Origin: Patescibacteria group bacterium
Lineage (GTDB): Bacteria; Patescibacteriota; Patescibacteriia; UBA10025; JAHIVO01
DNA length: 64,000 nucleotides
NCBI GenBank assembly: GCA_041660605.1
Contig: JBAZWB010000001.1
Coordinates: 462,879-526,878, forward strand
Reading direction: 5' to 3'
How positions within the stretch are numbered: the stretch's first letter is position 1; the number at the start of each line of letters is the position of its first letter. Both the position numbers and the translations under genes were made by a program. This document shows, piece by piece, positions 1 to 64,000 of the stretch. The notes under the pieces were generated by a model that did no database searches, was not told where the DNA came from, and saw only the letters and a program-made list of their open reading frames with translations.

Positions 1-21
1 AGGAAAATTGGTTACAACCCA

Positions 22-861
22 ATGGAGAGAAAGCTTGGCAGGCTGGGCATGGATGAGTACCGCGGTTTAGTCCAAGCTGTTAAAGATAAATATAGTATGC
101 GGGATGTTTTAAAAGCCTGGCAGGAACTCCATCCTGGTTCACTCGATGATTCAGAGAACAACAAAAAAGCCATACACCCGGTACAAAGGTGGTATCTGGA
201 AAAATTAGTCTATGGTCCGTCAATCGGTCGTTATATCGAGCGGGGAGACGACCAGCAGTTAAAATCACAGGTTTTATTTTTAGATTCTGAATTAATTAGC
301 CAGTCCGGAAGCTTGGGGGCTTTAAAGCATGGCCTTGAAGAATTAGGTTTAAATGAGGAAGATGGGCTTAATAAAGAGATGGTACAATATCGCACGCAGC
401 AGATAAAAGCCCAGGAAGTGCTACTGAATAATTTGATAAACCAAACATCTGATGACGTTAAGTCAACCGTTTATGCACACAACCCAAAACAAATGCAGGC
501 AGGAATAATTGAAGCGGCCATGAGGCTTTCAGATAAATTTAATGACAAAGAAGAAGCCAGGAAATGGGTGGAAGAGCATTGTACGATTTATGGCGGGCAC
601 TATCATACCGCTCATGAGGACATAGTAAAAATGCCCAAAGGCGTTGAGCCGGTCAAAGGCATGACTCGCCATTTCATCGGGCCGTGGGCGCAAAGACCAG
701 GCGGTTTGGCCAAGCTTTGGACAACAAATCCGCTGGCTGGCCATGATAACCCAGAAATTTTGACCGGACGCTTGGATGATCCCCAAAAAGAAGAGGTGAT
801 TGGCGTAAAAGAAGAGTTTCGGAGACTTTTTAATATAACCAAAAAAGTAGGTCGTAAATAG
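22..861 (+). CDS. hypothetical protein
   Basis: Long ORF with ATG at 22; no recognisable motif. Confidence 0.45.
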   Translation: MERKLGRLGMDEYRGLVQAVKDKYSMRDVLKAWQELHPGSLDDSENNKKAIHPVQRWYLEKLVYGPSIGRYIERGDDQQLKSQVLFLDSELISQSGSLGALKHGLEELGLNEEDGLNKEMVQYRTQQIKAQEVLLNNLINQTSDDVKSTVYAHNPKQMQAGIIEAAMRLSDKFNDKEEARKWVEEHCTIYGGHYHTAHEDIVKMPKGVEPVKGMTRHFIGPWAQRPGGLAKLWTTNPLAGHDNPEILTGRLDDPQKEEVIGVKEEFRRLFNITKKVGRK

Positions 862-1153
862 CAAGAAAAGAGTAATTAAAGTGGCTTATAGCGTATAGCT
901 TATAGTATTTGTTTTGTTGGATGACTGTTATAGAAAAAAGGCCATAGGCCAATAGATATAAGCTATTAGCTTTCCGTCGGCCTTGCCTTTTTTTTAGATT
1001 ATGTTACAATATAACCTGCTATTTTATTAGCAATAATTTATTAATAATCACACATGTTTTCCGACTGATTTGCCCCCTGGCCCTGGTTTTTTTAGTAAAA
1101 CGGGGCTGGCAAACCAGGTTGACGAAAACAGAGGTAAGAAAGGAATACAATTT

Positions 1154-1876
1154 ATGAAAGAGCTCTCATTGCTCGAAATGCTGAAGAGCGGTGTCCACTT
1201 TGGGCACCAAAAGAAGCGCTGGCATCCCAAAATGGCGAAGTTTATCCATTCCATCCGGGGCGGCGTGCACATTATTGACCTGGAAAAGACGGCCGAACAA
1301 CTGAATCTGGCCGGTGGTTTTATTAATCGGATAGTCGGCAGCGGACAGAAAATACTCTTTGTCGGCACCAAAAGACAAGCGCAGGCAAAAATGAAACAGG
1401 TTGCGGAATCTACGAAAATGCCTTACATAGTAGAACGCTGGATCGGGGGTGTTTTGACGAATTTTGAGAATATCTCCAGGCTGGTCAAAAGGCTGAAAGA
1501 TTTAAGGAAGAAAAGGGAAGCCGGCGAGCTGGTCAAATACACCAAACGCGAGCAGGTGAAATTTGACGAAGAAATTACCAATCTGGAAAAGTTAATCGGC
1601 GGCATACAGGATATGGAAAAGCTGCCTGCAGCCTTATTCATAATTGACATTAAAAGGGAGAAGACCGCTTTGCGCGAGGCGAAAAAGAAAAACATTCCAG
1701 TCATCGCCATAATTGATACAAACAACAATCCGGATCTGGTGGAATATCCCATCCCTGCCAATGATGATGCCGCAAAATCAATTGATTATATCCTTAATTT
1801 TTTGACAGAAACGATCAGCGAAGCCAGCATAAAAAAAGACATCAGCCAGAAGGATGAAGAAAAAAAGACTCAATAA
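1154..1876 (+). CDS. rpsB: 30S ribosomal protein S2
   Basis: MKELSLLEMLKSGVHFGHQKKRWHPKM... is a canonical S2 N-terminus. Start chosen at the internal ATG 1154, not the ORF-track start 1070. Confidence 0.9.
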   Translation: MKELSLLEMLKSGVHFGHQKKRWHPKMAKFIHSIRGGVHIIDLEKTAEQLNLAGGFINRIVGSGQKILFVGTKRQAQAKMKQVAESTKMPYIVERWIGGVLTNFENISRLVKRLKDLRKKREAGELVKYTKREQVKFDEEITNLEKLIGGIQDMEKLPAALFIIDIKREKTALREAKKKNIPVIAIIDTNNNPDLVEYPIPANDDAAKSIDYILNFLTETISEASIKKDISQKDEEKKTQ

Positions 1877-1896
1877 TTATTAGAAAAATTAAATAT

Positions 1897-2484
1897 ATGG
1901 CAATAACGACAGAAAATATAAAAAAGTTAAGGGAGCAGACCGGTGTCGGCATCATGGATGCAAAAACTGCCCTGAAAAATAATGACGGTGATTTCACTAA
2001 GGCGATTGACTATCTGAAAAAGCAGGGGCAGAAAGTTGCCGAGAAAAAACAGGATCGGAAGACAAAAGAAGGAGCTATCGGATATTATATTCATGCCAAT
2101 CACAAAGTAGCCGCACTGGTGGCGTTGGCTTGCGAAAGCGATTTTGTCGCCAATACAGATGATTTCCGTGATCTCGCCCATGATCTGGCTATGCAGGTAG
2201 CCGCAACAGATCCCACTTATATCAGCCCTAAGGATGTGCCGGCTGAGATAATTGGGAAAGAAAAAGAGATATATTCAGCCCAGCTGAAAAAAGATAAAAA
2301 ACCGGATAATATTATTGATAAAATAATAAAAGGCAAACTGGATAAATTCTATTCGGAAGTCTGCCTGATCAAGCAGCCATTCATCAAGGAAGACAAGAAA
2401 ACCATTGAAGACATTATCAATGAAAAAATTCTGAAACTGGGCGAGAATATCCAGATTAAAGAAATTAAAAAAATGTCTTTATGA
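1897..2484 (+). CDS. tsf: elongation factor Ts (short form)
   Basis: N-terminal UBA-like segment ITTENIKKLREQTGVGIMDAKTAL plus the dimerisation core; immediately downstream of rpsB, which is the conserved synteny. Confidence 0.9.
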   Translation: MAITTENIKKLREQTGVGIMDAKTALKNNDGDFTKAIDYLKKQGQKVAEKKQDRKTKEGAIGYYIHANHKVAALVALACESDFVANTDDFRDLAHDLAMQVAATDPTYISPKDVPAEIIGKEKEIYSAQLKKDKKPDNIIDKIIKGKLDKFYSEVCLIKQPFIKEDKKTIEDIINEKILKLGENIQIKEIKKMSL

Positions 2485-3278
2485 TAAAAAAAGTTGCTTC
2501 AGTTCAGTTCCAGCCGTGGGATCAGGTTTATCATTTTGAAGCTATAGACAGCCAGCTGAAACCTGGCAGTCAGGTTATCGTAAAAACCGATCTCGGCCTG
2601 GAATTAGGCCGGGTAGTTAATATTATAGAGGTAGAGGAAGCTACGCTTGACGCTCCTTTGAAGCCGATAATGAGACTGGCGACCATTGATGATATTGAGA
2701 AAGTTAAAAATTATGGATTGAAAAAAGAAGAGGTACTGGAAAAAAGCCGCTGGCTGGTAAAAAAGCACCAGCTGGACATGAAAGTTGTTGATTGCTTCTT
2801 TTCCTATGATGGGGGAAAAATTACTGTAATTTTTACCGCGGATGGCCGTGTTGATTTCCGCGAATTGGTTAAGGATCTGGCCAGGAGTTTCCAGAAATCT
2901 ATCAGGCTGCATCAGGTGGGAATTCGCGATGAAGCCAGGCGCATGGGCGGATTTGGGCAATGCGGCAGGGAACTGTGCTGCAGGAAGTTCATCAACCAAT
3001 TGCAGAGCGTACCGACTGACTACGCCCGCATTCAACAGGTCCACAGCCGGGGCAGTGACAGGATTTCCGGAAGCTGCGGACGCCTGATGTGCTGTTTGGC
3101 TTTTGAAGCCGAGTACTATCAGAAAGAAATGAAAAATTTTCCTCCCCTGGAAAGCCGGGTTAAAACCCGTCAGGGAGAAGGCAAGGTTATCTCCTGCAAT
3201 GTGTTGAAAAAAACAGTGTCAGTTGCTATAAATAAAGATATTATGGAGCTGCCATTAAAGGAAGTTAAGAAAATATGA
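2481..3278 (+). CDS. PSP1 C-terminal domain protein (RicT/YaaT-like)
   Basis: Cys-rich PSP1 signature CGRELCCRKF ... SCGRLMCCLAFE; start overlaps the tsf stop (ATGA). Confidence 0.7.
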   Translation: MIKKVASVQFQPWDQVYHFEAIDSQLKPGSQVIVKTDLGLELGRVVNIIEVEEATLDAPLKPIMRLATIDDIEKVKNYGLKKEEVLEKSRWLVKKHQLDMKVVDCFFSYDGGKITVIFTADGRVDFRELVKDLARSFQKSIRLHQVGIRDEARRMGGFGQCGRELCCRKFINQLQSVPTDYARIQQVHSRGSDRISGSCGRLMCCLAFEAEYYQKEMKNFPPLESRVKTRQGEGKVISCNVLKKTVSVAINKDIMELPLKEVKKI

Positions 3279-4138
3279 CCCCAGATTTTATTGCCATTGG
3301 CTTAATTATTATTTTTATCGGAGTGGTGGTTTTTATTCTGGCGAAAAAATTTCCCGTCATTTCTTCCATTGATGTTACCGGCCTGGAAAGCCATAAGCAG
3401 GAGAAGCGGAAGAAGGATTTGATTTCCAGAAGGCTGCAGCGCAAATTAGGAATATTCAAGCTAAAACAGAAAATATCCGGTTCTAATGAAATTGCCGGCC
3501 AAGATTCAATTTTTAAACGTTTTCACGGATTTGTTAAAAAATTAGAAAACCAATATCAGGAAAAAATCCGGAAAGTAGAGCCTCTAGAAGAGGGAAGTGC
3601 TGATAAGAAAAAAATGGTTTTGATGCACGAGGCAAAAGAATTAGCGTCTCAGCAAAAATTCAAAGAAGCTGAAGAAAAATACATTGAAGTTATCAGCCTG
3701 GACAACAAGTATAATGAAGCATATGAGCATCTGGCGGAAGTTTATGTTGAACAGAAAGATTATACCCACGCAAAGGAAATTTATGAATTTCTCTTGAAAT
3801 CCAGCAGTACCGCAAAAACAGATGATGGATCCGGTGACGCAGGTACGGCCATAAGAGGGCAAGTAAATGCGGTTTCACTAAATAAGGAAGTAGCAGAATA
3901 TCATATCGGACTGGGGGAGGTATTTCTTTCTTTGGGGAACACTGCGGAGGCATGGAAAAACTTCGAAGAAGCAATAAAACTTGAACCGAATAATCCGCGA
4001 AATTTGGATTTAATAATTTCCGCGGCTATCCAGCTTAAAGACAAAAAATCAGCTTTGCAGTATATTGAAAAATTAAAAACAGCTAATTCGGAAAATGAAA
4101 AGCTTGATGATTTTAAAAGGCAAGCCGACGAATTATAA
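3275..4138 (+). CDS. membrane-anchored TPR-repeat protein
   Basis: N-terminal TM helix, then TPR-like repeats (YNEAYEHLAEVYVEQKDYTHAKEIYEFLL; AEAWKNFEEAIKLEPNNP); ATGA overlap with the upstream gene. Confidence 0.55.
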   Translation: MTPDFIAIGLIIIFIGVVVFILAKKFPVISSIDVTGLESHKQEKRKKDLISRRLQRKLGIFKLKQKISGSNEIAGQDSIFKRFHGFVKKLENQYQEKIRKVEPLEEGSADKKKMVLMHEAKELASQQKFKEAEEKYIEVISLDNKYNEAYEHLAEVYVEQKDYTHAKEIYEFLLKSSSTAKTDDGSGDAGTAIRGQVNAVSLNKEVAEYHIGLGEVFLSLGNTAEAWKNFEEAIKLEPNNPRNLDLIISAAIQLKDKKSALQYIEKLKTANSENEKLDDFKRQADEL

Positions 4139-4204
4139 ATTTTTGTTTAGTTTTTAAAATTTTTTACCTTATAGTCTACCCACCGGCAAGTAGGCTCAGC
4201 TTGC

Positions 4205-4225
4205 CCCGCCTAGTTTAGGCGGGGT
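4205..4225. repeat. REP-like GC-rich palindrome, empty form (CCCCGCCTA gtt TAGGCGGGG)
   Basis: Perfect 9-bp arms. The same arm sequence flanks tRNA-Thr(GGT) at 4396-4487. Confidence 0.5.
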
Positions 4226-4405
4226 GAAGTAGAACAACTCCGCGCGTGAATAGTTGTTACGGATTACGTGTCCGCAAACAAGTTACGGCCACTTCACCCT
4301 TCGCAACATTCCCGCTTTTTCCTAAAAATGCCAAGCATTTTTAGGAATTGATAATTTAAAATTATTTATAGTAGTTAATCTAGAGGCTCAGCTTGCCCCG
4401 CCTCA

Positions 4406-4478
4406 GCCGATGTAGCTCAGTTGGTAGAGCAACTCCATGGTAAGGAGTAGGTCGTCGGTTCAATTCCGACCATCGGCT
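4406..4478 (+). tRNA. tRNA-Thr (anticodon GGT)
   Basis: Manual fold: acceptor GCCGATG/CATCGGC, D arm GCTC-AGTTGGT-AGAGC, anticodon arm ACTCC-ATGGTAA-GGAGT, T arm GTCGG-TTCAATT-CCGAC. 73 nt, no encoded CCA. Confidence 0.85.
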
Positions 4479-4480
4479 GA

Positions 4481-4636
4481 GGCGGGGTGAAGTAGAGCAA
4501 CTCCAGGCAAAGTCCTATACCCAAAACGAAAAGCTGTGGTATGTGAGTAAGAAGATCAGGGTTCCCCCGCCACAATAAATTTAATCTATTTATGTAGGGC
4601 GGGGTCCGCCTTTGGCGGAAATTCCGACCATCGGCT
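4481..4636 (+). pseudogene. degenerate tRNA-Thr(GGT)-like duplicate
   Basis: Keeps ...AGAGCAACTCC (D arm 3' strand through anticodon-stem 5' strand) and ATTCCGACCATCGGCT (T loop through acceptor). About 115 nt of unrelated sequence replaces the anticodon region. Confidence 0.4.
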
Positions 4637-4824
4637 TAGAGCGGGTAATACTACGGTTCCAGGATCACAGGCTTGACTGTTTTATATAAAGATAGTAAAT
4701 TCATAAGTTATTTTACAATGGTTTGTTCGGATACTAGCACCGAATAGCCTCACCAGGTGGGCAGGTACCCCCGGCATGCGCCGGGGCAGGCTCCGTGGTC
4801 AGTCTCTGTATTAACAACTATAGA

Positions 4825-4884
4825 GAATTAATGATCAAGTCATATAAAGGCGGAGAAGCTTTTAAGAGGCTCATTAAGAAATAA
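4825..4884 (+). pseudogene. 3'-terminal remnant of a second GIY-YIG gene copy
   Basis: Encodes ...LMIKSYKGGEAFKRLIKK*, nearly identical to the last 19 codons of the 5070..5312 gene, directly after L copy A. Confidence 0.55.
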
Positions 4885-4967
4885 ATAACCTCACCAGGTG
4901 GGCAGGTACCCCCGGCATACGCCGGGGCAGGCTCCGTGGTTAATCTCTGTATTAACAACTATGAAGT

Positions 4968-5003
4968 GGGTGGGTACCGAAGTGGTCAAACGGGGCAGAC
5001 TGT
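4968..5003 (+). pseudogene. tRNA-Tyr 5' half (through anticodon position 34/35) followed by unrelated insert
   Basis: Identical to the first 36 nt of the intact tRNA-Tyr at 5396, then diverges at ...GACTGT|CCCGCC. The AAATCTGC motif of the anticodon loop/stem reappears 52 nt later. Confidence 0.5.
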
Positions 5004-5069
5004 CCCGCCACAAAAAATAATATTGAATGAAGGCGGGATGCCGCCAGAGGCGGCATAAATCTGCATAAT

Positions 5070-5312
5070 ATGTTTAATGTCTATATATTAATAAGTCTGA
5101 GTTCAAGTTATTATTATATTGGTCACACAGTAAATATAGTTAAAAGGCTTAAGCAGCATAATTCAGGACATGTAAGGTCTACAAAAAGAGGTATCCCTTG
5201 GATATTAGTTTATAAAGAAATATGTAAGACAAAATCGGAAGCATACAAAAGGGAATTATTAATTAAATCATATAAAGGCGGAGAAGCTTTTAAGAGGCTC
5301 ATTAAGAAATAA
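5070..5312 (+). CDS. small GIY-YIG nuclease family protein (Slx1/YhbQ-like URI domain)
   Basis: YILISLSSSYYYIGHTVNIVKRLKQHNSG...RGIPWILVYKE...KSEAYKRELLIK matches the GIY-YIG consensus (GIY, YIG, R, E, N). Confidence 0.8.
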   Translation: MFNVYILISLSSSYYYIGHTVNIVKRLKQHNSGHVRSTKRGIPWILVYKEICKTKSEAYKRELLIKSYKGGEAFKRLIKK

Positions 5313-5321
5313 ATAACCTCA

Positions 5322-5625
5322 CCAGGTGGGCAGGTACCCCCGGCATACGCCGGGGCAGGCTCCGTGGTTATTCTCTGTATTAACAACTATGAAGTGGGTG
5401 GGTACCGAAGTGGTCAAACGGGGCAGACTGTAAATCTGCTGGCTCCGGCCTACGTAGGTTCGAACCCTACCCCACCCACTTCATAGTTGTCCTTAAGGAG
5501 ACTGCTTGTGCCGCCGAATGGCGGCATAAATCTGCTGGCTCTCCTCGAGTCTGAGCGACGAGGTCGCTAGTCCTCGGAGTCGATGACCGGCCTACGTAGG
5601 TTCAAACCCTACCCTGCCCACCTGG
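5322..5625 (+). other. nested tRNA-like structure enclosing tRNA-Tyr, with co-varying acceptor strands
   Basis: 5' CCAGGTGGGCAGG-TA-CCCC(CGGCATACGCC)GGGG-CAG... at 5322-5360. 3' ...AAATCTGCTGGCTC[46-nt insert]CGGCC-TAC-GTAGG-TTCAAAC-CCTAC-CCTGCCC-A-CCTGG at 5528-5625. The 13-bp outer stem pairs perfectly. Confidence 0.25.
5396..5478 (+). tRNA. tRNA-Tyr (anticodon GTA), class II with long variable arm
   Basis: Acceptor GGGTGGG/CCCACCC, anticodon arm GCAGA-CTGTAAA-TCTGC, variable arm TGGCTCCGGCC, T arm GTAGG-TTCGAAC-CCTAC. Flanked by an 18-bp perfect extended stem. Confidence 0.85.
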
Positions 5626-5665
5626 AGAGAGTTATTCAGAAGTAGTTTGTCCCGCCATAGCTGCT

Positions 5666-5737
5666 GCCACCCTAGCTCAGTGGTAGAGCAACGGTTTTGT
5701 AAACCGTAGGTCGTCGGTTCAAGTCCGACGGGTGGCT
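5666..5737 (+). tRNA. tRNA-Thr (anticodon TGT)
   Basis: Acceptor GCCACCC/GGGTGGC, D arm GCTC-AGTGGT-AGAGC, anticodon arm ACGGT-TTTGTAA-ACCGT, T arm GTCGG-TTCAAGT-CCGAC. 72 nt; flanked by CCCGCCATAG / CTATGGCGGG. Confidence 0.85.
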
Positions 5738-5740
5738 ATG

Positions 5741-5808
5741 GCGGGATAAAGTAGAGCAACGGTTTTGTAAACCGTAGGTCGGGGGTTCGAATCCCTTCGC
5801 TGGCTCCA
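5741..5808 (+). pseudogene. chimeric tRNA pseudogene
   Basis: Copies tRNA-Thr(TGT) D-arm 3' strand through variable loop (AGAGCAACGGTTTTGTAAACCGTAGGTC), then a different T arm/acceptor ending in CCA. The 5' acceptor does not pair with the 3' strand. Confidence 0.35.
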
Positions 5809-5849
5809 GCCAAAATTATAAATAAATCATTAAAATGTAATAAAAATTT

Positions 5850-6005
5850 ATGTCACAGGACAATTTGTTAAAATTTGAATGCAAGGAATGCCATCACATC
5901 AATTACCATTCCAAAAAGAATAAAAAAATTCTGAAGAACAGGATTGAATTGAAAAAATTCTGCAAATGGTGCAAAAAACATACCTTGCATAAGGAAACGA
6001 AATAA
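5850..6005 (+). CDS. rpmG: 50S ribosomal protein L33
   Basis: 51-aa ORF below the ORF-track cutoff: [51 protein letters not shown]. Zinc-ribbon C..C...C..C and C-terminal HTLHKETK are typical L33. Confidence 0.85.
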
Positions 6006-6144
6006 TGTTGAAAACCCCTTTCAGAAAGTGGTTTTCAATGCTTTCCGCAAACTAGATGATTCGCTCGCCCTGAAATGTCATGCCAGAGGCAGATCCGTCT
6101 TTGGCGGAAATTCAGGGCTCGCGGTTGATAAAATAAATTTTCAG

Positions 6145-6219
6145 GGGAGCATAGTGAAATGGCTATCACAAGGGTCTCCAAAACCCTTATTCTAGGTTCG
6201 AGTCCTAGTGCTCCCGCCA
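6145..6219 (+). tRNA. tRNA-Trp (anticodon CCA), CCA end encoded
   Basis: Acceptor GGGAGCA/TGCTCCC, anticodon arm AGGGT-CTCCAAA-ACCCT, T arm CTAGG-TTCGAGT-CCTAG, then GCCA. Confidence 0.85.
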
Positions 6220-6516
6220 GTGTCCGCCAACGGGCGCTTAGAGTGGAAAACTTTTCTAAAGAAATTTATAGTTAGAATCATGTTCAGCAAGGACATGGTG
6301 TATTTTGCATTAAATATATATTTTCTTTAACATTAAAATGAGGGAGGAAACGACGAATTTGTCACAAAAGAAATAGACGTCGGATAAGGAGCGGGTTAAC
6401 CCCCCCCCTCTTTTTTTGTGCTCAGCGGAAAATTTTACCACCCACGAAGCCAAAAAATAAAAAACCAGGCAAAGGCCCGGTTTTCCAGTTAGAGTACAAT
6501 TCGCTAAAGGAACAGA

Positions 6517-6879
6517 TTATGCTGCTCGTGTCCCGAACCACGAAGGTGGTTCAACGGGCTTCTCTCTTTCGGCGTCTGGTGGCATCAGTTCCGGGCAGTG
6601 TTCATCGATGATCATTTCCAGTTCCACACGTCGTTTTTGCTCCCAGACGTAGCGCTGGAATAGCTCGTTTACATACCACTGAACCAGCTCACCCACGCGA
6701 GCTCCGAATCGACGAGCCAGCATGTCGGTGAATTTCCTGTTCAGGCGTTCTTTCCAGTTTCGGCAAACCTGAAGCGTGATATTCAACCGTCTCATTTTTG
6801 CCAGACCTTCTTCATTCATGAGGTACCTCATTTCCGTAGCAGTTGTGAAAACTACATTATTGTAACTTTCTGCTACCAC
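6517..6879 (-). CDS. hypothetical protein in a compositionally atypical (GC-richer) segment
   Basis: 120-aa ORF, basic and W/R-rich. Local sequence is visibly GC-richer than its flanks. Confidence 0.35.
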   Translation of the reverse strand: MVAESYNNVVFTTATEMRYLMNEEGLAKMRRLNITLQVCRNWKERLNRKFTDMLARRFGARVGELVQWYVNELFQRYVWEQKRRVELEMIIDEHCPELMPPDAEREKPVEPPSWFGTRAA

Positions 6880-7165
6880 CGAATGAGGAGCATATTAGTC
6901 TAGCATATTCGTCATTTTTGTCAATAGCAGCTATGCTAAATCCACAGATTCGTAGAGAAAGGTTCTAACTTTCTCTACTAGCCCCCGCCAACAGGGCTAA
7001 TTGGCACACCATTAACTATGATGTATCAATTTTTGTAATTCTTGACATATTGAATTATTCATTTTGTAATCAAATGATTTCAAGCTAAATTATTGCTTAA
7101 TACGAACTTAATCACTGCTATGCTAAGCTTAGATTTAACCTTGAATTAACTAAATTTTTTAATAT

Positions 7166-7366
7166 ATGAAATTAATTGTCTGTAAAGAAGTTTCGGGGAT
7201 AATTACCTGCTATTTTATTGCCCGCGCGGATAATGCGATGGGTGCGAAAGAAATGTTGAAAAAGCATGGCTATGCCGCGCATCCAAAATGGATGTATAGT
7301 TTAACTGAAGACGAAATGAGATCTGTGGAGGTCAGGATGAGCGAAATGATGAAGGAGGAGAAATAA
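7166..7366 (+). CDS. small hypothetical protein
   Basis: 66-aa ORF directly upstream of the PEBP gene. Confidence 0.35.
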   Translation: MKLIVCKEVSGIITCYFIARADNAMGAKEMLKKHGYAAHPKWMYSLTEDEMRSVEVRMSEMMKEEK

Positions 7367-7371
7367 AATCG

Positions 7372-7824
7372 TTGAAGTTTATGAGATTAACAAGTCCACA
7401 TTTTAATAACAATAAATCAATACCTTCCAGGTTTACTTGTGAAGGTGAAAACATCAATCCACGCCTGGAAATTTACGATGTTCCGGAAACGGCGAAAAGC
7501 CTGGTTTTGATCATGGAAGATCCGGACGCTACTATTGGTATTTTTGATCATTGGCTGATCTGGAATATGCCCGTTGATCAATCCGGAATCGGCGAAAACA
7601 GCACGCCTCCGGGAATCCAGGGCGTAAATTCTGCGGGCAAAAACGGTTATATTGGGCCGTGTCCGCCTACTGGCGAACACCGTTATTTTTTCAATCTTTA
7701 CGCTCTGGACACTAATATTTCACTGGACCGCACGACCGGCAAAGCCAGGCTGCATCAGGCGATGTCCGGTCATATTGTTGCTCAGACGCAATTAATCGGC
7801 AGATATAAGCGTTCAAAATTATAA
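7372..7824 (+). CDS. YbhB/YbcL family PEBP (Raf kinase inhibitor-like) protein
   Basis: DPDAT...HWLIWN...GxNSxGxxGYxGPCPPxGxHRYxFxLYALD is the PEBP family signature. Confidence 0.8.
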   Translation: MKFMRLTSPHFNNNKSIPSRFTCEGENINPRLEIYDVPETAKSLVLIMEDPDATIGIFDHWLIWNMPVDQSGIGENSTPPGIQGVNSAGKNGYIGPCPPTGEHRYFFNLYALDTNISLDRTTGKARLHQAMSGHIVAQTQLIGRYKRSKL

Positions 7825-8035
7825 AGCGATTACTTCATTACCACTCTGATTTAGTGCATAAAAGGCATTTGATACTTTTTTCTGTACTTTCTGTAACCCC
7901 GGTACCACGCGCTTCGCTTGGGTACGGGGCAGGCCAGAAAGTACCAAAGAGTTCCGTCCGTGCTGCGTAATCTTGAAAATTGGGCTCATCATCGCTATCG
8001 ACCCACAACCGCTTCGCTTGAGTGGGCTCGATTCC

Positions 8036-8053
8036 CCGCCCATGGGCGGGGAT
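8036..8053. repeat. REP-like perfect palindrome CCCCGCCCATGGGCGGGG
   Basis: 18-nt perfect palindrome of the same CCCCGCC/GGCGGGG family. Nearby direct repeats CGCTTCGCTTGGGTAC / CGCTTCGCTTGAGTGGGC. Confidence 0.5.
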
Positions 8054-8272
8054 CGCTCCTCTTCACTCCAATTTTACTACGATTACTCCGCAATGGGCGG
8101 GTTCAATAATGATGCAATTAAAATCTGGTTTCAATGCCATTAAAATTTTTTGTCGATTAGTTTTTCAAATTACCAATCGAGAAAATAAAAGTTATTTGCC
8201 TTTTTTATTTAGATGAGAGACAATTAATTTATAAATAACTAATCATTAAAGGGGTCGAAGGGGGAAATCATT

Positions 8273-10840
8273 ATGAACAAACAAAAAAATGGGCAGAAAA
8301 AATGCCTTTTTATTATGGTTAGCCTGGTCGTCCTGGGTTTTTTTGGTGTTTTATTTTTAACTCCGCAACCGGCGGCGGCTCAGGTAATGGACTGGACGCA
8401 AGTCGGCACCAGCGGCTTTGGTGACATTAATAATTATGTCATCTATACCTTAGTTGAGTATCAGGGGAATCTGTACACTGGTACGTCAAATTCAAATACC
8501 GGAGTGGAAATTTGGGAATTTGACGGTACGGACTGGACTCAAGTGAATACCGACGGTTTCGGCGATGTCAATAATGTTGAGAGCACCGCACTTATTGAAT
8601 TTGGCGGCAAACTTTTGGTTGGCACTACGAATGAGGTGACCGGACCTGAAGTTTGGAGCTATGACGGCACAGACTGGACGCAGATCAATACCGATGGTTT
8701 CGGCGATCCAACCAATAGTATGGCATATAATTTCAGCATTTTTCAGGATAAGCTTTACGCCGGAATTGCAAATTTGGCGACAGGTACGGAAATCTGGCAG
8801 TATGACGGCACAGACTGGACGCAGGTCAATACTGACGGATTCGGGAACGCCAGCAATAGCTACAGTATGGGTATGACAGAATATAATGGTAGTCTTTATG
8901 TGGGCACTTTTAGCTTAGTTCCAGCTCAGTCTGGAACGTTCTGGAAATTTGACGGCATAAACTGGACGCAGGTAGGTGATGATGGGTTTGGAAATGTTAA
9001 CAATGCGGGAATTTATGATGAAAAAGTTATTAGCGGCATCATGTATATTGCCACCAGGAACGATACGGAGGGAGCCGAGATATGGACATTTGACGGGACC
9101 GATCTAGTACAGCTAGAAAATGGCGGCTTTGGTGATGCCAATAATACTACAGCATTTAGTTTAGTAAAATACAATCATAAATTATTTGTCAGCACCACCA
9201 ATAACATTACCGGGACTGAAATTTGGTCCTATGACGGATCAACATGGGAGCAGGTGAATGAAGATGGTTTCGGCGATGCCGCCAATTTTAGCGGTCCTTT
9301 GCTGGCAACCAATGACGGCTGGCTATACGGAGGCACAATTCATTTTTTAAGCGGCGCGGAATTGTGGCGGGCAGAAGCGGCGGATACTGCCGGCCCGGCA
9401 ATCAGCGCGCAGTCGCCGGCTGAAGGATCAAATACAGCAGCGCAGGATACGAATATTTCATTTTCATTAACTGACGCAGGATTAGAAGTTGATAGCGCCA
9501 GCCTGAACGTTAGAGTAGCGGGCCAGGCCGCCATAACCGATGGTGAGTTTGCGGACGGTTTTTCCGGCACTATCACTAATGACGGCGCTTGGGGCTTTGA
9601 AGTCGAAATTAATCCAGACAGTAATTTCCTCAACGGTCAACAGGTTGCCGTTACAGTGGCAGTCAGCGATACACGGGGCAACCCAAGCAATCTTGACTGG
9701 ACTTTTAATATTATTGGCCGAAATTCTTTGGGAATCGTGATGACACCGGCCTCCAAAGGCGGCCCGAATGTCCGGGTGGTTGACTCGGCTGGCCAGCAGA
9801 TTTCCTCTTTCTTTGCCTATGATTCCACATTACGTATGGGCCTACAGGTTGAACAAGCGGATATTGATGGCGATCAGACTAATGAGATTGTAGTCACACC
9901 GGGGCAAGGCGTGGAATCGCGCATTAAAGCCTTTGAATTAAATGGACAGGAAATTGCCTCGACCCTGACTTATAATGAAGGTTTTACAGGCGGTGTAGCT
10001 CTGACTACCGGAGATTTTAACGGCGATGGCAGGGAAGAAATCGTAGTCGCGCCAATATCCAGCGGCGGGCCGAATGTCCGTTTGTATGCCTTAAACGCTG
10101 CGGGTGACGGCTTTACTTTGCTGGATTGGTTTTTTGCTTATCAGGAAGGCTTTCGCGGCGGTGTAAATCTGGCAGCCGGCGATATTATCGGGCACGATGG
10201 GATTGACGAACTGGTGGTTACTCCGCGCGGGCAGGGCGGCCCGAATGTCCGGGTTTATCATTACAATACGGTGACAGGAAATTTTGAGCTGGTTGACTGG
10301 GTCATGGCATACGCAGCCGGCTACCACGGCGGTGTGCAGGTAGCCACCGGCGACATTAACGGCGACGGACAAGATGACATTATCGTTTCGCCTTATCTGA
10401 ACGGCGGTCCGAATATCCGCGTTTATACAATTAACGAAGATTCAAAACTAGAACTCTTAAGCTGGGTCATGGCTTACCAAAATTCATATCGCGGCACACT
10501 CTCCATGTCAGTCGGGGATATTGACGGCGACGGATTGGGAGAAATCGTCCTGGCACCGAAAACGCTTGGCGGCCCCAACGTACGAATTTATCGCTATGAG
10601 AATGGAGCATTATCTTTGGTTGACTGGTTTCTGCCGTATGACGAAGGTTTCCGCGGAGGCGTGAATTTATTTGTCGGCGATACTGACGGCGATAATATGG
10701 CGGAAGTGATTACCTCGCCGGCTTCCCAGGGGGGACCGAATGTCCGCGTCTATGACCTGGATTCCGGCACCCGGATTCTGAAAAGCTGGTTCTGGGCCTT
10801 CCCCCAGGGTTTTCGCGGCGGGGTGAATTTCGGGAAGTAG
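8273..10840 (+). CDS. large secreted repeat protein: about eight ~50-aa DGTDWTQVNTDGFGD repeats, Ig-like middle, seven FG-GAP/VCBS-like repeats
   Basis: Signal/TM N-terminus; tandem repeats visible at DNA level; C-terminal GDxxGDGxxE...GGPNVRVY units. Confidence 0.7.
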   Translation: MNKQKNGQKKCLFIMVSLVVLGFFGVLFLTPQPAAAQVMDWTQVGTSGFGDINNYVIYTLVEYQGNLYTGTSNSNTGVEIWEFDGTDWTQVNTDGFGDVNNVESTALIEFGGKLLVGTTNEVTGPEVWSYDGTDWTQINTDGFGDPTNSMAYNFSIFQDKLYAGIANLATGTEIWQYDGTDWTQVNTDGFGNASNSYSMGMTEYNGSLYVGTFSLVPAQSGTFWKFDGINWTQVGDDGFGNVNNAGIYDEKVISGIMYIATRNDTEGAEIWTFDGTDLVQLENGGFGDANNTTAFSLVKYNHKLFVSTTNNITGTEIWSYDGSTWEQVNEDGFGDAANFSGPLLATNDGWLYGGTIHFLSGAELWRAEAADTAGPAISAQSPAEGSNTAAQDTNISFSLTDAGLEVDSASLNVRVAGQAAITDGEFADGFSGTITNDGAWGFEVEINPDSNFLNGQQVAVTVAVSDTRGNPSNLDWTFNIIGRNSLGIVMTPASKGGPNVRVVDSAGQQISSFFAYDSTLRMGLQVEQADIDGDQTNEIVVTPGQGVESRIKAFELNGQEIASTLTYNEGFTGGVALTTGDFNGDGREEIVVAPISSGGPNVRLYALNAAGDGFTLLDWFFAYQEGFRGGVNLAAGDIIGHDGIDELVVTPRGQGGPNVRVYHYNTVTGNFELVDWVMAYAAGYHGGVQVATGDINGDGQDDIIVSPYLNGGPNIRVYTINEDSKLELLSWVMAYQNSYRGTLSMSVGDIDGDGLGEIVLAPKTLGGPNVRIYRYENGALSLVDWFLPYDEGFRGGVNLFVGDTDGDNMAEVITSPASQGGPNVRVYDLDSGTRILKSWFWAFPQGFRGGVNFGK

Positions 10841-10916
10841 GACAGGTTTTTAGTAATAAAAAAAGGCCGTAGGTGCATGGACCTACGACCGTTAGATTGT
10901 TGTTGTGTGATTTGGA

Positions 10917-12437
10917 TCAGAGGGACACTCCGTAAAGTGTTCCGAACTTTTTCGTGATATATTCCTTCCAGTATCTTGCCGTCAGCGGTTCGCCGGTGGC
11001 TTTCGTCAGGACGCTGTTCAGGGAATCGACATGTCCGGTGGGGTAAATATTACCGCTCAGCCAAGTACGAAGATTGGCGAATTTTCCCGTTGCGAAATCT
11101 GCTTCATATTCCGGGTCAATCTTGGTAAAGGCGGCGAATTCCTGGGCGCTGGCCAGCGTTCCCAGGGTATAGGTGCCGAAATAGCCGAAATATCCCGATC
11201 CCCAGTGAATATCCTGAAGAGCGCCTTCTTTCGGATCTGTTGGCCGGTAGTCGACGTACTTCTCTACCAGGTTGGCGAAAACATCAGGAATATCAGCGAC
11301 CGATATTTGGTCGGAAAGCAGGAGCTGCTCGATTTTGAAGCGGACAAGGATATGCCCATGGTATGTCAGCTCGTCAGCCTCCACGCGGATTCCGCTGGGC
11401 CTGACCAGGTTGATGGCCCTGTAGAATTCCTCCAGTGGGACATTCTGGAATTCGCGGAACATCAGCTGAAGGTGTGGGTAGAAGTATTTCCAGAAACTCC
11501 AAGAACGGCAGACCATGTTTTCCCACAACCGGGACTGCGATTCATGCAGAGCCATCGAGAGAAACATACTGCTGTTATCAAATCCCCAGAAAAGATCCGG
11601 TGCGCCTTGTTCAAGCATGGCATGTCCGGCTTCGTGCGCTGTGCCGAATATGCCGGCAGCCAGGTAGTTTGGGTAAAATCTGGTGGCAATGCGGTGGTCT
11701 CCGGCGCAAATGGTACTGGCAAAAGGATGGGCGGCTATTGCCAGGGATCCACGCTTGAAATCATAGCCGATAACCGTAGCCAGATATTCAGCCAGTTGCC
11801 GTTGCTTGTCAGTCGGGAAACAGCCGCGCAAAACCGCGTCAGAGCGATTTGCGCCAGCACCTGTTATTGTCTGAATGGTTTTTCCCAGCCATTCGCCGAG
11901 ATCATCCAATACCTGGAGAACTTCCGCGGTAGTCGCGCCAGGTTCGAATTGTCCGAGCAGCGCGTTCGAAATTGAGTCAGGTTCGCCGGGATCAGCGCCA
12001 AGAAGAGCCGCTTCTTCTTTCGCCAGAGTGAGGACATGCGTCAATTCGGGCGCGAAGAGCGTGAAATTTCCCTCAGCGCGCGCTCTGGTCCAGACATTCG
12101 TGGCTTTGGCATGAGCCTGGTTGCGTCGTTCGACAAAATCAGCTGGCAGGGCGAGAGCGCGATTAAGGCAGAGGCGCAGACGCTTAACTAGCAATGCCTC
12201 AAACGGGGACAGTTCTTTGGTGGCAGTTTCGCATCGTCCAAGTGCGTCACTTACCGCGCTTGAAGTAAAGGCTTCGTGTGCCAATTTTGTAGCGAAAGCG
12301 GATCGTCTTTCCGAGTCTTTTTCGCCTCCGACTGGCCGGCCTGTTCTCGCGTCATAATTCGATAGGGCGGCTAGTTGGCTTAATAGATTTGCCGATTCGA
12401 GTACGGCAGTTAACTTGTCAACGTTCGGATGTGCCAC
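10917..12437 (-). CDS. M32 family carboxypeptidase (Taq-like)
   Basis: HPFASTICAGDHRIATRF, HEAGHAMLEQG (HExxH) and IHWGSGYFGYFGTYTLG motifs; gene visibly GC-richer than neighbours. Confidence 0.8.
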   Translation of the reverse strand: MAHPNVDKLTAVLESANLLSQLAALSNYDARTGRPVGGEKDSERRSAFATKLAHEAFTSSAVSDALGRCETATKELSPFEALLVKRLRLCLNRALALPADFVERRNQAHAKATNVWTRARAEGNFTLFAPELTHVLTLAKEEAALLGADPGEPDSISNALLGQFEPGATTAEVLQVLDDLGEWLGKTIQTITGAGANRSDAVLRGCFPTDKQRQLAEYLATVIGYDFKRGSLAIAAHPFASTICAGDHRIATRFYPNYLAAGIFGTAHEAGHAMLEQGAPDLFWGFDNSSMFLSMALHESQSRLWENMVCRSWSFWKYFYPHLQLMFREFQNVPLEEFYRAINLVRPSGIRVEADELTYHGHILVRFKIEQLLLSDQISVADIPDVFANLVEKYVDYRPTDPKEGALQDIHWGSGYFGYFGTYTLGTLASAQEFAAFTKIDPEYEADFATGKFANLRTWLSGNIYPTGHVDSLNSVLTKATGEPLTARYWKEYITKKFGTLYGVSL

Positions 12438-12598
12438 AGAATACCTCCTTGCTGTGGATAGTTTTCGATTTGTTCGGTTTTTGTTTCGGTTAAATTTATT
12501 AGCTTAGCTTACTTATAAATAAGCTATATGTCAAGTATAAATTCAAAAAAAGAGAAGGCCGCCCAGAGGGTGACCTTCATAAAACTCGTGTGGAAAGC

Positions 12599-12808
12599 TT
12601 AAGTACCTTCGTTTACTTCCTGAAAGTGCGTCATGAAATTGACGCCTTTCATGTCGTGCGTTCGCGTCGATAGGATGATAGTGTAGAGTGTCGTTCCCAG
12701 CACGCCTTTTTTCCAGTCGACCCGATATACTTCACCGACTGTTATGTCGGTGTACGCTTGAAATGCCTTGGTGCATGTGGCTCTAAAAGTGCCTACTTCA
12801 GTTTCCAT
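12599..12808 (-). CDS. small hypothetical protein, paralog A
   Basis: Shares TF+A+C.KA...VG.VY.VD pattern with the adjacent 12855..13070 ORF. Confidence 0.4.
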   Translation of the reverse strand: METEVGTFRATCTKAFQAYTDITVGEVYRVDWKKGVLGTTLYTIILSTRTHDMKGVNFMTHFQEVNEGT

Positions 12809-12854
12809 ATTTTCTCCATCGGATGTATTATGGGTTTCTTCCCTGCTAGTAAGA

Positions 12855-13070
12855 CTAGACTCTCACGAAGTGTTCAGCGTAGCCATTATCACTGAAGTTA
12901 TGTGAGTGCCCCGGCTCGTGGTCAATAGCGAAATTTGTTGAGGCAGATCCGGTACCAACCGATTTGACATCGTATACCGTGCCGACAATAAAATCTGAGC
13001 GTCTTGATACTGCCTTGATACATTTTGCCTTAAAGGTGCTTTGCTCACCTTGCATGATCTCCTCCATCAA
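12855..13070 (-). CDS. small hypothetical protein, paralog B
   Basis: Tandem paralog of 12599..12808. Confidence 0.4.
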   Translation of the reverse strand: MMEEIMQGEQSTFKAKCIKAVSRRSDFIVGTVYDVKSVGTGSASTNFAIDHEPGHSHNFSDNGYAEHFVRV

Positions 13071-13368
13071 AAAGATAAAAATAAATGTACTACTCCTTAA
13101 ATTAAATCAGTATAATTTGGTTTGGACGCGTTGTCAATAGTTCCTGAGGTTTTTATCCACGCAGGTTATGTCCTATATCCTGAAACTAGTTCAGGATGAC
13201 AATAAAGGTTAACTAGCATTTGTCACCCTGAATTTATTTCAGGGTATAGAGTTAATATGTACTGAAAACAGAAGGACATAACCTATTGTTATTACGCAAC
13301 TTAACCAAATCTTCATTGTTTTTATGATATACTATTAACATATGAGATTGATAATTTAAATAAATATT

Positions 13369-13710
13369 ATGTCATTTAAAACAGTAGTCCAAACCAGCGA
13401 AGTGCCGGTTGGAACCATGAAGCGATTGAATACCGGGGATCAGGAAATCCTCGTTGCCAATGTCGGCGGCTCTTTTTACGCCATTAATAATAAGTGTCCG
13501 CATATGGGAGGATCGCTGGCAGACGGGAAGCTTGATGGCAGTATTGTCCATTGCCCTCGCCATGGATCTATGTTCGACGTGAAAACCGGCAAGAACGTCA
13601 AAGGCGCCAAGATCGCTTTTGTGAAAATGAAGGTCAAAGACACTATGTGCTATCCGGTTCAGGTATCCGGGACGGATGTTCTGGTGGATATTGAGGGGGG
13701 AGTAAATTAA
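13369..13710 (+). CDS. Rieske [2Fe-2S] domain protein
   Basis: CPHMGGSL...x17...CPRHGSMF matches CxH...CxxH Rieske ligands. Confidence 0.75.
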   Translation: MSFKTVVQTSEVPVGTMKRLNTGDQEILVANVGGSFYAINNKCPHMGGSLADGKLDGSIVHCPRHGSMFDVKTGKNVKGAKIAFVKMKVKDTMCYPVQVSGTDVLVDIEGGVN

Positions 13711-13871
13711 ATAATCAATTTTCCAATTTCCAAGTCCCAAACAATATTCAATGATCTAATGTTCAATTGATAGTTAGAAATTTTCTGAGTTTTTTGGTGG
13801 AGGGGGTTGTTTTTGTTATCAATTAGGTTAAAATTAAGGTATAAAGGATTTTAAAAGTAATCAAAACACTT

Positions 13872-14666
13872 ATGGACAACATACTTGAGCCAAAAACAGA
13901 AGACCGCCGTTTTATCAAGTTGCGGCGTTTTAATTTAATAATGGCGGTTTTGCATTTTGTCCAGGGAATCGTCATGCTGGTTTTAAGCACGGATTTTTCC
14001 CTGCCAGTCACCTCCGCTTTTCTCAAATTTAATACTGCCTCGCAGGCACTCCAGCCAAGTTTGCACACACTATTTAATCTGCGCATCGGGCCATTAGTGG
14101 CTGGATTTCTTTTTATCTCGGCTTTGGCTCACGCCCTGATTTCAATCTGCCCTGGCATTAACCGGTGGTATAATCGCAATTTAGCCAAAGGCATTAATCT
14201 GGCCCGCTGGATGGAATACGCATTCAGTTCTTCACTGATGATCGTTGTCATCGCCATGCTGGTGGGCATTTATGACATAGTCAGTTTGTTGGCGATATTT
14301 TTCCTAAACGCCATGATGATATTATTCGGCTGGATAATGGAAGTGCATAACCAGACCACCCAAAAGACCAACTGGATCTCGTTTTGGTTCGGTAGCCTGG
14401 CCGGGTTTATTACCTGGGTGGCTGTGGCCATTTATTTATTCGGTTCCGGCGAGCCGGGGATGAGAGCACCGACGTTTGTCTATTGGATTTATTTTTCCAT
14501 ATTCCTGTTTTTCAACTGTTTTGCCATTAACATGATTTTGCAGTATAAGAAAGCGGGTAAGTGGCGGGATTACCTTTACGGCGAACGAGCTTATATCATC
14601 CTCAGCCTGGTCGCCAAGTCATTACTGGCCTGGCAGGTTTTTTTCGGCACTTTGCGGCCGGTTTGA
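13872..14666 (+). CDS. heliorhodopsin
   Basis: 7-TM protein collinear with HeR 48C12: RWMEYAFSSSLMIVVIA, AIFFLNAMMILFGW, FWFGSLAGFITW, GERAYIILSLVAKSLLAWQVFFGTL, including the TM7 lysine. Confidence 0.85.
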   Translation: MDNILEPKTEDRRFIKLRRFNLIMAVLHFVQGIVMLVLSTDFSLPVTSAFLKFNTASQALQPSLHTLFNLRIGPLVAGFLFISALAHALISICPGINRWYNRNLAKGINLARWMEYAFSSSLMIVVIAMLVGIYDIVSLLAIFFLNAMMILFGWIMEVHNQTTQKTNWISFWFGSLAGFITWVAVAIYLFGSGEPGMRAPTFVYWIYFSIFLFFNCFAINMILQYKKAGKWRDYLYGERAYIILSLVAKSLLAWQVFFGTLRPV

Positions 14667-14707
14667 TTTTTGAATATTAATCCACCCGCCTTGTTTTAGC
14701 CCTAATA

Positions 14708-16072
14708 TTGGCTTATAATAAACTTGGAGCAAACAGTAATTATATTGCTATGAAAAATACTAACTTATTTTTATACGGCATAATATTAGTGGCGTTGCTG
14801 TTTTTTGGTTATGCGCCAACGACTCAGGCCGCCATCGACGATTGTCCCGCTGGTTATGAATGGCAGCGGATGAGCGGGGTGGGTTGTGTGCAGATAAACT
14901 GCGCCACGGTTCCGGACGGGCATTATTCATATACCAGCCAGTGCATCTGCGGCTCTTCGGGCAGTGAGTGGGAAAACGCCGCAGATCCCAATAAAGAGTG
15001 CAATTATTCCCACGATTATGCCAGTTGTCCGAATTGCCTTTATGCCTGCGTGCATTTGAATGAAGAATGCCCGGCTGCACCCGGTGATGCTACTACGAAT
15101 ACTAATACGGTAAGTACGAATAAAAATATTAATATAGTATTGAATTCAAACACGGCAGTCAACACCAGCGCCTCTGCCAATCAGAATGTTAATCTGCTCC
15201 TGGCTAATACCGCCCTGCCTTCGCTGTCCATGCCTGCTATCACCAACAACGGTTCTTGTACAGATGAATGCAATAAATATTTACGGGATAAGAAAAATGC
15301 CGTAGTGGTTTCAGCTGAAGGGGTGTTTCCCGACTGCCAGTGCCAGATAGACGTGCGGGATGAGAATGGCACGCTGACCCAGACCATTTCCTCAGACGGA
15401 CCGGTGGTGACTACTTATACTTATGATTCATCAGGCGCGCTGACTGATAAGAGCGTCATCAACCGCACCGAAGAAGTGGAGAAAGTCCGCAAGCGCCTGG
15501 GCTATAAATACACCGAGGAGCAAATAGATAAGCTGCTGGATCCGACAGTGATAGATAAATGGTTTCAGGATCAAACCGGCAAGATTGTCACTGCCACTGG
15601 CTTGAGTGAGCCGCAATTCTGGTGGCAGCATTTCGTGGCCGTGCTGGACCACGGTTTTGGGGGCAACAGCGCTGATTTTGTGGATACGCACAATTTCGGA
15701 CGCTGTGGAGATTCCATGCAGTGGCTGGAACGCGATCTCGTCAGCCAGCTGCACTTGGGAGATGACCCTGAAGAGCCGGGACAGAAGCACGAGGCCATCC
15801 TGTCCATTACCGGAGAAAAATACGGCAATTTTTTAAATCACACCTCGATTTTAGTGAGACCGGCCGGCATAACGAATTCTGAATGGGAAGATATTGTTAA
15901 AGAGCTGAAAAAGCTATCCGGCGGTCAGGAAGATAATCCGGGCATCCAGCCGAATAATCTCCAAAACGTCGATCCGCGTCTGATGGACGCGAAAGTATTG
16001 GATCCATATAAAAAGCAGATCACCACCGTACGGGAGTTCATCAAAGGATGGTCTTACATCCGGATCAGCTAA
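14708..16072 (+). CDS. secreted Cys-rich protein with N/T-rich linker, unknown function
   Basis: Signal/TM after the internal Met (14750), 14 Cys in the first ~110 residues, then a low-complexity linker and a C-terminal domain. Confidence 0.5.
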   Translation: MAYNKLGANSNYIAMKNTNLFLYGIILVALLFFGYAPTTQAAIDDCPAGYEWQRMSGVGCVQINCATVPDGHYSYTSQCICGSSGSEWENAADPNKECNYSHDYASCPNCLYACVHLNEECPAAPGDATTNTNTVSTNKNINIVLNSNTAVNTSASANQNVNLLLANTALPSLSMPAITNNGSCTDECNKYLRDKKNAVVVSAEGVFPDCQCQIDVRDENGTLTQTISSDGPVVTTYTYDSSGALTDKSVINRTEEVEKVRKRLGYKYTEEQIDKLLDPTVIDKWFQDQTGKIVTATGLSEPQFWWQHFVAVLDHGFGGNSADFVDTHNFGRCGDSMQWLERDLVSQLHLGDDPEEPGQKHEAILSITGEKYGNFLNHTSILVRPAGITNSEWEDIVKELKKLSGGQEDNPGIQPNNLQNVDPRLMDAKVLDPYKKQITTVREFIKGWSYIRIS

Positions 16073-16082
16073 TTAGAAATTT

Positions 16083-16580
16083 ATGCTGAAAAAATTATTT
16101 AAATTTATTTTATTCTTGATCCCGACATTAGCGATAATTTTAATTGTGGCTTACGTGGTTTTTAATCATGTGCCGGTCTCAACCTATGCGGTACAAGAAA
16201 CAAACCCGCAAGACCAGTGGGGGACTATCACTGGTTCATTAAGCTATCCCAGCGAAACTATTCCGCCAATGGGCATCTGCGCCAAATCAGTAAAAGGCGT
16301 GGAAATGTTCTGCACTTATAAAATGATTCAGGACGATAAATACGCCAATAGCTATGGTTATGAATTGTCCGTGCCGCCGGACAATTATTATGTTTTTGCC
16401 CATCTGATAACAGCCGGCAAAGAAAATATCGGTTATACGGATGAGTACCAGGCATATTATTCCAAATTCGTAACCTGCGGCCAGCTGGTTGAGTGCACTT
16501 CGCATAAGGCAATTAAGGTGGAAGTTTCGAATAATCAAAAAATTGATGATATCGACCCCGTTGATTGGTATAACACATGA
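16083..16580 (+). CDS. membrane-anchored hypothetical protein
   Basis: N-terminal TM helix, ORF. Confidence 0.45.
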   Translation: MLKKLFKFILFLIPTLAIILIVAYVVFNHVPVSTYAVQETNPQDQWGTITGSLSYPSETIPPMGICAKSVKGVEMFCTYKMIQDDKYANSYGYELSVPPDNYYVFAHLITAGKENIGYTDEYQAYYSKFVTCGQLVECTSHKAIKVEVSNNQKIDDIDPVDWYNT

Positions 16581-16712
16581 GAAGGCAACCAAAGGTTTCC
16601 TTCTCATCGCTTATCCTTCCATATTGATATCGCTCACCTTGGGACCTCCCGCCCGACTGCTTCGCATTCGAAGCGGGCGCGGTATAACCCAAGGTTCGCG
16701 ATGATTTAATTT
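16580..16712. repeat. MITE-like structured repeat, copy 1
   Basis: GAAGGCAACCAAAGGTTTCCTTC hairpin, ATCGCTCACCTTGGG...CCCAAGGTTCGCGAT long stem, ends CGCGATGATTTAATTTA. Paralogous to 17259-17362. Confidence 0.5.
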
Positions 16713-16735
16713 AAAAATTATTAAATAATCGGCTA

Positions 16736-16948
16736 ATGGATAATCAAGGAAATTTAACTGTAAAAACGTTGGCCATAAAAAAATGGTTGGTGTGGTTTAT
16801 CGTAATCGTTGTTTTAGGTGCAATATTATTTATCCCTTATTTGCGCATCCCGGCCAAGTGCATTCCTTGTCCATCTGAGATGACTTACTGTCCGCCTTGC
16901 CCGACGTATAACCAGAGTCTGGCCGGGTATTTGAGGGATAAATTATAA
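16736..16948 (+). CDS. small membrane protein with CxxC pairs
   Basis: TM helix then CIPCPSEMTYCPPCP. Confidence 0.3.
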   Translation: MDNQGNLTVKTLAIKKWLVWFIVIVVLGAILFIPYLRIPAKCIPCPSEMTYCPPCPTYNQSLAGYLRDKL

Positions 16949-17163
16949 GTAAATATATTCTCCGAGCGCAGGCGTCTCTGCCTGCGCTCACTTGCCCACC
17001 TGGTCGCGCACCCACAGAGGGGTGCGCTCGGGATTGGAAGATTTCGGTATGCACCCTTGTCCAGAGCGGGTCCCCGCCTGCGTTGCCAGTGCGGCGGGCA
17101 GGTCTGTGCCAGCGATGTGCTCGTTTCAGCATCTCAAATTTACTCGCGAGTAAAGTATGATAT

Positions 17164-17253
17164 TATTAATATATGCCCGATTTCAAGCCAACCAACGAAG
17201 ACTTCCAACATATCAAGGAGAAAATCGTTGATTATCTCTCGCGTCAGGGGTTT
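17164..17253 (+). pseudogene. duplicated 5' fragment of recX
   Basis: MPDFKPTNEDFQHIKEKIVDYLSRQGFSL*. A 44-nt stretch is identical to 17446-17489 of the intact gene, then a repeat element follows. Confidence 0.5.
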
Positions 17254-17258
17254 TCCTT

Positions 17259-17362
17259 ATGAAGGGACACCTACGGTTTCCCTTCATCGCTACTTTTCCC
17301 TTAGTTGTATCGCTCGCTCCGGGGCCCACGAGACCCGTGAGCTCGCGATGATTTATTTATAA
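17259..17362. repeat. MITE-like structured repeat, copy 2
   Basis: GAAGGGACACCTACGGTTTCCCTTC hairpin + ATCGC...GCGAT stem + CGCGATGATTTATTTA terminus. Confidence 0.5.
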
Positions 17363-17412
17363 AATGGAAAAGGTAATATTTTGGTTTATACTAAAAATTT
17401 TTTAATTAACGT

Positions 17413-17952
17413 ATGCAGACTGCAAGCCCAACACAAGATGATTTTCAGCACATCAAGGAGAAAATCGTTGATTATCTCTCGCGTCAGGGGTTTTCGGAGG
17501 CGAAATTAATACAGAAAATTACTAACCTGAAACGTTATTACCCGCACACCCGGCGGTACCAATTTTATACGCCAGAAAATATTCAAATAGTTATTGAAGA
17601 ATTAAAAACTCTCGGCCTGATTGATGATGAGAAATACTGCCGTGAGGTATTGCGGCATTTGCAGGACAGGAAAGACGGATTGTACCGGATCAAAGATAAA
17701 ATGCGCCGGCGCCTGATACCGCCTGCCATTATTGATAAAGTGTTGAATGAATGGAAGCAAACCGGCGTGGCGCAGGATTACACGGCCATTATCCGCGAGA
17801 CAAAAAGGAAATACGGGCGTCTCAAGGAAAAATTTCTGCTGCCAAAAGAGCAGTATGCGGTTAAGAGTAAGATGTACACTTTCCTTGCGCAGAAGGGGTA
17901 CGGGTCGGAGGAGATTAAGGAGATACTGCGCCAGGCAATGGCGGATGAATAA
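17413..17952 (+). CDS. recX: RecX family recombination regulator
   Basis: 179 aa, three-helix repeats, size and pattern typical of RecX. Confidence 0.65.
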   Translation: MQTASPTQDDFQHIKEKIVDYLSRQGFSEAKLIQKITNLKRYYPHTRRYQFYTPENIQIVIEELKTLGLIDDEKYCREVLRHLQDRKDGLYRIKDKMRRRLIPPAIIDKVLNEWKQTGVAQDYTAIIRETKRKYGRLKEKFLLPKEQYAVKSKMYTFLAQKGYGSEEIKEILRQAMADE

Positions 17953-18097
17953 GCTATTAATCATAGGCCTCGGCTTAGGACTTGATTTTTTATTTTCTGA
18001 AAACCCAGGCGGCAGGATGGAGTTGACTTACATAAGTAAATAGTGTAGGATAAATTGATTTTGAACATTAATATCCAAACAACAAGAGAGGTGTACG

Positions 18098-19609
18098 ATG
18101 AAATTGCGTTTAGTTTCCCTGGCCGTAGCCATGGCAGTCATGGTTATTATTTGCGGGTGCGAAAAGGCAACCCAGAACAAGGAGGCCGTTCCTGAACCGC
18201 GTTATGGATCGGTGGCGGTAAAAACAAATCCGTCTGGCATGACTTTTCGGGTGGATTATTCCCAGGAGGTGGATTATATCTCACCTGATACTTTGGATAG
18301 CGTGGAGGTCGGGACCCATACGCTGTCTATCCGGCAGGACGATTTTTTCTGGTCAACCGAGTTTGAGGTGGCCGAAGGCGTGACAACCGAGCTGACTATC
18401 GATTGCACTGCCACGCTGACTGTCCGGACCAACCCGCCCGGCGCGCAGGTAATTATCAACAAAGTTGCGACCGGCACGGTGACCCCATATACGGTTACTC
18501 AGTTTCCGAGTGAATATCGTGTTCGGCTGCTGCTGGCCGGCTACTATCCCGTATCATTTATCGTGAATGCGGAAATGGGGCAGGTGATTGATACGACTAT
18601 CAGTTTTATTACGGCGCCGGCTGGCCGTATCATTTACACCAGCGGTTCGTCTATTTACCTGGTCGGGCGTGACGGCCTAAATCCGCAGAAAGTCGCCGGT
18701 GACTATTGCGATTACCGCGAGCATTTCTACGAGAACCACGGCTTGTTCATAACGATGTCGCCGGATAAGCGCCATTTCGTTTATACGACAGCCGATTACC
18801 GCCTTAAAGTCGGCAGTATTGACGGCAGCCTGAGCAGGGTCATCACCGGTCTGACTGGCGTCGAAGACTATAACTGGTCTCACTCGGGGCGGTATATCGT
18901 CTATGGCGTCTATCTGGAAGGTATATTCCGGTACGACATCCAGCTAAACAAGACAGTCAGGCTTTTTGCCACTTCGGAGTACACGTACGACCATAATCCG
19001 GCCTACTCTCCAGATGATAGCCAGATCGTCTTCGTCCATAATGAGCTCGGCTCAAATGCTTGGTTACGGGTGATGAACGCTAATGGCGCAAATGCCCGGT
19101 CGGTTTCTGAAATGTTCAGAACGCAGCATGACGAATTCATCCGTCTGCGCTGGATTTCCGAGACGGTTATCCTGTACCAAACCAGGGGCGATCCAAAAGG
19201 AGTGTTTACACTCACCCCCGGTGCTGGAAGCGGTCTCATTGCCCCTGTCAGCGTCTTCCCGTTTCCGGAAAATGTGGCGTCGGTGTCGATCTCTGATGAT
19301 AATACGCGCTTCGCGTATGCGCAGGAATTGCCATGGCAGGGTTACAGCAGTTCTGTGCTGGTGCGCGGCGACGTGGGACCATGGACGCTTCAGCTAATCA
19401 GCGAGTGTCCGAAGGAATGGGATTATATTTATTGGGGTGGCGGCGATACCGGATTGCTATGCGCGACCAGAAGCAATATAATCATCGGGAGCAATATCTC
19501 TAATTACCGCATTATCAAATCCATTGACTGGGTAACGCTATCCGGCGAGTCATATCGCATCGTTGAGGAGTGCATGACGCCGATCGGTTATGGCGTGCCT
19601 GTTGATTGA
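18098..19609 (+). CDS. lipoprotein with PEGA domain and TolB-like beta-propeller
   Basis: Lipobox ICGC; PEGA-like TLTVRTNPPGAQVIINKVATGTVTPY; repeated YSPDxxxIVF propeller blades. Confidence 0.6.
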   Translation: MKLRLVSLAVAMAVMVIICGCEKATQNKEAVPEPRYGSVAVKTNPSGMTFRVDYSQEVDYISPDTLDSVEVGTHTLSIRQDDFFWSTEFEVAEGVTTELTIDCTATLTVRTNPPGAQVIINKVATGTVTPYTVTQFPSEYRVRLLLAGYYPVSFIVNAEMGQVIDTTISFITAPAGRIIYTSGSSIYLVGRDGLNPQKVAGDYCDYREHFYENHGLFITMSPDKRHFVYTTADYRLKVGSIDGSLSRVITGLTGVEDYNWSHSGRYIVYGVYLEGIFRYDIQLNKTVRLFATSEYTYDHNPAYSPDDSQIVFVHNELGSNAWLRVMNANGANARSVSEMFRTQHDEFIRLRWISETVILYQTRGDPKGVFTLTPGAGSGLIAPVSVFPFPENVASVSISDDNTRFAYAQELPWQGYSSSVLVRGDVGPWTLQLISECPKEWDYIYWGGGDTGLLCATRSNIIIGSNISNYRIIKSIDWVTLSGESYRIVEECMTPIGYGVPVD

Positions 19610-19630
19610 ACCAAATCTTTGATCATTTTT

Positions 19631-19660
19631 CCCTCCCAGGGCTTGCTCTGGGAGTTTTTT
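19631..19660 (+). terminator. rho-independent terminator
   Basis: CTCCCAGGGCTTGCTCTGGGAG followed by TTTTTTTATT. Confidence 0.6.
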
Positions 19661-19679
19661 TATTAAAAAAAGTGCTGCC

Positions 19680-19830
19680 CCACAATCTTGTCATTGCGAG
19701 GAACGACCCTGAACTTTGTTCAGGGGAGTGACGTGGCAATCTTTATGCCGTTAGAATAAGGTCATAAAGACTCTTCGCTCCACTTCGTTTCGCTCTGAGT
19801 GATGGCGGGTGGGAGGTGCGATTGCTTTTT
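19680..19830. repeat. imperfect palindromic repeat cluster (GTCATTGCGAGGAACGAC..., CTCTGAGTGA, CTTCGCTCC motifs)
   Basis: Shares short motifs with 35205-35460; both lie just downstream of + strand genes. Confidence 0.4.
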
Positions 19831-19856
19831 TATGTGAATAATTCTATTATTAGAAC

Positions 19857-20624
19857 ATGTTTAAGAGGGGAATAATCATCCTAGAAATTTTGCTACTCTG
19901 TCTGCCATTGGCAGCCAAGGCTGACGTCGGCCCAAAACCGTCGGCTGATTTTTCATTCACTTTCCAGATCCCCACGCGACCGACGATAGTGAGTGCGGCC
20001 CTGTATGAATGCCAGGACCCTCTTTGCGCTAAAAGTGAGCCATTAAAAGATGTAGGGCCGCAGCGCATGACCTGCGACCAGAATTCCTGCAGTTCTATGG
20101 CTTACGGATATAATGATTATCAAAAACTGGTGGTGGAATTTTCCGACAAAGCAATGCGTACCAGCGATGTTTTCCAGTCCGCTAAATCAATGCACGCCAG
20201 TTATACGGTAAATGTTTATGATACTTACCTGAAGGTGGAAAATAGCAATCCGATATCTGGCGCTGAAGCCGGATGGGGATTAATAAGCATTTTTGGTGCT
20301 CTGGCTTCAATAACTATTATTATTGAATTAATAGTCAGCACGGTCTATTTATTGTTAATCCGATTCCGTGGCAAGCAGTTGCTGAAAATGCTGGGTATCG
20401 TTATTTTGGCCAACATTATTTCAACTGCCATTTTTTATACGGCCTACTGGCTTCTCAATGGGGGAATGGCCGTTTATATTATCGGAGAAATAGGCGTGGT
20501 TATTATTGAGGCGTTTGCCCTGTTTTATTTTTCCAAGAAATCTTTTTCACTCAAGCGCGCGTTTATTCTTTCATTGTTAATGAATGTCTTTAGCGCGGTG
20601 GTTGGGTTGACGTTATTTATTTAG
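19857..20624 (+). CDS. membrane protein, unknown function
   Basis: Signal peptide, Cys-rich ectodomain, C-terminal TM helices. Confidence 0.45.
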   Translation: MFKRGIIILEILLLCLPLAAKADVGPKPSADFSFTFQIPTRPTIVSAALYECQDPLCAKSEPLKDVGPQRMTCDQNSCSSMAYGYNDYQKLVVEFSDKAMRTSDVFQSAKSMHASYTVNVYDTYLKVENSNPISGAEAGWGLISIFGALASITIIIELIVSTVYLLLIRFRGKQLLKMLGIVILANIISTAIFYTAYWLLNGGMAVYIIGEIGVVIIEAFALFYFSKKSFSLKRAFILSLLMNVFSAVVGLTLFI

Positions 20625-20745
20625 CTGGCATTTTAATTCAATTGGCCTTGTCCGCCGCAGCCTAAAAGGCGAAAGCGGGGGAGCTTGATTTTATGCGGAA
20701 AAAATGGGAAAATATAATCAAGATTAAACAATTTTTTATTTAGAA

Positions 20746-22302
20746 ATGCCCCAAAAAACTACAAAAAAATCCAACGGCACGAACGCCGGCTTTGAAGCGA
20801 CTCTCTGGGCCGCAGCTGACAAAATGCGCAATAACATGGATCCGGGTGAATATAAGCACGTGGTTCTTGGTTTGATTTTTATCAAGTACATTTCCGACGC
20901 TTTTGAAGAGATTTACAACAAAATCAAAGCTGATCCTGACCACTACGAAGGTCAAGAAGAAGATAGAGACGCATACACGTCGGAAAGTGTCTTCTGGGTG
21001 CCACAAGATGCACGTTGGGAATATTTGAAATCAAATGCCAAGAAGCCAGAAATCGGCAAGCTTGTTGACGATGCAATGGTTGCAATTGAGAAAGACAACC
21101 CCAGCCTAAAAGGAGTTCTCCCAAAAAGTTATGCCCGTCCTGACTTAGACAAAGTTCGGCTTGGCGAGTTAATCGACCTCATCAGCACCATCGGCCTCGG
21201 CGATAAAGAAAGTCGAAGTAAAGATATTCTTGGTGGCGTCTATGAGTATTTCCTCGGACGGTTTGCTTCTGCCGAAGGTAAGGGCGGTGGTGAATACTTT
21301 ACTCCAAAATCTGTTGTGAAATTGCTCGTGGAAATGCTCGAGCCATACAAAGGCCGCGTCTACGACCCCTGTTGCGGTTCAGGCGGCATGTTTGTGCAAA
21401 GTGAAAAATTCGTTGAAACACACGGTGGCAGCAGGCACGACCTCGCAATTTATGGACAGGAATCAAACCCGACCACTTGGCGCCTGTGTAAAATGAACTT
21501 GGCCATTCGCGGAATCGAAGGCGACCTTGGGCCTCATAACGCCGACACATTTCACAATGATTTACATAAAGAGCTCAAAGCTGATTACATTCTCGCCAAT
21601 CCGCCATTCAATATCAGCGACTGGGGCGGTGAGAGATTGAAAGACGATGTCCGCTGGAGTCTTGGCGTGCCGCCTGCAGGTAATGCCAACTACGGCTGGA
21701 TTCAGCATATGGTGCATCATTTAGCCACTACTGGTATCGCTGGGTTTGTCTTGGCAAATGGCTCACTGTCGTCAAACACATCTGGTGAAGGGGAGATACG
21801 AAAAAAGATGATCGAAAAAGGCCTGGTGGACTGTATCGTCGCTATGCCAAGTCAGCTTTTCTACACCACGCAAATTCCTGCGTGTTTGTGGTTTGTTTCA
21901 CGGGAGCGGCACGACCACAAATTCCGCGACCGACATGATGAAATTCTATTCATTGACGCTCGTAAAATGGGGACAATGATCACGCGTAAAAATAGGGAAT
22001 TAACCACAGAAGATATTGAAAAAATATCTGGCGTCTACCACGACTGGCGCAATAAAAAGGGTAACTATAAAGACGTTAAGGGTTTTTGCAAAGCAGCGAA
22101 AATTGAGGAAGTTGAAAAAGCCGGATTTGTACTCACCCCCGGCCGTTATGTTGGCACGGATTATGTGGAAGAAGATGACGGTACTTTTGAAGAGAAAATG
22201 ACAAAATTGACGAAGGAATTATCTGGTCAATTCAAGCAGTCAAAAGAACTTGAGGAAAGGGTGAAGAAAAACCTCAAAGATATCGGCTATGAAATCAAAT
22301 AA
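20746..22302 (+). CDS. hsdM: Type I restriction-modification system methyltransferase subunit
   Basis: HsdM N-terminal domain plus N6-MTase motifs ([13 protein letters not shown] in [12 protein letters not shown]). Confidence 0.9.
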
Positions 22303-23251
22303 AGTTTTAGTAATCTTTGAGACGAATATTATTAGAAATCCGAAATATAATTTTGGCGAAATAGATTTTGGATCGGATTTTGGCTCAGTACGAGAATATG
22401 TAAGAAATAATGAACTAACAAATCTTGTTGATTTCGCAATTGCACAGATGAGTATCGACGAACTATCTTATGGAAGGCAAGCAGAATATCAGAGTGATAA
22501 GGGGAAGCTTTTTGAGTTAAGTAGCAGAATGAATGGCGTGCCAGGATTTAAAATTATTAATCCGCAAGATGATTTTCAGTTTCCCACATTTTATAGGGGG
22601 CATGTTAATAAATTTATTAAACGAAATAAGTTGATCATAATTGGGTATCCTCCAAAAATAGTCTTTAGTAATGTAATTCTAAGAAGTTTAGAGAAGCGCC
22701 CGCCTTTTTTGGTGTCAAATCAACATTCTGATTATGGGTTTAAAGATGTAATCATTTGGGAATCGATTTTATGCTTTAAGTCAATACGAAAATATAATAA
22801 AGTTGTTTTATTTACAAATGATTTAGGATTTGAAAGTCAATGCGAAAAAGAATTTTCAAAAGTTCACCCGTGTTACTTTAAAATTTGTAAAGATTTCGAG
22901 AGTGTTATTAAAGAACTTGAAGTAAGTGAGGGTATCAAAGTTGCGATTGAGGGTGACACTGATATAGCGGACGATGAGCGCACGGAACTTATAGCGCTGG
23001 TGTATTCAGATTATTTTATTTCAAGTTTAACTAACTTTATTAAAGAAAGTATAAAAATTGATGAAGGTAGATCTATTGAGCTTTTGAGTCCGATGACTAA
23101 TTCTGAAGACAATATTATTGACGATGAAGTCGTTGGAAAAATTATTTATTCCAAAGCCAGGGTTAAAGTTGATGGTGAAATAAAGAGAATTAATATTAAA
23201 ACTGTTCTTGATGATGCTAATGGCATAGAAAGTCATGAGATATATGAATAA
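22289..23251 (+). CDS. unknown protein with predicted PIN-like N-terminal domain, embedded between hsdM and hsdS
   Basis: Pattern [11 protein letters not shown] ... DVIIWESIL ... VLFTNDLGF resembles the PIN acidic-residue layout; overlaps hsdM by 14 nt and hsdS by 17 nt; very AT-rich. Confidence 0.45.
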
Positions 23252-24392
23252 AACGAGCGCAAAATCTATTAAGTCGGAAACGGAGTATTACCCAGATGGG
23301 TGGAAACTGAATATAATTGGGGATTTTTTATCACTAGAATATGGCAAAGGACTAAAAGAAGATCTGCGAAAGCCGGGTAAGGTTCCTGTGTATGGTTCGA
23401 ATGGTGTTGTTGGTTATCATAATGAACAAATGGTAGATGGTCCAGGAATTATTGTTGGAAGGAAGGGGAGTGCGGGGGAGGTTATTTTTTCTAAAAAAGG
23501 ATTTTTCCCAATTGATACAACATATTTTGTTAAAACTAATTTAGATAAAAGCTATATATATTATTTGTTAAAAAACCTTGACCTTAAAAAATTTGTTGGT
23601 AGTAGCGCAGTCCCTGGTTTAAATAGGAATGATGTTTATTCTCAAATAGTAGCAATACCCAAAGCGGAAAACGAACAACAAAAAATCGCCGAAATACTTT
23701 CTTCCCTCGACGACAAAATAGAGCTCAACCGGCAGATGAATGCAACCTTAGAAAAAATCGCCAGTACACTTTTCAAAAAATGGTTTGTGGATATTGGTGA
23801 TGAGTTGCCAAAGGGGTGGAAGAAAGGTGCAATCAGCGATTTCGGAAGTGTCATATGCGGGAAGACACCACCAAAATCGGTAAAGGAGTATTTTGGTGGC
23901 AATTTTCCTTTTATTAAAATACCCGATATGCATGGGAGTCCTTTTATCTTTATTACAGAAGATAGTCTTTCTGAGATGGGGATGAATTTTCAAAAAAATA
24001 AGGTAATCCCAGCTGGTTCTATTTGTGTAAGTTGTATTGCTACAGTTGGCTTAGTAAGTATGACGACCGTTAATTCGCAAACCAATCAGCAAATTAATTC
24101 GATTGTTCCTTCGGAGAAGTATTATCAGTTTTATCTATACGAAACATTTAAAAATATTAGTGGACTACTGCAAAGAATGGGTAGTAGTGGTTCTGCAACA
24201 CTAAATGTGAATACAACCTCTTTTTCCGCTATAGAAATATTAAGACCCACTGACGCAGCCCTAGAAAAATTCGACAGAATTGTAAGGCCATTTTTTGATC
24301 AAATAAAACATAATTTACAAGAAAATATCAATTTATCAATTCTTAGAGACTCACTTTTGCCTCGTTTAATGAGCGGAAGGATTAGGGTATGA
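23235..24392 (+). CDS. hsdS: Type I restriction-modification system specificity subunit
   Basis: Two target-recognition domains separated by conserved IPKAENEQQKIAEILSSLDDKIELNRQ; C-terminal LPRLMSG. Confidence 0.85.
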   Translation: MRYMNKTSAKSIKSETEYYPDGWKLNIIGDFLSLEYGKGLKEDLRKPGKVPVYGSNGVVGYHNEQMVDGPGIIVGRKGSAGEVIFSKKGFFPIDTTYFVKTNLDKSYIYYLLKNLDLKKFVGSSAVPGLNRNDVYSQIVAIPKAENEQQKIAEILSSLDDKIELNRQMNATLEKIASTLFKKWFVDIGDELPKGWKKGAISDFGSVICGKTPPKSVKEYFGGNFPFIKIPDMHGSPFIFITEDSLSEMGMNFQKNKVIPAGSICVSCIATVGLVSMTTVNSQTNQQINSIVPSEKYYQFYLYETFKNISGLLQRMGSSGSATLNVNTTSFSAIEILRPTDAALEKFDRIVRPFFDQIKHNLQENINLSILRDSLLPRLMSGRIRV

Positions 24393-25210
24393 TATTTTTA
24401 CGATATTTTATTAAAAGATATTGGTCATATATTATCAACGTTTGTGTTGGCATTTTTTCACTTTTAGCACCATTTATTTTTCCATTTCCAAAAAATATCT
24501 TTGGCGTTGAGTTGTCATTAGGAATATATCTTTCTGTTTTTTCATTATTTTTAGCATTTATTTTGTCTCTATTCCTAGCCTCCAGACCGAAAAAATTATT
24601 TCATATTTCTTTAACAAGTAGAAAACATGGTGATTTGTGGGTTGGCAATGGGACCTTTGACTATGACCGAGAACGTAAGACGCATTTCATTACCAATTCA
24701 TTTTATGGCTTTATTTTCCCACCAGCACTTAATTTAGTTGATTATAAAGTAACCTTTGAATTTAAGATTGCAACGTCGTGCCTTGGTGTAATTGTCCGGG
24801 CAGTAAATTCATACGATTTCATAATGCTACAAATTGAGAAGCAGGGCATTAACCCACATGTATTTTTGAATGGTGCTTGGCAACGATTTGAACATTCAGC
24901 GACAAATCTTTCATTTGTTCCTATGATAAATGAGGATAAATGGTATAAGGTCACAATATGTTGTTTAAAAAAGAAAATTTCCATTCAAATGATAGATTTT
25001 GATTTTAATCGCGAATGGCAAATTCCACAAACAATAGTTCTTAATTTTCCAAAAGGTAAACCTAAAGATAAAATACCGGGCGAAGAAATTCAAGTTGAGG
25101 AAGTTACACCAATATATTTACCTGTGAATTTAGATATTGGCACTATTGGTTTCAGGAACGCAGGTCAAGAAAAAGCGTATATAAAAAATGTTTATATTGA
25201 ATCAATTTAA
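24389..25210 (+). CDS. membrane-anchored protein of unknown function embedded between hsdS and hsdR (possible jelly-roll/LamG-like domain)
   Basis: Two N-terminal TM helices, then a ~200-aa soluble domain (YKVTFEFKIATSCLGVIVRAVNSYDFIMLQIE); ATGA overlap with hsdS. Confidence 0.45.
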   Translation: MIFLRYFIKRYWSYIINVCVGIFSLLAPFIFPFPKNIFGVELSLGIYLSVFSLFLAFILSLFLASRPKKLFHISLTSRKHGDLWVGNGTFDYDRERKTHFITNSFYGFIFPPALNLVDYKVTFEFKIATSCLGVIVRAVNSYDFIMLQIEKQGINPHVFLNGAWQRFEHSATNLSFVPMINEDKWYKVTICCLKKKISIQMIDFDFNREWQIPQTIVLNFPKGKPKDKIPGEEIQVEEVTPIYLPVNLDIGTIGFRNAGQEKAYIKNVYIESI

Positions 25211-25219
25211 TTAAGTTAC

Positions 25220-28200
25220 ATGTCATATAAAAAATACACCGAATCTGATTTAGAAAACGCAATCCTTGAATGGCTTGAGGAGTTAGGGCACTCGGTTATA
25301 TTTGGTCCAAATATTGCTTTTGATGGCGAATCGCCAGAACGCAAAACATATCAAGATATTGTTTTAGTTGAACGGCTGCGGGCTGCTGTCCAGCGAATCA
25401 ATGCTGAAATTCCTCATGAAGCGCGAGAAGAGGCAATAAAAAAAGTGGTTAACGCTGCGTATTCTAGCCCGAGCCCGATGGTTACCAATCGTGAGTTTCA
25501 TAGAATGTTGGTTGAAGGTGTTGATGTTGAATACCGACGTAAAGATGGGTCAATTGCAGGGGATAGAGTTTTACTTATTGATAAAGAGAAGCTAGGAAAC
25601 AATGACTGGCTGGCTGTGAATCAGTACACGGTCATTGAGAATAATCACAATCGACGGCCTGATGTGGTGGTGTTTGTGAATGGTTTGCCGTTGGTGGTGT
25701 TTGAGCTCAAAAATCCAGCGGATGAATATGCCAAAATTCAGGGTGCATTCAATCAGATTCAAACATACAAAAACGAGATTTCATCACTTTTTACTTATAA
25801 TGCATTTTGCGTAATTGTTGACCACGTGAAAAATGGGCTGGTGGGTACTATATCGGCAAACATGGATCGATTCATGAGCTGGAAAAGTGTTGATGGCCAG
25901 AAAGTTATTAAGAGTAATGATGTTGAGACACTGATAAAAGGAATGTTTGATAAGCAGCGTTTGCTGGATATTGTTTCGAATTTTATTGTATTTGAAGATG
26001 AAAAAGATTCTAAGAATAACGTCAATAGAACCACCAAGAAGCTCGCAGCGTATCACCAGTATTTTGCGGTAAATAAAGCTGTTGAGCGAACGGTTGTAGC
26101 GACATCGCCAGACGGTGATAGAAGGGCAGGGGTGGTGTGGCATACGCAAGGGTCAGGCAAGAGTTTGAGCATGGTGTTCTATGCCGGGAAGATTATCCAG
26201 CGGCTAGATAACCCAACGCTTGTACTACTTACCGACCGGAATGACTTAGATGGCCAGCTTTTCGGCGTGTTTTCCGGCTGCCATGATTTAGTTCGTCAAA
26301 CTCCAATGCAGGCAGATAATCGAGCACATTTAAAGACTCTGCTCAATGTGGCATCGGGCGGTGTTGTATTTACAACCATTCAAAAGTTTTTCCCTGAAGA
26401 TAAATTTGAAAAGCATCCATTACTTTCAGACCGCAAAAACATAGTCGTGATTGCTGATGAGGCGCACCGGAGCCAGTATGATTTTATTGACGGATTTGCG
26501 CGGCACATGCACGATGCTTTACCTAATGCATCGTTTATTGGCTTTACTGGTACGCCGATTGAACTATCCGATAAAAATACCCGGGCGGTGTTTGGAGAAT
26601 ACGTAGACGTGTATGATATTATTCGCGCGGTGAATGATAAAGCGACGGTGCCGATTTACTACGAAGCGCGGTTGGCAAAAATCGAGCTCATTAAAGCAGT
26701 CACGCCGACAATTGATAAGGATTTTGAAGAGCTGACCGAAGGTGAAGAGGTAGCAAAGAAAGAAAAACTCAAGAGTAAGTGGGCGCGGCTTGAAGCAATG
26801 ATTGGTTCCGAAAAGCGCATCGCCTTAATTGCTCGTGATATCATTGATCATTTTGAAGCGCGATGTTTTGCAATGGAAGGCAAGGGGATGATTGTGGCCA
26901 TGAGCCGAAGAATTGCAGTTGAATTGTATGAAGAAATTATTAAACTTCGGCCACAGTGGGCAAATACTGATTTACGAAAAGGTTTTATTAAAGTAGTAAT
27001 GACCGGATCAGCGAGCGACCCCGAAAATTACCAGCAACATATTCATACTAAAGATGATCGTGATGTTTTAGCGACTCGCATGAAAGATCCATCAGATGAA
27101 TTAAAGCTGGTGATTGTACGAGATATGTGGCTGACTGGTTTTGATGTGCCCTCACTTCATACGATGTATGTAGATAAACCGATGAAAGGGCATGGTCTGA
27201 TGCAGGCAATCGCACGTGTAAACCGAGTGTTTAAAGACAAACCAGGCGGATTGATTGTTGATTATCTTGGTATAGCGCCATCTTTGAAAGAGGCGGTTGC
27301 ACAGTATACGCAAGAAGGAAAAGAAGAGCCAACAATTGATCAAGAAGAGGCGGTGAGTGTTATGTTGAGTAAGTACGAGGTGGTGAAGGATATGTATCAT
27401 GAATTTGATTATAAGCAGTACTTTTCTGGTAAAGCCAAGGATAAAGCCGAGGTGGCTGGAAAGGCAATGGATTATATCCTGGGTTTAAGTGACGGGAAGA
27501 AACGCTATTTGCAAGCAGTAGCAGAATTATCTCAGGCCTTTGCCTTGTCTGTTCCAAATAGCGAAGCGTTGCGAATTCGTGATGAGGTAGCGTTTTTTCA
27601 AACTGTACGAGAATTTATTGCTTCATTTGAAAAAGGTGGTGGTTTGGGTGGGCCAACAATGGACGACTATGATCAGGCGATAAAGCAGCTCGTCGCTGGA
27701 GCGGTCGTATCAGATGAGGTAATTAATATTTTCAGTGCAGCTGGTTTGAAGACTCCAGACATTTCAATTCTTTCTGATGAATTTTTGAAAGAGGTGAAGA
27801 ATTTGAAACGAAAGAACGTTGCATTTGAGTTATTGAAAAAGTTGCTTAATGACGAAATTCGCTCCATGGAAAAGAAGTTTTTGGTAAAGTCGCGGTCATT
27901 CGCCAAAATGCTTGAAGAAACTATTAAGAAGTATCAAAATCAAACAATTGAAGTTGCGCAAGTTATTGCTGAGTTGGTTGATTTAGCTAAAAAGATTCGC
28001 GAAGAAAAGGGGAGAGGTGAAAATCTTAATCTTACTGAAGATGAGGTGTCATTTTATGACGCTCTTTGTGACAATGAGAGCGCTGTTCGCGAACTTGGCG
28101 ACGAAACACTGAAGAAGATTGCTCATGAACTCGTTTCGATGCTACGCAAAAATACTTCGATTGACTGGACACTCAAAGAACAGGTAAGGGCAAAATTACG

Positions 28201-28318
28201 AGTTTATGTGAAGAAGTTATTGAACAAGTTCAAATATCCGCCAGATAAACAAGAGGGAGCAACCAAGACAGTTTTAGAGCAAGCAGAAATTTTGTGTAAG
28301 GATTGGAGTGGGGAGTAA
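25220..28318 (+). CDS. hsdR: Type I restriction enzyme R subunit
   Basis: 1032 aa; helicase motif [13 protein letters not shown], motif [12 protein letters not shown]; HsdR N- and C-terminal architecture. Confidence 0.9.
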
Positions 28319-28573
28319 AAAGTTTCAAAAATACAAAAACAAATTTCCCTTCAAAACAAAAAAGTTAAATAGACTGGAAAGTAATTACCAATTTCCAATT
28401 TATCAAATATCAAACCCCGAACAGTTGCTCGTTGCACTCGCAACTTACGGGGCAGGCAAATACCAATAATCAAATTTCAATAAATAGCCAATACTCAATG
28501 CTGGAATGGGCAGAAAGCTATAGGTTGGGGGTTAGATAGAGGGGAGACAGATAAAACATTAGGTTTAGGCATG

Positions 28574-38128: not shown

Positions 38129-38859
38129 ATATATTTATCGTTGCCAGACGGGTACTGCAGCAGCTCCGGCACGACCGGCGCTTGCTGATTTTTTCCATTA
38201 TTATTCCTCTGGTCATGGTGTATTTCCTCAAGCTTTTTTTTGACACTATGTCGCCGGTTTTGTCGCACGAAACCTATGTGATTCCCTTTACCGCCTATAT
38301 AATTTATTTTTTGGCATTTATCCTAAGCACTTTGCTGCTGGTCCAGGAAAGGATTCAGGGTACGCTTAACAGGATGCTGATTAACGGTCTGCGACGGACG
38401 GACATAATCCTCGGATACGTGCTGGGTTATTTAAGCCTGGCCGTTATCCAGGCGGCGCTGGTTTTAGCGGAAGTGATCTGGCTTTTTGAACTTTCATTTG
38501 ACTGGAAGAAAATCTTAGCCTTAGGCGGCGTCTTATTTGTCCTGTCTATTGTTTCAGTGCTTTTGGGCATTTTTATTTCCACTTTTGCCAAGCGCGAGGC
38601 GCAGGTGATCCCGTTCATCCCGCTGGTCGTGGTGCTGCCGACTTTTTTATCGGGATTAATCGCTGATCCTGTTTTATTGCCGAAGTGGGCGCAAATCGTG
38701 GGGCATTTTTTCCCCATCCGCTACGGCATTTACGCGGCCAAAGCGGTGATATCGCCGGTTTTTGATACAGCCGCATTTTGGCAGAATATGGGATTTTTAG
38801 CCTTATTTATCCTGGGTTTGACGGTGATTGGGTCACTTACTTTCAGAGAGCGTGAGTAA
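38125..38859 (+). CDS. ABC-2 type transporter permease
   Basis: Six TM helices; ATGA overlap with the ATPase gene. Confidence 0.7.
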   Translation: MNIFIVARRVLQQLRHDRRLLIFSIIIPLVMVYFLKLFFDTMSPVLSHETYVIPFTAYIIYFLAFILSTLLLVQERIQGTLNRMLINGLRRTDIILGYVLGYLSLAVIQAALVLAEVIWLFELSFDWKKILALGGVLFVLSIVSVLLGIFISTFAKREAQVIPFIPLVVVLPTFLSGLIADPVLLPKWAQIVGHFFPIRYGIYAAKAVISPVFDTAAFWQNMGFLALFILGLTVIGSLTFRERE

Positions 38860-38948
38860 ATAAATTATTATTTAATGTCCAGCTTGCAATTATTTGGGTT
38901 TTAGACTACACTTTAGTTCTGTATTTTAAACAAATAATTTAAAAAAAT

Positions 38949-39551
38949 ATGAAAAATACACGGCGAAACGACAGATCAGGCGGACAGCATGGCGGTTTTA
39001 GCAAGAGGAGGGACTTCGATCACCGGGGCGGCGGACGGCGGTTTGGCGGACATGATGACGGTGGACCGCAAATGCACCAGGCCACCTGCGCTGACTGCGG
39101 ACAGTCCTGCGAAGTGCCTTTCCGGCCAACCGGAGACCGGCCCGTTTATTGCAGCAATTGCTTCGGTAAACACCGCGACAACGATGGCACACGGCCTGAG
39201 CGCCGGAGAGACGAGCGGCCGCGTTGGGAAGAGAAGCGCATGTTCAGGGCCACCTGCGACAATTGCCACCAATCCTGCGAAGTGCCTTTCCGGCCCAGCG
39301 GCGACAAGCCGGTTTACTGCAGCGACTGTTTCGAGAAAATGGGCAAAGGCGGCACCCAAACGCGTCGGACTGAAAGCGGCGGGCCAGGCGGGCAGAAAGA
39401 TTTAACCGGGCAGTTCAAGCAGCTGAATGCCAAGCTTGATGCCATACTCAGCGCCCTGACAATTAAACCAGCGGCAATTCAGGAGAAAAAGCCGGCCAAA
39501 ACAGCAGCTGTTAAATCGCCCAAAGCATCCAAGAAAAAGCGCGCTAAATAG
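38949..39551 (+). CDS. Gly/Arg-rich protein with two CxxC-x17-CxxC zinc-ribbon modules
   Basis: ATCADCGQSCEVPFRPTGDRPVYCSNCF and ATCDNCHQSCEVPFRPSGDKPVYCSDCF tandem modules; basic Lys-rich tail. Confidence 0.5.
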   Translation: MKNTRRNDRSGGQHGGFSKRRDFDHRGGGRRFGGHDDGGPQMHQATCADCGQSCEVPFRPTGDRPVYCSNCFGKHRDNDGTRPERRRDERPRWEEKRMFRATCDNCHQSCEVPFRPSGDKPVYCSDCFEKMGKGGTQTRRTESGGPGGQKDLTGQFKQLNAKLDAILSALTIKPAAIQEKKPAKTAAVKSPKASKKKRAK

Positions 39552-39663
39552 GCACTGGTAAAATACAAATGACGTGTCTGGCTGTTTTTTGGTATACTGA
39601 ATAGACAGTTAAGCCAGAATTTGAAAAAGCAGGTAAAGGTTAAATATCGTTTTTTTTGCATTT

Positions 39664-42360
39664 ATGACTAGGCTGTTGGACAATCTAATACATTCAATAA
39701 ATTCTTTAATAACGCGTACCAGCGATTGGATTTACGCGTATCGCGCCATTGATCGCGATGACAGCGCTTCTAATTACTTATTAATATTTTTTGCCGCGGT
39801 TATTGCGGCCACGGCTCTAACCGTAAGATGGATCCGCGCCAACCCAAAAATGCGGAACGCTTTTTCGCAGTGGTGGCATCGCTATCCGTGGATGGTCCGT
39901 CTCATGACCGGCAAGCGAAAAAGCTCTGAAGACGTATCCGGCGCCCCTGATGTCCGTCTGCCCGAAATGAGCCGGAAGTTTATTACCGGCACGGAGGGAT
40001 TAACGGATCAGCATGTACAAGAACGATATGAGGCTAAGCAGGTTAATATCACGCATCCACGGACCAGCCGGACCTATCGCCAGATATTTATAGCGAACAC
40101 TTTTACCCGCTTCAACGCGTTGCTGGGCTCATTATATATTATAATTTTATTCGTAGGCAACCTCCAGGACTCCGTGTTTGGCATTATCCTGGTGGCTAAT
40201 ACCTTTATCGGCATTATCCAGGAATTGCGCGCTAAGTGGACCCTGGATAAACTGGCGCTGGTGATGGTTTCCCGGTCAAAAGTCGTTCGCAGCGGGAAAA
40301 TCCAGACTATCCCGACGAATAAAATAGTCATTGATGACGTTATTGAGCTCACTAGCGGCGACCAAGTCGCGGTCGACGGCGTCACGCTGCAATCCGATAA
40401 CCTGGAGGTAAATGAATCCATGATCACCGGAGAATCGGAATCAGTCACGAAAAAACCCGGCGATCCGCTCTATTCCGGAAGTTTTATTGTGGCCGGCCAT
40501 TGCCGTATGCAGGCCGTGCATATCGGTGAAAACGCCTATGCGCGCCGCCTGGCCAACGCGGTCCGCGAGTTTACGCTGGCTAAGTCAGAATTGCGGAACG
40601 GCATTAACAAAATGTTAAGGATAGTGACTTGGGTTTTGCCGCCAGCCGCTGTTTTATTGCTTGTCAGCCAGTTGTTCAATCCGGAAGTTGGTTTAAACGA
40701 GTCACTGGCTTCTTTTGCCGGCGGGGTCGTCAATATGGTGCCGGACGGGCTGGTCCTCCTGACCAGCGTGGTCATGACCATCGCGATTCTCCGACTTTCC
40801 AAGCATGATGTGCTGATACAGGAGCTACCGGCTGTGGAAATGCTGGCCCGGGTGAACGTGCTTTGCCTGGATAAAACCGGCACTCTGACTGAAGGCGTGA
40901 TCACTGCCAAAGAATTGCTGCCTATCAAAAACCCCAATGCTAAAGTATCTCCGCCGCCATCAGCGGATCCGCGGGAGATTGTAAGCGTTTTTGCCCAGGT
41001 TCAAGAGCAGAGCTCAACGCTGGCAGCTATCGCACGGGCCTATCCGGCTCCCCAGCCAGGCAAATTCATTGTTCAGGATAATATTCCTTTTTCTTCCACA
41101 CGCAAATGGAGCGCGCTGACTTTCAATGATTATGGCACCTGGATCCTCGGAGCACCGGAAATGATTTTAACTAAACCACAATTAGCAAATACCGTTATTT
41201 CCGGGACTTTAGATCGCTTAGCTGATAGCGGTCAGCGCGTGTTATTGCTGGCGTATTCGAAGGAGCCGGTATCGCACGCCGGTGAAAATAGCGATTTTAC
41301 CATTATGCAGGCTGAACCCGTCGCGCTCGTAATTCTAGAAGAGCAAATCCGGAAAGGCGTGAAAAAAACCCTGCAGTATTTCAAGGAACAGGGCGTGGCC
41401 GTGAAAATAATTTCCGGTGATAATCCCCGGACGGTCGCTACCATCGCCAAAGCTGCCGGCCTGGAGGTTGATATTCCCCAAAATGGCCGGGAATTACCGC
41501 AAGATATTGATGAGCTGGGCGAGCTGGTTGAACGGAAAAACGTTTTTGGCAGGGTGATGCCTGAACAAAAAAAACTGATGGTGACAGCGCTAAAAAAACG
41601 CGGGTACGTCGTGGCCATGGTGGGAGACGGCGTCAATGACGTCCTGGCGATCAAAGAGGCTGATTTCAGCATTGCCATGGGCTCGGGCACTGACGCCAGC
41701 CGCGGCACCGCCCAGCTCGTCCTGCTGAAAAATAGTTTTTTAGCCTTGCCTGACGTCATTGCCGAAGGCCGCCGCATCATCGGCAATATTGAGAGGAGCG
41801 CGAATTTATTTATTGCCAAAACCGTTTATATTACCATTATCGCCCTGGCTATCGGTCTTTCGGGAAGCCCTTTCCCGTTTTTACCGCGCCATTTTACCCT
41901 GATCAGTTCGCTGACTATCGGCATCCCGGCGATGATTCTTTCATTTACCCGCAATAGCGCCAGGGCAAAACCCGGCTTTGCCTCCCGGGTCGCCAGCTTC
42001 TCATTGCCAGCGGGTATTATTATTTGCATACTGACATTAGTCGGGTACGCGGTTACCCGGCTGCTAGAGCCGGCAAATTTCGCTTTAGCACGCACCGCAG
42101 CCACGATTATTTTACTCGGGTGCGGTTTTGCCCTGCTGGTATTGCTGGCTATACAGGCCAGGTGGTGGCAAAAGTTCCTTTTGGCCGGGCTGGTGGCATT
42201 AATGTTTGTGGTTTTTGCTGTTCCCTGGCTTCGTAACTTTTTTGCGTTGACACTGCCGACATTGCGCATTTGGGCAATACTCGTACTTATTGTCGGTATT
42301 GGAATAATCGCGTTATGGCAGGTAAAAAAGAGTTCTCTGGCTAAGATGACAGAGAGTTAA
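39664..42360 (+). CDS. P-type cation-transporting ATPase (type II-like)
   Basis: TGES, DKTGTLT, GDGVNDVLAIKEADFSIAMG motifs; about 10 TM helices. Confidence 0.85.
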   Translation: MTRLLDNLIHSINSLITRTSDWIYAYRAIDRDDSASNYLLIFFAAVIAATALTVRWIRANPKMRNAFSQWWHRYPWMVRLMTGKRKSSEDVSGAPDVRLPEMSRKFITGTEGLTDQHVQERYEAKQVNITHPRTSRTYRQIFIANTFTRFNALLGSLYIIILFVGNLQDSVFGIILVANTFIGIIQELRAKWTLDKLALVMVSRSKVVRSGKIQTIPTNKIVIDDVIELTSGDQVAVDGVTLQSDNLEVNESMITGESESVTKKPGDPLYSGSFIVAGHCRMQAVHIGENAYARRLANAVREFTLAKSELRNGINKMLRIVTWVLPPAAVLLLVSQLFNPEVGLNESLASFAGGVVNMVPDGLVLLTSVVMTIAILRLSKHDVLIQELPAVEMLARVNVLCLDKTGTLTEGVITAKELLPIKNPNAKVSPPPSADPREIVSVFAQVQEQSSTLAAIARAYPAPQPGKFIVQDNIPFSSTRKWSALTFNDYGTWILGAPEMILTKPQLANTVISGTLDRLADSGQRVLLLAYSKEPVSHAGENSDFTIMQAEPVALVILEEQIRKGVKKTLQYFKEQGVAVKIISGDNPRTVATIAKAAGLEVDIPQNGRELPQDIDELGELVERKNVFGRVMPEQKKLMVTALKKRGYVVAMVGDGVNDVLAIKEADFSIAMGSGTDASRGTAQLVLLKNSFLALPDVIAEGRRIIGNIERSANLFIAKTVYITIIALAIGLSGSPFPFLPRHFTLISSLTIGIPAMILSFTRNSARAKPGFASRVASFSLPAGIIICILTLVGYAVTRLLEPANFALARTAATIILLGCGFALLVLLAIQARWWQKFLLAGLVALMFVVFAVPWLRNFFALTLPTLRIWAILVLIVGIGIIALWQVKKSSLAKMTES

Positions 42361-42512
42361 AATAATAGTAAAGTTAATTAGAGCAGCTTAGGGAATTAAT
42401 GGTAAAAATAAAATTATACCGCAGGCGACGATAATTTATTAAAATAAAAACCCGACGTACACGCATGCAAATGCATATACGCCGGTTTATACTTAAACGT
42501 GCGTAATCGCTC

Positions 42513-43964
42513 TCACGACAGCAGATACAGAATTACATCTTCAATGGAATAGTCGTCGTTTTCGTCCGACATAAGGTGTCGGAGAAATGTAAGATCCTGC
42601 CCAAGCGTCACCACTGGCGGCTCGATAGTCCCGTCATACCGGCGCTGACCCAGGCCAACAGTCGCAAACAGGCCATTACAGAGACACATTCTATTTAATG
42701 CGTCCTCTTTTTTTCCTCCTTTATTGCAGTAGCCGTACATTGGTTCAGCTGGACATCGGTATCCTATTGAACTATTTTGCCGAAAGTAAGGCTGAAGCAG
42801 TCCTCCGAGGTCGCAGATTCGCTGGCGTGCCTGGTAGATCGCTGGATCACCAAGTGTACCAGGCATACGCACAACCTTGAAGGGAAAACCGGTTGGCGAC
42901 GCCTGCGGGTCGTTGAAGACAATAAGTCGGTTGTTATAACCTTCTTTCCGCATGTAGTCGCGAAGGCTAGGGTTGATGCCAGATTCATTGCTAAGTGTAA
43001 AAATGGAGCCCGACTGGATTCCGATTGCACCGAGAGATTTGGCTATAGCCAACATTTCAGGACTGGCGTACGCGCCAGCTAGATAGTAGGGAAGCCCAAT
43101 AAGGCTGAGCTGATCGAAATCAATCTCATCTCGTACACCGTACAATGGCTCGCCGGACTCGGTCAATACTACCCTTCCTCTGGGACTAGCGCTATGTCCA
43201 CCAGCCACATTCGTTTCTACAATCCAGCCATCAATTTTATGGTGTCCCGATTTAATCATCATTTGTGCGATAGTGGAAGACGAAATAATCGGAAAGAAAA
43301 GCGGTCTTTTCAGCTCTGGAAGCGTGTGATGAATGAATTGACGAGGATCAAAGTAAGTCTGACACTCCACTGTTCTATCAGCACCAATAACATTTATTGT
43401 GTATGATGCTGGTTCATGCCGGACAAGTTTGTCCAGGACGGCTGATATTTGTATTGGAATGCCTGCGCCAATGAATAAGTAGTCCACCTGTGCCAGGAGC
43501 ACACCATACAGAGCGTACAAATGAGGCATCTGGATTTTTTCAAGAAAATTGACACCTATGAGGCCGTCATGGTTTTCTTTAGCCAGCCAAACCTGACAAA
43601 AATTAGCGCAAATAGTCAGCTCAATCAGTTCTCGTGACGGAGTGACGGAAAACTGTTCAATGTTTTGAAAAGGCGTGGCGGGAGATATTCCTTCCGGCAC
43701 ATAGTATCGGCTGAGTATCCGTTCTGCCATCTCCTGATCGGGGAAGGCTGAAAGCGCTCTTCTGAAATGACCGCCCTGATCGCCTAATTGAAGCAGGCGT
43801 GGGAATATAAGGTGTATGCCTGTACCTGAGACAACTCCAAGTTGTCCTTGCAGCGCCACCAGGCGTGCTGATGACGAGGGAAATGCGTAGATACCCATAG
43901 CTCCTTGAATGACAGGAGGCATGGAAATTTTATCTAGACCAGTTCGAAGTGATCTAGCACTCAT
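42513..43964 (-). CDS. nitronate monooxygenase (NMO/FabK-like) family oxidoreductase
   Basis: PVIQGAMGIYAF and GWIVETNVAGGHSA motifs; GC-richer gene. Confidence 0.7.
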   Translation of the reverse strand: MSARSLRTGLDKISMPPVIQGAMGIYAFPSSSARLVALQGQLGVVSGTGIHLIFPRLLQLGDQGGHFRRALSAFPDQEMAERILSRYYVPEGISPATPFQNIEQFSVTPSRELIELTICANFCQVWLAKENHDGLIGVNFLEKIQMPHLYALYGVLLAQVDYLFIGAGIPIQISAVLDKLVRHEPASYTINVIGADRTVECQTYFDPRQFIHHTLPELKRPLFFPIISSSTIAQMMIKSGHHKIDGWIVETNVAGGHSASPRGRVVLTESGEPLYGVRDEIDFDQLSLIGLPYYLAGAYASPEMLAIAKSLGAIGIQSGSIFTLSNESGINPSLRDYMRKEGYNNRLIVFNDPQASPTGFPFKVVRMPGTLGDPAIYQARQRICDLGGLLQPYFRQNSSIGYRCPAEPMYGYCNKGGKKEDALNRMCLCNGLFATVGLGQRRYDGTIEPPVVTLGQDLTFLRHLMSDENDDYSIEDVILYLLS

Positions 43965-44173
43965 ATTTACCTCCTGTTCTTTTGGTGAGTTATTTTGTTA
44001 ATGAGCGAGACAAAAGTCTCGTTTTGTTTTGTGTTGTTTGTTTATATATATTGGAGGTTTTGCTAAGAAATGTCAAGATTTTTAGCGCACAAATATTATT
44101 TAATTTTTATTAAAAAAAATCGGCTCCATCCAAGTATCTCGTATGAGATATCGGATGGAGCCAATATATTGTC

Positions 44174-44380
44174 TTACTTCTGACCGCGCATAATGGGGAA
44201 GCAGGTAACTCCCGTAATTATGATAAGTACGGCCGGGATGAAGAAGGGGATATATCCTTCTTGTTTATTTGTCCCCAGCATTATGAAGTAACAGTCAAAC
44301 AAGGTGACTATCGCGATCATGCAGGTTAAAAGTGCAAGCAAGGGTTTTTGTTTTACCTGAGCAGCTAGATGATTTAACAT
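44174..44380 (-). CDS. small membrane protein
   Basis: Two TM helices. Confidence 0.3.
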   Translation of the reverse strand: MLNHLAAQVKQKPLLALLTCMIAIVTLFDCYFIMLGTNKQEGYIPFFIPAVLIIITGVTCFPIMRGQK

Positions 44381-44507
44381 TGTTGAGGTTCCTCTCTGCG
44401 ATGTTTTTTATTTTATTCTAGATAGTATAGGGGTATTTTACGAAAAAGTCAAGCCTTCGGCAGATTTTGTAAATGCGATTTTTATATTTTTATGCTAAAA
44501 TAGCAGT

Positions 44508-44933
44508 ATGAAAAAGAACAAGGAAAAAGCAGTGATTGCGTTATATGACCAACAGGGCCGGGTGCTTCTGCAGGACAGGCATGGCATATCCGGTGCCGGG
44601 GAGCAGTGGGGTTTTTTTGGCGGAAGCGTTGAAGCAGGAGAAACACCAGAGCAGGCCCTGGCTAGGGAAATCAGGGAAGAGTTGGGCATAGAGTTAGAGT
44701 CGCATGATTTTTTGGTTAATTATAAGGTTTTTTTATTAGATAATCAGTCATATAATTATATTCATCTGTTTATCGGTTTTTTGGGAAATATTTTAGAACA
44801 CGCCAAGCAACAGGAGGGTCGGGCGATGAAATTATTTACTACGAGTGAAGCAAAAAATCTTATTATGAATAAAACGGATATTAATAAATGGGAATATATT
44901 GAGGAATATTTTAAAAAGCGCAATATAATATGA
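44508..44933 (+). CDS. NUDIX hydrolase
   Basis: Nudix box GGSVEAGETPEQALAREIREELGI. Confidence 0.8.
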   Translation: MKKNKEKAVIALYDQQGRVLLQDRHGISGAGEQWGFFGGSVEAGETPEQALAREIREELGIELESHDFLVNYKVFLLDNQSYNYIHLFIGFLGNILEHAKQQEGRAMKLFTTSEAKNLIMNKTDINKWEYIEEYFKKRNII

Positions 44934-45574
44934 AAAAGCTACTTTTAGCTTCTCGGGGCACTTATGTGACAGACGGCAAGTACGAGATATTTGGTAAACC
45001 GCGTAACCGGGTGAAATGGGCGTATATCACCACCGCCGGTAAAAGCGTTCCCACCAGAAATTATATAATAAAACATGAACAGCGCATGCGTGAGTTAGGC
45101 TGGGATTTCGAGGAAATCGACATTGAGGGGAAAACACCGGATGAATTGCGGAATCTATTAAAAAACAAGGACGCTATAAATATGGTTGGCGGTAATTCAT
45201 TTTTCCTTATCAAGTGCATTTGGGAGAGCGGTTTTGACATTGTCTTAAAAGAATTTCTGGACCAAGGCGGAGTGTACTGCGGCTCCAGCGCCGGTTCTTA
45301 TGTCTGCTGTCCGACCATTGAAACGGCCGGCTGGAAAGAAAGCTCAAAGCGATTTGACCGGCACGGCGTGACGGATTTTAGCGGTATGAATCTGGTGCCT
45401 TTTATTATTATGGCGCATTGCACTCCGGAAATTATTTCCATTATCAAGCCAAAAATAGATGCTGCCAAATATCCGATAAAATTATTAAACGATCAACAGG
45501 CGATATTGGTAATTGATGACAAGATAGAATTATTGGAAGATCCAAATATTAAACCAAAGGATTTCGGAGGATAG
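44930..45574 (+). CDS. peptidase S51 (dipeptidase E-like)
   Basis: GGNSFFL and GSSAGSYVCCPT motifs; ATGA overlap with the NUDIX gene. Confidence 0.7.
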   Translation: MKKLLLASRGTYVTDGKYEIFGKPRNRVKWAYITTAGKSVPTRNYIIKHEQRMRELGWDFEEIDIEGKTPDELRNLLKNKDAINMVGGNSFFLIKCIWESGFDIVLKEFLDQGGVYCGSSAGSYVCCPTIETAGWKESSKRFDRHGVTDFSGMNLVPFIIMAHCTPEIISIIKPKIDAAKYPIKLLNDQQAILVIDDKIELLEDPNIKPKDFGG

Positions 45575-45667
45575 AATTAGTGTTTTGCGTAACACTTTTT
45601 AATATTTTAGACGTGGTACTGAAGTAGGGTGAAGCGATCTTTTATGCTATAATTACAGCATTAAATA

Positions 45668-46738
45668 TTGACTGAGTCTGCCAGTATGCCACACAAAATA
45701 AGCGAAAATCGGGTTTTTTTCTACATTGTCGCGGCGATCATTATTTGCCTGTCATTTTTAGTGATACGGCCGTATTTTTCCGCTATTGTGCTGGCTTTTC
45801 TGGCGGCGGTGCTTTTTAAGCCGATTTACAATTTTTTCCTCCGGATTTTCCGTCAGAAAGAGAAGGTCGCCGCTTTACTGTCGGTAATTTTTGTTTTCCT
45901 GGTGGTTTTTATCCCGGTCGTTTTCATCGGCGGGCTGACCGTCAACCAGATTATTTCATTCAGGGATGATTTTGCCGGCAGCGGCCTAAATTTTGAGCGT
46001 GTCGTTGAGCGGGTCAATAATATTTATTCTTTTCTCCCGGGCAACCAAACGCCGATTACCGTTTTAAGCGCGCAAGAGAAAATGGGCCAGTGGGCCGAGA
46101 CAGTAGGAAATTTTTTTCTGGAACGGCTGCCTAACATCGGCTCCGGCGCATTCTACACGGTTACCTGGATAATCCTTTTTCTGATTCTGCTTTACTCGAT
46201 TTTTCCCATCCATCGCAAGCTCATAAGATTTTTTGAAAACGTCAGTCCGCTTAACGACCGTATAGACATGGTTTACGCTTCCCGCGTGGTGGAAATGTCC
46301 AAATCCATGATCAAAGGCACTTTATTAGTGGCGCTGGTCCAGGGTACGGTGGCGGGGATTTTTCTGGCCATCGCCGGCGTGCCGTATGTGCTGTTCTGGA
46401 CGCTGCTGATGATTTTTCTCGGGGTCATTCCCATGGTCGGATATGGATTCGTAATGCTGCCGATTGTGGTGATTTTGTTTTTAACCGGCAATATCTGGCA
46501 GGCAATAATGCTTGCTTTAGTCAGCGTGCTGTTTATCGGCAACATCGATAATTTTCTCCGGCCCAAACTGGTATCCAAGAAAGCGGAACTCCACCCGGCG
46601 CTGGTTATCTTGAGCGTCATCGGCGGTTTGCAGGTGTTCGGCGTGCTGGGTTTCATCTACGGTCCGGTAATCATGATCCTCCTGGTTACGACTTTTGAAA
46701 TGTACCAGAAATATTTCCGTGCGCCGGCAGGGGAATAA
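45668..46738 (+). CDS. AI-2E family transporter
   Basis: Eight TM helices and the conserved C-terminal NIDNFLRPKLVSKKAELHPALVILSVIGGLQVFGVLGFIYGP block. Confidence 0.75.
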   Translation: MTESASMPHKISENRVFFYIVAAIIICLSFLVIRPYFSAIVLAFLAAVLFKPIYNFFLRIFRQKEKVAALLSVIFVFLVVFIPVVFIGGLTVNQIISFRDDFAGSGLNFERVVERVNNIYSFLPGNQTPITVLSAQEKMGQWAETVGNFFLERLPNIGSGAFYTVTWIILFLILLYSIFPIHRKLIRFFENVSPLNDRIDMVYASRVVEMSKSMIKGTLLVALVQGTVAGIFLAIAGVPYVLFWTLLMIFLGVIPMVGYGFVMLPIVVILFLTGNIWQAIMLALVSVLFIGNIDNFLRPKLVSKKAELHPALVILSVIGGLQVFGVLGFIYGPVIMILLVTTFEMYQKYFRAPAGE

Positions 46739-46751
46739 AAGGTGGATTATT

Positions 46752-47201
46752 ATGGAAAAAATAGTTTACAATAATCGATACAAAACAATCTTTAAGCGTT
46801 TTTGGTGGGTGATTCTTTTCGTTATTTTTGCTTTAGCAGCTGCCTGCTTGTTTATTTTTTCCATTTACCGGTCGGGCCGGCTCTCGAATTCGAACAATTC
46901 AAACTCCGCTCAAACCGTTGCCGCGTCCCAGCGCGATCAAATTGAAAATGAGTATCCTGAATTCAGGAATTTTGAGAATCAGGTAAGCTTCGCCGGAAAT
47001 AAAGTAAAAGAGATTCAGGATGGCGACGATTTATATATTGCCTATCTGGTATTAGGCAGCGGCTTGCCAATCGCGCAGGCCACTTGTTTTCATGTTGACA
47101 GCCAGCTCCAGGTTTATAAAATCGGGATATTCCCTGACCCGCTGGACTCGTATTTAGGTTATGCGGATGTTGATCCCAAAACCTGCAAAGGTATTAAGTA
47201 A
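46752..47201 (+). CDS. membrane-anchored hypothetical protein
   Basis: Start moved to ATG 46752, preceded by the AAAGGTGG RBS; N-terminal TM helix. Confidence 0.4.
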   Translation: MEKIVYNNRYKTIFKRFWWVILFVIFALAAACLFIFSIYRSGRLSNSNNSNSAQTVAASQRDQIENEYPEFRNFENQVSFAGNKVKEIQDGDDLYIAYLVLGSGLPIAQATCFHVDSQLQVYKIGIFPDPLDSYLGYADVDPKTCKGIK

Positions 47202-47465
47202 TAATTAATATTAAAAATATGAGCGACATTTATTCCGTGCTCGGCTGGGGATCTCCCGTTGGGATTGGCTTGTTTTTGCTGATGCTCGGCGGCTTTATTT
47301 TCCTCCTGTCCAAAGCCAGCCAAAAGAAAAAAGAATAAGTACGTATTGGTAAATAATAAACTGTTTATTTATTTAACACCTTGACCGTAGCATCAGAGTT
47401 TGTTATTATTTTTTAATCTAAAGGTAAACCAATCCACCAAAACATTCAAAGAAGAGAGGTAGAAA

Positions 47466-47774
47466 GTGGAACAAAGGGAAATTTCGATTCAGGTGTCAAT
47501 CAGTCCCTCGGGGGATTATCAGGTTGCGATCTGTGGCGGCGACCAGAGCCAATCAGAGATTGGCAGTTCAGTCGAGGAGGCGGTAATTAACTTCATTAAT
47601 GCTCATCGTGATGCATTTGATTTGAAGGAAGGGGAGCTAATTGAACCAACGGCTGTCGTTGAAGGACATCGCCTTGGATCACGCGAGGCGCTGAATAGGA
47701 CTATTTCGGTACTGGCGCATCGCGCGATTGTGGTAAAGACTCATTTTTCTTCCATCCAGCCAATACGACCATAA
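47466..47774 (+). CDS. small hypothetical protein (possible HicB-like fold)
   Basis: GTG start with AGAGGT RBS; weak resemblance only. Confidence 0.3.
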   Translation: MEQREISIQVSISPSGDYQVAICGGDQSQSEIGSSVEEAVINFINAHRDAFDLKEGELIEPTAVVEGHRLGSREALNRTISVLAHRAIVVKTHFSSIQPIRP

Positions 47775-47892
47775 GTTCATTTGAACAATTGAGGGACTCG
47801 CCACCCCTCTTTTTTATGTCTATCAATTATTTACCTTTATAAATTATTTAGCTATAATAAAATTAGAGTTAATTATTAAATAAGAAAAGCTT

Positions 47893-48567
47893 ATGAAAAA
47901 ATTTTTGGCGATTGCCGGGCTCTTGGCTGTTTTAGCCGTAGTCCCAAATTTGGCTTCGGCGCAGACGAATACCGCGGAAGTCATGGTTTTTGATTCCACG
48001 GACAATTATATCGGCGCCTGCAGCCTGACTGACACTTCCACCTGGTCGCTGACCGAGGAATTGCAGGTAAGTAAGATTCAGCTCTGGTACAAATGGCAGA
48101 CCGGGGAAACCGAACTGCCGGTAACCGTCACTAAAGATGGTGCGGCTTTTGCAACATTTACGGCCACCCGCAGCTCCTGCGATCCGTATCAGACCAGCTG
48201 GTGCAACGCTGATTACACAATTAATGAAGCGTTTCCAGCCGGTACTTACACCACCAAGATCGCTACCGCTTACCAATGCCTGAAACCGGGTGGTACTGGC
48301 GCGGTCAGGCTCTACAGCACAACCGCGGCTACTAACACCAATGTAACACCGAACCTCATTGCAACCAATAATACTAATGCCAATCAGAATTTGAATAGAA
48401 ATACCAACACCGCTGCGGCAACAAACACTAATTCAACTGCTGAAACAGAAGATACTGAAGAGAGCAATACCTTGGCCTACGTATTGATTGGCATAATCGT
48501 CGTTTTGCTCGCGGTGATTGCAGGCATGGCCATGAAGTGCTGCAAAAAATCGTCAATGCCAAAATAA
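47893..48567 (+). CDS. secreted N/T-rich protein with C-terminal TM anchor
   Basis: Signal peptide, low-complexity NTN region, C-terminal TM + CCKK. Confidence 0.45.
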   Translation: MKKFLAIAGLLAVLAVVPNLASAQTNTAEVMVFDSTDNYIGACSLTDTSTWSLTEELQVSKIQLWYKWQTGETELPVTVTKDGAAFATFTATRSSCDPYQTSWCNADYTINEAFPAGTYTTKIATAYQCLKPGGTGAVRLYSTTAATNTNVTPNLIATNNTNANQNLNRNTNTAAATNTNSTAETEDTEESNTLAYVLIGIIVVLLAVIAGMAMKCCKKSSMPK

Positions 48568-48570
48568 ATT

Positions 48571-48620
48571 TGCAAAACATTATAAAAGCACACTTGGTAA
48601 GTCGAGTGTGCTTTTGGTTT
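48571..48620 (+). terminator. rho-independent terminator
   Basis: AGCACACTTGgtaaGTCGAGTGTGCT + TTTTGGTTTTT. Confidence 0.6.
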
Positions 48621-48740
48621 TTAAAAAGGTGATGGATAGGCCGTAAAGTTTTATTTGACAATATGGGTCGCTATGCTAAAATATTATAAATTCCGTAAAC
48701 CATAATAAACTTAAAACCTGTAGATTTCAGGAGGAAATTC

Positions 48741-49157
48741 ATGTCACTCTCGATTTCTGGGCCTTTGTCAACATCTGAAGTAGCCCAACCAGTTGGTAGC
48801 TATTCACAGGCTTGGGTTGTCCCATCAAATTGCACCTTGGTTTTTTTAGCCGGTCAACTGGCTATGAATCAGGATGGGTCGATGATTGATCCGGCCTGTG
48901 CCATTGAAGAGGAAGTGGAACTGGCCGTAATCAATGTCATACGTCTGGCTGAAGCATCTGGCGGAAGTAAAGAGGATATTTGCCGCATCGAATTGATTGT
49001 TGCTTGCGATTTTGGCTTGATGCCGAGAATTGATGCCGCTTATGCTAAGGTTTTCGGCAAACGCTTTCCGCCACGCGTCGCTTACCAGGTAGCAGGTCTT
49101 GCCAGGAAAGCTCGCGTTGAAGTTGTGGGCATAGTTGCCATTCCGGACAAGAAATGA
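48741..49157 (+). CDS. RidA/YjgF family protein
   Basis: PVGSYSQA ... PRVAYQVAGL ... VEVVGIVAIP matches the RidA pattern. Confidence 0.75.
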   Translation: MSLSISGPLSTSEVAQPVGSYSQAWVVPSNCTLVFLAGQLAMNQDGSMIDPACAIEEEVELAVINVIRLAEASGGSKEDICRIELIVACDFGLMPRIDAAYAKVFGKRFPPRVAYQVAGLARKARVEVVGIVAIPDKK

Positions 49158-49184
49158 TTCCGGTTCAAGCTTAAACCTAAGCTA

Positions 49185-49230
49185 ACCGTTCGTCTGTTGC
49201 ATGTTGCAGCAGCGAACGGTTTTTTTATTG
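49185..49230 (+). terminator. rho-independent terminator
   Basis: AACCGTTCG...CGAACGGTT + TTTTTTATT. Confidence 0.6.
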
Positions 49231-49321
49231 TATTTAGCAAACTAATAATAAAATGGCACGATTGCGGAGATATCAAAAAAAGTGTAAAATATACTTTACG
49301 TAAATAATTAATAAAATCAAT

Positions 49322-51352
49322 ATGATTGAATTTAAAAACGTCAAAAAAGAGTACCATTTAGAAGACCAGATTGTGCACGCACTCGCCGGCGTTTCAGCGA
49401 CGATCAAAGACGGAGAATTTGTCGTCATCCTCGGCCCTTCAGGCAGCGGCAAGTCAACATTCCTGCATCTTCTCTGCGGCATGGACAGGCCGACGTCGGG
49501 AAAGGTATTCATACATAATCAGGACTTAAGTGAAATGAAATCTAACCAGCTGGCTGCCTACCGGCGCCAGAACGTGGGCATGATTTTCCAGCAGTACCAG
49601 CTAGTAAATACAATGAGCGTGCATGATAATATCGCCCTGCCGCTTAAGCTGGCGGGAGTGGGCGACCGTGAAGCGGATAATGCCGTAGCGGAGGTGGTTA
49701 AAATGGTCGGCCTGATCAGCCGGATGAAGAGCACGCCGGCCAAGCTATCCGGCGGGCAGCAACAGCGGGTGGCCATTGCCCGGGCGCTGATTACTAATCC
49801 CAGCGTTATCGCCTGTGACGAGCCGACCGGCAATCTGGACACGAAGACCGGCGATGAGATCATGGAAATAATAGAGAAGCTGCACCAGCACGGAAAAACG
49901 ATCATTATGGTGACGCATAATGACAGATATATCAAATACGCGGATCGGGTCATTACTATGCTGGATGGGGCGGTGGTGAAGAACGAGGAAATCAAGCGTT
50001 TGACTGAACAAAAACCAGGTTCAACAGGACGTGTCGGCATTTTAAGCACTTTGTCCAACCTTAAAATGGCCCTTAAGAATTTACGCCGCCGGAAACTGCG
50101 TTTTTTCCTGACCTCCTTCGGCATCGCCATCGGCGCGATGGCTATTGTGATTTTGGTGGCCTTCGCCGCTAGCTTGCAGAAATCAACCACCGACCAGCTC
50201 GGCACTTTTATCCAGGCAGAGGAGATTACTGTTTCCGGCGATAGTTCTTCCGGCCAGATGTCTTTCCAGATGGGGCCATCATACGTAAAAAAAGATATTA
50301 AGCCATTGAATGATGCGACTATTGAAGAACTTCGCGGTATTGAACATGTGTCTGCTGTATTTCCGAAGATATCGCTTGGTGGTGAAATTCTAGTTGACGG
50401 CAAGAGCGCGATTTTTTTTGGTCAGGCCCAGCCGCCTGTGGCCTATATGAATGCTTCGCCAAAAGACCAGGTTAAGTTTGGACGGTATCTGGAGACAGAT
50501 GATGAACAGTCAATCGTGATACCGGCGGCGATGGCGACAGCGCTTGGGTTTACCGATATTTCACAGGCCGTAGGCAAGCAAGCAGTTTTAAAGGATTTTA
50601 CGCTCGGCGGATATGCAGAGGGAGGAAACGGACAAGCGCAGCGTGAAGTAACCCAGAAAGAATTCACTGTTACAATCGTGGGGGTGTTTGCAGCGGAGAC
50701 TACCTCTTTTCAGGCGAGCAACGCAGCGCTTCCGGACGGAACCGCGATTGCCATGCTTAAGGGTCTTTATTCAACCGAGGTGTCAAAAGCAGTGCCATCG
50801 CTGTATGATTCAGTAACCGTACGCGCCGATGGAAGCGGGACAGTCAATACTGTCCAGGCTGCTATCAAAGCGAAAGGATATGGGGCTGAGACTCTCGGCG
50901 ACATCGTCAAATCAATTGCCAAAGTTTATGCCATTATGCAGGCGGTGCTTGGCGTGCTTGGCGGCATCGCCCTGCTTGTCGCTTCGCTTGGCGTAGCCAA
51001 TACGATGTTTATGGCGGTGCTTGAGCGCACCAAGGAAATCGGTATTTTGAAAGCGCTTGGCGCCCGTGATCGCGATGTACGGAAACTCTTCACCTATGAA
51101 GCGGCGGTCATCGGATTTTTTGGCGGTATCGTCGGCCTGCTCTTCGGATATGTCGGGACGCTGGTTATCGGGCAAATCGTTTCCTACTATACAAATAAAA
51201 ATGGTGGCGGTGATTTCCTGACCGTCGGCGTGCCGTGGTGGCTAGGGCTCGGTGCCGTAGTTTTCTCCATACTCTTCTCATCGCTGGCCGGGTTTTTTCC
51301 GGCTCGTCGCGCGGCCCGGCTTGATCCTGTCGTCGCCTTGCGGGAGGAGTAA
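49322..51352 (+). CDS. fused ABC transporter ATPase + FtsX-like permease (MacB-like)
   Basis: Walker [31 protein letters not shown]-terminal four-TM FtsX domain. Confidence 0.8.
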
Positions 51353-51365
51353 AAATATTAATAAT

Positions 51366-51412
51366 AATTTCAAATATAAAAAAGAGCGCACTCGGACAGC
51401 CGGGTGCGCTTT
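51366..51412 (+). terminator. rho-independent terminator
   Basis: GAGCGCACTCGGACAGCCGGGTGCGCTTT. Confidence 0.5.
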
Positions 51413-51507
51413 ATGATTATCTTCTTTAATAGTTTGCATTTTCTGTTATAATTAAAATATCCCAATTAACCCGTTATAATTTAAAGCAGGGGATTAATAT
51501 ATTATTT

Positions 51508-52080
51508 ATGTCATCATTTAATCTGGCAATAATTGATTTAATGTCGGTCTTAACCATCGTTGGGCAAGTCTTTATTTTATTCTGCCTAGTAGCTGGAATG
51601 TTGGCATTATACAGACGAAAACAGTGGAAAGCTATCAGGGATTTTATTGGTCAGCAGGCCATTATCCTGGCATTATTAATAACTTTTGCCTCTGTGGTAG
51701 GCAGCCTATTCCTATCCGAGGCAGCCAAACTCGAGCCCTGCAAGCTTTGTTGGCTGGCACGCATCGCGATGTTTCCTATGCTGATTATTTTTTCCGTCGC
51801 CTGGTGGAAAAAAGATAAAATTGCCGCCTATTACGGTATAATCCTTTCTGCTTTGGGCGTAATTATAACCGCCTATAATATTTATTTGCAGACTTTCAAA
51901 CCAGCTTCTGGTTTTTGTTCATTGTCATCATTGGGCGTTTCCTGCGAAGACGTCATAATACAGCGGTTCGGATATATTTCCATCCCAGTTATGGGGCTAA
52001 CCGCTTTTATTATGATATTATTGCTGATGCTCTTCAATCTGGCATATCAGCGGGAACGCCGCAAATTTATTATACAGTAA
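51508..52080 (+). CDS. disulfide bond formation protein B (DsbB/BdbC family)
   Basis: EPCKLCWLARIAMFP and ISIPVMGLTAF closely match BdbC; second Cys pair FCSLSSLGVSC. Confidence 0.75.
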   Translation: MSSFNLAIIDLMSVLTIVGQVFILFCLVAGMLALYRRKQWKAIRDFIGQQAIILALLITFASVVGSLFLSEAAKLEPCKLCWLARIAMFPMLIIFSVAWWKKDKIAAYYGIILSALGVIITAYNIYLQTFKPASGFCSLSSLGVSCEDVIIQRFGYISIPVMGLTAFIMILLLMLFNLAYQRERRKFIIQ

Positions 52081-52112
52081 ACAGCAAAGCGATTCTTCAT
52101 TTTTTTGACATT

Positions 52113-52319
52113 TTATTTTTTTCTCGGTATATAAACGTTTTCGGCATACATCAGCTCTTCCAAAGCGATATCGAGTCCATCTACCTTTGGTTTGCGGAGC
52201 AGTTCGGCTTTAAACCTTGACCATTGATAACGGCCAGCCGGTTTGTTTTGCCTTTTGTTAAATATGCCGTCGACAAATTCTTTTGGCTGGTAAGCGGAAT
52301 ATGTTTTTTGCGTGATCAT
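52113..52319 (-). CDS. small hypothetical protein
   Basis: ORF only. Confidence 0.3.
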   Translation of the reverse strand: MITQKTYSAYQPKEFVDGIFNKRQNKPAGRYQWSRFKAELLRKPKVDGLDIALEELMYAENVYIPRKK

Positions 52320-52345
52320 ATATAATTTAGTTTATAGATAATTAT

Positions 52346-52690
52346 TTAATTCGCTATATTCAGTCGGTTGCGCACACTGGACATTCCGACTACCCGTAGA
52401 GCGGTATTATACGCCTCTAAAAATGCGTTTCTATCCGGGACCTCTCCATGCAGCGTAACTTTACCGTCGTCAACTAAAATATTGATTTTAGCATTACGCG
52501 GTAATTGATAATTGTTGTCAAAAGCGGTAACCAGTTTTTTCGCGGTTATGACGTCGAAAAAATGGCCGACAATCCTCCGTCCGATGTTCAGGTTACTGAC
52601 ATCCGCTTTAGCATGATGCCCATCGGTCAAATCGTTGGTTTTTTCGCGGTTTATTACAGTAGTAAATTGATTAAAGTTGCTTGTGTTCAT
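52346..52690 (-). CDS. BON domain protein
   Basis: VDDGKVTLHGEV ... SVRNRL pattern. Confidence 0.6.
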   Translation of the reverse strand: MNTSNFNQFTTVINREKTNDLTDGHHAKADVSNLNIGRRIVGHFFDVITAKKLVTAFDNNYQLPRNAKINILVDDGKVTLHGEVPDRNAFLEAYNTALRVVGMSSVRNRLNIAN

Positions 52691-52725
52691 ATATTTATTG
52701 CACCTCTTTAATATTAAATGGTTAA

Positions 52726-53025
52726 TTATAAATTCGTTGTTGGTTCTTTTCTCTCACGTATTAACGTTTTTACCAGCACAAAATCAAGTGAAGCCACGAT
52801 CGGCAGGGAAAATAGCGCGATCCAGATTGTTTTAATGAATGTTCCCAGCTGTCTAGCGCTATCAATTAAGAAAAATCGAAATATTACTGCCAATGAGGCC
52901 AGTGCAGCTCTAAAAAATTCCAATAGGTAGGATGGTCTGCTGATCGCAAGTGCAAAAAAATTACCTTTGTTTGTATCTATTTGGCTAATGTTTGACTGTT
53001 TTTGCGCTATGGTGTTGGAAATCAT
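52726..53025 (-). CDS. small membrane protein
   Basis: Two TM helices. Confidence 0.3.
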   Translation of the reverse strand: MISNTIAQKQSNISQIDTNKGNFFALAISRPSYLLEFFRAALASLAVIFRFFLIDSARQLGTFIKTIWIALFSLPIVASLDFVLVKTLIRERKEPTTNL

Positions 53026-53209
53026 TTTATTATATTTTATTATTAATAGTGTATTTGATTGTGGACAATTTTTAAGCCTGGTTTTCCCTACGTTTTTAAA
53101 TAAATTGCCTTTTTGCCATTAGATGACTTAACTATAGCGGTCTTATATTAAATTTATATTAAGACCTGATAGCTTGTTATTTATGGCTTAGAATACTATA
53201 ATTATTCAT

Positions 53210-53881
53210 ATGAAAATATTAATTATCGAGGATCAAGAAAATTTAGCCAACCTAATAAAAGACGGCCTGAACGCCGAAGGCTTTACTGCCGATATTGTAT
53301 TTGATGGCGAGGCTGGTTTGTCGCGCATTGAGTTCCACCATGCCAGCTATGATCTTATCATTCTGGACATAATGCTGCCGAAAAAAGACGGTTTTGAAGT
53401 ATGCCGCGAAACTAGGGCTGATAATATTATGACGCCGATTTTAATATTAACCTCCAAAGACAGTCCGGATGACGTGATAAAAGGCCTGAATGCCGGAGCA
53501 GACGATTATCTGATTAAGCCATTTTCCTTTGAAGTATTATTAGCCAGGATAAAAGCTATCCTCAGGCGTCCGAAGGAAACCCTGCCCCCGGAATTAAAAA
53601 TACGCGATATACGATTAAATCCGACAACCCGCGAAGTTGTAAAAGATGGCAAGAAAATCGCTTTGACATTGAAAGAATTCAGTTTGCTTGAGTATCTGAT
53701 GCGGCACAAGAACCAGGCGGTCAATCGCGAACAGATTATCTCAAATCTCTGGGATTTTGCTTTTGATTCCTTTTCCAATATCGTGGACGTGCACGTCACT
53801 AATTTACGAAAAAAATTGGGTGATACAAAAGCCACCGTGATTGAGACGGTGCGCGGCATAGGATATCGTTTGAACGAATAA
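53210..53881 (+). CDS. OmpR-family response regulator
   Basis: Receiver domain (D at DLIILDIMLP) plus winged-helix C-terminal domain. Confidence 0.85.
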   Translation: MKILIIEDQENLANLIKDGLNAEGFTADIVFDGEAGLSRIEFHHASYDLIILDIMLPKKDGFEVCRETRADNIMTPILILTSKDSPDDVIKGLNAGADDYLIKPFSFEVLLARIKAILRRPKETLPPELKIRDIRLNPTTREVVKDGKKIALTLKEFSLLEYLMRHKNQAVNREQIISNLWDFAFDSFSNIVDVHVTNLRKKLGDTKATVIETVRGIGYRLNE

Positions 53882-53899
53882 ACCTGATTACAATAGGTC

Positions 53900-55828
53900 T
53901 TATAACGGCGCCGACGGTGGTTGCACCGTTTTTTTGTCTTCCAGCGGCAGGCTGACGAAAAATGTCGTGCCCTGACCGGCTATTGAGCTAAACCAAATCC
54001 GTCCGCCGAAATGGTCTGCAATTTTTTTGATCATATATAAACCTAATCCGTTCCCGTCAGGGGTTAATTCTTTAGAAATGCTGGTGCGGAACGATTTGGA
54101 AAAGATATTTTTTTTATCTTTGTCGGGTATGCCGATGCCCGTATCCGTGACGCTGGCTGTCAGCTCGTTATTTTTTTTGTGAATACTGACGGTGATGCGG
54201 CCGTTTGCCGGCGTGTAATGGATGGCATTACTCAGCAGATTTTCGAAAATTATTTTTAAAGCATTTTTATCCCAGTTTAACACCGGCATTTGATGGTCAT
54301 AATCAGTGCATAAAACCAGTTTTTTTCTGCTGATTTGGCCTGTCAGCTCACCAAGAAGAGCATTTACTAAATCAATGATATTTATTTTTTCAGGCTTAAA
54401 AGGCAAGTTACCCAATTCAACCCGTGAAACATTCAGCAAAGTTCTGATCAATTCTGACATACCCTGCGATGAGCGGTAAATTTCTTCCAGATATTTTTTC
54501 TGGCGTTCATCGGTGGCACCGGCTATCTGGCGCAAAAGCAATTCCGCAGAAAGGCTGATTGAGGCCAGCGGAGTACGCAATTGGTGGGAAGCCAGGGAGA
54601 CGAATTCATCTTTGGCGCGTTCAATTTCCTTAGCTTTGGTTATATCTCTGATAAAGGCCAGGCCACCGGCAATTTTACCGTTTTCGTCCGTTAATGGTCG
54701 GTAATAGCCCTCGAAATAGCCTTGTTTTCCTGTTGTAGGAATATAAAAAGGCCGGTTGGTGGTATGCACTTGTTTTCCAGCCAGCGGTTCTTTTAATTTT
54801 GATTCTTCTCCGATTTCCCGCAAATATGGCAGAAGCTCGGAAGCCTGACGATCAAGAGCGTCCTTTTCTTTAATACCAGTTATGCGTTCCATGCTGGGGT
54901 TCCAGAGAGTAATGCGTAATTCCTTGTCATAAGCCAATATGGCATCAGCGCTGTTATTGATAATTGTCCTGGTAAAATCCTTTTGGCGTCTTTGCCAGCG
55001 TTCGCTGTTTCGCAGATTTCTGAACATCAGACGATAAGGGTCCATCAAAGCTATCTGCACCATTCCTACGTACAGTAAAAAAATAGAAACCATATAAGTC
55101 AGGTGGCCAAGCAGGTTAAATATATCATAGACTGTAAAATAGTTAATGAAGAAAATTTCAGAAATTACAGAGAAGCCCAGTGACCACATTATCAGCTGAC
55201 GAACGGTTTTATCGAATCTATCCTTTTTTAAATATACTAATAATAATGACAAGGCAAATGCTCCAATGACAACGTATTCACTTATAATCTTAAAATCAGT
55301 CAGGCCGCGTTCTGCCAGATAGGCATCAGGGAATATATGCCAGCTGAATATTGACATTAATAGCACCAGAAAAACTAAGAAATATATGATGAAGGTCAGA
55401 CTCCATTTTATTTTTTTACCGATAAATAGCGTGGCTGTCAGAAAGGTGAAGCTAAAAATAAAACGGCTGGCTACCCAAAGCTGAGTGGCCAGATTGGCGT
55501 CTCCGCCGGTATTAATAATATTTACTCCTTTGTAAGCGAAGGAATGAATAATAGTCAAAGCGCCGGTGAAAAGGCAGGCGATCCCGATAAGAAGAAAATA
55601 GTCATTCTCCAAAAAATGCCTGGCGTTCCAGGCGACTATAAAAATTGCCAGACTAAGCAGGGCAATAACGAATTCCACCAAGGTGTGAAATAAAATATAA
55701 CTGTAAAAGCTGGTGGCAAAAAGCAAAAGCAATAAAATACTGATCTGCAAAATTATCGAATTCTTATTAACGAATTCAAGTTGCGCTACCTGAGGTGTTG
55801 GCTGTCTTTTTAGTATTTGCTGGATCAT
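53900..55828 (-). CDS. sensor histidine kinase (multi-TM sensor, PAS, HisKA, HATPase)
   Basis: H-box HQLRTPLASI, N-box NLLSNAIHYT, G1 DTGIGI, G2 GNGLGL; convergent with the response regulator. Confidence 0.85.
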   Translation of the reverse strand: MIQQILKRQPTPQVAQLEFVNKNSIILQISILLLLLFATSFYSYILFHTLVEFVIALLSLAIFIVAWNARHFLENDYFLLIGIACLFTGALTIIHSFAYKGVNIINTGGDANLATQLWVASRFIFSFTFLTATLFIGKKIKWSLTFIIYFLVFLVLLMSIFSWHIFPDAYLAERGLTDFKIISEYVVIGAFALSLLLVYLKKDRFDKTVRQLIMWSLGFSVISEIFFINYFTVYDIFNLLGHLTYMVSIFLLYVGMVQIALMDPYRLMFRNLRNSERWQRRQKDFTRTIINNSADAILAYDKELRITLWNPSMERITGIKEKDALDRQASELLPYLREIGEESKLKEPLAGKQVHTTNRPFYIPTTGKQGYFEGYYRPLTDENGKIAGGLAFIRDITKAKEIERAKDEFVSLASHQLRTPLASISLSAELLLRQIAGATDERQKKYLEEIYRSSQGMSELIRTLLNVSRVELGNLPFKPEKINIIDLVNALLGELTGQISRKKLVLCTDYDHQMPVLNWDKNALKIIFENLLSNAIHYTPANGRITVSIHKKNNELTASVTDTGIGIPDKDKKNIFSKSFRTSISKELTPDGNGLGLYMIKKIADHFGGRIWFSSIAGQGTTFFVSLPLEDKKTVQPPSAPL

Positions 55829-56031
55829 AAGTTTTATGATTTTTTTAAATAAGTTACGAGAATATTATCACCCAATTAAGTAAAAATGGCAAGTGATTCC
55901 TCTCAAAGAATTTATATCAATTAGCATTTATATTTTTTAATGGTTTTTTCTGAATAATTTTAATATTTACGCGCATCTCGTAATTTAATTGAAAATCTGA
56001 TAAAATACAATCAATCATTTTTAGACTTATT

Positions 56032-56511
56032 ATGCTAAAATTAGCATTATTTTCTTTAATCAAATTTCCCGGCTTGGCAGCCAGTTCGATTCGTTTAAGG
56101 CGGGAACGGTTGGGGAAAATATTTAAAATTGATCAGGCGGGCAGTTATAAGGTATTCAGGGAAACAGTAAGTCTCAAGCCGAACGGGGGATCGACAGTTA
56201 CTCTGGTTATCGGTTTTCGCCTGAAAATCATCGGCGCTATTAATTTGCTCCACTGGTTTTTCCAGCGGGTTTGCGTATTGACTACGCCTTTTTGGTGCGG
56301 TTTTGCGGGATTTAAAGTAAAGCTCTGGATGGTTGATCCAGTGAGCAAGAATTATATGGGCATTTATGAATGGCTGGGCGCAGATAATTCCGAAAAGTAC
56401 ATAAATTTTTTACTGCCAATATTGAAGTTTTTTTCGGTACATAAGTCCGTTTGGTATAAAAGCGTTAAAATTTCCTTGAATGATTATCTGCAATTCAAAG
56501 AGCATAATTAG
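56032..56511 (+). CDS. hypothetical protein
   Basis: ORF only. Confidence 0.35.
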   Translation: MLKLALFSLIKFPGLAASSIRLRRERLGKIFKIDQAGSYKVFRETVSLKPNGGSTVTLVIGFRLKIIGAINLLHWFFQRVCVLTTPFWCGFAGFKVKLWMVDPVSKNYMGIYEWLGADNSEKYINFLLPILKFFSVHKSVWYKSVKISLNDYLQFKEHN

Positions 56512-56525
56512 TATTAAATATTTTT

Positions 56526-57524
56526 ATGAATTTAGATAAATTAAACTTACTTCTCCAGGAACAAAAACCTTACCGCATTAAGCAGGCAAAGAAAGCCATT
56601 TATCAGGAATTTATTTCCGATTGGGAACAGGCAACAACCTTACCGCTTGATTTACGGCAAAGACTACAGGCAGTCTGCTCGCTGGAAATAAAAGCCACAG
56701 AAAAAATTTCTGTCGGCGGCCAAACTATTAAAGCTCTGATTAAACTGGACGATGTCGTAAATATTGAGACAGTCCTGATGCGCCATAACGACGGCCGCAA
56801 TACCGTCTGCGTTTCCTCCCAGGCCGGTTGTCCGGTGGGCTGTATTTTTTGCGCTACCGGAGCCATGGGTTTTCAGCGTAATTTAAACGCCACTGAAATA
56901 ATTGAACAGGTGATTTATTTTGCCAGGATTTTGAAGGCAAACAACGAAAAAGTAACCAATGTAGTTTTTATGGGCATGGGGGAGCCTTTTCTGAATTACG
57001 AAAATGTCATCGCGGCCATCAGGATTTTAAATGATCCTGAAGCTTTTAATCTTGGTGCGCGGAAAATATCAGTTTCCACGTCCGGCATCGTGCCGGGCAT
57101 TGAAAAATTCGCCAAAGAAAATTTCCAGGTAAATTTGGCTATCTCCCTGCACGCACCGAATGACAAATTGCGCTCGCGGCTGATGCCTATCAATGAAACT
57201 TATTCAATAGAAGATTTATTGTCAGCGGTAAATAAATATTTGCAGAATAACCCGAGAAGGGTGATGTTTGAATATTTAATGATCAGCGGCATTAATGATT
57301 CGGAAAAATGTGCCAGAGAATTAGCTGAGTTGCTCTCCCATCCGTTATATCTGGTTAATCTCATTAAATACAATAAAACCAGCGGAAAATATCAGTCTTC
57401 GGATAATAAAACCATCAGCCAATTCATGGGCGTTTTGTTAGCCGCCGGAATTCCCACCACCCAGCGTTTCAGTTTCGGCCATGAAATTAACGCCGCCTGC
57501 GGACAGTTAGCTGGTCAGCGGTAA
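56526..57524 (+). CDS. rlmN: radical SAM 23S rRNA A2503 methyltransferase (RlmN/Cfr family)
   Basis: CVSSQAGCPVGCIFCATG radical-SAM cluster, GMGEP, C-terminal CGQL. Confidence 0.8.
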   Translation: MNLDKLNLLLQEQKPYRIKQAKKAIYQEFISDWEQATTLPLDLRQRLQAVCSLEIKATEKISVGGQTIKALIKLDDVVNIETVLMRHNDGRNTVCVSSQAGCPVGCIFCATGAMGFQRNLNATEIIEQVIYFARILKANNEKVTNVVFMGMGEPFLNYENVIAAIRILNDPEAFNLGARKISVSTSGIVPGIEKFAKENFQVNLAISLHAPNDKLRSRLMPINETYSIEDLLSAVNKYLQNNPRRVMFEYLMISGINDSEKCARELAELLSHPLYLVNLIKYNKTSGKYQSSDNKTISQFMGVLLAAGIPTTQRFSFGHEINAACGQLAGQR

Positions 57525-57638
57525 TAAAAATCACAGCGCTATAAATAATATTATCGTGCTTTTTTGGTTGACTTTCAACAAGAAAATTTATATAATGGCT
57601 AAATTAACCAAAACAAAAGAGGAAAACTGGAGGGATTA

Positions 57639-58247
57639 ATGAAAAAGTACCTTTTCATCGCGGCTATTATTTTGGCCATTGTTATTATCGGCTGTAATCA
57701 GCGGACGGCAGATCCAAATGTGGAGAAAATTCTGGCAGTTGTCTCTGAAATGCCTCATCAGCTTTCGTTCAGCCGTGAGTTTCAGGATACCATTATGGAT
57801 TTTGTCCGCAGAATCAAGGTAACCGTTGCCGTGGATGTCGTTTTGGACACTATGTTTGCCAAGAAGCACGTCAGTGTTTTCTATGCCGTTTCCGAACTTG
57901 ACGGCTACGCACAATGCGTTTATGAAAATGGCAATTTGCTCGGGTGTCCGACTTACGATAAAATACCGCTCTCACTGGAGCAAGGCCTGATGCCAGATTC
58001 TGTCAAATTGCCGATGGATGCCTGGATTTATTGCATGACTGTCAGCGCATATAGCGCTGTAAAGAATGCGCAAGAGACGTGGGAGCGACTAGAGTCATAT
58101 ACTTCCAATGAATATGAAATTGCGTGTAGAGCAGATTTCGTGCTTCACGAAAATAACAGGCAGTTTAACTATGCGACTGATTATGGTTCAGTAACCGTTT
58201 GGATCGAATTTGACTATGATCAGCAGCAGCGCATGGATGTAATTTGA
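57639..58247 (+). CDS. lipoprotein, unknown function
   Basis: Lipobox IIGCNQ. Confidence 0.45.
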   Translation: MKKYLFIAAIILAIVIIGCNQRTADPNVEKILAVVSEMPHQLSFSREFQDTIMDFVRRIKVTVAVDVVLDTMFAKKHVSVFYAVSELDGYAQCVYENGNLLGCPTYDKIPLSLEQGLMPDSVKLPMDAWIYCMTVSAYSAVKNAQETWERLESYTSNEYEIACRADFVLHENNRQFNYATDYGSVTVWIEFDYDQQQRMDVI

Positions 58248-58392
58248 CTGGCACAACGGGAAGACCAAGGCACGCCTCTTAATTATTAAGAGAAACGGCC
58301 TTTTTTATTTTAGTTAATATTCATTTAATTTGAAAATCATAGGTTGAATATATAAAAATAGATTTATAATGAAATAATAGTATAATAAGATT

Positions 58393-59019
58393 ATGCAAAA
58401 CATCCCGAATAAATTAGCAAAATCAGGAAGCTGGTATTTTAGAATTGCCACGCTGATTGCGGCTGCGATGTTTTTTATCGTATTAGTACTGATCGCCCAC
58501 ACGCGTCACTTAAGCAGTGCGGAAATTTCAATTTTTCATTTTATTAATGGCACATCCATTAATTTAGGTAAAGTTGCCGTAATATTTATGCTGCTTGGTT
58601 CCGCTTTAGGCGCGTTGATGTTTGGCATTTTCAGTATCATTATTAAAAGTAAAAAGCTATTCTACTCAGTGCTCATCGGCAGTATCTTGAGCGGTCTGGT
58701 TACGGAGCTTTTAAAAATTTTGATTAATCGTCCACGGCCTTCAGGTTTGATTGAGAATGTAATTGTCAGAGGAACCGGCATTTCGGATCCGGGATTCCCC
58801 TCAGGCCATACAGCTTTAGCTACGTTTCTTGCACTAGTTACGGCTCCCTTTATTCCAAAAAAATACAGAACATTTTTATGGCTTTACATATTCTTAATTG
58901 CGATTGGCAGGGTTTATATGGGGTTGCATTTTCCTACGGACGTTCTGGGCGGATTTTTTCTTGGTGTAATGATAGCCTTTGCAGTCAGGATTATGATCAG
59001 TAAATTATTTAATAAATAA
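58393..59019 (+). CDS. PAP2 family phosphatase (undecaprenyl-diphosphatase-like)
   Basis: KILINRPRP, PSGH, GRVYMGLHFPTDV motifs. Confidence 0.75.
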   Translation: MQNIPNKLAKSGSWYFRIATLIAAAMFFIVLVLIAHTRHLSSAEISIFHFINGTSINLGKVAVIFMLLGSALGALMFGIFSIIIKSKKLFYSVLIGSILSGLVTELLKILINRPRPSGLIENVIVRGTGISDPGFPSGHTALATFLALVTAPFIPKKYRTFLWLYIFLIAIGRVYMGLHFPTDVLGGFFLGVMIAFAVRIMISKLFNK

Positions 59020-59118
59020 GTTTTCACCATTTACCTTGACTATTTTGCCAAAGATTGTTAAGTTTCATTAAATAAATAAAGAACCTTGATATAAAATCTT
59101 TCACAAACAGGAGGAAAC

Positions 59119-60393
59119 GTGAAACGGTATTTCGGTTTTTTCGCGGTGGTTTTTTCGATTATCCTGATCTCAGCGTCAACTACCCTGGGCCAGAATGGCG
59201 CGGGATTTGTAGTGTACAAGCTGTGGCTGACATCCGAGCACAGCCAGCGCTATTTGGGTGATGCCAAGCTTGGGCCGCTGAACAGGGGAATTATCGACTT
59301 GTCTATTTCCTCAGGCTATTACTCGATGTTTAGCCTGAGACTGACGGTCAATAATTTCAATAACGCTGACATGGAGAAGCTGGAAATCAACAATTCCGAG
59401 AAATCTCTGGGAGTGATGATTCCGGCTGCCCGCTGGCTCAAACTTAAAGGAGTGCTTAACACCTGGATTGATAACAAAGATTCTACCGTAGAAGCCGGTG
59501 GAATGTATGCCGAAGTCAATCCATCGAAGAAAATCCGCCTGGAAACTGGTATGGAAATTTTCTTCAGGCACAATCCGGAAGTTTACTATTTGCTGGCCAG
59601 GTACCAGCCAGCGCAGAAAAAACTACTGTTTAGCCAGTTGTTCGCCGGTTATGCCAAGCGCTACATGCAGGGATCGGATGAAATTCACCGTTTCAATGAT
59701 CGCTGGATTTTTGGCGGCATCATGTCTATCAAAGGCAAACAGCTTGGTCTGGCAGTCAGCAGCCGCGCAGATTCGCTTTCCTGGGATAAGGATACCCGGG
59801 CCTGGACCGTCTCGTTCGGCTGGCCGAAATCGGGTGAAGGCGAGTGGGCGCCGTCGATGTACTACAAATACTGCCTTAAGCCGGGCTCAAGGTATTTTAT
59901 GGGCATGGGCGCTTTGGGCGGTGACGGATTTCCTATTGATGTCATTAATGTGCTGCAGTTTTCTGGATTCCGCTCTTTATTGACTCCAGCTAGGGTAGTG
60001 AATAACCAATCTTTTGACCTCAGGGTGATAAACCAGCGCACTAACGAAAACGGCAGATTTTCTTGGGATCTTTTCTATTTAGGCATTGATATCACCGACC
60101 AGCTTACCAATCACAGTTTTGAGGGTTCAGTGTATTACACAGCCTTAGGCTGGAAATACCGGCGCCTGGTTGATCCAAGTATCGGGTATACATATTCTTA
60201 TATGGAGGACATTACCTTCGATACCAGGAAACATAAACGGGTGAGCCTGGGTCACGCGACGCATGCCGTTAGTCTGGGTATGGGCCTGGCCCGGCCGGTC
60301 AGCAAAGTCAAACTTCTTGACTTCATCGGTTCGGTACATTTCAACCGGGTGGCGCTTGAGGGAGGAGCGCTGAACGCCATTTTCCGGTTTTAA
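59119..60393 (+). CDS. secreted hypothetical protein
   Basis: Signal peptide; beta-rich composition. Confidence 0.4.
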   Translation: MKRYFGFFAVVFSIILISASTTLGQNGAGFVVYKLWLTSEHSQRYLGDAKLGPLNRGIIDLSISSGYYSMFSLRLTVNNFNNADMEKLEINNSEKSLGVMIPAARWLKLKGVLNTWIDNKDSTVEAGGMYAEVNPSKKIRLETGMEIFFRHNPEVYYLLARYQPAQKKLLFSQLFAGYAKRYMQGSDEIHRFNDRWIFGGIMSIKGKQLGLAVSSRADSLSWDKDTRAWTVSFGWPKSGEGEWAPSMYYKYCLKPGSRYFMGMGALGGDGFPIDVINVLQFSGFRSLLTPARVVNNQSFDLRVINQRTNENGRFSWDLFYLGIDITDQLTNHSFEGSVYYTALGWKYRRLVDPSIGYTYSYMEDITFDTRKHKRVSLGHATHAVSLGMGLARPVSKVKLLDFIGSVHFNRVALEGGALNAIFRF

Positions 60394-60399
60394 TCTTTA

Positions 60400-60445
60400 A
60401 CTGAATATAGGCGGCATTCTCAGGAGAGGATGCCGCTTTTTTATT
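60400..60445 (+). terminator. rho-independent terminator
   Basis: GGCGGCATtctcaggagaggATGCCGC + TTTTTTATTT. Confidence 0.6.
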
Positions 60446-60517
60446 TATAATTGCTATTTAAACGAAGTAGAATTAGAATAAACCTATGGGAAAATCAAAC
60501 AGTTAAGATATTTATTA

Positions 60518-61213
60518 ATGAAAAGCCACTATAAAACATTATTAATAATTTTTTTACCCCTTATTATAATCGTGATTTTTAGCGTAATATATTTTAAAAA
60601 TAATCAATCAGGTACGACTGTTGCTAATAAAAATATTAATTCATCGCAAAATAATAAGGTAAACAGTTTAAATGTAAATAATATCGTTAGTAATGAAAAT
60701 ATTTCTACAAGCACCAGCCAGAAAATAAAACTAACCGAGCCGGTACCGGATTTCGTAAAGGGAGTTACCTTGAAACCATTCGGCATTTATATCACTCCGC
60801 AGAATTCGCCCGTGCAGCCGGAGAAGTTTACCGGGTATCATACCGGAGCGGACGCGGAGTTTACCGATGTCACCGGCGAGGTGCCGGTAAAAGCCATAGC
60901 ACCCGGGCAGGTGGTTTATTCGGGCACGGCCAGCGGTTACGGCGGAGTAATAGTTATCAGGCATTTGATTGATGGCAAAGAGATTTTGACCGTCTATGGC
61001 CACCTCCAGCCGTCCAGCCTGCTGCCCAGGGATGCGGCGGTAACTACAGGCCAGCAAATCGGAGTATTGGGCGAAGGCTATACTTCTCAAACTGATTACG
61101 AACGCAAACATTTGCATCTGGCTATGCTGAAAGGAGCAGCCTTGAGTTTAAAAGGCTATGTCAGTACAAAAGAAGAATTGGCTGGCTGGTATAATCCTCT
61201 TGATTTTTTTTAA
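60518..61213 (+). CDS. membrane-anchored M23 family peptidase
   Basis: HTGADAEF (HxGxD), GVIVIRH, HLHLAM (HxH) motifs. Confidence 0.75.
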   Translation: MKSHYKTLLIIFLPLIIIVIFSVIYFKNNQSGTTVANKNINSSQNNKVNSLNVNNIVSNENISTSTSQKIKLTEPVPDFVKGVTLKPFGIYITPQNSPVQPEKFTGYHTGADAEFTDVTGEVPVKAIAPGQVVYSGTASGYGGVIVIRHLIDGKEILTVYGHLQPSSLLPRDAAVTTGQQIGVLGEGYTSQTDYERKHLHLAMLKGAALSLKGYVSTKEELAGWYNPLDFF

Positions 61214-61292
61214 TTTAGATTAATAATCCAAACTATATTTTATTTGAAATGTTACTACATAACAGGTTTTTCGTAGTATATAGTAGAAAACC

Positions 61293-61862
61293 ATGGTTAA
61301 AAACGAAAACAAAATAATAAGGCAGTGTCAGGCCGGCGATTTGAAGCAGTTCGCCGAGCTTTATGAAGCGTATATTGAAAAAATTTACAGCTTTGTCTTT
61401 TATCGGACAATGCATCGTGAAATTGCCGAAGACCTGGTCAGCCAGATTTTTCTCAAAGCCCTGGAGCGTATAAATTCTTATGATGAGACGAGAGGCGCTT
61501 TTTCCTCCTGGCTATACAGTATTGCACGTAATACTGTAATCGACCACTACCGGACTAAGCGTGATCATGAAGATATTGACAGCCAATGGTCACTGGCTAT
61601 GGATGGCGACCTTTATGAACAATCCGCCGACCGGCATCTGCTTGAAAAAGTAATCAGGCATTTGAATTTGCTTAATACGGAACAACGCGATTTGTTAATC
61701 ATGAAAATATGGGACGAATTGACATATAAGGAAATTGCCGAAATAATCGGCAAAACACCGGCGAATTGCAAAATGATTTTTTACCGGACAATCCATAAAC
61801 TGCGCCAAGAATTGACCTTGGCAATAGCCATAGCATTATTAATTATTTTATCAAAACTATGA
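61293..61862 (+). CDS. ECF-type RNA polymerase sigma factor
   Basis: Region 2 (FSFVFYRTMHREIAEDLVSQIFLKA) and region 4 (LTYKEIAEIIGKTPANCKMIFYR). Confidence 0.8.
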   Translation: MVKNENKIIRQCQAGDLKQFAELYEAYIEKIYSFVFYRTMHREIAEDLVSQIFLKALERINSYDETRGAFSSWLYSIARNTVIDHYRTKRDHEDIDSQWSLAMDGDLYEQSADRHLLEKVIRHLNLLNTEQRDLLIMKIWDELTYKEIAEIIGKTPANCKMIFYRTIHKLRQELTLAIAIALLIILSKL

Positions 61863-63385
61863 CACAAAATATTGAAAAAATTTTGATCGAGTTGTATGAC
61901 CTGGAGCCTGGTTTTCGCGATCATGAAAAAGAATTAAGAGTCATTTTAACAGAAATAATCAAGACACAGCCGCTGGTTAGAATTGATCAGACATTCCGGA
62001 ATGAATTACGCGCTAAGCTCATGCGGACAGCAGGAGGCAAAGAACCGCTGGCAGCAGAGGATGCGCGTGGTATTTATCGCAGTAAATTACGGCTGTTCAG
62101 GCCACGGTGGCTGGCCGCTTCACTGGCGTTGGTAGGTATTACTGCGGCAGTAGTAGTGGTGCTTATTAATCAGACAGGAGTAAATGACATAAATAGCTCT
62201 GGCACTGGTATAGCTTCAGGCAAACTGAAGATTGCGAAAACAGGCCAGGAAGCATTTGGTGATTTTTCATTGTTAAATTTAACGTCGCCGACTGTGCCAG
62301 AAAGCGGCCGCGGTGGCGGCGGAGCCATGGCTTTGGTTACGAAAGATACGTCCCAGACAGACGAAGCCAGCGATTCATCCGGTGTGGCTGTGCCTGATAT
62401 CATGCCGATACCCGAGAGCATTAACTATCGTTATGTTTATCAAGGTGCGCCGTTGCAAATTCAGGATGCTAAAATGGATGTCCTCAGGCGGCAATCCGGC
62501 CAGACAGCTGGTTCTGACATTATTAAGACGCTGTCTAGCTTAGGTTTTGGTCTAGTTAATCTTCCGTCTTTTAAAGATCTTCAGCTTCAAAATTTTACCA
62601 TGAAACAAAGCGGGGATAACGGTTACAATGTTGATGTCAGCCTGATGTCCGGGTCTATTATAATCAGTCAGGTCTGGGATCAGGCGACTGATTCAAAATG
62701 CGCCGGCGATGATTGCCTTGAGCAGCGGGCTGTAACAGCCGGGGATATCCCCTCGGATGATACGCTGATTGGCATTGCAAATTCTTTTCTGCAGGATCAT
62801 GCTATCAGCCGTCAGGCATACGGTACGCCAGAAATTATGAAAACCTGGATGACCGGCAATGTTAAGGAGGTTGGCTACCTGCCGGATACAGTTCAGGCGC
62901 TCTATCCGCTGGTGATCGATGGCAGGAAAGTATACAGCGCATCTGGTGAACAGCTTGGCCTATGGGTCAGTATAAATATTTTAAATCAGCGCGTAACCAG
63001 CGTGGCTAATCTTCAGGCGCAGCAATATCAAAGCTCGTCTTATGCAGCGCAAACTGATGTCAATGCTGTTCTGGCGCTGGCGCAAAAAGGCGGGCTGTAC
63101 TCTTATGAATCAGCCGATTCCGCAAAAACTGTCGATGTAACTCTCGGAGCTCCGGCTCTGGGTTTTGTCAGCGTTTCTACTTATCAGGATTCTCAATACC
63201 AGGAGTTTTTAGTGCCGGCATATATTTTCCCGGTGCAGAATGCGCCAGAAGAAATTGCCTATAAAAAGCAGGTGATAGTGCCACTGGTTAAAGAATTTTT
63301 TAGCTTGGGTGACGATGGCCAGGTAATAGGAAGCGATACTCCGTCGTCTTCGCCTGTTGAAATTCAACCAGCGCCGATAAAATAA
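61859..63385 (+). CDS. putative membrane-spanning anti-sigma factor
   Basis: ATGA overlap with the sigma gene; single TM (LAASLALVGITAAVVVVLI); large extracytoplasmic domain. Confidence 0.5.
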   Translation: MTQNIEKILIELYDLEPGFRDHEKELRVILTEIIKTQPLVRIDQTFRNELRAKLMRTAGGKEPLAAEDARGIYRSKLRLFRPRWLAASLALVGITAAVVVVLINQTGVNDINSSGTGIASGKLKIAKTGQEAFGDFSLLNLTSPTVPESGRGGGGAMALVTKDTSQTDEASDSSGVAVPDIMPIPESINYRYVYQGAPLQIQDAKMDVLRRQSGQTAGSDIIKTLSSLGFGLVNLPSFKDLQLQNFTMKQSGDNGYNVDVSLMSGSIIISQVWDQATDSKCAGDDCLEQRAVTAGDIPSDDTLIGIANSFLQDHAISRQAYGTPEIMKTWMTGNVKEVGYLPDTVQALYPLVIDGRKVYSASGEQLGLWVSINILNQRVTSVANLQAQQYQSSSYAAQTDVNAVLALAQKGGLYSYESADSAKTVDVTLGAPALGFVSVSTYQDSQYQEFLVPAYIFPVQNAPEEIAYKKQVIVPLVKEFFSLGDDGQVIGSDTPSSSPVEIQPAPIK

Positions 63386-63400
63386 ATTAAAAAAGAAAAA

Positions 63401-63431
63401 CCGGATTTGCGGAAGTCCGGTTTTTTTGGAG
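63401..63431. terminator. bidirectional rho-independent terminator
   Basis: AAAAACCGGATTTGCGGAAGTCCGGTTTTTTT between convergent genes. Confidence 0.6.
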
Positions 63432-63452
63432 CAGACAGCCCCGTAAGTTGGA

Positions 63453-63800
63453 TCACTTGAATAACTTAATGGCTTCTTCAACGGTAGCATGGTGAATCGG
63501 AAAGATCTGAGTCAGTTGAGTGGTTACTAGCAATTGTTCAACACTAGCGTTGGGATTAAGCAGGATTATCTGCGCCCCTGTTTCATTAGCCGCTTTTTTA
63601 GCGGATATCAGAGAGCCCAGGCCTTTTGAGTTAGCACGTGTCGTAGTGCCTAAGTCAACGATGACTTTTTTTGTTCCTGCTGATAATACTGCCTTAATGT
63701 AATCGCCGACGCCAACCACGTTTTCGTATTCCATAGTACCATCGATAGTGATAACGACAACTCCGCCAGTTTCGTATTTATCCAAAGTGCATGGTGCCAT
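63453..63800 (-). CDS. STAS-domain anti-sigma factor antagonist (SpoIIAA/RsbV-like)
   Basis: DLGTTTRANSKGLGSLISAKK carries the phosphorylatable Ser/Thr region typical of STAS antagonists. Confidence 0.7.
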   Translation of the reverse strand: MAPCTLDKYETGGVVVITIDGTMEYENVVGVGDYIKAVLSAGTKKVIVDLGTTTRANSKGLGSLISAKKAANETGAQIILLNPNASVEQLLVTTQLTQIFPIHHATVEEAIKLFK

Positions 63801-64000
63801 AACATCCTCCTTGAGATGAAAACAGCGATATAATTAACTAAAATTAGCAGTTTTTTATTTTAATGTCAAGTGTAATAGTTGAATTATTTTTGTCAGTGGC
63901 GTAAAATTCAGTCATTAATATAAAATTAAATGGGCAGTAAGTTTGTAATATATTTTTGTCTGTTTGTCGGGTCCAGCATCGGAAGCTATCTGCCGACACT

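Follow-up and report, generated by a model that had tools for sequence, protein, structure and literature searches.

Introduction

[quoted passage not shown] PrrC consists of an ABC-type NTPase and an anticodon-nuclease domain, and it was found to be "almost exclusively" embedded in type I R-M systems (Payne et al.). In the Ronin system, HsdMS suppresses the toxicity of RonA, and Ocr or ArdA set it free (bioRxiv 10.1101/2023.04.06.535777). In addition, TgvAB, which lies within a type I R-M operon, protects when expressed alone (PMC11411939).

PIN-domain nucleases have also been connected with defence. The Pfam family PF16289 (PIN_12, formerly DUF4935) belongs to the VapC group of PIN-like nucleases (Matelska et al. 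2017). The protein Cosus (Brc24), which carries a PIN12 domain, blocks T7, and its anti-phage function depends on the predicted key PIN residues, since the mutations T12A, D14A, and D96A greatly weakened the defence (bioRxiv 10.1101/2024.07.02.601719). Furthermore, DS-3 and DS-5, two PIN RNase systems, require their catalytic residues and work without an antitoxin (PMC13092281). The terms PF16289, PIN_12, and DUF4935 do not occur in the searchable text and supplements of Payne et al.

Results and Discussion

Organization of the type I R-M operon

The window, i.e., the whole stretch of 64,000 nt that was analysed, contains a type I R-M operon in which HsdM, HsdS, and HsdR are all intact and co-oriented. 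The initial annotation had placed a PIN-like predicted nuclease, here called X, between hsdM and hsdS, and this position was correct. The features of the operon are as follows.

20746–22302, + strand: hsdM, type I R-M methyltransferase subunit, 518 aa (Pfam HsdM_N, E 9e-28; N6_Mtase, E 4e-110)
22289–22302, + strand: overlap of 14 nt between the hsdM stop and the X start (sequence ...GGCTATGAAATCAAATAA)
22289–23251, + strand: gene X, two-domain PIN_12-family protein of 320 aa, ORF with an ATG start
23235–23251, + strand: overlap of 17 nt between the X stop and the hsdS start, from the sequence and the ORFs
23235–24392, + strand: hsdS, specificity subunit, 385 aa, with two target-recognition domains (Pfam Methylase_S in two stretches, E 4e-44)
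24389–25210, + strand: ORF Y, 273 aa, in the hsdS-hsdR slot, with two predicted TM helices (about residues 12–34 and 37–67)
25220–28318, + strand: hsdR, restriction/translocase subunit, 1032 aa (Pfam HSDR_N, SWI2_SNF2, T1R_D3-like, and T1RH-like_C)

The genes are tightly packed, with spacings of −14, −17, −4, and +9 nt in the order hsdM-X-hsdS-Y-hsdR. The ATG of X at 22289 falls within the final codons of hsdM, and with the ATG at 23244 as the start of hsdS, the overlap of X with hsdS would shrink to 8 nt. Translation of hsdM and hsdS is coupled in EcoKI (PMC3510504), and X therefore occupies the very point of this coupling. At 31.5% GC the region is AT-rich and stop codons are frequent, so that an ORF of 963 nt, as found for X, is improbable by chance.

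The closest solved relative of the HsdR was the HsdR of EcoR124I (2w00, E 2e-39), a Type IC enzyme. Scans of the operon for promoters, terminators, and repeats gave counts no higher than the shuffle expectation and nothing between the genes; no structured RNA or terminator signals were found in the gaps, and no tRNA lies nearby. The GC3 of X, hsdS, and Y was 0.23–0.30, compared with 0.48 for hsdM and 0.39 for hsdR. The lower values hint at module exchange over strict co-inheritance in this genome.

Domain structure and family of X

The PIN annotation of X is already known, as the identical NCBI entry is named [quoted passage not shown]. In the Pfam search, residues 8–181 matched positions 1–172 of the 172 positions of PF16289 with 48.5 bits (E 1.7e-12), above the curated gathering cut-off of 32. 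Homologues matched X over its full length (E 1e-43 to 1e-60) and bore the same precomputed Pfam assignment. X is thus the product of a real gene and a genuine member of a known, uncharacterised PIN-nuclease family, which in the library searched formed about 780 clusters (50% identity).

The AF2 model of X had a mean pLDDT of 77.6 and showed a PIN domain at residues 6–200 and a domain of two helices and four strands at residues 228–319. The three parts of the protein are located as follows.

22310–22831, + strand: PIN domain (residues 8–181, PF16289 match), with a helical insert at about residues 60–112
22901–22969, + strand: flexible acidic linker, about residues 205–227 (pLDDT <50 at residues 214–227)
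22970–23248, + strand: C-terminal domain, about residues 228–320, cystatin/NTF2-like by prediction (AF2 model)

In the model, the N-terminal domain had the three-layer alpha/beta/alpha arrangement with a parallel sheet that is typical of the PIN superfamily, and the top structural matches were VapC/PIN proteins. The predicted fold of X is accordingly that of a PIN domain of the VapC group, for which nuclease activity may be predicted. This result was in agreement with the PIN-like N-terminus proposed from the sequence at first reading. The C-terminal domain was modelled as a four-stranded antiparallel sheet with two helices packed on it, and the linker was the most indel-rich stretch of the family alignment.

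The architecture agreed with that described for PF16289 (Matelska 2017): proteins of about 320–380 aa whose N-terminal PIN domain contains conserved acidic residues and, beyond strand 2, a long helical insert, and whose C-terminal alpha/beta region is less conserved and has no known homologue. This last region was left unassigned in that study, whereas a cystatin/NTF2-like fold is predicted for it in X. As the initial annotation had noted, the C-terminal third bears no recognised motif; no match was found in Pfam, NCBIfam, PHROG, PADLOC, or PDB sequences.

Other searches with X and its relatives gave similar results. NCBIfam and PHROGs contained no match to X, and searches of PDB sequences with X and with the 40-sequence profile returned chance-level matches only. 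The X family is absent from PADLOC v2: no meaningful match was obtained in v2.0.0 for X, 39 other family members, or four further relatives, and the three matches to unrelated models (E 0.0015–0.0074) were at chance level.

The acidic residues were compared in the family alignment of 40 sequences, in which the relatives were 21–41% identical to X. The four acidic positions named in the initial annotation lie in the motifs IFETN (E11), SIDEL (D57, E58), IIWES (E158), and FTNDLGF (D178), all of which are present in X. Position 11 was D or E in 39/39 sequences, and E58, E158, and D178 were conserved in 40/40, 34/40, and 38/40, respectively. The named positions were therefore well chosen but incomplete, as D153 (40/40), D148 (38/40), and E188 (38/40) had been missed. 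D153 lies inside the invariant GFKD and is the best-conserved acid of the third motif. By sequence conservation, X thus carries the four (or five) metal-binding acidic residues of the PIN superfamily. Moreover, the Thr at position 12, beside the first acidic residue, is conserved; T12A is among the Cosus mutations.

Distribution of X in type I R-M operons

The genomic context of X was surveyed in 75 non-redundant loci. They came from a metagenomic search with one motif, of whose 158 matches the best 80 were used. Among these loci from the best 80 of 158 matches, 63 had the order M-X-S-R or a truncation of it, four had X in the S-R slot, and eight were X-only, comprising short fragments and one distant stand-alone relative of 433 aa (L089); the census is conditional on the presence of X, and more distant relatives may differ. 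The order M-X-S(-R) was found in all 34 loci of the same best 80 matches that had at least 1.5 kb on either side. The embedded relatives included those of two archaeal MAGs, four more distant PIN_12 proteins, and one on a Bacillus thuringiensis plasmid. Longer relatives, namely a Rhodococcus plasmid protein of 417 aa and a metagenomic protein of 433 aa, were stand-alone, and no relatives were found on viral contigs.

The distance from the hsdM stop to the X start was mostly −19 to +33 nt across the related loci. The HsdM of the window was 52–82% identical to the HsdM proteins upstream of X homologues in other loci, and the distance matrices of X and HsdM were correlated (Mantel r = 0.756, 46 loci, 0/5000 permutations as high). 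In most related loci, including the one in the window, HsdR is complete and carries a nuclease domain of its own; the M-PIN-S locus of pBT62A lacks hsdR. The X lineage of about 320–360 aa is thus nearly exclusive to type I R-M operons, in both Bacteria and Archaea, and we propose that X is a co-expressed accessory of the type I R-M system. This was the opposite of the description of PF16289 proteins, a family of "function unknown", as "usually expressed as mono-cistrons" (Matelska 2017).

Comparison with known systems

PrrC and X are both encoded (X as a predicted nuclease) inside type I R-M operons and almost never elsewhere, and EcoprrI is of Type IC, like the nearest solved relative of the HsdR in the X operon. 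By analogy, they might also share a logic in which the nuclease is latent on the R-M complex and is unleashed by anti-restriction. However, the parallel drawn by the initial annotation between the position of X and that of PrrC did not hold. The prr order is hsdM-hsdS-prrC-hsdR (PMC3014915), with prrC between hsdS and hsdR, whereas the order in the window is hsdM-X-hsdS-hsdR, and the PrrC slot is filled by the unrelated membrane protein ORF Y. The first reading of the locus thus stood as to a predicted PIN-like nuclease between hsdM and hsdS, but not as to the PrrC slot. The proteins also differ, as X combines a PIN domain with a small alpha+beta domain and has no NTPase; no ATPase or PrrC-like match was found in Pfam, NCBIfam, or PADLOC, which sets X apart from the PrrC/RloC anticodon nucleases.

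In Ronin, RonA is tightly linked to hsdM and hsdS (Silas et al.), and M-PIN-S loci without hsdR, such as pBT62A, have the same outline. However, Ronin is without hsdR and its RonA is a membrane peptide of 61 aa, whereas X is a soluble predicted nuclease of 320 aa in an operon with a complete hsdR. Cosus and X share a Pfam domain by name. Cosus is a single integron gene without R-M linkage, whereas X is embedded in an R-M operon.

VapC systems possess a VapB-type antitoxin, a small DNA-binding protein whose gene is adjacent and usually upstream. Such a partner was sought for X and rejected, because its neighbours are hsdM and hsdS, both overlapping X (hsdM upstream by 14 nt). Moreover, X is over twice as long as a VapC and has a helical insert of about 50 residues and an extra C-terminal domain beyond it.

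Proposed function of X

The near-exclusive embedding in type I R-M operons makes X a good candidate for a "suicide" nuclease that would back up and guard the restriction enzyme. By analogy with PrrC, X may be a restriction "guard", an abortive-infection effector in reserve behind the type I R-M system, held as a latent RNase on the M2S core; we favour this reading tentatively, at slightly less than an even chance. The predicted catalytically competent VapC-type PIN nuclease (PIN_12/DUF4935) would be produced in a coupled translation chain from hsdM through X to hsdS. The C-terminal cystatin/NTF2-like domain would dock X onto the HsdM2-HsdS core, and this docking would silence the PIN active site. 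A phage anti-restriction factor, either an Ocr/ArdA-type DNA mimic or a Stp-like peptide, would bind or distort the core, and X would be freed or activated. The active X would then cut cellular RNA (tRNA, rRNA, or mRNA, like VapC enzymes), which would halt translation before the phage cycle ends.

In this scheme, the binding to HsdM/HsdS, the toxicity, and the RNA cutting are proposed by analogy, and we likewise infer that RNA is the substrate, that the C-terminal domain serves for docking, and that anti-restriction is the trigger. An adaptor role for the C-terminal domain is at present unsupported. A profile of this short and divergent domain, built from 25 sequences, found no other effector fusion at E ≤ 1e-3.

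The guard reading might extend to the whole clade, which we regard as possible but doubtful. The PIN_12 clade of about 320–360 aa would then be a widespread, unrecognised fourth component, a guard RNase, of one large type I R-M lineage in Bacteria (including CPR/Patescibacteria) and Archaea, docked on HsdM2-HsdS via the cystatin/NTF2-like domain, and it would turn an anti-restriction attack by a phage into abortive infection.

The main rival is autonomous defence cargo, which we consider rather unlikely. X would be a single-gene anti-phage nuclease whose own C-terminal domain senses infection, without dependence on Hsd, and the M-S junction would be a permissive insertion site that is co-transferred and co-expressed. 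Cosus defends as a single integron cassette outside any R-M system, DS-3 consists of a single PIN protein for which auto-inhibition was proposed (PMC13092281), and TgvAB, although embedded, protects on its own (PMC11411939). The stand-alone longer relatives and the GC3 of X, below that of hsdM and hsdR, are in agreement with this reading, and embedding would give linked transfer, as argued by Payne et al. Both junctions also carry varied, unrelated genes (Fic, Trypsin_2-like, HNH_5-like, Schlafen/AlbA_2, and TM proteins); since the M-S and S-R junctions gather such cargo, embedding alone can reflect an insertion hot spot. However, the association of X is position-specific (34/34 well-flanked loci, among the best 80 of 158 matches) and accompanied by co-divergence with HsdM, which is nearer to PrrC than to promiscuous GmrSD-like genes. 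Moreover, the start/stop overlaps at both ends of X are conserved, and relatives are missing from the viral contigs and the PADLOC families, in which mobile genes for autonomous defence might have been expected.

It is improbable that X is a regulatory or addiction module, i.e., an RNase tuning the hsd mRNA (e.g., delaying HsdS/HsdR in a new host) or a toxin neutralised by HsdM/HsdS that makes the cassette hard to lose. The location of X at the hsdM-hsdS coupling point (PMC3510504), the co-divergence of X and HsdM, and the fact that VapC toxins are classic addiction modules for which no phage is needed (Matelska 2017) would be consistent with such a role. However, the operon shows neither structured RNA or terminator signals between its genes nor evidence of cleavage sites. 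Restriction by type I systems is, moreover, controlled mainly post-translationally. The addiction version overlaps in part with the guard model, from which it differs solely in the trigger.

An accessory subunit that aids restriction on the DNA or the complex, by boosting DNA binding or cleavage, by processing translocated DNA, or as the nuclease of hsdM-hsdS loci without hsdR, is equally hard to credit, because in most loci a complete HsdR already brings a nuclease domain, the structural neighbours and the family placement point to the VapC group, in which all characterised members are RNases, and M-S operons without R also fit a decoy/guard outline such as Ronin.

If the guard model is true, X would be a second case of the PrrC principle, in which a restriction enzyme carries its own dead-man's switch, with no structural relation to the first and a far wider distribution, and the orphan Pfam family PF16289 would gain a concrete biological role. 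If the clade-wide reading holds, PrrC-style "anti-anti-restriction" would be common, ancient, and independently evolved in type I systems, and not a peculiarity of E. coli. If X is autonomous cargo, it would still be a new single-gene PIN defence candidate, among several hundred "embedded" candidates catalogued in bulk. The presence of the family in a Patescibacteria genome of about 1 Mb and in Methanosarcinales suggests layered defence even in minimal genomes. The guard model is easily testable, with five genes, clear catalytic residues, and known triggers such as Ocr and ArdA.

ORF Y and other genes at the operon junctions

The genes inserted at the junctions of X-bearing operons were also compared. 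Between hsdM and X, 11 inserted genes were found, which belonged to unrelated groups: Schlafen/AlbA_2, DUF1016-like, DinD-like, and TM/coiled-coil proteins, the DUF1016-like and DinD-like labels being assigned by eye. On account of this heterogeneity, an additional conserved partner at the M-X junction was rejected. Across the related loci, neither a conserved small partner gene nor a conserved antitoxin-like partner was observed.

ORF Y had no match in Pfam, PADLOC, NCBIfam, or PHROG. The S-R slots of other X-bearing operons were occupied by Trypsin_2-like, HNH_5-like, or Fic genes, the last together with one unknown, or by small ORFs; these occupants were 17–21% identical to Y, without real alignment. 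The homologues of ORF Y were stand-alone genes amid housekeeping neighbourhoods. On both grounds, a two-gene system of X and ORF Y was rejected. With heterogeneous inserts at the M-X junction and unrelated genes in the S-R slot, X has no constant neighbours other than the Hsd subunits, and ORF Y is independent cargo rather than a conserved partner.

Gene X in the Type I R-M operon

In the window, gene X belonged to a closely packed block of five genes with the same direction and overlapping reading frames around X. The spacings along the block were, in order, -14, -17, -4, and +9 nt.

20746-22302, + strand: hsdM (HsdM_N and N6_Mtase domains)
22289-23251, + strand: X (ATG start, 320 aa)
23235-24392, + strand: hsdS (two Methylase_S domains)
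24389-25210, + strand: ORF Y (273 aa, two predicted TM helices)
25220-28318, + strand: hsdR (HSDR_N, SWI2/SNF2, T1R_D3-like, and T1RH-like_C domains)

The ORF of X is real. All motifs quoted in the initial annotation were present in its translation, and chance would hardly yield a 963-nt ORF in this AT-rich region, where stops are frequent. Further support came from many homologues and from a match above the curated Pfam cut-off, and NCBI holds an identical protein, on a 960-kb contig, whose entry already carries a PIN-domain label. The GC content of X was 31.5%. Across the operon (20746-28318), the GC3 values of hsdM, X, hsdS, ORF Y, and hsdR were 0.48, 0.24, 0.30, 0.23, and 0.39, respectively, compared with 0.48-0.61 for the flanking genes. 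This mosaic composition suggests an exchange of the middle X-hsdS-Y module, or its acquisition from a source of lower GC.

PIN domain and C-terminal region

The PF16289 profile (PIN_12, formerly DUF4935) matched residues 8-181 of X over its entire length (E 1.7e-12, 48.5 bits; curated cut-off, 32 bits), as expected from the PIN-like nuclease proposed in the initial annotation. The AlphaFold2 model, built with eight full-length family members as input (mean pLDDT 77.6), showed a PIN fold with alternating strands (6-10, 47-52, 116-118, 171-175, and 196-200) and helices, and an extended helical insertion spanning roughly residues 53-112. The acidic site was intact in 40 aligned relatives that share only 21-41% identity with X. 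Position 11 was acidic in 39/39 sequences (E in the closest subfamily, "FETS", and D elsewhere, "FDTN"), and T12 was conserved in 39/39, E58 in 40/40, D148 in 38/40, D153 in 40/40 (within an invariant G-F-K-D), E158 in 34/40, D178 in 38/40, and E188 in 38/40. In the model, these residues lie where strand 1 ends, in the helix following strand 2, at the start of helix 151-161, and immediately after strand 171-175, which are the places expected of PIN catalytic residues. From these counts and positions, all four acidic motifs named initially are conserved. The glutamate of "IIWES" (E158) is among them, but the third catalytic acid is best assigned, as a candidate, to D153, five residues upstream.

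In the PDB, the closest structural match of the model was PcrIIC1 (8wmm_G), a small protein whose structure was determined together with the type II-C Cas9 that it accompanies. PcrIIC1 may set a precedent for PIN-like accessory proteins binding to the central effector of a defence system.

The C-terminal region, at first taken as novel, is not peculiar to X. When 1.84 billion cluster representatives were searched with a profile, 776 relatives reached E <= 1e-3 and 49 reached E <= 1e-30; many were 320-340 aa long and matched end to end. Their C-terminal parts were alignable and included a Y-F motif (Y242, F243) as well as an L-D-D-x-x-G-I turn. The fold predicted for this domain (cystatin/NTF2-like) is a common one. 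The linker between the two domains (about residues 205-227) was acidic, indel-rich, and of low confidence in the model. X is a member of PF16289, for which the PIN assignment and an alpha/beta C-terminal region with no detectable homologues were already described (Matelska et al. 2017, PMC5499597).

Genomic context of the X family

The Type I R-M context is the main finding on X. All of the close full-length homologues with usable flanks (6/6) lay immediately 3' of hsdM and 5' of hsdS. Only two relatives were found among the GTDB species representatives, both in archaeal MAGs (one Methanosarcinales), with the same hsdM-X-hsdS arrangement. Furthermore, metagenomes were scanned with the family motif GFKD[VA][VIL]IW, and the best 80 of 158 matches were taken as loci and scored by tblastn with Hsd subunits from the window and from diverged loci.

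Gene order in the 75 non-redundant loci from the best 80 of 158 matches (M, hsdM; S, hsdS; R, hsdR)
M-X-S-R: 36/75
M-X-S: 13/75
M-X: 8/75
X-S: 5/75
X-S-R: 1/75
S-X-R: 3/75
M-S-X-R: 1/75
X only: 8/75 (short fragments and L089, a distant 433-aa stand-alone relative)

Among these best 80 of 158 matches, the order M-X-S(-R) was kept in 34/34 loci flanked by 1.5 kb or more on both sides, and hsdM ended within 400 nt of X in 43/64 loci where the upstream sequence was 300 nt or longer. By exact ORF ends, the hsdM stop lay at -19 to +33 nt relative to the X start in most loci. The embedding looks obligate and position-specific, in two domains of life. The Hsd subunits are the only constant neighbours of X, and there was no VapB-like antitoxin gene beside it. 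In addition, for 46 non-redundant loci the pairwise distances of X and the adjacent HsdM were strongly correlated (Mantel r 0.756; 0/5000 permutations as high), and X evolves at roughly double the rate of HsdM (mean p-distance 0.73 vs 0.38).

Four more distant PIN_12 proteins, similar in the N-terminal half only, were also within or beside Type I operons whose HsdR had the same architecture (M-?-PIN-S-R twice, PIN-M-S-R once, and S-PIN-R once). Two stand-alone relatives, a 417-aa Rhodococcus plasmid protein and the 433-aa metagenomic protein, show where the association ends. No relatives were found in the viral contigs searched, and the PADLOC v2.0.0 models gave only three chance-level matches to family members, from unrelated models.

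A cultured example was the Bacillus thuringiensis plasmid pBT62A (L092, NZ_CP044979.1 62127-65698), which encodes, in this order, a methyltransferase, a "PIN domain-containing protein", and an S subunit. No hsdR was detected within 9 kb downstream, and none over more than 5.6 kb downstream of the similar operons L052 and L068. The outline of these three loci resembles the hsdR-less Ronin decoy system. On pBT62A, an ABC-three-component (ABC-3C) system comes after the operon. Other X-bearing operons were in defence islands (L001 2319-6184 and 14604-16987; L006 186-2264; L093 446-3329; L095 10869-10977), with a Peptidase_M78 and DUF4411-PIN pair (a predicted three-component TA), AAA_15/AAA_21 ATPases, McrBC, Mrr, GmrSD_N, and SIR2_2 as neighbours.

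Other genes at the operon junctions

ORF Y, which has two TM helices predicted at its N-terminus and a soluble part of about 200 aa, matched no family in Pfam, PADLOC, NCBIfam, or PHROG. It lies in the hsdS-hsdR slot, the one taken by PrrC in EcoprrI. Elsewhere this slot held a 275-aa unknown, a Trypsin_2-like, an HNH_5-like, a Fic with an unknown, or two small ORFs, and the occupants in other X-bearing operons were unrelated to ORF Y by alignment. Its six homologues (35-37% identity) were stand-alone genes beside housekeeping genes. ORF Y is therefore independent cargo and was ruled out as part of the X system.

About ten loci carried one extra gene between hsdM and X (L010 (6145-7822), L021, L022, L025, L029, L033, L035, L036, L044, L093, and L094). 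The inserts were heterogeneous, including a Schlafen/AlbA_2-HATPase_c_4-wHTH protein, several small TM/coiled-coil proteins and, as judged by eye without profile check, DUF1016-like and DinD-like proteins. These unrelated genes indicate that the junction itself is an insertion hot spot.

Proposed function of X

X was compared with known systems. The interpretation given in the initial annotation is largely right, and needs correcting on two points, the C-terminal domain and the slot. The PrrC-like position noted initially holds for the embedding in a Type I R-M operon, but the slot is hsdM-hsdS, whereas that of PrrC is hsdS-hsdR. Because X also has no NTPase domain and a different nuclease fold, it does not belong to the PrrC/RloC family. 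It is not a VapBC toxin, since an antitoxin is absent, and not Ronin, since it is soluble, whereas the Ronin effector is a membrane peptide, and hsdR is present.

For the activity and control of X, including every mechanistic step, we infer throughout. The best-supported model, held tentatively by analogy with PrrC/EcoprrI, is that X is possibly a latent nuclease guarding its operon. PrrC stays latent while associated with the restriction complex, until the T4 anti-restriction peptide Stp activates it (PMC3014915; PMC12707154), and in Ronin, HsdMS silences the RonA toxin until Ocr or ArdA acts as trigger (bioRxiv 10.1101/2023.04.06.535777). The hsdM-hsdS junction of EcoKI is itself translationally coupled (PMC3510504). 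X at this junction would be delivered in step with the M2S core, its small C-terminal domain would be the obvious docking candidate, and a phage factor attacking the core might free the nuclease. PIN proteins act against phages without antitoxins in Cosus (PIN12 domain), where T12A, D14A, and D96A greatly weaken defence (bioRxiv 10.1101/2024.07.02.601719), and in DS-3 and DS-5 (PMC13092281).

The main alternative, which seems less likely, is an autonomous defence gene riding in a permissive, co-transferred site, as TgvAB does in a Vibrio cholerae Type I operon (PMC11411939) and as Payne et al. propose generally. It agrees with the mixed cargo found at the two junctions and with GC3 being lower in X, hsdS, and ORF Y than in hsdM and hsdR, but the near-exclusive association and the co-divergence with HsdM fit it less well. 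A regulatory or addiction role is improbable.

Many other embedded candidates exist besides X, whose domain family is annotated already, though uncharacterised; with unusually clean comparative evidence, X is a solid and readily testable defence candidate. A family-wide link between PIN_12 and Type I R-M was not found in the searchable literature, which is no proof of novelty, and nothing specific was found on PIN-domain proteins together with hsd genes. PF16289 is not named in the portion of the embedded-gene catalogue of Payne et al. available as text.

Genes downstream of hsdR

Two further genes follow hsdR.

28625-29359, + strand: MerR-type HTH protein (244 aa), directly downstream of hsdR; C-terminal part of about 180 aa without assignment
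29369-29698, + strand: DUF4325 STAS-like protein (109 aa), second of the pair

The first had a weak PADLOC 'mad1' match, to the HTH only. The best promoter-like site of the region (28590-28618) precedes the pair and overlaps a 26-nt imperfect inverted repeat (28560-28620). The stretch 28560-29698 is possibly a further small module for defence or regulation.

Follow-up and report, generated by a model that had tools for sequence, protein, structure and literature searches.

A membrane-anchored DUF1080-like protein encoded between hsdS and hsdR as a candidate for a new bacterial defence gene

Gene Y, located at the hsdS-hsdR junction in an intact type I restriction-modification operon, is a credible candidate for a new defence gene because the family to which it belongs recurs inside or beside restriction systems and other anti-phage genes in uncultured bacteria. 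A role in defence is suggested by association, i.e., by the embedding of the gene and by the gene content of its neighbourhoods. A search of the literature gave no earlier description of the family, and by that search it is undescribed.

In the window (the whole 64,000-nucleotide stretch of DNA that was analysed) Y occupies the place that the initial annotation had given it, and its flanks are type I genes by both Pfam and PADLOC (Table 1). The TGA stop of hsdS and the ATG start of Y share the tetranucleotide ATGA (24389-24392), the TAA stop of Y is found at 25208-25210 and the ATG of hsdR (25220) follows 9 nt downstream. A further embedded gene, X, sits between hsdM and hsdS and overlaps them by 14 and 17 nt, respectively. 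From hsdM to hsdR no terminator-like sites were found and promoter-like matches were at the level expected by chance, which is consistent with a single operon; an Rfam scan of the operon gave no match. The GC content is 46% in hsdM, 42% in hsdR and 44% over the window, as opposed to 31.5% in gene X alone, and the edges of the low-GC cassette coincide with gene boundaries. Gene X was not matched in a PADLOC search. A functional pair formed by X (PIN_12) and Y was ruled out, as an X homologue was present at no other Y locus.

Table 1. Positions in the window of the operon genes, the predicted parts of the Y protein and the low-GC cassette.
Feature	Position	Strand	Description
hsdM	20746..22302	+	Type I methyltransferase subunit, 518 aa; Pfam N6_Mtase 3.9e-110, HsdM_N 9e-28; PADLOC MTase_I 7e-238
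Gene X (embedded)	22289..23251	+	PIN_12 (PF16289/DUF4935) PIN-like nuclease, 320 aa; Pfam PIN_12 1.7e-12, above curated cutoff
hsdS	23235..24392	+	Type I specificity subunit, 385 aa, two target-recognition domains; Pfam Methylase_S 4e-44, two stretches; PADLOC Specificity_I 5e-108
Gene Y	24389..25210	+	Membrane-anchored DUF1080-like protein, 273 aa; ATG start
TM helix 1 of Y	24425..24487	+	About residues 13-33; Kyte-Doolittle peak 15-33, score 2.19; AF2 helix 2-30
TM helix 2 of Y	24515..24583	+	About residues 43-65; Kyte-Doolittle peak 46-64, score 2.48; AF2 helix 42-65
Concanavalin-like beta-sandwich of Y	24596..25207	+	Residues 70-273; divergent DUF1080/PF06439 domain, predicted cytoplasmic
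hsdR	25220..28318	+	Type I restriction subunit, 1032 aa; Pfam HSDR_N 1e-46, SWI2_SNF2 9e-81, T1RH-like_C 5e-126; PADLOC REase_I 1130 bits
Low-GC cassette X-hsdS-Y	22250..25250	n/a	GC 31-36%, inside the operon

The two N-terminal transmembrane (TM) helices proposed at the outset were recovered both as Kyte-Doolittle peaks and as helices in the AF2 model of Y (pLDDT 90.7), and the loop between them is short with few charges. The peptide YKVTFEFKIATSCLGVIVRAVNSYDFIMLQIE (residues 119-150), quoted in the initial annotation as beta-rich, forms beta strands in the same model. All of the 72 family members with two TM helices carry a positive-inside charge pattern, the lysine plus arginine count being 4.3 in the N-tail, 1.1 in the loop of about 8 residues and 5.3 in the linker, and 15 variants with three TM helices agree with the same C-in scheme. 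The topology predicted from this pattern is an N-in/C-in hairpin with the beta-sandwich at the cytoplasmic side. On the same analysis a secreted or surface lectin was rejected; the domain would be inside even if the first helix were a cleaved signal peptide. Invariant or near-invariant residues of the domain are G86, G88, G107, Y119, K126, R137, Q148, H157, G251, G254, R256, and E261. In the hairpin hydrophobicity is kept but sequence poorly so (top-residue frequency 0.38-0.43 versus 0.61 in the domain), a pattern that a passive anchor would explain at least as well as a specific pore.

The window protein gave only sub-threshold matches in Pfam (E 0.01-0.55, under gathering score), no match in NCBIfam, no family at E<=1 in PADLOC-DB v2.0.0 (5027 models, including the PDC/HEC embedded candidates), and no match to the PF06439 HMM even at E<=1 (gathering score 26.8 bits). 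On the other hand, PF06439 was matched by 19 of 43 full-length relatives of Y (best E 7.2e-8) and by distant relatives at up to 2.9e-29, and a domain-only profile matched DUF1080 entries of the PDB by sequence. Judged by these searches Y is a divergent relative of PF06439/DUF1080 and not a model-level member, and the early guess of a jelly-roll or DUF1080-like fold is thus borne out by a family-level sequence link. The domain adopts the same concanavalin-like beta-sandwich as the 3-keto-disaccharide hydrolase family (3imm, 3h3l, 3u1x, 3hbk, 4jqt, 8tda, 8v31), on whose crystal structures it can be superposed, and has the C-terminal strand motif G-x-[IV]-G-[FL]-[RQ]...FRN[VI] in common with it. 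Unlike PF06439/DUF1080 proteins, however, Y has a TM-hairpin anchor, a predicted cytoplasmic domain and no signal peptide, and its context is that of restriction and defence genes, not of carbohydrate utilisation. The best structural match of the domain is CBM66 of Bacillus subtilis levanase (4b1m/4azz; 16% identity), a non-catalytic binding module that, unlike Y, is appended to a glycoside hydrolase outside the cell and has neither TM anchor nor defence context.

A family profile searched against 1.84 billion cluster representatives returned 439 of them at E<=1e-3 and 52 at E<=1e-30. The family spans Patescibacteria/CPR, Nitrospirota, Proteobacteria, Omnitrophota, Spirochaetes, and Acidobacteria in hundreds of 50%-identity clusters. 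It has conserved motifs, the N-terminus of Y aligns to its consensus, and a chance open reading frame is ruled out by this family-wide conservation. No housekeeping membrane protein matched Y, a match that had been named beforehand as one that would refute the proposal. Signal peptidase complex subunit 2, which came up in a PDB search with the full-length profile, was a spurious match confined to the TM region. A scan of viral contigs and tblastn of plasmid and phage collections found no family member, and a BFVD fold search returned only generic ConA-like tail or receptor-binding domains. A second word-indexed search, with the domain profile, gave no further architectures, and the context of a sister-subfamily member (P0177) held nothing informative. 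Two relatives without a TM segment carry the Y-type domain joined to another partner: an Mrr nuclease in place of the TM hairpin in P0071, the gene of which lies 87 nt downstream of an hsdR, and a nucleotide cyclase in P0126, which adjoins an MNT/HepT pair.

The neighbourhoods of Y were compared at 77 distinct homologue loci, many of them on short contigs, with genes predicted by a crude, greedy ORF method. The three largest clusters of neighbours were HsdS (11 loci, 8 of them at position -1), N6-methyltransferase (10 loci), and HsdR (7 loci, 5 at +1). Type I genes occurred within four genes on either side of Y at 10 of the 77 loci, or at 9 of the 48 where the upstream sequence extended for 1 kb or more (about 13-19%), usually in the order hsdS-Y-hsdR. 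Genes far from Y in the same loci, taken as controls, had type I neighbours in 0 of 160 cases; the P-value of about 6e-9 holds at an assumed base rate of 1% and, as with all enrichment P-values of this kind, depends on that rate. Homologues in the same slot of other restriction-modification loci were thus present, their absence having been named in advance as reason to abandon the proposal. At least nine distinct loci have intact operons with a conserved position of Y and tight stop/start overlaps; the -4 nt overlap of hsdS and Y is also found in L056, L063, L064, and L082, and L105 and L107 are further independent examples linked to type I genes. Y was in addition located tightly 3' of other restriction types, i.e., Type ISP (L077, L089), GmrSD (L080), methyltransferase or IIG-like (L008, L022), and RloB (L065), and its other neighbours include PD-T7-1 (5e-164), OLD-TOPRIM, SIR2, Abi_2, Mrr, DpnII REase, Pycsar-type TIR, SLOG, and BrnT. 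At about 80% of the loci no restriction-modification gene was recognisable within four genes of Y, and many neighbours were unknown proteins. A first, word-indexed homologue search had given seven proteins on contigs without type I genes, a picture that was reversed by deeper sampling. By these counts, the location of Y inside or beside known defence systems recurs among diverged homologues and in different taxa. Among the neighbours no partner gene proved to be conserved, jackhmmer included, and a hidden conserved two-gene system was ruled out in this way. The best reading of these data is that the family is a mobile, self-contained single-gene module.

The explanation preferred here, with a probability of about 0.4, is that Y is a mobile accessory defence module in which a single gene combines a sensor with a membrane effector. 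The N-terminal hairpin would hold the beta-sandwich at the cytoplasmic face of the inner membrane, and the module would insert repeatedly in or beside restriction systems, most typically in translational coupling downstream of hsdS and ahead of hsdR, and also by other anti-phage genes. The conserved polar face of the beta-sandwich may then bind a ligand derived from infection, either a protein of the phage or a molecule that carries sugar or phosphate, upon which the membrane hairpins would assemble and compromise the membrane. The outcome would be growth arrest or abortive infection, and Y would serve as a second line against phages that evade the co-encoded restriction enzyme. Sensing of a ligand and disruption of the membrane are inferred by analogy. 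CBASS Cap15, Cap14, Pycsar and type III CRISPR TM effectors have two TM helices followed by a C-terminal ligand-binding domain, and the layout of Cap15-like effectors, an N-terminal TM pair with a cytoplasmic beta-rich domain, is the same as that predicted for Y, whereas the fold of the domain differs. The architecture is in this respect compatible with the role of abortive-infection effector. No CD-NTase or cyclase partner was seen among the recurrent or immediate neighbours of Y, the only cyclase being the one fused in the distant relative P0126. The Mrr and cyclase fusions are perhaps best read as effectors that can be swapped on a shared sensor domain. A bolder proposal still, and a very improbable one, is that the domain represents a novel class of immune receptor in bacteria. 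It would detect infection by a sugar-bearing signature, e.g., phage DNA that is glycosylated or hypermodified or the nucleotide sugars from which phages make it, would signal through the membrane hairpin to shut the cell down, and would back up several restriction types against phages made restriction-proof by their DNA modifications.

The hsdS-hsdR slot of an intact type I operon is also that of PrrC, the anticodon nuclease of the EcoprrI locus, and PrrC and Y have in common the concept of a second-line module tied to restriction. The ABC-ATPase and anticodon nuclease domains of PrrC were not found in Y with Pfam, NCBIfam or PADLOC, Y being composed of two TM helices and a lectin-like sandwich, and unlike PrrC it is membrane-anchored and not confined to type I loci. 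A transmembrane protein genetically linked to type I hsd genes is likewise known in RonA of the Ronin system, an effector that is caged by HsdMS, triggered by ArdA or Ocr, and proposed to kill via disruption of the inner membrane (Silas et al., 2023, 10.1101/2023.04.06.535777). RonA is a single-TM peptide of 61 aa, whereas Y is 273 aa long and joins two TM helices to a folded domain of 200 aa, and Y falls outside the definition of Ronin, as hsdR is intact in the window operon and Y sits in complete systems and elsewhere. With these precedents, the translational coupling of Y to hsdS and the Mrr-nuclease relative (P0071) that also adjoins hsdR, Y could be a guard which is kept inactive on HsdMS or the Hsd complex and, once the complex comes under attack by an anti-restriction protein of the phage (Ocr, ArdA, Stp-like), is freed to act as a toxin on the membrane. 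Such a guard is unlikely, as PrrC and RonA are nearly exclusive to type I genes while only some 13-19% of Y loci have them, the attachment of Y to structurally unrelated enzymes (Type ISP, GmrSD, IIG-like) is just as tight, the members embedded in type I operons are scattered among the others in the tree and form no clade, and several 20-kb loci lack any Hsd-like gene. Slightly less probable is that the domain is a membrane-proximal enzyme similar to the 3-keto-glycoside hydrolases or hydratases, acting at the cytoplasmic face of the membrane on a sugar-containing substrate (nucleotide sugars, lipid-linked glycans, phage DNA that is glycosylated) for a defensive end (e.g., blocking of phage DNA glycosylation) or a metabolic one. 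Characterised PF06439 members are enzymes or carbohydrate binders, and the homology to this family, a group of invariant residues, polar and aromatic, of the kind typically seen at carbohydrate sites (Y119, K126, R137, Q148, H157, R256, E261, W84, W185, W210) and the co-occurrence with the type IV enzyme GmrSD, which acts on glycosylated DNA, all speak for a catalytic domain. The invariant polar residues could indeed form a catalytic site, in which case the domain would be the effector rather than the sensor. However, the top structural match is non-catalytic, the window protein is under the PF06439 threshold, and the known DUF1080 enzymes are secreted or periplasmic and are not known to be anchored to the membrane on its cytoplasmic side.

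It is also conceivable, albeit improbable, that Y does not kill the cell at all and acts as a spatial adaptor by which restriction enzymes are held at, or drawn to, the inner membrane, or which senses the DNA-injection apparatus of the phage there, so that incoming DNA is met at entry. SNIPE provides an example of a working defence by membrane localisation at the injection site, also with poorly conserved TM anchors (PMC13190303), and the association of Y with several types of DNA-cutting restriction systems, the resemblance of its hairpin to a generic anchor and its likely co-translation with hsdS and hsdR would agree with such a function. A single conserved surface of the beta-sandwich is, however, unlikely to accommodate all of the Hsd, ISP, GmrSD, and IIG enzymes, the surroundings of many members lack a restriction gene or contain non-nuclease systems (SIR2, PD-T7-1, proteases), and the fusions to Mrr and cyclase have no TM segment. 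Coupling of the restriction complex to the membrane, one of the two functions offered initially, is weakened because most members are found away from type I genes, several unrelated enzyme types are involved and the embedded members are no clade. Finally, Y may be a selfish or niche-specific membrane protein carried as a passenger by regions that vary and are exchanged horizontally, hsd loci among them. Horizontal acquisition is indicated by the low GC of the X-hsdS-Y cassette, recombinases are close by in some loci, housekeeping genes are also near Y in one (L001), and neighbours outside restriction-modification loci are mostly unknown. Lack of any role in defence is nevertheless quite improbable given the conserved position and tight overlaps in intact operons, the dominance of defence families among the neighbours and the absence of the family from the plasmid, phage, and viral collections.

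To call a membrane component within a restriction-modification operon unusual, as was done at first, was overstated since type I operons commonly contain embedded genes (Payne et al., 2024, 10.1101/2024.01.29.577857) and RonA was already known. The case for Y follows the same logic of guilt by embedding as that for TgvAB, encoded in a Vibrio cholerae type I operon, and for the HEC/PDC candidates of the survey by Payne et al., none of whose models (PADLOC v2.0.0) is matched by Y. Embedded genes of this kind can work independently of the host system. Neither DUF1080 nor a lectin term occurs in the paper or its tables; the survey was made on RefSeq genomes, whereas the genome records recovered for Y homologues are all uncultured MAGs. 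If a role in defence is true, a widespread and overlooked single-gene module would join the prokaryotic immune repertoire from uncultured lineages that are missed by RefSeq-based surveys. It would be the first tie of a DUF1080/concanavalin-like "carbohydrate" fold to intracellular anti-phage sensing, and a compact case in which to study what places accessory genes at the hsdS-hsdR junction. Should Y be only a passenger, a conserved insertion slot in type I operons is still documented.

The window protein is itself a long-branch outlier in the family tree and is substituted at otherwise near-invariant sites (F70L, W116L, L141S, S142Y, and N143D).

The open reading frame that the initial annotation had placed between hsdS and hsdR, gene Y, is borne out by ORF analysis, and its neighbours make up a complete type I system (Pfam and PADLOC) that holds a second embedded gene, gene X, between hsdM and hsdS. 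Every junction in hsdM-X-hsdS-Y-hsdR is an overlap or nearly abutting: the ATG of Y overlaps the TGA of hsdS (ATGA at 24389-24392), and the hsdR ATG lies 9 nt past the TAA of Y. No terminator-like site was found within the operon and promoter-like matches there were no more frequent than expected by chance. The X-hsdS-Y block (window 22250-25250) has a GC content of 31-36%, compared to 46% for hsdM, 42% for hsdR and 44% for the window, and its edges coincide with gene boundaries. Such a low-GC island within an operon of higher GC suggests recombination with a lower-GC donor as the source of the variable middle of the operon. Gene X matched nothing in PADLOC, and none of the other Y loci has a homologue of it; linkage of PIN-like toxins to type I hsd genes is on record (PMC5499597).

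Genes of the type I operon in the window
Gene	Position	Strand	Description
hsdM	20746-22302		type I subunit (Pfam, PADLOC)
gene X	22289-23251	+	320 aa; PIN_12 (PF16289/DUF4935) PIN-like nuclease; overlaps both hsdM and hsdS
hsdS	23235-24392		two Methylase_S domains (Pfam, PADLOC)
gene Y	24389-25210	+	ORF, 273 aa
hsdR	25220-28318		type I subunit (Pfam, PADLOC)

Against Pfam, NCBIfam and PADLOC the window Y gave no significant match, only sub-threshold Pfam ones far under the gathering scores, and an identical protein, encoded on a 960-kb contig of a Patescibacteria MAG, is on record as hypothetical. A word-indexed search returned just seven relatives (35-37% identity), while the profile built from them (A1), searched against 1.84 billion cluster representatives, matched 439 at E<=1e-3, 197 at E<=1e-10 and 52 at E<=1e-30. 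In most A1 matches with a length of 250-330 aa the N-terminus holds two hydrophobic helices, and conservation across the family covers both this N-terminus and several motifs (e.g., WxGxG, RAxNLSNYxMLQI, PHxxxNGxW and GxIGFRNxGxExA). Judged by this sequence conservation, Y is a member of a real protein family. The window Y stands alone on a long branch of a neighbour-joining tree. It also deviates at near-invariant family positions (F70L, W116L, L141S, S142Y, N143D) and could be a copy that evolves fast or has partly degenerated.

The two N-terminal transmembrane segments proposed for Y were recovered both by hydropathy (residues 15-33 and 46-64) and as helices 2-30 and 42-65 of an AlphaFold2 model from 43 sequences (pLDDT 90.7, pTM 0.83), in which residues 70-272 form a beta-sandwich. 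The peptide originally quoted as beta-rich spans residues 119-150, and the guess of a LamG/DUF1080-like jelly-roll drawn from it was right. Foldseek of an earlier model from seven sequences (pLDDT 70.8) matched CBM66, DUF1080-type "3-keto-2-hydroxy-glucal hydratases", galectins and LamG; legume lectins and galectins are lower-ranking structural matches of the 43-sequence model. The window Y itself falls below the Pfam threshold for DUF1080 (PF06439), which is matched by 19 of 43 full-length family members (E<=1; best 7e-8) and is present over the same region in distant matches of the Y profile. A profile restricted to the domain reached 4jqt (E 1.5e-4) and 3s5q (E 2e-3), both DUF1080 structures, with the characteristic last strand included.

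Pattern-based retrieval yielded 21 loci from species-representative genomes, of which 18 are solid; these 18 are all from MAGs, which belong to Patescibacteria/Saccharibacteria, Nitrospirae, Gamma- and Deltaproteobacteria, Spirochaetia, Omnitrophota and Acidobacteria. Metagenomes added 73, and 77 distinct loci were left once Y proteins sharing >=95% identity had been merged; the same retrieval found no Y locus on viral contigs. When neighbours within four genes on either side were clustered, with the Hsd proteins of the window as phmmer queries for type I genes, the three largest recurrent clusters were HsdS (11 loci, 8 at -1), N6-methyltransferase (10) and HsdR (7, 5 at +1). The order hsdS-Y-hsdR occurs on the same strand in L036, L056, L059, L063, L064, L070, L082 and L083, and by precomputed Pfam annotation in L105 and L107; a 4-nt overlap is frequent at the hsdS/Y junction. 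Type I genes are no more than four genes away from Y in 10/77 loci (9/48 with at least 1 kb upstream, 8/42 with at least 2 kb) and near 0/160 control genes at least nine genes away in the same loci, an enrichment with a binomial P of about 6e-9 even under an assumed base rate of 1%. Other enzymes whose genes have Y tightly attached at the 3' end are Type ISP (L077, with an Mrr gene directly downstream of Y, and L089), the type IV enzyme GmrSD (L080), RloB (L065) and MTase or IIG-like ones (L008, L022). Among the other immediate neighbours are PD-T7-1 (5e-164), OLD-TOPRIM, SIR2, Abi_2, DpnII REase, N6_N4 MTases, Pycsar-type TIR, SLOG, BrnT, DUF3800 and trypsin-like proteases. The full-length PD-T7-1 homologue of L001 (5485-6855, -; PADLOC 4.8e-164) is convergent with the Y homologue P0007, 40 nt away.

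Among neighbours, no conserved partner gene other than R-M components was found, iterative profile search included, and type I-embedded Y members are mixed among non-embedded ones in the neighbour-joining tree. Since there is no fixed partner, X lacks a counterpart at the other Y loci, the tree is interspersed and the cassette is low in GC, these data indicate that Y is a mobile, self-sufficient module that has repeatedly landed in restriction loci and not a co-evolving type I subunit. In two related proteins the transmembrane hairpin is replaced. P0071 (L111:2362-3549), whose gene follows at 87 nt an HsdR fragment resembling EcoR124I HsdR (E 3e-27), carries an Mrr_cat restriction-nuclease domain N-terminal to the Y-type beta-sandwich, and P0126 (L112:775-2295), adjoining an MNT/HepT pair, carries DUF2321 (zinc ribbon) and an adenylate/guanylate cyclase; each could be a defence candidate in its own right. 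In defence proteins that exchange their N-terminal output modules but keep one C-terminal domain, the constant part is usually a sensor, and from these swaps we infer that the Y beta-sandwich may serve as one.

In 72/72 two-TM members the N-terminal tail and the linker after TM2 are rich in lysine and arginine (means of 4.3 and 5.3), compared to 1.1 in the inter-helix loop of about eight residues; in 15 members with an extra N-terminal TM the charge pattern keeps the orientation of the last two helices. As the positive-inside rule gives an N-in/C-in hairpin, the beta-sandwich is predicted to be cytoplasmic, a prediction that would also stand if TM1 were cleaved off as a signal peptide. [quoted passage not shown] This is our preferred model, held tentatively (probability about 0.4). 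RonA, PrrC and two-TM CBASS effectors are precedents for it.

Like Y, PrrC occupies the slot between hsdS and hsdR of a type I operon, and RonA is a transmembrane effector that HsdMS keeps caged and that ArdA or Ocr triggers (10.1101/2023.04.06.535777). A similar guard of the Hsd complex is nevertheless unlikely for a module that appears not to co-evolve with type I subunits. Two further readings stay alive because the TM helices are weakly conserved, with hydrophobicity alone kept, and a set of polar and aromatic residues in the domain is invariant or nearly so (Y119, K126, R137, Q148, H157, R256, E261, W84, W185, W210). The polar residues would suit a membrane-proximal enzyme acting on sugars, which we consider less probable than a guard, and the weak TM conservation would suit an adaptor at the membrane or injection site, similar to SNIPE (PMC13190303), which is less probable still. 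Some Y loci have unknown or mobile-element genes alone, and L001 has housekeeping genes nearby too; that Y is a passenger without a role in defence is the least probable reading, set beside the recurrent restriction neighbours.

Accessory defence genes embedded in type I operons are well known, e.g., PrrC, Rlo genes and TgvAB (PMC11411939), and such operons have been surveyed systematically by "guilt-by-embedding" (Payne et al., 10.1101/2024.01.29.577857). The text and tables of that survey contain no DUF1080 or lectin term, the Y family matched none of the PADLOC v2.0.0 models, PDC and HEC candidates included, and we found no prior description of it in the literature. All Y-homologue genome records recovered are uncultured MAGs, which may explain the absence of the family from RefSeq-based surveys. 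Going beyond structure and context, we infer that Y is an R-M-embedded accessory defence candidate of new domain composition, the embedding itself being already known.

Other genes were observed around these loci. DUF3800 genes lie inside or beside Y-carrying type I operons (L039:8716-9462, L063:6150-6953, L070:968-1672, L105:11992-12540) and may be another embedded candidate family. In seven loci, trypsin-like serine protease genes are found no more than four genes from a Y homologue (L003:3567-5231, L007:1357-2220, L024:3320-4186, L025:12279-13562, L074:10848-11792, L077:2709-3857, L089:12565-13851); in a PADLOC scan those of L003 and L007 both weakly resembled the protease part of RT-Protease_XI (protease-fused reverse transcriptase) models, and that of L007 additionally PDC-M35A. 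In the window, the gene directly after hsdR (28625-29359, +) encodes a protein of 244 aa whose MerR-type HTH matches PADLOC mad1 (8.5e-11), and next comes a 109-aa DUF4325 (STAS-like) protein (29369-29698, +). This pair, in the region of which there is also a weak DrmA-like stretch, could form another two-gene module belonging to the same island. Further downstream, translation reveals a 182-aa ORF with a HELCH (HExxH-type) motif (30270-30818, +) and, after it, a 309-aa ORF with the Fic-type motif HPFADGNGR (31001-31930, +).
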